DNA of 30,632 nt from Gemmatimonadota bacterium (GTDB taxonomy: Bacteria; Gemmatimonadota; Gemmatimonadetes; Longimicrobiales; RSA9). A model generated the notes under the pieces. That model searched no databases, was not told the origin of the DNA, and worked only from the letters and a program-made list of their open reading frames with translations. The position numbers and the translations under genes are program-made. The DNA lies in NCBI GenBank assembly GCA_040905425.1, contig JBBDRO010000105.1, positions 1 to 30,632 on the forward strand, given 5' to 3'. Shown here one piece after another: positions 1 through 30,632 of the stretch (the first letter of the stretch is position 1; every line of letters starts with the position of its first letter).

Positions 1-377
<377 letters not shown>

Positions 378-416
378 GTCTTTCCTCGGTGGTGTATCAG
401 CGTTTGCGGTATCAGG

Positions 417-488
<72 letters not shown>

Positions 489-695
489 AGTATCAGGGGC
501 GCAGTGGCCCTGGGGCCCGCGCCGGGTGAGGCGGCAGACGGGGGAGCCACAAAGAACGCTCCCCCTCCCTGCGCTTCGCAGGTGGGGTATCAGCCCGCCT
601 CACCCTGTCCCGACTCGGTGGTATTCGCACGGCAGGCTGCCGTTTCATGCTCCCACCGGCCGCCGATCGCGCCACCCACAGCGATCGCTGGACAG
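489..695 (-). ncRNA. Putative structured leader RNA of the tRNA-Thr/tuf transcript
   Basis: Begins about 7 nt after a near-consensus -10. Perfect nested stems: 605-610/690-695, 664-670/681-687, 616-621/653-658, 629-634/638-643, 524-534/595-605, 540-547/558-565, 568-573/577-582. Confidence 0.5.
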
Positions 696-701
696 ACCTG
701 T

Positions 702-730
702 AGTATAGCCCGGCGTCCGAGGGGTGTCAA
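702..730 (-). promoter_or_regulatory. sigma70 promoter for the leader, tRNA-Thr(GGT) and tuf
   Basis: TTGACA-17 bp-TATACT on the minus strand (plus strand tgtcaa 725-730, agtata 702-707). Confidence 0.9.
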
Positions 731-774
731 CGGTGTGGGATGGCGGCCCCGCCGCGCATGGCATCCGCACGCGA

Positions 775-800
775 CCCGGCCGCCGGAATCGACGACCGGG
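775..800 (-). terminator. Hairpin downstream of tRNA-Gly (possible terminator or processing stem)
   Basis: CCCGGUCGUCG-AUUC-CGGCGGCCGGG is an 11-bp stem whose two G-U pairs work only on the minus strand. No U-tract follows. Confidence 0.4.
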
Positions 801-813
801 CCGGTGGGAAAAG

Positions 814-887
814 AGCGGGCGATGGGACTCGAACCCACGACCCTCAGCTTGGAAGGCTGATGCTCTAGCCAACTGAGCTACGCCCGC
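814..887 (-). tRNA. tRNA-Gly(TCC)
   Basis: GCGGGCGTAGCTCAGTTGGCTAGAGCATCAGCCTTCCAAGCTGAGGGTCGTGGGTTCGAGTCCCATCGCCCGCT, anticodon TCC. Confidence 0.97.
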
Positions 888-929
888 ACTCTGGAGGCAG
901 AAAGCTAACGGCGGCGGGCACTGCGTACA

Positions 930-1002
930 AGCTGACGGTCGGACTCGAACCGACGACCTGCCGCTTACAAGGCGGCTGCTCTACCAGCTGAGCTACGTCA
1001 GC
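930..1002 (-). tRNA. tRNA-Thr(TGT)
   Basis: GCTGACGTAGCTCAGCTGGTAGAGCAGCCGCCTTGTAAGCGGCAGGTCGTCGGTTCGAGTCCGACCGTCAGCT, anticodon TGT. Confidence 0.97.
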
Positions 1003-1038
1003 ACCCGGGAGATAAGAAAACCCCGCCGGCCCCGAGGG

Positions 1039-2520
1039 TCAACGGTTCGAAGCGACGTCGGCCGTGCCGCGTTCCCGGTGCCAGCGCACCCCCTGCAGCG
1101 TATCCTCCACCACCACGCCGCGCGCGCCGAGTTCGCTGCGAATGGCGTCGGCCGCGGCGAAGTCCCGGCGCGCCCGGGCGTCACGCCGCGCATCGAGGCG
1201 CTCCTCCACCCAGGCGGCGAACTCCTGGTCCACGCCCTCCTCCTCGGCACGGGCCAGGGCCACGATGCCGAGTACGTCATCCATGCTCGTCAGTGCGTCC
1301 AGGGCGGCACGGTGCTCCGCGGGCGGGACCTCGTCCGCCCGGTCCAGGGCGGCGTTGGCCTCGCGCACGAAGTCGAACAGCGCGCGCAGGGCCACCGGCG
1401 TGTTGAGGTCGTCGTCCAGGCCCCGCGCGAAGGTCTCCAGCGCCACCGCGGCCGCCGCGGCCAGGCCCACCTCCGCCGCCCCCTCGGCCACGGGCGCGGC
1501 TTCCAGCCGGCGGGAGAAGTCCAACAGGCGGCGCAGCGCTCCGCGCGCGTCCTCCAGCCCCGCGAAGGTGAAGTTCAGCTCGCTCCGGTAGTGCGCCATG
1601 AGCAGCAGGTAGCGGATGGCCGAGGGCGCGTGCCCCCGCGCGACCAGATCGGCGATGGTGAAGACGTTGCCCTTGGACTTGGACATCTTCTCGCCGTTGA
1701 CCTTGAGGTGCTTCACGTGCAGCCAGTAGCGCACGAACGGCTGCCCCGTGGCCGCTTCCGACTGGGCGATCTCGTCCTCATGGTGGGGAAAGATCAGGTC
1801 CTCCCCGCCCGTATGGATGTCCACCGTCTCACCCAGCTCGGCCATACTCATGGCGGAGCACTCGATGTGCCAGCCGGGGCGGCCCTCCCCCCAGGGCGTG
1901 GGCCAGGCGGCGCCCACCTCCCGGTCCGCGTCCCGCGCGGCCTTCCAGAGCGCGAAGTCCCGCGCGTCGGCCTTCTCGTACTCGTCGGCGTCGATGCCGC
2001 GCGCGCGGTCCGCCAGACCGGCGCCGGCGCGCGTCTGGCTCAGGTCCACGCGGGCCAGGCGCCCGTACGCGGGGAAGGAGGCGATGTCGAAGTAAACGGA
2101 CCCGTCGCGTTCATAGGCGTGGTCCTTCTCAATGAGCCGCTCCACGAGACCCACCATGGCGTCCATGTGCTCGGTGGCGCGGGGATAGACGTCCGCCGGG
2201 CGGACCCCCAGCGCGCGCAGGTCGGCAAAGAAGGCCTCCGTCTGGGGCGCGGTGACGGCGGTGATGTCCACCCCGCGCTGGCGCGCGCCGTCGATGATCT
2301 TGTCCTCCACGTCCGTCAGGTTCATGACAAAGCGGACCTCGTGCCCCTGCCACTCCAGATAGCGATGCAACAGGTCGTTGAACACGAACGTGCGGAAGTT
2401 GCCGATGTGGGGCGGCAGATAGACCGTGGGACCGCAGGCGTACACCCCCACGGGCCGGCCGGCCCGGGGCGTGAAAGCGCGCAGGGAGCGGGACAGCGTG
2501 TCGTGGAGCTTGAGGGCCAT
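1039..2520 (-). CDS. cysS: Cysteine--tRNA ligase
   Basis: YACGPTVY, HIGN (HIGH-like), GRPGWHIECSAM, DIHTGGEDLIFPHHEDE, KMSKSKGN, DDLNTP and a C-terminal ADAIRSEL anticodon-binding domain. Confidence 0.98.
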   Translation of the reverse strand: MALKLHDTLSRSLRAFTPRAGRPVGVYACGPTVYLPPHIGNFRTFVFNDLLHRYLEWQGHEVRFVMNLTDVEDKIIDGARQRGVDITAVTAPQTEAFFADLRALGVRPADVYPRATEHMDAMVGLVERLIEKDHAYERDGSVYFDIASFPAYGRLARVDLSQTRAGAGLADRARGIDADEYEKADARDFALWKAARDADREVGAAWPTPWGEGRPGWHIECSAMSMAELGETVDIHTGGEDLIFPHHEDEIAQSEAATGQPFVRYWLHVKHLKVNGEKMSKSKGNVFTIADLVARGHAPSAIRYLLLMAHYRSELNFTFAGLEDARGALRRLLDFSRRLEAAPVAEGAAEVGLAAAAAVALETFARGLDDDLNTPVALRALFDFVREANAALDRADEVPPAEHRAALDALTSMDDVLGIVALARAEEEGVDQEFAAWVEERLDARRDARARRDFAAADAIRSELGARGVVVEDTLQGVRWHRERGTADVASNR

Positions 2521-2525
2521 GGCGC

Positions 2526-3476
2526 TCAGGTTTCGGCCGGGGCTGGGGGCCGCTGCCCCTCGCCCCAGTAGAAGGTCATGTGGGGGAACGGGATCTCGAT
2601 GCCCTCAGCGTCGAAGCGCTTCTTCAGCCGCCGGCGCAGCTCACGGGCCACGTCCCATTGTTTCAGGGGCAGCGTCTTGGCCACCATGCGGATGACCACC
2701 GCGGAGTCGGCGAACGCCTGCACGCCGGGGACCTCGGGGGGATCCACCAGCAGGGGGCCGAAATCAGGGTCCTGCAGCAGTTCCTCACCCACGGCGCGCA
2801 TGACCTCCATGACGTGGTCCACGTCCTCCTTGTAGGCCACGCCCATGTCCAGGACGGCGCGGGAGAACTGCTTGGTGAGGTTGCTGACCCGGGTGATCTC
2901 CCCGTTGGGGACGATGTGCACGATGCCCTCCACGTCCCGCAGGATCGTGGTGCGCAGGGTGATCTTCTCCACCGCTCCCGACACGTCACTCACGCGCACC
3001 ACATCCCCCACGCCGAACTGCCCCTCCATGAGCATGAAGGTACCGCTGATGACGTCCTTGACCAGCGACTGGGCGCCGAAGGAGACGGCCAGCCCGAGCA
3101 CGCCCACGCTGGCCAGCAAGGGGCCGATGTCCATGAACTCCCCGGCCACCGTCAGGATGGTGATGGTGACCACGGCAATGAGCGCCACGTTGGCCAGCAG
3201 CCCGCCCACCGTCTGCGCCCGCTGCTCGCGCAGGCGCTTCACCACCGGGTCCTCCTCATCCACCGACCGGCCGACCCAGCGGCCGATCACCAGCTTGATT
3301 ACGCGGTAGACCACCACCGCGACGGCAATGAAAACCAGGATCCGCACCGCACCGAATACCACCGCCTCGGAACTCAGGTAGCTCCACAGGCGCTGCGGCA
3401 GGGTGCGGAGCTCGGCCGGGCTCAGCACCTGTAGCAGCGAATCGGTAGCGGAATCTTGCAGCGCCAGCATGCTCAC
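2526..3476 (-). CDS. mscS: Small-conductance mechanosensitive channel (MscS/YbiO-like)
   Basis: LLASVGVLGLAVSFGAQSLVKDVISG, QFGVGDVV, VEKITLRTT, HIVPNGEI, GIEIPFP. GTG start overlaps the upstream stop; alternative ATG at 3470. Confidence 0.93.
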   Translation of the reverse strand: MSMLALQDSATDSLLQVLSPAELRTLPQRLWSYLSSEAVVFGAVRILVFIAVAVVVYRVIKLVIGRWVGRSVDEEDPVVKRLREQRAQTVGGLLANVALIAVVTITILTVAGEFMDIGPLLASVGVLGLAVSFGAQSLVKDVISGTFMLMEGQFGVGDVVRVSDVSGAVEKITLRTTILRDVEGIVHIVPNGEITRVSNLTKQFSRAVLDMGVAYKEDVDHVMEVMRAVGEELLQDPDFGPLLVDPPEVPGVQAFADSAVVIRMVAKTLPLKQWDVARELRRRLKKRFDAEGIEIPFPHMTFYWGEGQRPPAPAET

Positions 3477-3907
3477 GGCATCAGGCGAATCTCGGAGACG
3501 TGCCAGCGGCCTTCGACCTTCACCAGCGCCACGAAGATCGACACCCGCTCGGGGATGGTGGTGCCGCGTGCGCGCACCACCCAGTTCAGCTCGCCGAAGC
3601 CGCGTGCGGGCTCACCACCCACCTCCTTGGCCAGACCGACCTGCACGTTGAGCGTCTCCCGATCCTCGAAGACGCGCCGCAGCACCGCCGCCGCCTGCCG
3701 TGGCGGGAAGGGGCCGGTGGGCGAACCGTCCACGTCCAGGGCCACGCCCGCGGGCCCGGCGTGGTTGGCCACGGCCGTAGCGTCACTCCTGGCCCACGCC
3801 GCGGCCACCTGTTCCAGGGCTCCCTTGAGTTGCTGGGCCGCCGCGTCGGCCGGCAGGAGCGCCGCGAGCACGATCAGCATGCCTGCCCACGCCAACCTGG
3901 CGCTCAT
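3473..3907 (-). CDS. Exported hypothetical protein, probable NTF2-like fold (DUF4783-like)
   Basis: Signal peptide ending ADAAA-Q, helical N-half and beta-rich C-half ending in GRWHVSEIR. Coupled to both neighbours by ATGA/GTGA overlaps. Confidence 0.7.
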   Translation of the reverse strand: MSARLAWAGMLIVLAALLPADAAAQQLKGALEQVAAAWARSDATAVANHAGPAGVALDVDGSPTGPFPPRQAAAVLRRVFEDRETLNVQVGLAKEVGGEPARGFGELNWVVRARGTTIPERVSIFVALVKVEGRWHVSEIRLMP

Positions 3908-4611
3908 TCCACCGCCTCCGCCAGCTCGTCCAGGTCCGCCTGGAGCGCCGCCACCGCGGCTACCGGATCGGCGGCCCGGATCACCGGCCGCCCTACGACC
4001 AGATAGTCGGCGCCCGCCCGGGCGGCTGCCGACGGCGTGGCCGTGCGCGCCTGGTCATCAGGCACGGCGTCCGGCATGCGGATGCCTGGTGTGACCACGA
4101 GAAAGCCCGCCCCGTGGCGCCGTTTGAGCAGCTCGGCCTCGAGTGGGGACGCCACCACCCCGGCCAGCCCGGCATCGTCGGCCAGCTGCGCGAGGCGGCC
4201 CACCTCGTCACGCAGGGAGCGCAGCTCCTTGGCCCAGGTCTCCTCGATGTCGTGCACGGTGAAGGACGTGAGAATGGTCACGCCCAGCACGGCCGGTCCG
4301 TCGGCCCCGGCTGCCTCCACCGCCGCGCGGAGCATGGCGCTGCCGCCCGCCGCGTGCACCGTGAGGAGCTCCACGCCGAGCTCCCGCGCCGCGCGCACGG
4401 CACTGGCCACGGTATTGGGTATGTCGTGGAACTTGAGGTCCAGGAAGACACGCTTCTCACGCTCGGCGAGCGCGGTAATGAGCGCGTGCCCGCCGCGCGT
4501 GAAGAGCGGTGAGCCCACCTTGTACCACCGCACACGCTCCCCCACGCGGTCCACGAGATCGAGGGCCGCCTCCGCGTCATCCACATCCAGCGCTACGATG
4601 ATCTCCGCCAT
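3904..4611 (-). CDS. pyrF: Orotidine-5'-phosphate decarboxylase
   Basis: IIVALD, YKVG, VFLDLKFHDIPNTV, LTVHAAGG, VTPGIR, DQAR, LVVGRP. Confidence 0.98.
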   Translation of the reverse strand: MAEIIVALDVDDAEAALDLVDRVGERVRWYKVGSPLFTRGGHALITALAEREKRVFLDLKFHDIPNTVASAVRAARELGVELLTVHAAGGSAMLRAAVEAAGADGPAVLGVTILTSFTVHDIEETWAKELRSLRDEVGRLAQLADDAGLAGVVASPLEAELLKRRHGAGFLVVTPGIRMPDAVPDDQARTATPSAAARAGADYLVVGRPVIRAADPVAAVAALQADLDELAEAVE

Positions 4612-4638
4612 GTCCTTCTGCTTTCGGGGCCGCGGCGC

Positions 4639-5562
4639 TCAGGCCGTGATGCCCGCACCCACCAGGTCGCGGACGTGGGTCACGCCCAGCGTGCGGCCGA
4701 TTCGCTGCATCTCCGCAAGTACACGTGGCGCGGCGCGGGGGTCCGCGAATGTGGCCGTGCCCAGCTGCACCAGGCTGGCCCCCGCGAGCACGTACTGCAG
4801 GGCGTCCGCGCCGCTCCGTATCCCGCCCACCCCCAGGATTGGCACCGCCACCCGGGCGCGCACACGGACCACCGCGGCCACACCGATCGGCAGCAACGCG
4901 CCCCCGCTCACACCTCCCTGACCGGCGCCCAGCACCGGCCGCCGTGTGGGCAGATCGAAGAGCAGGCCGGGCATGGTGTTCACCAGGGTGAGCGCGTCGG
5001 CGCCTTCGGCCACGGCCACCTCCGCCATGCGGCCCAGGTCGGGCACGTTGGGCGCCAGCTTCACGGCCAGGGGGCGGCGCGTGGCCGCGCGCGCGGCGCG
5101 CACCGCCGCCGCCAGCAGATCCTCCCGGGCGGAGAAGAGCGCTCCGCCCTCCTTCACGTTGGGACACGAGACGTTCAGCTCATAGCCCAGGAAGCCGTCG
5201 GCGTCATCCAGGCGCGCCACGATGGTGCCGAATTCCTCCGCCGTTCGTCCAGCCACGTTCACCAGGACCCGGGCACGCTGAAGGCGCCCGGCCAGCCAGG
5301 GCAGGCGCTCGGCACGCACCCGCTCCACGCCGTCGTTGGCCAGGCCCACGGAGTTCAGCATACCGGCGCCGAACTCGGCCACGCGCGGCGCGGCGTTACC
5401 GGCCCTGGGCTCGGCGGTGACGGCCTTGATGACCAGGCCGCCCAGTTCGTCCAGCTCCAGCACGCCGTCCAGCTCACGGCCATAGCCGCACGTGCCACTG
5501 GCCAGCAGGAGCGGGTTCTGGAACGTGGTTCCGAAGAGTTCCTGGTCGAGCTTCACCGCCAC
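4639..5562 (-). CDS. pyrD: Dihydroorotate dehydrogenase, family 1B catalytic subunit
   Basis: NPLLLASGT, MLNSVGLAN, ELNVSCPNV (catalytic Cys), VKLAPN, LVNT, GGVSG, GVGGI. Confidence 0.95.
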   Translation of the reverse strand: MAVKLDQELFGTTFQNPLLLASGTCGYGRELDGVLELDELGGLVIKAVTAEPRAGNAAPRVAEFGAGMLNSVGLANDGVERVRAERLPWLAGRLQRARVLVNVAGRTAEEFGTIVARLDDADGFLGYELNVSCPNVKEGGALFSAREDLLAAAVRAARAATRRPLAVKLAPNVPDLGRMAEVAVAEGADALTLVNTMPGLLFDLPTRRPVLGAGQGGVSGGALLPIGVAAVVRVRARVAVPILGVGGIRSGADALQYVLAGASLVQLGTATFADPRAAPRVLAEMQRIGRTLGVTHVRDLVGAGITA

Positions 5563-5634
5563 CTCGCCGCGATGTGTCCGGGGAGCGTGGAGCGCACCAG
5601 CGCGCCGCAGGATGCCGGGAGCTTCACTGCACCC

Positions 5635-7284
5635 TCACCGGGCGTCCGGGAGCGGCGGAAACGTGTCATTGCCCGGCCGGCGCACCCGGTCGTCCGCGGC
5701 GCACGTGGTGTCGCACAGCGCGGCGGTGTCCTGGAGGGCCAGCACGAAGCGCACGCGTGCCGAGTCGCCGCGCACGCATGCGGCGCGCGCGCTGTCCGCG
5801 CGAATGCCGAGCACCGCCGCCTCCTCCAGCTGCGCGCCGCACGCCATGCGCAGCGAATCGGTGCGCGCGACCACGCGCAGGCTGTCCAGCGCGGCCACGT
5901 GCTGGCTCACGGCGGCGTCCCGCCCCCGCGCGGTGCTGCGCGCCTCCTCCAGCAACCCCGCCAGCTGGCCGTCCAGCCGGCGCTCGGCGTCCTCGAAGCC
6001 CGCAGCGTCACCGGGCGTCACATAGGGATTGCCCGCCACCGCCACCGCGCGGGCCCGCAGGGCGGCCGCCTCCTCCGGGGGCGCGAGCAGCGCCCCGGCG
6101 AGCAGCGCCTTGGGCGCCCACACGCCGGCCGGTGCCAGCTCCGCGTATGCGGTGAAGAGCCGCACGGCCAGCTGCGGCGCGGCCAGGCTGTCCCGCGCCA
6201 TTTCGGCGGCCACGAAGAGCGCCAGGGGACGGCCCTGCCCCGCACGCTCCACCAGCTCCTCGAGCGTGCGCATGTGATCCACCAGGCGGGCGGCCGGCGG
6301 ATGGCCCACGGCGGGCAGCAGGATGGCACGCACCTCGCCCAGCTCGTCCAGACCGCTGGCGCCCCGCAGCCGGAGCCGGCTCCAGGTATGGCGGGCGGCC
6401 TGCGCCGTGCCCGGCGCCGCGCCGTCCGCCAGCGCACCGAGCTCGTCGAGCGCGGCGGCGGTATCCCCGCCGGCCGCCAGGTGCGCGGCGCGTACCAGGC
6501 GGAGCGAGTCACGCGCCGCCGCGGGCCAGGCACCCGCGGCCACGGGCGCCAGGAGCAGCGCCGCGGCGGCCGGGCCGTGCGCGCGCGCTTCCACGGCCGC
6601 CAGCGTACGCAGCGAATCCAGGGTGGCGCGCGCGCCGGCGTCCCCCAGGAGCCGGGCCACCGCGGCCCGCAGCCGGGCGGAGTCCCCCAGGGCCAGCGCC
6701 CGCGTGGCGCCCTCCAGCAGCGCCTTGTGGGCCAGCGGGTCGGACCGGATGGCCGCGGCGTCCAGCTCCGCCCACGCGGCCGCGGCGTCCCCCGTGGCGA
6801 AGCGGGCGCGGGCCCGCCACAGGTGGGCAAAGGCCGCCTCCGGGCTGCCCGCCGCCAGCTCGGCGAGCGCCCGGTCCAGGTGCGGCAGGGCCGCCGCCGG
6901 CCGCTCGGCGCGCACGGCCGTGGCCCCCAGGTAGGCCTCCGCCGTGGCCCGCATGCGCGCGTTGTCCGTGTGCCGCACCGCGGCGTCCAGCGCCGCGCTG
7001 GCCTCAGCGTTGCGGCCGAGCGCGAAATGCGCCCGCCCGATGAGCAGGAGGGCGTCATCCGACCAGCGGCCCTCCGGGTGCGCGCGATAGCTCGAGGACG
7101 CCTTCAGCAGACTCTCTTCGTAGGCCGCGCGCGCCTGCGCGCTCCGCCCCTCGGTGGCAAGGCGCTCCGCCTCCGCGAAGCGGCGCTCCGCGTTGTAGAG
7201 CGCGTTGAAGTAGCCGCATCCGGCCGGCGCCAGGACGGCCAGCGCCAGGACGGCCAGCGGACCCAGGCGCCGACGCGCGCTCAT
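5635..7284 (-). CDS. TPR-repeat lipoprotein
   Basis: Start at ATG 7284 (ATGA overlap with amidase stop). Lipobox-like PAG-C followed by GYFNALYNA. TPR-type helices (WSDDALLLIGRAHFALG, WAPKALLA). Confidence 0.8.
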   Translation of the reverse strand: MSARRRLGPLAVLALAVLAPAGCGYFNALYNAERRFAEAERLATEGRSAQARAAYEESLLKASSSYRAHPEGRWSDDALLLIGRAHFALGRNAEASAALDAAVRHTDNARMRATAEAYLGATAVRAERPAAALPHLDRALAELAAGSPEAAFAHLWRARARFATGDAAAAWAELDAAAIRSDPLAHKALLEGATRALALGDSARLRAAVARLLGDAGARATLDSLRTLAAVEARAHGPAAAALLLAPVAAGAWPAAARDSLRLVRAAHLAAGGDTAAALDELGALADGAAPGTAQAARHTWSRLRLRGASGLDELGEVRAILLPAVGHPPAARLVDHMRTLEELVERAGQGRPLALFVAAEMARDSLAAPQLAVRLFTAYAELAPAGVWAPKALLAGALLAPPEEAAALRARAVAVAGNPYVTPGDAAGFEDAERRLDGQLAGLLEEARSTARGRDAAVSQHVAALDSLRVVARTDSLRMACGAQLEEAAVLGIRADSARAACVRGDSARVRFVLALQDTAALCDTTCAADDRVRRPGNDTFPPLPDAR

Positions 7285-8498
7285 CCGCCCGCCCACAGCG
7301 GCTCCTGGGCCTCAAAGAACGCCTCCAACGCGTCCGCCAGCGCCCAGCCAAGCTTGTCCTGGAAGGCCGCGCTGCCCAGCAGCCGCGCCTCCTCGGGATG
7401 GGAAATGAAGCCCGTTTCCACCAGTACGGCGGGCATGACGGCCCCTACCAGCACCACGAATTCCGCCCGCTTCACGCCCCGGTTCGGACCGGGGTGAAAG
7501 GCGGCCAGACGCCGCTGCACGGTGGCGGCCAGTTCGGCCGAGGCGCGCACCCAGTACTCGTTGCGCAGGCTGCTCAGGATGGCGTCCCGCGTGCTGGAGC
7601 CCGCGCCGTCGTCCTCGTAGGCCAGGGCCGCGTTCTCCATCTCCGCCACCCGGCGCTCGTCCTCCGTGGTGGCCTCGGCCAGGAAGTACGTCTCGAAGCC
7701 GCGCGGCTGGGCCGTGCGCCAGGCATTGGCGTGGATGGAGACGAAGACGGCGCGCGGCCGAAAGCCCTTCAGCTCGTTGGCCAGGTGCGGACGGTCCACC
7801 AGCGCGATGAGCGTGTCCACCGTGCGCGTGTAGTGCACCTCGAAGCCGCGCTCGCGGAGGATCCTGCCCAGGCGCTGCGCGATGGCCAGCGTGACCTGCT
7901 TCTCGGCCAGCCGACCGGGGCCGACCTTGCCTGGATCCCGCCCGCCGTGGCCCGCATCCAGGATCACCACGCGTGCGTCCCGGCTGCCGACCGGGCCGGG
8001 ACCGGACGGCGCGGCGGCAGGCGTACCCGCCGGCGGCGTGTCCGGTGGCGCATCAACGCCCGCGCGCGCGGGCTCTGCGGACCCGGCGGAAACGCCCGCA
8101 CCCCGGACCTGCAGGACCCCGCCCCGGTACGCCACGCGCTCCGGATAGGCGGTGGGCAGCCAGGCAATGAAGAACTGCTCGGGGAGGTGGAGCGCGCCGT
8201 CCACCAGGTGCGCTGGATAGGCCAGATGGTGGACGCCGCTGCCGGTGCGAAAGAACGGGGACGTCGCCTGGAATTCGAGCGTGTCTCCGAAGAGCAGGAG
8301 CCGCACGCCGCCCGCCATGGGCAGGATGCTGCCCCCCAGCGCCTCCACCGCCCGCGCGGCGTACGCCGGCGCCTCCGTGGGCGACGCCTCCACGCTGACG
8401 CTGCCGGCCGGCCCCTGGATACGCAGCGGCGTACCCTGCGCCGCGGCGGCCAGGGGCAGGAGGGCCGCGCACGCCACGGCAACGAGCAGCGGGCGCAT
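7281..8498 (-). CDS. N-acetylmuramoyl-L-alanine amidase (Amidase_3, AmiC-like)
   Basis: Signal peptide, ILDAGHGGRDPG, EKQVTL, VSIHANA, RGFETYFL, AVLVETGFISHPEE. Confidence 0.95.
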   Translation of the reverse strand: MRPLLVAVACAALLPLAAAAQGTPLRIQGPAGSVSVEASPTEAPAYAARAVEALGGSILPMAGGVRLLLFGDTLEFQATSPFFRTGSGVHHLAYPAHLVDGALHLPEQFFIAWLPTAYPERVAYRGGVLQVRGAGVSAGSAEPARAGVDAPPDTPPAGTPAAAPSGPGPVGSRDARVVILDAGHGGRDPGKVGPGRLAEKQVTLAIAQRLGRILRERGFEVHYTRTVDTLIALVDRPHLANELKGFRPRAVFVSIHANAWRTAQPRGFETYFLAEATTEDERRVAEMENAALAYEDDGAGSSTRDAILSSLRNEYWVRASAELAATVQRRLAAFHPGPNRGVKRAEFVVLVGAVMPAVLVETGFISHPEEARLLGSAAFQDKLGWALADALEAFFEAQEPLWAGG

Positions 8499-8968
8499 CA
8501 GGTGCGCTCCTTCAGCGCGCGCTGCATCTCGCGCTCGTGCGTGCGCTTCTTCAGGTCCTCACGCCGATCGTACTGCTTCTTGCCGCGGCCGAGCGCCAGC
8601 GTGGTCTTCACGAAGCCGCGGCGCAGGTGGAGGTCCAGCGGCACGAGTGTCTGGCCCTGCTCCTGGGTAGCCCCGATGAGCTTGCGGATCTCCTGGCGGC
8701 GCAGCAGCAGCTTGCGCGGCCGCACGGGATCCGTGTTCCACCCCGCCGCCGGATCGTAGGGGGTGACGTGCATGCCGTGCAGCCACACCTCGCCGCCGTC
8801 CACGCGCGCAAACGCCTCCTGCAGGCTGACCTTGCCGTTCTTGATGGACTTCACCTCGGGCCCCGTGAGCGCAATGCCCGCCTCCCAGCTGTCGAGCACG
8901 TGGTACTCGTGCAGGGCCTTGCGATTGCGCGCCAGCACCTTGCGCCCGTCTTCACTGTCATTGGCCAT
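8498..8968 (-). CDS. smpB: SsrA-binding protein SmpB
   Basis: NRKALHEYHVLDSWEAGIALTGPEVKSIK, RPRKLLL, LGRGKKQYDRREDLK. Confidence 0.98.
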   Translation of the reverse strand: MANDSEDGRKVLARNRKALHEYHVLDSWEAGIALTGPEVKSIKNGKVSLQEAFARVDGGEVWLHGMHVTPYDPAAGWNTDPVRPRKLLLRRQEIRKLIGATQEQGQTLVPLDLHLRRGFVKTTLALGRGKKQYDRREDLKKRTHEREMQRALKERT

Positions 8969-8974
8969 GCCTTC

Positions 8975-9003
8975 AACCTACCCAACGCCCGGCACGCATG
9001 GAA
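8975..9003 (-). promoter_or_regulatory. Putative sigma70 promoter giving a leaderless smpB mRNA
   Basis: TTCCAT-17 bp-TAGGTT, then only 6 nt (GAAGGC) before the ATG. Confidence 0.5.
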
Positions 9004-9043
9004 GCGGTGACAAGCCGCGAGGCCCGTCCGCTTCGGGGGCTCC

Positions 9044-9952
9044 TCACCCCAGCCGCTCCTTCTGCCTGCGGCGAATGCGCTGCAGCGCGGTGACCTGCCC
9101 CACCTCACCGCCGATGATGAAGATGATGGAGGCGTAATAGATCCACAGGAAGAGCACGATGGCGGTGGCGGCGGTGCCATAGGCGGAGCTGTAGTTGGCA
9201 CGCTGCGCGTAATAGCTGAAGCCGAATTTGAGGAGCTCGAAGCAGACGCCCGTGAAGGTGGCCGCCACGAGGGCGGTGCTCCACTGGATGCGGCGCGCCG
9301 GCAGGTAGCGGTAGATGAGGATGAAGAGGATCCACAGCGGCAGGAAGGCCAGCGCGTACGAGAGCAGCGTCATCATGCCGCTGGCGGGGCGCGCCGGGAC
9401 GTGCAGGAAATCGATGCCGTACTTCGCCACCCAGTTGATGTAGAAGGTGATGCCCAGGTTCAGGGTGAAGAGGACGGTGGCGGCCACCACCATCTTCAGA
9501 TCGAAGATCTTGCCGGCCACGATGCCCCGGTCCTGCTGCAGGTCGAAGATCTCCCGCAGCACCGTGCGCAGCGTGCCGATGAGGCGCGTGGCCACCCAGA
9601 AGAAGATCACCGTACCCAGCGTGGCCAGGCCAGTGCTGCTGTCGCGGATACCGGTGATGATGTCATGGATAGTACGCTCCAGCTCCACACCCGCGGACGG
9701 CAGGGCATTGGCGATGTAGCGCATAAGCTGCTCGGTGGGATCGATGCCCGGCTGCGCCTGCAGCACCAGCCCCGCGATACCCAGAGCGGCCAGGATGAGC
9801 GGCAGCACCGCCACCAGGAGGTTGAAGGAGATGGCGCCGGCCAGGAAGAAGATGTTGTCCTGCTCGGCCTTCTTGTAGACCCGGCGGACAAAATCCCGCA
9901 CGGCCCACCGGCGGCCGGTGCGGCGGTAGCGAAGGGGCGGGTCGGCGGCCAT
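9044..9952 (-). CDS. YihY/BrkB family inner-membrane protein
   Basis: DNIFFLAGAISFNLL, about six TM segments, YRYLP, FELLKFGFSYY, YSSAYG, LWIYYASIIFIIGGE. Confidence 0.92.
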   Translation of the reverse strand: MAADPPLRYRRTGRRWAVRDFVRRVYKKAEQDNIFFLAGAISFNLLVAVLPLILAALGIAGLVLQAQPGIDPTEQLMRYIANALPSAGVELERTIHDIITGIRDSSTGLATLGTVIFFWVATRLIGTLRTVLREIFDLQQDRGIVAGKIFDLKMVVAATVLFTLNLGITFYINWVAKYGIDFLHVPARPASGMMTLLSYALAFLPLWILFILIYRYLPARRIQWSTALVAATFTGVCFELLKFGFSYYAQRANYSSAYGTAATAIVLFLWIYYASIIFIIGGEVGQVTALQRIRRRQKERLG

Positions 9953-9961
9953 GCCGGGGCG

Positions 9962-10387
9962 CTACGCCCCGCCGTCTTCTCCTGCCGGGGGCGCCTCCGG
10001 CGTGGGCGGATAGTTGCGGGCCGCGTCCACACCGGCACGCACGCGATCCCCCGACTGCCGCACGCTCGCCTCGACCCGAGCGCGCGAGTCGAGCGCCGCC
10101 TGCCGGCCCGCCTCGAAGGCGTCGCGGGCCTGGTCCACACGGCCGGTCACCTCCTCGCGCACCTCGTCCACCGTCTCACTCAGAGCGACCTGTGCTCCGC
10201 GCACGGCGTCCTCGGCCTGCTCGCGCAGGCGCCGCGCGCCGCGCTGCAACTCCTCGCGCGTCTCCTCCCCCGAGCGGGGGGCCAGCAGGAGAGCCAGCCC
10301 CGCACCGATGAGCCCTCCCCACAGGAACGCGGAAACGCCGCCGTGGCGCTCGATGATGATGGTGGGACCGTCTTCGTACTCGGCCAT
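9962..10387 (-). CDS. YtxH domain protein
   Basis: FLWGGLIGAGLALLLAPRSGEETREEL signature followed by a coiled coil. AGGAG SD. Confidence 0.92.
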   Translation of the reverse strand: MAEYEDGPTIIIERHGGVSAFLWGGLIGAGLALLLAPRSGEETREELQRGARRLREQAEDAVRGAQVALSETVDEVREEVTGRVDQARDAFEAGRQAALDSRARVEASVRQSGDRVRAGVDAARNYPPTPEAPPAGEDGGA

Positions 10388-10417
10388 GACTCCTCCCTGT
10401 TGTGGCTGCCGGGACGC

Positions 10418-11764
<1,347 letters not shown>

Positions 11765-11818
11765 GTAATTACCCTACTTGCACTTGAGGTGGTCGGGGCG
11801 CCTTCGATCCCGGCCCTG

Positions 11819-11848
11819 AACTTAGGGGCCGGCGCGAAGCGTGGTCAA
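11819..11848 (-). promoter_or_regulatory. Possible internal sigma70 promoter for the response regulator
   Basis: TTGACC-18 bp-TAAGTT on the minus strand; the -35 overlaps the upstream TGA. Confidence 0.4.
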
Positions 11849-12504
11849 GCGCGCAGGCGCGGCACGAGCAGGACACGCGAGCGCGTGGCCTCCGCTTCCC
11901 CGGCGCGCGCTTCCAGGCGGCCCCCGGCGGCGGCGGCCAGGACCCCGGCGGTATCCCCGGCGGCGTCTTGGACCGGCGCATGCACCCAGAAACCGAATTC
12001 CGCGCCGTGCGCAGCACAGCGCAGCAGGAGGGGCGCGTCCTCCCCGGCCCCGGCCGTGGCCGTGATGGCGTCCCCGCCCAGCGCCAGCAGCGCGGCGCGC
12101 AGCGTGGCGGGGCGCGCCAGCAGCGTCTCCCCGTCGGCGGGCTCCTCCACCCGCAACTCCACGCGGGCCAGCCGCGCCTGCAGGGCCAGCAGCGGGAGCA
12201 CGTCGGCCAGGACCGCCGCGGCCTGCTGCTCGATGGGCTCGTCCGCCGCGGGGCGCACCAGGCGCAGCAGGCGATCGATGAGCTCGTGCGCGCGCAGGAC
12301 TTCGCGCTCCACCACGTCGGCGCGCTCCACGCTGCCCTGGCAGTCCCCCTTCTGCACGCGGGTGCGGAGAACCGCCAGGTTGATGACCACGGCGTTCAGC
12401 GGGTTCTTGATCTCGTGTGCCAGATCATCCGCCAGCCGGCTGACCACTTCCAGCCGCGCGGCGCGCACCTCCACCGGCACGGAACGATGCTCATGGGTAC
12501 TCAC
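11845..12504 (-). CDS. HisKA (DHp) protein with a degenerate ATPase domain and no sensor domain (histidine pseudokinase/phosphotransferase)
   Basis: Likely GTG start at 12504 (GTGA overlap with upstream stop), 219 aa. H-box LAHEIKNPLNAV. N-box position reads LLALGGDAI; no DxGxG or GLGL. Confidence 0.8.
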   Translation of the reverse strand: MSTHEHRSVPVEVRAARLEVVSRLADDLAHEIKNPLNAVVINLAVLRTRVQKGDCQGSVERADVVEREVLRAHELIDRLLRLVRPAADEPIEQQAAAVLADVLPLLALQARLARVELRVEEPADGETLLARPATLRAALLALGGDAITATAGAGEDAPLLLRCAAHGAEFGFWVHAPVQDAAGDTAGVLAAAAGGRLEARAGEAEATRSRVLLVPRLRA

Positions 12505-13334
12505 GCGTCCTCCCTGGCCAGTTCGGCCTCCAGGGCGGCGCGGTACGGCGCCAGCAGCCGGCCGGCGGCCTCCCGGGACGGCAGGGACCGGCCGTCCAGT
12601 GCCCGTATCGGCACGATCCCCACGGAGGTCATGGTGGCGAAGAGTTCGTCGGCGTCCTCCAGCTCCGGGCGCGTCCACACCCCCTCCTCCACCGTGTAGC
12701 CGGCGCGCCCCGCCAGCTCCAGGACGATGCCGCGCGTAACGCCGGCCAGCACGCCGGCGGCCGTGGACGGCGTGCGCACCCGCTCACCCTTGCGCCAGAA
12801 GACGTTCCAGGTGGGCCCCTCCGCCACGGCGCCCGAGGTGTCCAGCAGCAGGGCGTCATCCACGCCGGCCGCCACGGCCTCCCGGCGGGCCAGCAGGGCG
12901 TACATCCGGCCCAGCCCCTTCAGTTCGGGAGGCACCGATTCAGCGGGCGGCCGGCGGATGGCGGCCGTGATGAGCGTCCAGCCGGCGCCGGCGCGCTCCA
13001 GCCAGCGGGGGTCGGGTGGACTGAGCGTGGCCAGGACACGCTCGCCGGCGCCCGAACCGCGCGTCACGGTGATGCGCAGGTGCCCCTCGGTGGCCGCGTT
13101 GCGCCGCACCAGTTCGTGGCACAGGGCAACGAGGTCCTCACGGGCGGGGAGCGCCAGGTCGAGCATGCCGGCGCTCGCCTCGAGGCGCGCCAGGTGCTGC
13201 GGCAGGCGGAAGAAGCGCCCGCCGCGCAGGAGGGCCGTCTCGAAGACGCCGTCGCCGAAGAGGAAGCCGCGGTCGTCGATGGGAATGGCGGCGTCCACCG
13301 CGTTCAACCACGCCCCGTCGAGGTAGACGATCAC
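12501..13334 (-). CDS. PLP-dependent class IV aminotransferase (IlvE/PabC/D-amino-acid transaminase family)
   Basis: DRGFLFGDGVFET, HLARL, LRITVTRG, Lys in ELKGLG, AEGPTWNVF, LAGVTR, ADELF. Confidence 0.93.
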   Translation of the reverse strand: MIVYLDGAWLNAVDAAIPIDDRGFLFGDGVFETALLRGGRFFRLPQHLARLEASAGMLDLALPAREDLVALCHELVRRNAATEGHLRITVTRGSGAGERVLATLSPPDPRWLERAGAGWTLITAAIRRPPAESVPPELKGLGRMYALLARREAVAAGVDDALLLDTSGAVAEGPTWNVFWRKGERVRTPSTAAGVLAGVTRGIVLELAGRAGYTVEEGVWTRPELEDADELFATMTSVGIVPIRALDGRSLPSREAAGRLLAPYRAALEAELAREDA

Positions 13335-13362
13335 GCCATGTCCCTGCTGGCCGGGCCCGCCC

Positions 13363-14757
13363 TCACGCGATCACCCGTGGCGCCGCGTCCTCCCCGGCGG
13401 GCGGGCGCTCGAAGCCCGCCCGGCCCATGAGGCCGTAGGTGAGCTGCTTGCCCAGCTCCACGCCAGGCTGGTCCAGCGGGTCCACGTCGTAGAGCCCACC
13501 GGCGTACACCGTGGCGATCTGCAGCAGCATGAGGAGCTCGCCGACGGAGCGGGCGTCCACGCGTGGCAGTTCCAGCGTCATGTTCATGCGCCCGGCGGCC
13601 GTGAGCGCCGCCGCCGTGGCCGTGCGCTCGGCCTCCAGCAGTTCGCCCATGGTGCGCCCCCCCAGGTAGGCCAACGCCTCCTCGTCCGGGTGCGCCGCCG
13701 GAATGGCCAGATCCTCCCCCGCCTCCCGCACCGCCACGAAGGTCACCGTCTTGTCGAAGGGGCCCTCCATGTAGAGCTGCACCTGGGAATGCTGGTCGGT
13801 GGCGCCCACGGAACGCGCGGGGGTGGGACCGCGGAAGACCTCCGCGCCCGCACGGTCCAGGCGCTTGCCCAGGCTCTCCGCCCAGAGCTGGCGGAACCAC
13901 TCCGCCATGGGGCCCAGGCGGTCGGCGTAGGGCATCATGACGTGGATGCCCGCGCCGGCCTCCGTGTGCGCCGCGTGCTGGAGCACGGCGAACATGCCCG
14001 CGGGATTGGCCGCCAGCTCCGCCGGGGCGCAGCGCTCCACCATGGCGGCCGCGCCCGCCAGCAACGCCTCGATGTCCACCCCCGCCAGCGCGGCGGGCAG
14101 CAGGCCCACCGCCGAGAGCACGCTGAAGCGACCGCCCACGCTCGGCGGCACGGGCAGTGTGGCGATTCCCTCCGCGTCGGCGATGCGGCGCAGCACGCCG
14201 CGCTCCGGGTCGGTGGTGAAGATGAGGTGGCCCCGGTAGCCGTCACCCTCGAGCGCCTGGCGCAGCCGTTCGCGCACCACCAGGTACTGCGCCATGGTCT
14301 CGGCCGTCGTGCCGGACTTGCTCACCACGTTGAAGAGCGTGCGGCGCACGTCCAGCCGCTCCAGCAGCGGGCCGAAGGTGGCGGGATCCACGTTGTCGGT
14401 CACGAAGAGGCGGGGGAAGTAGTCGCGCGCCTCACTGTCCAGCTCGTTCCAGCCGGGGGAGAGCAGCGCCTCGCGCAGGGCGATGGCGCCCAGCGCGGAG
14501 CCGCCGATCCCCAGCACCACCACGGTGTCGAACGCCTGGCCGACCCCATCGGCGAAGGCGCGGATGCGGCCCACCACCTCCCGCTCAGCGGGCAGGTCGT
14601 AGAAGCCCAGCTCACCGGCGGCGCGGCGCCGCTCCACGTCCGCGTGCACCTCCTGGAAGCGGGCGCCCGCCGCCTCCAGCGCGGCCGGCTGCAGGCCGCG
14701 CCCGCCCAGACGGGGTGCCAGCATGTTGCCGTAATCCAGCGCGAGCCGCTCCGTCAT
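13363..14757 (-). CDS. pgi: Glucose-6-phosphate isomerase
   Basis: VLGIGGSALG, VSKSGTTAET, VGGRFSVLS, QLWAESLGK, TDQHSQVQL, DQPGVELGK. Confidence 0.97.
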   Translation of the reverse strand: MTERLALDYGNMLAPRLGGRGLQPAALEAAGARFQEVHADVERRRAAGELGFYDLPAEREVVGRIRAFADGVGQAFDTVVVLGIGGSALGAIALREALLSPGWNELDSEARDYFPRLFVTDNVDPATFGPLLERLDVRRTLFNVVSKSGTTAETMAQYLVVRERLRQALEGDGYRGHLIFTTDPERGVLRRIADAEGIATLPVPPSVGGRFSVLSAVGLLPAALAGVDIEALLAGAAAMVERCAPAELAANPAGMFAVLQHAAHTEAGAGIHVMMPYADRLGPMAEWFRQLWAESLGKRLDRAGAEVFRGPTPARSVGATDQHSQVQLYMEGPFDKTVTFVAVREAGEDLAIPAAHPDEEALAYLGGRTMGELLEAERTATAAALTAAGRMNMTLELPRVDARSVGELLMLLQIATVYAGGLYDVDPLDQPGVELGKQLTYGLMGRAGFERPPAGEDAAPRVIA

Positions 14758-15551
14758 ATGCCGTCCTCCTCTATGTCCACCAAGAGCCCGTCATGGGCCG
14801 GCGCCACGCCCGGCGGCAACGAACGTTCCAGCGCGGCGTGGCGCACCCGATGGGTGAGATGGGTCAGATAGGTGGTCCCGGCCCCCACGCGGGCGGCCGC
14901 GGCCACCGCCTCCTCCACGTTGAAGTGGGTGGGATGGGGGCGGCCCTCCCAGAGCGCCGCAAGCACCAGCACCCGCACGCCACGCAGGCGGTCCACCACG
15001 TCATCGGGCAGCGCCTTGGCGTCCGCCACGTAGCCCAGTGCGCCCGCCCGGAAGCCCCAGGTGAACAGGTCACCGTGCGGCACGGCGAACGGCTCCAGGC
15101 GGAAGCCGCCCGCCTCCACCACGTCTCCCGCGCCGAACTCCACCAGGCGGACGTCCGGGCGGCTCGTCCCCGGCGTGGGCGGCCCCTCAGGCGCGAAGAT
15201 GTAGTCGAAGCGACGGCGCAGCGCCGCGGCGCATGCGGCGTCCGCCCAGGCGGTCAGCGGGGCACGCCGGCGCGCCGTGAAGGCGCGCACGTCGTCCAGC
15301 CCCGCCGTGTGATCGGCGTGGGCGTGCGTGAACCAGATGCCGCTCACCTCCGGCGAGCCGGCCGCCAGGAGCTGGAGGCGGAGTTCGGGGGGTGTGTCCA
15401 CGAGGAGCGCGGCGGCGCCATCGTCGCTTTCCAGAAGAGCGGCATGACGGGTCCGCCGATCGCGGGGATCCGGGGAGGTACAGGTGGCGCACGTGCAGCC
15501 CACCACGGGAATGCCGAAGGAGGTACCCGTGCCCAGGAAGCGGAGCTTCAC
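14754..15551 (-). CDS. Metallo-beta-lactamase-fold hydrolase (PhnP/YycJ-like phosphodiesterase)
   Basis: FLGTGTSFGIPVVGCTCATC, THAHADHTAGLDD, VPHG, HPTHF, THLTH. Confidence 0.93.
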   Translation of the reverse strand: MKLRFLGTGTSFGIPVVGCTCATCTSPDPRDRRTRHAALLESDDGAAALLVDTPPELRLQLLAAGSPEVSGIWFTHAHADHTAGLDDVRAFTARRRAPLTAWADAACAAALRRRFDYIFAPEGPPTPGTSRPDVRLVEFGAGDVVEAGGFRLEPFAVPHGDLFTWGFRAGALGYVADAKALPDDVVDRLRGVRVLVLAALWEGRPHPTHFNVEEAVAAAARVGAGTTYLTHLTHRVRHAALERSLPPGVAPAHDGLLVDIEEDGI

Positions 15552-15558
15552 CGGCCCC

Positions 15559-16968
15559 TCACAGCTCTTCCACGCGCAGCATGTTGGTGGTACCGCGCAC
15601 GTGGAAGGGCACGCCGGCGGTCACCACCACGCGCTGACCGCGGCGCGCCAGGCGGTGCTCCAGGAGATAGGCGCGCGCGGCCTCCAGCATGTGCTCGTAG
15701 GTGGGCTCGTCGGCACAGCGAACCGGGTGGACGCCCCACACCAGGGCCAGCTGACGCCACGTGCGGAGCTGATCGCTCACGCCCAGGATGGGCACGTTCG
15801 GGCGATAGCTGGACACCAGACGCGTGGTGCTGCCGCTGCGCGTGAAGGAGATGATGGCCGGCGCGCCGAGCAGCCGCACCGCCTCCACCGTGGCCGCCGC
15901 GATGGCGTGCTCGGTGGGCGTGGCGCCAAGGCGCAGGTAGGGCAGCGGGATGTCATAGCGCGGGCCCTGCTCGAAGGCCTCCGAGCGCTCGATCTCCGCG
16001 GCAATGCGCACCATGGCGTCCACGGCCAGGAGCGGATACTTGCCCGCGGCGGTCTCCCCGGAGAGCATGACGGCGTCCGTGCCGTCGAAGAGCGCGTTGG
16101 CCACGTCGCTGGCCTCGGCGCGCGTGGGGCGGGCGTTCTCCATCATGGACTCGAGCATCTGCGTGGCCGTGATCACCGGCCGGCCGTAGTGGTTGGCCAG
16201 CTGGATGATGCGCTTCTGGGCCAGCGGCACCTGCTCGAAGGGCAGCTCCACGCCCAGGTCCCCGCGCGCCACCATGACGGCGTCCGTCTCGGCCAGGATC
16301 GGCTCCAGGTGCTCGAGCGCCGTGTCCTTCTCGATCTTGGCCACGATGAGCACGTGCCCCGGCAGACGGGCGCGCAGACGCGCGATGTCCTCGGGGCGCT
16401 GCACGAAGGAGAGGCTGACGTAGTCCACATCGTGCAGCAGCGCGAAGTCCAGGTCGTGGAGGTCCTTATCGGTGAGAGCGGGCGCGCTCACACGCACGCC
16501 GGGCAGGTTGAGTCCCTTGTTGGCCATGAGCTGACCGCCGCGCAGCACCCGGGCGCGCACCCGCGTGCCGTTCACCTCCTCCACCTTGAGCTCCAGCAGG
16601 CCGTCATCCAGGAGGAGGCGGTCGCCGGCGCGCACGTCCTCCGCCAGCTCGGCGTAGGTGGTGGGGATCTCCTTCCCCGCCGCGGCCGCTTCCGGCGCGA
16701 AGGTGACCAGCGCCTGGTTGGCCAGCTCGATAGGGGCGGGCAGGTCCCCGACCCGGATCTTGGGTCCAGCCAGGTCGGCCAGCACCGCCATGGGCTTGCC
16801 TACGGCCTCGGACGCCTCCCGGGTGTAGGCAATGGTCCTTGCCCACGCTTCGGGGTCCCCGTGGGCAAAGTTGATGCGCACCACGTCCACGCCCAGCTCC
16901 GCCAGCGCGTGGACCTTGTCCCGCTCCGCCGTGGCGGGTCCGATGGTGGCTACGATCTTCGTGCGCAA
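15559..16968 (-). CDS. pyk: Pyruvate kinase
   Basis: RTKIVATIGPA, RINFAHG, DLAGPKIR, AKIEK, MVARGDLGVE, ATQMLESM, PTRAEASDVANA, MLSGETAAG. Confidence 0.98.
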   Translation of the reverse strand: MRTKIVATIGPATAERDKVHALAELGVDVVRINFAHGDPEAWARTIAYTREASEAVGKPMAVLADLAGPKIRVGDLPAPIELANQALVTFAPEAAAAGKEIPTTYAELAEDVRAGDRLLLDDGLLELKVEEVNGTRVRARVLRGGQLMANKGLNLPGVRVSAPALTDKDLHDLDFALLHDVDYVSLSFVQRPEDIARLRARLPGHVLIVAKIEKDTALEHLEPILAETDAVMVARGDLGVELPFEQVPLAQKRIIQLANHYGRPVITATQMLESMMENARPTRAEASDVANALFDGTDAVMLSGETAAGKYPLLAVDAMVRIAAEIERSEAFEQGPRYDIPLPYLRLGATPTEHAIAAATVEAVRLLGAPAIISFTRSGSTTRLVSSYRPNVPILGVSDQLRTWRQLALVWGVHPVRCADEPTYEHMLEAARAYLLEHRLARRGQRVVVTAGVPFHVRGTTNMLRVEEL

Positions 16969-17014
16969 CGTGCCTGTCCTTCCTCGAACTTCAATTGCAT
17001 GCGGAGCGTTGGCG

Positions 17015-18625
17015 TCAGTCCCGCCATGCGACCGCTCCGTCCACCAGCACCGCCCGGCAGGCCAGCTCCAGCGGCGCCACCTCCCCGTCCAGTGGATCCG
17101 CGCTCCACGCGGCCAGATCCGCGCGGGCGCCCGGGCGGATCACCCCCTCCACACCGGCGGCGCCCGCGGCGTACGCGGGGCCCGCGGTATACGCCAGCAA
17201 CGCCGCCAGGCGGTCCAGCCGCTCGCCCGGCTGCCAACCGCCCTGCGGCTGACCCGTACGGTCCGTGCGGGTCAGCGCCGCGTGCAGCGCCAGCCGCGGA
17301 TCCACCGGCTCCACCGGCGCGTCCGAGCCGAACGCCAGCACGGCCCCGCCCGCGGCCAGTGAGCGGAAAGCATACGTCCCGCGGGCGCGCGCCGCTCCCC
17401 AGTGGCCGTCCACTACCCGCCAGTCGGTGCACAGATGGGCCGGCTGCACGGAGCACACCACGCCCAGCCTGCCCGCGTCCGCCAGACGCTCGGGCGGGCA
17501 GCACTGCACGTGCTCGATGCGGTGCGGCAGCGCCGCCACGCGGAGCGCGGGATCGCCGAGCACGTCCAGCGCCTGCGCCACCGCGGCGTCCCCGATGGCG
17601 TGCACTACCGCGGCCAGCCCGCCGGCCGCGGCGCGCGCCACGTGGCCGCGGAGGTCGGCCGTCTCGTACATACGCACCCCCACGTCCGTGGCACCCTCGT
17701 AGGGCGCGCGCATCCAGGCCGTGCGGGAGCCGAGCGCGCCGTCCAGGAAGTACTTCACCGCGCCGATGCGAATGCCGCCCCCGCCGAAGCCGCTGCGGAG
17801 CCCCAGCGCCAGCGCCGCGTCCAGGCGCTCCAGGCGGATGTGCTGGAGCACCCTGAGCGCCAACCGCCCCTCCGCGCGGAGCGCGGTGAGGACCGGCAAC
17901 GGATCTGGCTCCGGCACGGCCAGCCCCGGCAGGGAGTGCACCCCCGTGATGCCCAGCCGGTGCAGCGCCGCCTGGGCCTCCACCACGGCGTCCGCCAGCG
18001 CGCCGCTGGCGGGCGTGGGGATGCACGCCGTCACGAGCTGGCCCGCGTGCTCCAGGAGCACCCCGGTGGGCGCCCCGTCGGCCCCGCGCACGATGCGGCC
18101 GCCGGGCGGGTCGGGCGTGCCGGCGTGGATGCCGGCGCGCGCCAACGCGGCCCCGCTCACCCACAGGGCGTGCATGTCGTGGCTCTGCAGCGCCACGAGG
18201 CCATCGCCCACGGCGGCGTCCAGCACGCCCGCCGCCGGATAGGCGCCGCCCCAGCGGTGCGGATTCCAACCCCGCCCGCGGATCCAGCCCCCCGCGCCCG
18301 GCCGGCCGGCGGCCGCCAGCGCCGCGGCTTCGGCCGGTGTATCGGCCTCGTCCAGCGTCACCTCGTGGCGCGCCAGGGCCCACTCGGTCAGATGGATGTG
18401 CGCGTCGGTGAAGCCGGGGGTGAGCACACTGCCGCCCAGGTCCAGCAGCGGCGCGCCGGGCGCGGCGGCCCGCAGCGCGTCACGCCGGCCCACGGCGGCG
18501 ATTCGCCCGTGGCGCAGGAGGACGGCGTCGGCGAACGCCTCCGCCGGCCGGTCCGGATCGAGGGTGCGCACCCGCCGGGCCTGGACCAGCAGCTCGGGCG
18601 GGGTGGTGGTTCGGGAACTCAGCAC
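17015..18625 (-). CDS. Amidohydrolase_3 (YtcJ-like) metal-dependent hydrolase
   Basis: PGFTDAHIH, DMHALWV, VKYFLDGALGSRTA, HAIGDAA, HRIEH, FGSDAPVE, GARADL. Confidence 0.93.
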   Translation of the reverse strand: MLSSRTTTPPELLVQARRVRTLDPDRPAEAFADAVLLRHGRIAAVGRRDALRAAAPGAPLLDLGGSVLTPGFTDAHIHLTEWALARHEVTLDEADTPAEAAALAAAGRPGAGGWIRGRGWNPHRWGGAYPAAGVLDAAVGDGLVALQSHDMHALWVSGAALARAGIHAGTPDPPGGRIVRGADGAPTGVLLEHAGQLVTACIPTPASGALADAVVEAQAALHRLGITGVHSLPGLAVPEPDPLPVLTALRAEGRLALRVLQHIRLERLDAALALGLRSGFGGGGIRIGAVKYFLDGALGSRTAWMRAPYEGATDVGVRMYETADLRGHVARAAAGGLAAVVHAIGDAAVAQALDVLGDPALRVAALPHRIEHVQCCPPERLADAGRLGVVCSVQPAHLCTDWRVVDGHWGAARARGTYAFRSLAAGGAVLAFGSDAPVEPVDPRLALHAALTRTDRTGQPQGGWQPGERLDRLAALLAYTAGPAYAAGAAGVEGVIRPGARADLAAWSADPLDGEVAPLELACRAVLVDGAVAWRD

Positions 18626-18730
18626 GACATACCTTCCGGCGCATCACGGGCCTGGCAGCCGCCTCCACCAGGGTGCGGCGCAGCATCCTAGGGATCGGCG
18701 GAGCGGCGCGCAAACGCCCACACACCGGTC

Positions 18731-18746
18731 CGGCAGGCCTCTTGCA
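18731..18746 (+). promoter_or_regulatory. Putative sigma54 (-24/-12) promoter upstream of rnd
   Basis: CGGCAGGCCTCTTGCA versus consensus TGGCACGNNNNTTGCW; GG-N10-GC spacing is exact. Confidence 0.55.
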
Positions 18747-18762
18747 CGCGGGCCATGGCGTC

Positions 18763-19881
18763 ATGGAATACATCGAGACAGAAAGTCGTCTGCAGGCCGT
18801 GGTCAGCGGACTGGACGGCGTAACGCTCCTGGCGGTGGATACGGAGGCGGCGGGCTACCACCGCTACCGGGACGACGTGTGCCTGCTGCAGATGTCCACG
18901 GTGGATCAGACGTGGGTGGTGGACACGCTGGCGCTGGAGGACCTGGAGCCGCTGCGCGCCATCCTGGCGGACCCCGGCGTGGAGATCATCCTGCACGACG
19001 CGGATTACGACCTGCGGCTGCTGGACCGGGACTACCAGCTGCGGGTGGGCAACCTCTTCGACACCAAGGTGGCGGCGCGTTTCCTGGGGGAGACCGCCTT
19101 CGGCCTGCAGGCGCTGCTGGAGCGCTTCCTGGAGGTGCGCGTGGCCAAGAAGTACCAGCGCGCCGACTGGGCGCGCCGGCCGCTGCCGGCCGACATGCTG
19201 GAGTACGCCGCCGAGGACACGCGCCATCTGCCGCGGCTGCGGGACGTGCTCAAGGAAGCGCTGGTCGAGCGTGACCGCCTGCGCTGGGCCGAGGAGGAGT
19301 TCCGCCTCATCGAGCAGGTGGCGTGGGAGGAGGGCGACGGCCAGCAGGACGCCTTCCTGAAGGTGAAGGGCACGCGCGACCTGGGACCCCGGCAGCTGGC
19401 CGTGCTGCGCGCCGCCTATGCCTGGCGGGAGGAGGAAGCCCGCCGGCGGGACGCCGCACCGTTCCGGGTGCTCTCCAACGACGCCATGCTGAACCTGGCG
19501 CGCAGCATGCCTGGCAAGCCCCCGGAACTGGCCCGCACCCCGGGGGTGCCGAATCGGCTCGGCGGCCAGGAGGGCGAGCCGCTGGCGCGGGCGCTGGCGG
19601 GTGCCCGCGAACTGCCGGAGGAGGAGTTGCCTGTGCGGCCGCGGCCCACCCGCCGCCCGCCGGCCGACCCCGACGTGGACGCGCGGGCCGACCGCCTGCG
19701 CAAGGTGCGTGACGAGCGCGCCCAGGCGCTGGGGCTGGAGCGTGGCTTCCTGATGCCCCGCCACCAGCTCGAGTTGCTGGCGCGCGAGGAGCCGCGCACC
19801 CTGGAGGCGCTGGCCGCGGTGGAGGGCGTGCGCCGCTGGCAGGTGGAGGCGCTCGGGGCCGGTCTGCTCGCCGCCATGTGA
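18763..19881 (+). CDS. rnd: Ribonuclease D (DEDDy 3'-5' exonuclease with HRDC domains)
   Basis: Likely start ATG 18763 (MEYIET). AVDTEAAG, HDADYDL, FDTKVAA, QRADWARRPL, YAAEDT, WREEEARRRDAAPFRVL. Confidence 0.95.
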   Translation: MEYIETESRLQAVVSGLDGVTLLAVDTEAAGYHRYRDDVCLLQMSTVDQTWVVDTLALEDLEPLRAILADPGVEIILHDADYDLRLLDRDYQLRVGNLFDTKVAARFLGETAFGLQALLERFLEVRVAKKYQRADWARRPLPADMLEYAAEDTRHLPRLRDVLKEALVERDRLRWAEEEFRLIEQVAWEEGDGQQDAFLKVKGTRDLGPRQLAVLRAAYAWREEEARRRDAAPFRVLSNDAMLNLARSMPGKPPELARTPGVPNRLGGQEGEPLARALAGARELPEEELPVRPRPTRRPPADPDVDARADRLRKVRDERAQALGLERGFLMPRHQLELLAREEPRTLEALAAVEGVRRWQVEALGAGLLAAM

Positions 19882-19915
19882 GGCGGGCGGGGGACGCGGG
19901 CGGCCCCGCCCGCCT
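19881..19915. terminator. 12-bp GC hairpin between convergent rnd and S8 protease genes
   Basis: AGGCGGGCGGGG(19881-19892)/CCCCGCCCGCCT(19904-19915). Second hairpin CTCACC-ACTC-GGTGAG at 19941-19956. No U-tract. Confidence 0.45.
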
Positions 19916-19973
19916 GCTGGAGCCGGGCGGGCGCGGGACGCTCACCACTCGGTGAGGCGGCCGGCTGGCGCCC

Positions 19974-22730
19974 TCAGCGGCCCCGCACCACGAAAATCTT
20001 CTGCAGCACGCGCTCCCCCGGCAGGTCCAGGATCAGCAGGTAGACGCCCGTGGCCACCGGCCGCCCCGACCCGTCCCGAAGATCCCAGACGGCGCTGCCG
20101 GCGCCCTCCCCCGCGGCTTCCAGCGCGCGCACCAGCCGCCCTCCCACCGTATAGAGGGCCGCCCGCCGCGGTCGCTCGGCGAAGTTGATCACCAGGCGCT
20201 CTCCACGCACGGGATTCTCCGACAGGCTCCAGCGCGCGCCCTCCTCGAGCAGCGTGGCCACCGCGCTGCCGGTGGCGGTGTGCAGGTCGCCGCCGGCGAG
20301 CACCGCCCCGGAGAGCACGCCCTCCGCGCGGATGCCGCCCCGCAGGGCGGCCTCGATGCGGGTGCCGTTGGGCGCGCTCTCCGCCAGCTCCACCACCACC
20401 AGCAGAGCCAGCTCCATTCCCGCGGGCACCACCGGCCCCTGCAGGCGCACCGTGCCACCGCCAGCGGCTGGTAGCGGCGCGTGGCCCGCGACCAGCTCGG
20501 ACGGCCCCGCGGCGCCGTCCCCGTCCTCGTCCACCACCAGCAGCAGGCGGCCCGCGGCCGCACCGCTGGCCATGCGCACGGGCACCTCCGCCAGCTCCAC
20601 GGGCTCCACGGCCGAGGCGGCGGCCCCGAGGCGCAGCAGCACCGAGCGGGCGCCGGGCAGGGACGCGAAGCTGGCGGCCTCGGCCGCGCCACCCTCGAGC
20701 GCCACGGCCCCCGCCGGGTGGCCCAGCGTGCGCACCGCCGCGCGCACGTCCAGCTTGCCATGGCCCCAGTGAACGTTCGGGCGCCCCCCGGGCAGCGCGG
20801 AGTAGGTCCGCTCCGTGAAGGAGTCGCCGCGCGCTGTGCCGCCCAGCAGCGCCAGCAGTTCCTCCGGGGTCAGCTCCGGCCGCAGCTGCAGCAGGAGCGC
20901 GGCCGCCCCCGCGGCGTAGGGCGCGGCCATGCTCGTGCCCAGCAGCGCCGCATGCGCCCCGTCGGCCTCCAACAGGAAGGGCAGCCGCTCCCAGAGTGTG
21001 GCGTCCGCCCCCAGCGCGGACACCACCACCTTGCCGGGCGCCGCGAGTTCGGGCTTCAGCGCGCCGCCCCGCAGCGGCCCCGGGCTGCTGAAGTGCGCCA
21101 GGTCACCCAGTTCCTCCTGGAAGGGGTAGCTGCCCGGCGCCCCGCCCCCACTCCACCACGTGTGGCGATGGGTATAGGCGCCCACCGTGAGCAGACGCGC
21201 GGCCCCACCCGGCGCGCCCACCAGGTGGGTGTTCGTGGTGCCACCCTCCAGAGTGGTGAGCGCCGTGGCGCTGCCCAGGCTGCTGCCCACCAGCCAGAGG
21301 TGGTAGGGAGGCGCGGCGGAGGCGCCGTCCGCGGGCAGCACGCGCAGGCGCCAGCGGCCGGCGGCCGGCGGCGCGGCGGGATCCATGTCGAAGAGCGCCA
21401 CCAGCGCCACCCGGTCGCCGTTGATCTCCTGGCGGCCGCCGGAGGCGTTGTCCACGAAGATGCCGCCGTCGGGCGTGAGCGCGGCCGCACTGTCCCCCAT
21501 GGGCACGCGGAGCGTATGCCCGCCCGGCGAGACGACCTCCACCTCCACCGCGTCCTCCCCCGCGTACCAGAGTTCCAGCACGGCGCCGTCGTTGAAGCTG
21601 CCGTCCGCCGGCTGGTAGGATGGCACCACCACCGCGTGCTCGGCGGGCGCCGCGCCGGCCGCGTGCAGGCTCTGGCGCACGAAGGGCGGGTCCTCGTTGG
21701 CGTTGTTGCCCTGGTTGCCCGCCACCGTGACGATGAGCCGCCCGGGGCCGGCCAGCGCATCCAGCGCGCGTTCCAGCAGCGTGGTACCGTCGTGGGGCCC
21801 GCTCTGCGTGCCGATGGACAGGTTCACCACGAGGGGGCGGCCGAGTTCGTCGGCGCGCGCCATCATCCAGGCCACCCCGTCCAACAGCGCTGCCGCGTCC
21901 ACCCCCGTGTCCCCACCCCGCACCACCAGGAGGTCCGCGCGGGGGGCCATGCCCGGGAAGCGGTAGCGCGGCACGCCCCGCCCCGTGGCCGAGCCGTCGC
22001 CCACGGCGATCCCGGCCACGTGCGTACCGTGGCCCAGCCGGTCGCGCAGCGGGCACTGCCCGGCGTCGATGCGGGCGGCCGTGCACTCCACCCCGTAGTC
22101 GAAGGTGTGGGGGCCGGCCTGGATGGGCGGGCCGCCGCCCTCATGGTCCCAGGCGTACAGCACGCGGGTGGAGCCGTCGGGATGGCGGAAGTCGGCGTGC
22201 CCCAGGTCCAGTCCGCTGTCCAGGATGCCCACGAGCACCCCTGCCCCGGTGAGCGCGTGCCAGGCATTGCCCAGGCGCTGGCGGAGGCGCGCGGCGCCGG
22301 TCTCCGCCACGCCTTCCGCATGGTCCTCGAAGGGCGCCACGGGTCGAGCGAAGGCGGAGGAGACGCGGGCGTCCGGTTGCGGGAAGGGCAGCCACGCGGC
22401 GGCCTCCAGGTAGCGCAGCCGGGGATCGGCGGCCGCGGCGGGGAGCGCGGCGGCCGGCATGCGGACGGCCGCCACGTCACCCGCCACCGCCCCCACCCGG
22501 GCGCCGAGCGCGCGCAGCGCCGCCGTGCCGTCGGGGCCGAGGCGCACGAGCAGGCTCACCTGCCCGCCGCCACGGAGGGCGCTCAGCGCCGGTTCGGCAG
22601 GGGCGGCGGACGCGCGGCCCGCCACGAAGGCGGCCCAGTTCAGGTGCGGGTCCACCCGGGCCGGGTTCTGGGCGGCCGCTTCGCCTGCCAGGAGCAGGGC
22701 GGCCAGAAGGAGCCGGACGGATCGGGCCAT
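19974..22730 (-). CDS. Secreted S8 (subtilisin-like) serine protease with a C-terminal FlgD-Ig/T9SS-sorting-like domain
   Basis: Signal peptide; catalytic triad ILDSGLD, HGTHVAGIA, GTSMAAP; oxyanion AGN; tail ENPVR...YTVGGRLVR...WDLRDGSGRPVATGVYLL...QKIFVVR. Confidence 0.92.
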   Translation of the reverse strand: MARSVRLLLAALLLAGEAAAQNPARVDPHLNWAAFVAGRASAAPAEPALSALRGGGQVSLLVRLGPDGTAALRALGARVGAVAGDVAAVRMPAAALPAAAADPRLRYLEAAAWLPFPQPDARVSSAFARPVAPFEDHAEGVAETGAARLRQRLGNAWHALTGAGVLVGILDSGLDLGHADFRHPDGSTRVLYAWDHEGGGPPIQAGPHTFDYGVECTAARIDAGQCPLRDRLGHGTHVAGIAVGDGSATGRGVPRYRFPGMAPRADLLVVRGGDTGVDAAALLDGVAWMMARADELGRPLVVNLSIGTQSGPHDGTTLLERALDALAGPGRLIVTVAGNQGNNANEDPPFVRQSLHAAGAAPAEHAVVVPSYQPADGSFNDGAVLELWYAGEDAVEVEVVSPGGHTLRVPMGDSAAALTPDGGIFVDNASGGRQEINGDRVALVALFDMDPAAPPAAGRWRLRVLPADGASAAPPYHLWLVGSSLGSATALTTLEGGTTNTHLVGAPGGAARLLTVGAYTHRHTWWSGGGAPGSYPFQEELGDLAHFSSPGPLRGGALKPELAAPGKVVVSALGADATLWERLPFLLEADGAHAALLGTSMAAPYAAGAAALLLQLRPELTPEELLALLGGTARGDSFTERTYSALPGGRPNVHWGHGKLDVRAAVRTLGHPAGAVALEGGAAEAASFASLPGARSVLLRLGAAASAVEPVELAEVPVRMASGAAAGRLLLVVDEDGDGAAGPSELVAGHAPLPAAGGGTVRLQGPVVPAGMELALLVVVELAESAPNGTRIEAALRGGIRAEGVLSGAVLAGGDLHTATGSAVATLLEEGARWSLSENPVRGERLVINFAERPRRAALYTVGGRLVRALEAAGEGAGSAVWDLRDGSGRPVATGVYLLILDLPGERVLQKIFVVRGR

Positions 22731-22797
22731 GACGGAGGCCGGGGTGCTGCGTGGGTGGGGCGCCGGCGGCGTCAGCGCCGCCGGCCGCGGGAGAGGC

Positions 22798-23277
22798 TCA
22801 GCCCTCCCAGGGATCGAAGCCGAACGTCAGATAGTCCGCCGGCCGGCCTGCCATGTCCTTGGCGGCGGCGTCCAGCGCGTGCAGCGTCTCCTCCGCCTCG
22901 CCAGCGCCCTCGGCGGCGGCTCGGACGGCCAGCAGTACGGGGCGGATCTCGTCCGGCTTCAGCAGCACGTACGCACGCGGTGCGGGTTCCTCCCCGCGCC
23001 CCTGCACCACCAGCTCCACCAGGTCGGTCTCCTGGGAGATCTTCCACACGTCACCGGTCTTCTTGAGCAGCTTGTCCGCCGTCTTCACGTCGGTGTGCAG
23101 CGCGCGCACCATCTTCTGCACCTCGCGGTCACCGGTCTGTCCGCGCTGGCGCGCCAGGCGGCGTCCCAGCGTGGCGGCCTCCGCGTCCTCGCGACGGTTG
23201 GCGGTGGCGGCCAGCACCTCACCCACGTAGGCGTAGATACCAACGACAACGGGAACGGGGTCGAGCACGATCCGCAT
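22798..23277 (-). CDS. Hypothetical protein, 159 aa
   Basis: GAAGGAG SD before ATG 23277, GC3-rich codons, followed by hairpin CCGGCGGCG-TCAG-CGCCGCCGG. No recognised family. Confidence 0.75.
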   Translation of the reverse strand: MRIVLDPVPVVVGIYAYVGEVLAATANRREDAEAATLGRRLARQRGQTGDREVQKMVRALHTDVKTADKLLKKTGDVWKISQETDLVELVVQGRGEEPAPRAYVLLKPDEIRPVLLAVRAAAEGAGEAEETLHALDAAAKDMAGRPADYLTFGFDPWEG

Positions 23278-23411
23278 GGAAACTCCTTCGAAAAACGGGG
23301 CGCGCCAGCGCGCGGTGCACCTTGCGCGAACCGGGCCAGGCCGGGAACTTGCCGCGCGGTTCGGGCCGAACAATGTCGCCCCGACATGCGCGCGTCAAAC
23401 AGGAGAGCACC

Positions 23412-23834
23412 ATGAAGGGATTGCGCCCCCTGGCCACGGCGGTGGCCGTACTGGCGCTGGCCGGTTGCAAGGACTCGGGTCTGCCGGGCATGAACCTCCC
23501 CCTGCAGGTGGCCGAGCACAAGCCCACGCCCTACCCGCTGTACGCGTACCCGCAGGGACAGCTGCAGCTGGACGCGGCCGAGGTGGCGGGACGGGACTGG
23601 CTGCTGGTGCGCGTGGAGGAGCGGATTCCGGACGCCATGCTGGTGGCCGTGGGCGGCGTGAACGGCGCGCAGCACTACGTACTGGCATGGGACATGGAGC
23701 CCTACGACCGCGTCTACGAGCAGGTGGCGCCCGGCCGCTACACGCAGCGCGTCCAGATTCCCCGCATGGACCTGGCGGCGGCGGCCGCCCTGCGCGAGGC
23801 CGCGGCCGACGCCGAGCACGACACCGGTCATTAG
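23412..23834 (+). CDS. Small hypothetical lipoprotein, 140 aa
   Basis: AGGAG SD before ATG 23412, lipobox LAG-C (MKGLRPLATAVAVLALAGC), GC3-rich codons. Confidence 0.8.
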   Translation: MKGLRPLATAVAVLALAGCKDSGLPGMNLPLQVAEHKPTPYPLYAYPQGQLQLDAAEVAGRDWLLVRVEERIPDAMLVAVGGVNGAQHYVLAWDMEPYDRVYEQVAPGRYTQRVQIPRMDLAAAAALREAAADAEHDTGH

Positions 23835-23889
23835 CGCGGCCCGGGCGCACGGCCTCCCGCGGGCGCCGCATCCAGCCACGGAGCGCGCC

Positions 23890-25023
23890 ATGCGTTTTCA
23901 GGCGACGTCCCCTCAGAGCCCGCCGGCGCGCCGCCGGATCCTGGTCCTGCTTACCGCGCTGCCCCTGGCCGCCCTCGCGGGCTGTGCGGGAGACGCGGCC
24001 CCCGCAACGCCCCCACCGCTCCGCCAGAGCTGGACCGTCATGGGCACCACGCTGGAGATCTCCGCGTGGGACGCGGACACCGCCCGTGCCCGCGCCGGCA
24101 TGGCTGCCGCCCGCGCCGCCGTCTTCCGCGTGGACACGCTCATGTCCCTCTGGCTCCCCGCGAGTGACCTGTCCGCCGTGAACCGCCGCGCCGGCACGGA
24201 CACCCTCACCGTGGTGGACCCGGAGACGGCGGCCGTGCTGCAGGCGGCGCTAGAGTGGGCCGCCAGAAGCGACGGCGCCTTCGATCCCACCGTGGGGCCT
24301 CTCGTTGACGTGTGGGGCTTCTACACGGGCCAGGGCCGCCTCCCGCCCCCCTCCGTGCTGGATGCGGCGCGGGCACTCGTGGGGTGGGAGCAGGTGGCGT
24401 TCGACCCCGCCGACCACACCGTGCGCCTGCCGGCGGCCGGTATGCGGCTGGACCTGGGCGGCATCGCGAAGGGCTGGGCCGTGGACCGCTGCGCGGCCGT
24501 GCTGGAGGAGGCCGGCGTGCCCACGGCCATGGTGGACCTGGGCGGCAACGTGCGCGCCTACGGGGCGCCGCCCGCCCGCGACCACTGGCGCGTGGGTGTG
24601 CGCGACCCGCGCCGCACCAGCGAGCTGCTGGCGGTCCTGGAGGTGACGGGCGGCGCCGTGGCCACCTCCGGCGACTACGAGCGCTTCTTCGTGCACGAGG
24701 GCGTGCGCTACGCCCACATTCTGGATCCGCGCACGGGCACGCCGGCCCGCGGCACCGCGGGCACCACCGCCGTGGCCGCCACCGGCCTCGAGGCCGACGT
24801 CCTCTCCACGGTGCTCTTCCTGCTGGGTCCCGTGGCCGGCTGCCGCGTGCTGGCGGAAGTGGCCGGCGCGGGCGCCGTGTGGGTGGCGGATCCGGACCCC
24901 GCCGGCGCCACGGCCGACCCGCGCATCCTGCCGCGGCACGTGGTGGTGAGCCCGGGGCTGGCGGAGCGGCTCACCTGGATGGGTGGTGGGTCCGGCGGGG
25001 ATATGCGCCGCTGTCCGGACTGA
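23890..25023 (+). CDS. apbE: FAD:protein FMN transferase (ApbE family lipoprotein)
   Basis: Lipobox LAG-C, VMGTTL, GAFDPTVGPLVDVWGF, LDLGGIAKGWAVD, VATSGDYERF, HILDPRTG, ADVLST. Confidence 0.95.
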   Translation: MRFQATSPQSPPARRRILVLLTALPLAALAGCAGDAAPATPPPLRQSWTVMGTTLEISAWDADTARARAGMAAARAAVFRVDTLMSLWLPASDLSAVNRRAGTDTLTVVDPETAAVLQAALEWAARSDGAFDPTVGPLVDVWGFYTGQGRLPPPSVLDAARALVGWEQVAFDPADHTVRLPAAGMRLDLGGIAKGWAVDRCAAVLEEAGVPTAMVDLGGNVRAYGAPPARDHWRVGVRDPRRTSELLAVLEVTGGAVATSGDYERFFVHEGVRYAHILDPRTGTPARGTAGTTAVAATGLEADVLSTVLFLLGPVAGCRVLAEVAGAGAVWVADPDPAGATADPRILPRHVVVSPGLAERLTWMGGGSGGDMRRCPD

Positions 25024-25194
25024 GCGGGGGCGCGGCGCCCCTCCGGCGCGCGTGCCCATACGCGCGAAGGAGGTGACCGCGTCGTCACGGCCACCTCCCC
25101 CGCTTCGCGCCCCGCAGGGCGCGCCTCATCCGGGCCGCATCACCCGGAACCCCGCCGGCCAGCCCGCGGCCGGCGGTGCCTCAGGACCGACGTC

Positions 25195-28100
25195 TCAGCC
25201 GCACTCGCTGTAGCCGCACGCCAGGCACTTCACGCAGCCCTCCGTGAACTGCAAGCCGGAGGAGCACTCCGGGCACGTGCCGATGAACGTCTCGCCAGGG
25301 TCGTAGCCCAACTCCATGCCGGACTGCACCGGCGCCGCCTGCGCCCGGGGCGCGGTGGACTGCACCATGGGCAGCTCCTGCTGTACGCCCTGCTTCTCCA
25401 GTTCGTGCTTCATGAGCGCCTGGGCAATGGCGTCCGGCAGGGAAAGCACCTTGTTGGGCCCGATGCCCACCGCGCGGTCACAGGAGATGCCGCGCAGCTG
25501 CTGGGTGATGTCGGCCAGCGGGATGCCGCTGCGGAGCCCCAGCGAGATGAGACGGCCGATGGCCTCGGCATCGGCCATGGCGGCGCCGCCCGCCTTGCCC
25601 AGTGTGGCGAAGACCTCGAACTCGTGGCCGCCCTCATCCTCGTTCACCGTGACGTACAGGTCACCGAGCGGGCTGGCCACGCGCCGCGTGGTGCCGCGCA
25701 GCATGGCCGGCCGCTGCCGCTTGTGGCGGCGCCGCTGCAGGCTGGCCTCGGCCTCGGTCAGGCGCAGGCGGAGCTCCACCTTCTCCTGCTCCATGCGGTG
25801 CATGCCCTCGCGGGCGTCGGCCAGCTTGGCCTCCAGATCCGCCGCCCCCTTGGGCGCGCCGTCACTCACCTCCCTGGCCGTCTTCCCCGTGGACAGCACC
25901 TGCTGCGGCCGGCACCCGTCACGGTAGACGGTCACGCCCTTGCACCCCAGCTCGTGCGCCATGAGGTAGATCTCGCGCACCTGCTCCTCGTCCGCCTCAC
26001 GCGGGAAGTTGCACGTCTTGGAGATGGCGGAATCCACCGTCTCCTGGAAGGCCGCCTGGGTGCGGATGTGCCACTCGGGCGTCACGTCGTGCGCGGTGAC
26101 GAAGACGCGCTGCACCTCCCCCGGCACCTCGTCGAAGTGGATGTGGCCCTCCTCGGCCACCCGCTTCATGAGCTCCTCCGAGTACCAGCCCTGCTCCTCG
26201 GCCATGCGCACGAAGTCCCCGTTGACGTCCGGCATGAGGACGCCCGCCTGATTGCGCATGAAGGCCACGGCGAAGAGCGGCTCGATGCCCCCGGAGCAGC
26301 CCGCGAAGATGGAGATGGTGCCGGTGGGCGCCACCGTGGTGACGTTGCAGTTGCGCAGGCGCCGCTCCGGGCGGATGCGCTTCAGGTGGTCATCGCGGGC
26401 GCACACGGCATCCGGCCCCCAGATGCTCTCCTCCCACTCGGGGAAGACGCCCCGGGTCTCGGCCAGCCGCTCCGAGGCGCGCTTGGACTCCTCGTCCAGG
26501 AAGGCCATGATCTCCTGGCCCGCCGCCACCCCCTCGGCGCTGTTGTAGGGCAGCCCCACCCGCACCAGCAGGTCGGCGTAGCCCATGATGCCCAGGCCCA
26601 CGCGCCGGATGCGCTGCGCCAGGTCGTGGATCTCCGGCAGCGGGTACTGGTTGGCGTCGATCACGTTGTCCAGGAAGTGCGTGGCCAGATGCACCGCCTG
26701 GCGGAGCCCGTCCCAGTCCACCTTCTCCTGCCACGGCGCCTCGGTCGGCGCGTCCAGGAGCGCGAACGCGCCCACGTTGACGCTCCCCAGGTTGCACACG
26801 TCGTAGGGGAGGAGGGGCTGCTCGCCGCAGTTGTGCGCCATGATGCCGTTGGCGTCGAAGGCGTTCAGGCCGGGCACCTGCACGTCGTAGACGTCCTCCA
26901 CGCCGTCCTCCACCACGGCTTCCACGCTGGCCACGAAGCGCTCGCGGTTGACCGCGCGACGGAAGCCGCCGATGCGGCTCTCGAGCGCGGCCTGCTTGTC
27001 GGCGTCCCCGAAGCCCACCATATCGGCGAAGCGCACGAGGTTCTCACGGCTCACCACCAGCTCGTGCTGTGCACGCGTGGGGTAGGACGCCATGCCGCCA
27101 CGCCCGCCCGGCAGCACGGCGGAGCCGGCCGGACGGCGCTCGCGGTACAGCGTGGAGGCAATCCCCAGGCGCAGCAGCATGCGCTGCACCGCCTCCAGCC
27201 GGGTCGCGTCCGACTGCGCCAGGTGCACGCTCACGCCCCTGGTATGGCTGCCCTGGACCGAGCCGTCCGCATCGAAGAGCCCGCGCAGGAAGCCGCGGTG
27301 GAAGTCACTGGACGTACGCTCCATGGCCGGGGTGATGGCCTTGTCCGTTCCCATGCCGAAGCCCTGGCGCAGGTGGCTGAGGGCGGCCAGGCGCATGCGG
27401 TGCTCGCCCCGGCCGGCCACCGCCGACCAGCCCTGGAAGTCCGCCCGGTGCGGCAGCGTGCGGGCGGCGGCGAGCGCCTCCGTCATGATGGCCGCGATGC
27501 CGCGCGGCAGCCCCTCCGCGGGGCCGTTGGCCGCGGCGGCGCTCTCCCACACCGAGAGCACGTCCCGGTCGGCCTGGACGGTCCCATCACCCACGAGCAG
27601 GCCGAGCAGATAGCCCTCCTCCCGGGTGTGGGCGCCCTGCCATGCGGGGGCGGTGCGGTGGTCATTCAGCACCAGCAGATCGCCCGGCTGCAGCTCACCC
27701 GCCGCCCGCCACTCCTGCCCCAACCGGTAGCGCGTCTTCGAAGCGGCCACGCGCACCCGGTGGTCGCTCGTGAGGCACAGCGCATGCCCCTCGACCGTGC
27801 GGATGCGCACGACCGGCTTGGTGCCGGTGCGGAAGAAGCCGCGCTCCCCGCTCCGGTGGTCGGCGCCGTGGACCCGCGCCGTGAACGGCACGCCGATCAG
27901 TTCGTGCACCTGCCGGGGCCCGGCGGCGGTGTGCACCCACGTGTCGCCCGTGACGCAAGGATTCGTGGCCTCGTAGCTGCCCAGATGCGGCACCGGGTTG
28001 AAGTGGTTGGCGCGGTCGATGAAGAAGACGCCCGGCTCACCGCTGGCCCACGCGCCGTGGACCACCATGTCGAAGATCTCGCGCGCGTCCTCCTGCCCCA

Positions 28101-28842
28101 CCACCTCACCGGTGCGCGGGTTGATCAGCTCGTAGCGGTCCCCGGCCTTCACCGCCGCCATGAAGTCATCCGTGACCGCCACGGAGATGTTGAAGTTGGT
28201 GATCTGCGAGACATCCGTCTTGCACGTGATGAAGTCCCGGATGTCGGGATGATCCACGCGCAGGATGCCCATGTTGGCGCCGCGCCGCGTACCGCCCTGC
28301 TTGACCACCTCCGTGGAGGCGTCGTAGAGGCGCATGAAGGAGACGGGCCCGCTGGCCACGCCCATGGTGGAACGCACGAAATCACTGGAGGGGCGCAGGC
28401 GGCTGAAGGAGAAGCCCGTGCCGCCGCCGGACTGGTGCACCAGCGCCATGGAGCGGAGCGTGTCGTAGATGCCGTTCTGCCCGTTCGACAGTGCGTCCTC
28501 CACGGGCAGCACGAAGCACGCGGAGAGCTGGCCGAGCGGCCGCCCCGCGTTCATGAGCGTGGGTGAATTGGGCTCGAAGAGCCGGCCCGTCATGAGCCGG
28601 TAGAACTCCCGCGCGAGCGTCTCCACCGCGCCCTCGCTGGCGCCGTACTTGGCGTCCTCCTCGGCGATGAAGCGGGCCACCCGCCAGAACATGGTCTCCG
28701 GCTCCTCCACCGGCCGGCCCTGCTCGTCCTTCTTCAGGTAGCGTCTGCCCAGGACGATGCGGGCGTTCTCGGACAGGTCGGCGGCGGGGAGATCGTCGGG
28801 GACGACGTTCCAGGGCTCGGCGGGCTTCGTTTCGCGGCTCAT
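25195..28842 (-). CDS. nrdJ: Class II adenosylcobalamin-dependent ribonucleotide reductase with intein, TSCPD domain and C-terminal Zn ribbon
   Basis: GAGGAG SD before ATG 28842. PNSPTLMNAG, LSACFV, GGGTGFSFS, KQGGTRRGANM, EATNP/CGEQPL, CNLGS, VAPTGTIS, DSAISKT, GCKGVTVYRDG. Tail GDLYVTVN and CPEC...CVKCLACGYSECG. No ATP cone. Confidence 0.97.
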   Translation of the reverse strand: MSRETKPAEPWNVVPDDLPAADLSENARIVLGRRYLKKDEQGRPVEEPETMFWRVARFIAEEDAKYGASEGAVETLAREFYRLMTGRLFEPNSPTLMNAGRPLGQLSACFVLPVEDALSNGQNGIYDTLRSMALVHQSGGGTGFSFSRLRPSSDFVRSTMGVASGPVSFMRLYDASTEVVKQGGTRRGANMGILRVDHPDIRDFITCKTDVSQITNFNISVAVTDDFMAAVKAGDRYELINPRTGEVVGQEDAREIFDMVVHGAWASGEPGVFFIDRANHFNPVPHLGSYEATNPCVTGDTWVHTAAGPRQVHELIGVPFTARVHGADHRSGERGFFRTGTKPVVRIRTVEGHALCLTSDHRVRVAASKTRYRLGQEWRAAGELQPGDLLVLNDHRTAPAWQGAHTREEGYLLGLLVGDGTVQADRDVLSVWESAAAANGPAEGLPRGIAAIMTEALAAARTLPHRADFQGWSAVAGRGEHRMRLAALSHLRQGFGMGTDKAITPAMERTSSDFHRGFLRGLFDADGSVQGSHTRGVSVHLAQSDATRLEAVQRMLLRLGIASTLYRERRPAGSAVLPGGRGGMASYPTRAQHELVVSRENLVRFADMVGFGDADKQAALESRIGGFRRAVNRERFVASVEAVVEDGVEDVYDVQVPGLNAFDANGIMAHNCGEQPLLPYDVCNLGSVNVGAFALLDAPTEAPWQEKVDWDGLRQAVHLATHFLDNVIDANQYPLPEIHDLAQRIRRVGLGIMGYADLLVRVGLPYNSAEGVAAGQEIMAFLDEESKRASERLAETRGVFPEWEESIWGPDAVCARDDHLKRIRPERRLRNCNVTTVAPTGTISIFAGCSGGIEPLFAVAFMRNQAGVLMPDVNGDFVRMAEEQGWYSEELMKRVAEEGHIHFDEVPGEVQRVFVTAHDVTPEWHIRTQAAFQETVDSAISKTCNFPREADEEQVREIYLMAHELGCKGVTVYRDGCRPQQVLSTGKTAREVSDGAPKGAADLEAKLADAREGMHRMEQEKVELRLRLTEAEASLQRRRHKRQRPAMLRGTTRRVASPLGDLYVTVNEDEGGHEFEVFATLGKAGGAAMADAEAIGRLISLGLRSGIPLADITQQLRGISCDRAVGIGPNKVLSLPDAIAQALMKHELEKQGVQQELPMVQSTAPRAQAAPVQSGMELGYDPGETFIGTCPECSSGLQFTEGCVKCLACGYSECG
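26830..27957 (-). mobile_element. Intein (376 aa) with LAGLIDADG homing endonuclease inside nrdJ
   Basis: NP|CVTGDTWV (block A), LTSDHRV (block B TxxH), YLLGLLVGDG and FLRGLFDADG (blocks C/E), LLRLGI (H), VYDVQV...IMAHN|CGE (F/G). 1128 nt, in frame. Confidence 0.96.
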
Positions 28843-28968
28843 GGGCTCCTCGAGGGGCAGAATACGGGCAATGCGGTACGCTCGACGGGGGCAGACCGTC
28901 GGTTCCGAACGCAATGGTGGAAAAAGCGGCCCCACAGGCGGATTCGGCGGCTCGGGGAAGCCGTCGGC

Positions 28969-28984
28969 ACCCAATATGTTGGGG
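28969..28984. promoter_or_regulatory. NrdR box
   Basis: ACCCAATATGTTGGGG matches the NrdR palindrome acaCwAtATaTwGtgt and lies just downstream of the predicted nrdJ start site. Confidence 0.8.
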
Positions 28985-28991
28985 GGCGTCC

Positions 28992-29020
28992 ATGTTACAA
29001 CCCCAAGCCCTGGTGGTCAA
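28992..29020 (-). promoter_or_regulatory. sigma70 promoter of nrdJ
   Basis: TTGACC-17 bp-TAACAT (plus strand ggtcaa 29015-29020, atgtta 28992-28997). Confidence 0.75.
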
Positions 29021-29028
29021 GGGGCACG

Positions 29029-29118
29029 TTTTCCACGCTTGTGGATACCCCCGAAAGGGCGCGTGTATCCATCCTTCCGGGGATTCTCCACAGGGCCGTG
29101 TGGAAAAGACGGGGAAAA
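29029..29118. promoter_or_regulatory. Cluster of DnaA-box-like 9-mers upstream of the nrdJ promoter
   Basis: TTTTCCACG 29029, TGTGGATAC 29040, TTCTCCACA 29084, TGTGGAAAA 29099, weaker GTATCCATC 29065 and CGGGGAAAA 29110; consensus TTWTNCACA. Confidence 0.65.
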
Positions 29119-29372
29119 CCGGCGCGTCCCGTGAACACCCCCACCGTCCGGTTGCAAGCGACGACGCCGCGCCACCTTCGAGCGCGGGTCCGCACCCACA
29201 TCCGCTGCTCAGGGTTGCACCGTGCGCGGGTCCGCACGGACCCGCGCCGCGCGGTCCAGTAGCGTGGCGAAGCGGGCGGCTGGACCAGGTGTTGTGTAGC
29301 CGAATTCCCGTTGCATTCGGCTGCATGACACTAGCGTGCCTCGCGCGCGGCGGCAGCCCGGCGTGCGGAGAC

Positions 29373-30632
29373 TCAGAAGGAGGCGCCGACCCGCACGTGG
29401 AAGACGGGCTCGCGGCCGGGACCGCGCAGGGGGAAGGCGGTACCGAAGCGCAGCCGCACCACTTGCCGGAAGCCCAGCGCGGCGTCCAGCACCAGCTCGC
29501 CGCCGGTGCTCACCAGGACGCCCGGCGGCCCGCACGTGACGGGCGCCGGCCGCGCAGGGCAGTCCGCACCGCCCGCGTCGGCGAACGCGGTGGCGGACAC
29601 CCGGTCCAGGAAGATCGGCAGCAGGCGCACGCCACGCCCCACCAGGGCGAGCGGGACGCGCAGCTCAGCGCTGGCGGTCCACGCCCGCGTGCCCGCCCGG
29701 TCCCCCTCCTCGAAGCCGCGCACCGGCAGCAGCAGCGAGGCCTCCTGTTCCAGGCCGCCCAGCGCCAGCCCCACCCCACCCGAGGCGCCGCCGATGCCGG
29801 TGGGGCGCGCCCCGCCACCCTGGCGCAGCAGCCCGCTCGCGCGCCCCGCCAGCACCGCGTCGGCGAACCCCACCCGCCCCAGCCCCACGTAGGCGGCGGC
29901 CGAGCCCAGCGCCTCCCGATAGCCGCCCTCGGCGTCCGGCTCCTCCTCCATGTCCCAGCGCTGGCGCAGCGCCGCGCCCACGCTCACGCCGTCCTGCCGG
30001 CTGATGCCCAGCGCGTGCACCTGGTAGTCGGCATAGCCGGCGCGCAGCACGGCCCCCAGCAGCCGGTCATCCGGGTTGCGCAGTCGATGCTCCCCCGCCG
30101 CCTCCATGACCCGGTGGCGACGCACCAGCTCGGGCCCGGCCGAGACGGTGAGCGAGCGGCGCCAGCGCTGCCACGGGACGGCCGCCAGCAGCGCCAGGCG
30201 GTCCTCCCGCGAGAGGACGTCGCGCTCGGAGCCGTCGGGCAGCACCGCGCGGCCGATCCAGTCCCATTCGCGCTCCGCTCTGAGCGTGAGTACCGGGCGA
30301 CCGAGCCCGGCCCACTCCCACGCGGCCAGCCCCTGCCACAGACCATCGGCCGGGTTGACGGCGGCCCACGCCTGCCACCGGTGCCGCCCCACCAGGTCCG
30401 CGCCGGCGCTGGCCATGCCCAGGAAGGTGCCGGCGCGGCCGCCGTCCAGGATCACCGGGGACCAGAAGGCGGCGCGTGCGTGGCGCAGCGCACGGTAGGG
30501 CCGCGCCGGACCGGCCAGCGTGTCCACCGCCTGCGGGTCCGTAGGAACGGCGCTCGCGCCGGGGCTCGTCGCGGTCCCGGTCCCGGTCGCGGTCCCGGTC
30601 GCGGTCCCGGTCGCGGTCCCGGTCGCTCCGGG
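29373..30632 (-). CDS. Omp85/BamA-TamA-like outer-membrane beta-barrel protein, C-terminal part (5' end outside the window)
   Basis: Frame is open to the window edge. Amphipathic beta strands, PVRGF motif, ASAELRVPL, FADAGG, C-terminal Phe (VGASF). Confidence 0.8.
   Translation of the reverse strand, partial: PGATGTATGTATGTATGTGTATSPGASAVPTDPQAVDTLAGPARPYRALRHARAAFWSPVILDGGRAGTFLGMASAGADLVGRHRWQAWAAVNPADGLWQGLAAWEWAGLGRPVLTLRAEREWDWIGRAVLPDGSERDVLSREDRLALLAAVPWQRWRRSLTVSAGPELVRRHRVMEAAGEHRLRNPDDRLLGAVLRAGYADYQVHALGISRQDGVSVGAALRQRWDMEEEPDAEGGYREALGSAAAYVGLGRVGFADAVLAGRASGLLRQGGGARPTGIGGASGGVGLALGGLEQEASLLLPVRGFEEGDRAGTRAWTASAELRVPLALVGRGVRLLPIFLDRVSATAFADAGGADCPARPAPVTCGPPGVLVSTGGELVLDAALGFRQVVRLRFGTAFPLRGPGREPVFHVRVGASF
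30570..30626 (-). repeat. 12-bp tandem repeat (GCGACCGGGACC)n encoding an Ala-Thr-Gly-Thr linker
   Basis: Plus strand ggtcccggtcgc about 4.5 times with one 6-bp slip. In frame it reads PGATGTATGTATGTATGTGTATSP. Confidence 0.9.

Follow-up and report, generated by a model that had tools for sequence, protein, structure and literature searches.

A putative L1 operator in the 5' leader of a tufB-type operon in Gemmatimonadota

Feedback by ribosomal protein L1 (uL1) is among the most widespread of the ribosomal-protein controls. Transcription attenuators responding to ribosomal proteins are also known, namely L4 acting on the S10 leader of Escherichia coli and the L20 leader of Bacillus subtilis. 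In the accounts given in PMC3616713 and in the review PMC10931766, the known L1 operators stand immediately upstream of rplK and/or rplA and act by blocking translation, and the same review describes leader control by L10(L12)4 in B. subtilis. The consensus of the L1 mRNA site in the alignment of Fu et al. 2013 (L1RNA.sto, PMC3616713) is GUGGGAGggu..gaccCG.U.UA..aACCA.C, with the structure <<<<--<<<..>>>-.-.--..-->>>.>; that is, a GUGG/CCAC outer stem, a GA bulge, an inner stem closed by a G-C pair, and a 3' loop of the form G-N-N-(N)-A. The outer helix, of at least 3-4 bp, borders an internal loop; the bulge may comprise a G-A pair and an unpaired A, and the 3' loop allows 2-5 variable bases between its G and its A. 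Structural details of the recognition by L1 are treated in PMC3616713, PMC2175363, and PMC10931766.

The second system of interest is the thrU-tyrU-glyT-thrT-tufB locus of E. coli, in which tRNA-Thr(UGU), tRNA-Gly(UCC), tRNA-Thr(GGU), and tuf lie on one strand and are followed by secE-nusG-rplKAJL. A preliminary description of a similarly ordered locus from a member of Gemmatimonadota, made from the sequence alone, pointed to a long structured leader before tRNA-Thr(GGT) and tuf.

In the present study, we compared this leader with related loci. We found that its central hairpin has the layout of an L1-binding operator, and probably it is one, a putative L1-responsive operator located about 2.5-3 kb upstream of rplKA. 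The operator consensus itself was already known; what appears to be new is a core of this type in a new place and with new wiring. None of the titles and abstracts searched places an L1 operator in the leader of tuf or rpmG.

Layout of the locus and its promoter

The window is a stretch of 30,632 nucleotides (contig JBBDRO010000105.1 of assembly GCA_040905425.1) from a metagenome-assembled genome (MAG) of Gemmatimonadota that is labelled Longimicrobiales. The leader is the 5' leader of its tufB-type operon and lies on the minus strand (Table 1). The order of the tRNA genes and tuf is that of the E. coli locus. The preliminary description gave the E. coli spacer as short; glyT and thrT are 6 nt apart there, and tyrU is present, whereas the window has no tRNA-Tyr and has 324 nt between the glyT-type tRNA-Gly(TCC) and tRNA-Thr(GGT). 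This spacer holds its own promoter and the structured leader. The tuf gene of the window is 92-97% identical to the tuf copies of five relatives.

Table 1. Features at the start of the window, in the direction of transcription
Feature	Position	Strand	Basis or remark
End of cysS, then terminator-like hairpin	1037-1021 (hairpin)	minus	scan of 1-1400
tRNA-Thr(TGT)	1002-930	minus	ARAGORN
tRNA-Gly(TCC)	887-813	minus	
Sigma-70-type promoter: TTGACA (730-725), 17-nt spacer, TATACT (707-702)	702-730	minus	
Predicted transcript 5' end, GUCUGUCC	690-697	minus	kept across the family
Closing stem of the first junction, CUGUCC/GGACAG	694-690 with 610-606	minus	MFE fold
Variable 5' hairpin P1, CGAUCGC/GCGAUCG	664-687	minus	folds, alignment
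Putative L1 (uL1) operator mimic, central hairpin	611-662	minus	consensus fit, 23S match, covariation
CAGCCUGCC in the apical hairpin (segment B), complementary to segment C	630-638	minus	
Second domain: 11-bp stem GGGUGAGGCGG/CCGCCUCACCC (605-595 with 534-524) enclosing two hairpins	524-605	minus	
Invariant block GGCGGGCUGA (segment C)	590-599	minus	alignments
CCUGCG/CGCAGG hairpin of the second domain	582-568	minus	MFE fold
GGGGGAGC/GCUCCCCC hairpin, loop GUUCUUUGUG at 557-548 (boxA look-alike)	565-540	minus	
3' hairpin GGCGCGGGCC..GGCC..GCGCC, no U tract after it	498-523	minus	folds
tRNA-Thr(GGT), embedded between leader and tuf	488-415	minus	
tuf (EF-Tu), 5' part; ATG at 377-375	1-377	minus	gene runs off the contig start

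The TTGACA-17-TATACT promoter reported earlier was borne out as near-consensus (11 of 12 consensus matches). It was the sole promoter-like site in positions 1-1400 of the window, where 50 shuffles gave a mean of 0.1 sites. All 17 loci compared have a TTGAC-17-TAnnnT box at a constant distance from a GTCTG start. Leaders of the family that lack the L1 module begin with the same 5' end as the motif-bearing leaders, and (A/G)TCTGT also follows the promoters of groES-groEL (contig C33) and rpsL-rpsG (C60) in the window's own genome. As this pattern of promoter plus start also precedes groES-groEL and rpsL-rpsG, the GUCUGU start kept in relatives is probably a feature of the promoter or start site rather than of the RNA structure. 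Six RNA sequencing runs matched with at most 0.05 of the sampled words, and the three that were aligned (as contigs) cover the tRNA genes only; thus, these matches show neither the start, the end, nor the expression of the leader.

Downstream of the leader, the window contig (C105) starts inside tuf. The rpmG-rplJ cluster of the same genome lies on another contig, C13, which begins 52 nt before rpmG, and the assembly is thus broken at tuf. Relatives have two tuf copies each, about 16.5 kb apart, and such a two-copy repeat breaks assemblies. In one relative (G014), the order leader-tuf-rpmG-secE-nusG-rplK-rplA-rplJ-rplL was confirmed with Pfam, and tblastn gave an equal order from tuf to rplL in further family loci and in two Gemmatimonadota MAGs from outside the family (G228 and G229). 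In G014 and G009, rplA lies downstream of the leader on the same strand in a compact cluster. By synteny only, the window leader can be linked to the C13 cluster, and the operon would then consist of the promoter, the leader, tRNA-Thr(GGT), tuf, rpmG, secE, nusG, rplK, rplA, rplJ, and rplL. On C13, the gaps are 21 nt (rpmG-secE), 1 nt (secE-nusG), and 5 nt (nusG-rplK), and rplK/rplA and rplA/rplJ abut; this tight packing leaves no room for the usual L1 site before rplK.

Fold of the leader and its L1-operator core

The preliminary description proposed an RNA of about 205 nt with two tandem three-way junctions. The minimum-free-energy (MFE) folds of 700-489 and 697-489 contain every helix that it named. 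The comparison with dinucleotide shuffles suggested there also favoured the leader, with a fold energy of -118.5 kcal/mol against -101.2 +/- 5.3 kcal/mol for 200 shuffles (z -3.27; one shuffle was as good). In a soil-metagenome contig about 94% identical to the window, nine substitutions fall within 489-697, of which seven are at unpaired positions and two keep a pair.

The two junctions fared differently from the RNA as a whole when relatives were compared. The first is present in the window fold, but its CUGUCC/GGACAG closing stem is window-specific and absent as a conserved feature: the 5' end of the relatives, GUCCCGG, pairs locally and forms a hairpin GUCCCGG...CCGGGAC at the place of P1, neither the sequence nor the length of which is conserved. 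The second junction likewise exists in the window fold with its 11-bp stem, the distal complement giving z -2.5 (0.015 of 200 shuffles were as good), but the closing stem is weakly supported across leaders. For 32 distinct leaders the mean z of the distal helix was -0.77, with 10 of the 32 below -1.64; it is convincing in the window and a few relatives and is missing in several leaders of the rpmG type. Thus, we do not claim the distal closing helix as a conserved feature of the whole class. The sequences of the second-domain hairpins vary among relatives, and RNAalifold on the second domain of 14 leaders gave four pairs with no compensatory change, the MAFFT alignment being too poor. When the second domain was compared with rRNA, 7-10-nt matches at E >=1 with no consistent site were obtained.

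The loop of the last hairpin in this domain resembles the boxA sequence quoted in the preliminary description, and the long untranslated leader precedes a highly expressed operon. Both would suit an rRNA-type boxA/Nus antitermination leader that shields the leader and the operon from Rho. However, GUUCUUUG was found in the loop of the window alone and is absent from the leaders of relatives, two bases of the loop differ in the 94% identical contig, and the stem that carries the loop varies in sequence between relatives. We therefore regard the likeness to boxA as a chance match and an antitermination leader of this kind as very unlikely.

The central hairpin behaved differently from its surroundings. 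It is composed of an outer stem CCGGUGG/CCACCGG, a 5' bulge GA, an inner stem GCA/UGC, and a 3' loop GAAUA, with the apical hairpin ACGGCA-GCC-UGCCGU (643-629) on top. Written as GUGG-GA-GCA...UGC-G(N3-5)A-CCAC, the leader motif fits the consensus of Fu et al. 2013, and its layout is equal to that of the E. coli rplK leader. In this respect, the leader is not as undescribed as was first thought. Among 35 distinct motif sequences, the GUGG/CCAC helix is invariant and is extended by four covarying pairs (22 cells; 0 of 500 shuffles reached that). G-A-G-C at 652-649 is also invariant and permits GCA/UGC pairing with 629-627. The asymmetric 3' loop, GAAUA in the window, is GUUUA, GUUGA, GACGAA, GAUUUA, or AUUGA in relatives. 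The bases that never vary in the 35 sequences are the bases of the L1 consensus, with which they coincide at about 14 positions. Part of this invariance exists by construction, because the instances from the pattern scans described below (15 genome contigs and 20 from metagenomes) come from a search pattern in which GTGGGAGCA and CCTGCCGTGC are fixed (19 bases in the metagenome scan), and these columns cannot vary in them; the invariance there rests on the family set found with BLAST and the model. In the covariation test proposed in the preliminary description, the outer stem of the core covaried, and no compensatory change was seen in the poor alignment of the second domain.

The relative G014 has matches to both flanks of the core, GGUGGGAGC and AAUACCACC, in its 23S rRNA: leader positions 41-49 and 73-81 correspond to 23S positions 2213-2221 and 2263-2271, which are the two strands of the L1 stalk. 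Such rRNA matches of 8-10 nt are individually insignificant, and GGUGGGAG has two further occurrences in 23S rRNA and one in 5S rRNA. Motif and stalk (helices 76-78) share GGUGGGAGC in their 5' strand and (A)AUACCACC in their 3' strand; in the rRNA, the two strands are separated by an H77/H78 insert of 42 nt with a different sequence. The covariance model R1 of the core (see below) did not recover the 23S L1 stalk at E<=10.

The leader motif is like the L1 RNA of the L11 operon, as presented for the E. coli rplK leader in PMC3616713 and the review PMC10931766, in being an irregular hairpin that imitates the L1 stalk of 23S rRNA and in having the gene for L1 further downstream in its gene cluster. 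The differences lie in its position and in its connections. The leader motif does not lie directly before rplK or rplA near a ribosome-binding site; it stands at the head of a leader of 260-370 nt that precedes tuf (in the window, a tRNA) or rpmG, and its invariant apical hairpin is coupled to a complementary block and to a further domain.

Rfam 15 gave no family at the gathering score and nothing credible at E<=10 over 380-1100, in agreement with the earlier impression that no Rfam family is present. As a control, the E. coli rplK and rplJ leaders, the former of which holds the classic L1 operator, were searched and gave no leader hit either; thus, the silence of Rfam is uninformative for L1 operators. 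A tRNA-like, T-box, or riboswitch identity of the core was rejected, as no ARAGORN or Rfam match was obtained.

Distribution of the leader motif and of the site before rplK

When the entire tRNA-spacer region was compared with 40 relatives by BLAST, only the tRNAs were returned; the spacer alone gave a core of about 70 nt in a dozen members of the window's GTDB family. The titles of the public records that matched name Longimicrobiales, Gemmatimonadales, or Gemmatimonadaceae. The model R1, which covers an 80-nt core and was built only from leader motifs, gave hits in 16 of 73 family genomes (9 of 37 genera), one per genome except for two in G062. G016 and G076, which are among the 16 positive genomes, are unpublished, and leaving them out gives 14 of 71. 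In 150 other genomes of the phylum, R1 gave no hit (0/150); as the filters were strict and the sample included few close relatives, this is not proof of absence.

In 185,579 species genomes, an exact pattern was matched 69 times. Fifteen of these matches are the motif as judged by their flanks, all from Gemmatimonadota (11 duplicates of family loci and four new); the other 54, one of which is labelled Gemmatimonas, were judged by the same means to be chance matches. The scan also provided the two instances from outside the family, G228 and G229. Metagenomes gave at least 120 matches, and among the matches listed, 20 are the motif (with the ACCAC strand after the core), 10 of them before tuf, nine before rpmG, and one cut. 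In 17 loci, the leader has one order: promoter, start, variable hairpin, core GGUGGGAGCA..CGGCAGCCUGCCGUGCG..ACCACC, and then GGCGGGCUGA. The view of a structured, conserved, promoter-driven leader upstream of tRNA-Thr(GGT) and tuf is upheld, as both promoter and core recur in relatives.

It could still be asked if the spacer is simply rich in GC, folds well by its composition, and serves only to carry a promoter. Shuffles of the leader already reach about -101 kcal/mol, and in many leaders the distal helix does not exceed what chance would give. Such a spacer would hardly have given the z value of the window fold, helices that covary, a core of 80 nt kept across nine genera and other lineages, or the distribution of substitutions seen in the near relative, and we consider this explanation barely credible.

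The motif is located before tuf in 12 family leaders and the window. In G228 and G229, the promoter and the motif are 3' of tuf and ahead of rpmG-secE-nusG; thus, the proposal that the leader controls EF-Tu expression is too narrow, and the genes downstream of the motif in every arrangement are rpmG-secE-nusG-rplK-rplA. The distance from the start to the tuf ATG is 257-368 nt in the 12 family leaders, which have no tRNA. From the motif, it is 320 nt to the tuf ATG in the window and 193-371 nt to the start of tuf or rpmG elsewhere.

The tRNA between leader and tuf in the window bears on another proposal of the preliminary description, a free-standing small RNA. From the gene order, processing of the tRNA would free an RNA of about 207 nt in the window genome, where the leader must be released, and an RNA cut out by RNase P could act in trans, for example as a decoy that buffers L1; its high stability (-118.5 kcal/mol) and the L1-site mimic that it bears would suit this role. 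However, among the 15 motif-bearing leaders that can be traced to a start codon, that of the window alone holds a tRNA. The other 14 enter tuf or rpmG directly and are thus ordinary 5' UTRs. Moreover, there is one copy per genome (apart from the two hits in G062), and accumulation is not visible in the RNA-run matches, which cover tRNAs only. A function in trans is therefore quite improbable, though the release itself is predicted for the window. In three family genomes without the L1 module (G047, G063, and G071), this tRNA is also found inside the leader.

The rplK region was recovered in 39 family genomes, of which nine have the leader motif (seven without the unpublished G016 and G076) and 30 do not. 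In the nine, the nusG-rplK spacer is 4-121 nt long, and GGGAG is found in none (0/9). Among the 30 genomes without a leader hit, 11 have a canonical site, GUGGGAGC..GCG(N2)ACCAC, just before rplK, nine of these being found by strict pattern and two by eye; another three have a degenerate appearance. In G047 and G071, the tuf leader is fully assembled and lacks the module, and the canonical site stands before rplK. R1, although built only from leader motifs, gave weak hits (E 0.036-2.2) on the canonical rplK site in all nine such loci searched. From this complementary distribution, the L1 recognition element appears to be located either at the usual place before rplK or at the head of the operon. 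The pattern is partial, as 19 of the 30 motif-less genomes have no clear L1 site at rplK either. In addition, a missing leader hit in a fragmented MAG may mean missing assembly, and related genomes are not independent.

These comparisons also bear on the nature of the signal. A cis-regulatory leader could sense something other than L1, such as EF-Tu, NusG, L11, L10/L12, L33, or a small molecule, with the likeness to L1 sites being coincidental. The apical hairpin and the block GGCGGGCUGA are invariant, though a plain L1 site needs neither, and a further domain follows the core. As rplA and rplJ abut, there is no L10 leader at its normal position either, and the existence of family leaders without the L1 module means that the leader has other roles. 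On the other hand, the coincidence of invariant bases with the L1 consensus at about 14 positions and the replacement of the module by canonical rplK sites in sister genera are difficult to reconcile with another signal; nor did the searches described above give an Rfam riboswitch or leader family at E<=10 or a consistent rRNA match for the second domain. We regard a non-L1 signal as unlikely, and L1 itself as the probable ligand through which the leader is regulated.

A possible structural switch and its meaning

The wiring around the core suggests how L1 might act. In all sequences, the apical hairpin CGGCAGCCUGCCG reads CGGCA-GCC-UGCCG, including the CGGC strand, which lay outside the search pattern; in PMC3616713, the apical part of L1 sites in other bacteria is described as free to vary. 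The invariant block GGCGGGCUG, which lies 40-50 nt to the 3' side of segment B, is complementary to it, and the B:C pairing was observed in 97.9% of the cells. One pair of this helix (37-92) is A-U in 24 sequences and U-A in five, both sides having changed, and the same five U-A sequences break the hairpin's own closing pair, 37-41. Another B:C pair is U.G in 33 sequences and U-A in two, one of which is from the unpublished G016. The apical hairpin and the B:C helix are mutually exclusive. When the alternative fold was forced, it cost 0.5-5.6 kcal/mol in 10 of the 15 leaders folded and 16 kcal/mol in the window. Block C can also pair with the C-rich distal strand, which gives the 11-bp stem of the second junction. 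An invariant apical hairpin with a downstream block that competes for its strand, and with one compensatory change in their complementarity, suggests a structural switch.

If L1 is made faster than it is taken up by 23S rRNA, free L1 would bind the central hairpin (662-611), and the bound L1 would alter the expression of the operon encoding L1. This hairpin precedes a tRNA that would be excised by about 110 nt, the tuf ATG by 320 nt, and rplK-rplA by kilobases, and therefore cannot act by covering a ribosome-binding site. As it is remote from every start codon, and a tRNA precedes tuf, the classic translational mechanism cannot apply. A structural switch that acts in the course of transcription or early in processing would be the most likely route. 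The strand CAGCCUGCC would be contested by the apical hairpin (CGGCA / UGCCG) and the block GGCGGGCUG, and L1 would tip the competition; its binding may lock the hairpin and free GGCGGGCUG. Termination, processing, stability, and translation are each conceivable as the output, and any sign given to the control is conjectural. A simple relay, in which the hairpin is locked, block C and the C-rich distal strand are paired, and the Shine-Dalgarno sequence is freed, would give positive, not negative, feedback.

The proposed device would resemble the ribosomal-protein attenuators, in which a 5' leader remote from the cistron of the bound ribosomal protein governs a whole operon through RNA structure. 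It differs from them in that 489-697 contains no visible intrinsic terminator (hairpin plus U tract), the scan of 1-1400 having given the cysS terminator alone; attenuation in the leader is put forward here as a hypothesis by analogy. A more extensive interpretation, which we offer tentatively and hold to be possible rather than probable, is that the leader is a riboswitch-like, L1-responsive device that sets the read-through or processing of a super-operon, and that the module has moved between sites before rplK, before rpmG, and before tuf within one phylum. If this were true, EF-Tu, the tRNA, L33, SecE, NusG, L11, L1, L10, and L7/L12 (perhaps also rpoBC) would be coupled to the balance between L1 and new 23S rRNA.

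For annotators, the present results provide a motif that is missing from Rfam. If L1 binds the leader, an L1 operator would act at a distance, probably during transcription, and EF-Tu, NusG, and SecE would share a ribosome-assembly signal with L11 and L1. The natural relocation of the operator within one family would then offer a clean system for studying how ribosomal-protein operators move.

Leader conservation and tRNA surroundings

A DNA contig from a soil metagenome is about 94% identical to part of the window and covers the entire tuf leader. A second study therefore contains a close relative that shares this arrangement of leader and tRNA genes. The substitutions of the contig within positions 489-697 spare the paired bases.

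The placement of tRNA-Thr(GGT) is not constant in the family. It lies inside a promoter-driven leader in the window's genome (G000) and in three relatives (G047, G063, and G071), and in the motif-bearing genomes other than G000 the leader is without it. In E. coli (locus L167), tRNA-Tyr is located between thrU and glyT, whereas the tRNA cluster of the window contains no tRNA-Tyr.

Locations of the features (G000, the window's own genome; G228, a Gemmatimonadota MAG outside the family; other G numbers, genomes of relatives; C, contig; L, locus)
Feature	Sequence	Positions	Context
Match of soil contig	window	454-831	
tRNA cluster	window	813-1002	
ACACCACCGAGG	window, minus strand	384-395	immediately upstream of tuf Shine-Dalgarno
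AUACCACCGAG	window, minus strand	622-612	3' strand of L1-site stem
rpmG to rplJ (L192)	G000:C13	1-2917	
Promoter with (A/G)TCTGT	G000:C33	24040-24110	upstream of groES-groEL
Promoter with (A/G)TCTGT	G000:C60	2203-2270	upstream of rpsL-rpsG, leader ~227 nt
Canonical L1 sites, GCUCCC loop	G047 (L171), G004, G017, G019, G024, G048, G070-G073, G087		nusG-rplK spacer
Tandem words	G062:C189 (L146)		
Tandem words	G022, G052, G072, G228		nusG-rplK spacer

Putative L1 sites, related elements and the ribosomal protein genes

The element ACACCACCGAGG before the tuf gene is a near-repeat of AUACCACCGAG in the stem of the putative L1 site, and elements akin to it, (A)CACCACC..GAGG, occur upstream of the tuf start in family members both with and without the L1 module. 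In G000, rpmG, secE, nusG, rplK, rplA, and rplJ follow one another with gaps of 21, 1, 5, 0, and 0 nt. Such packing also leaves no space, upstream of rplJ, for the L10(L12)n leader that usually lies there. The tuf leader's second domain may be considered a candidate site for a further protein of the operon.

In sister genera, the apical loop of the canonical rplK-proximal L1 sites contains GCUCCC. About 40 nt downstream of the GGGAGC of the same site, GGGAGC recurs at the rplK Shine-Dalgarno sequence, and GCUCCC is complementary to both copies. The arrangement has the appearance of an inbuilt switch or pseudoknot that would repress translation.

Several intergenic spacers in the family are made up of short tandem words (CCAGAAAC, GCUGACGGCAUACG, UAGGACUAAGGACU, and GAGAGUGUGAGAGUUU). 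In the G062 bin the leader motif is present twice, and one copy leads into tandem-word repeats and not into tuf.

Promoter layout

The layout of the tuf-leader promoter, TTGAC-17-TAnnnT followed 5-6 nt on by (A/G)TCTGT, is also found upstream of two more operons of G000. The groES-groEL promoter region contains, in addition, an inverted repeat, TTAGCACTC-N9-GAGTGCTA, which we take to be the CIRCE/HrcA operator. Because the groES-groEL and rpsL-rpsG promoters share this layout, the conserved GUCUGU with which the tuf leader opens probably belongs to the start site of strong promoters in the window's organism.
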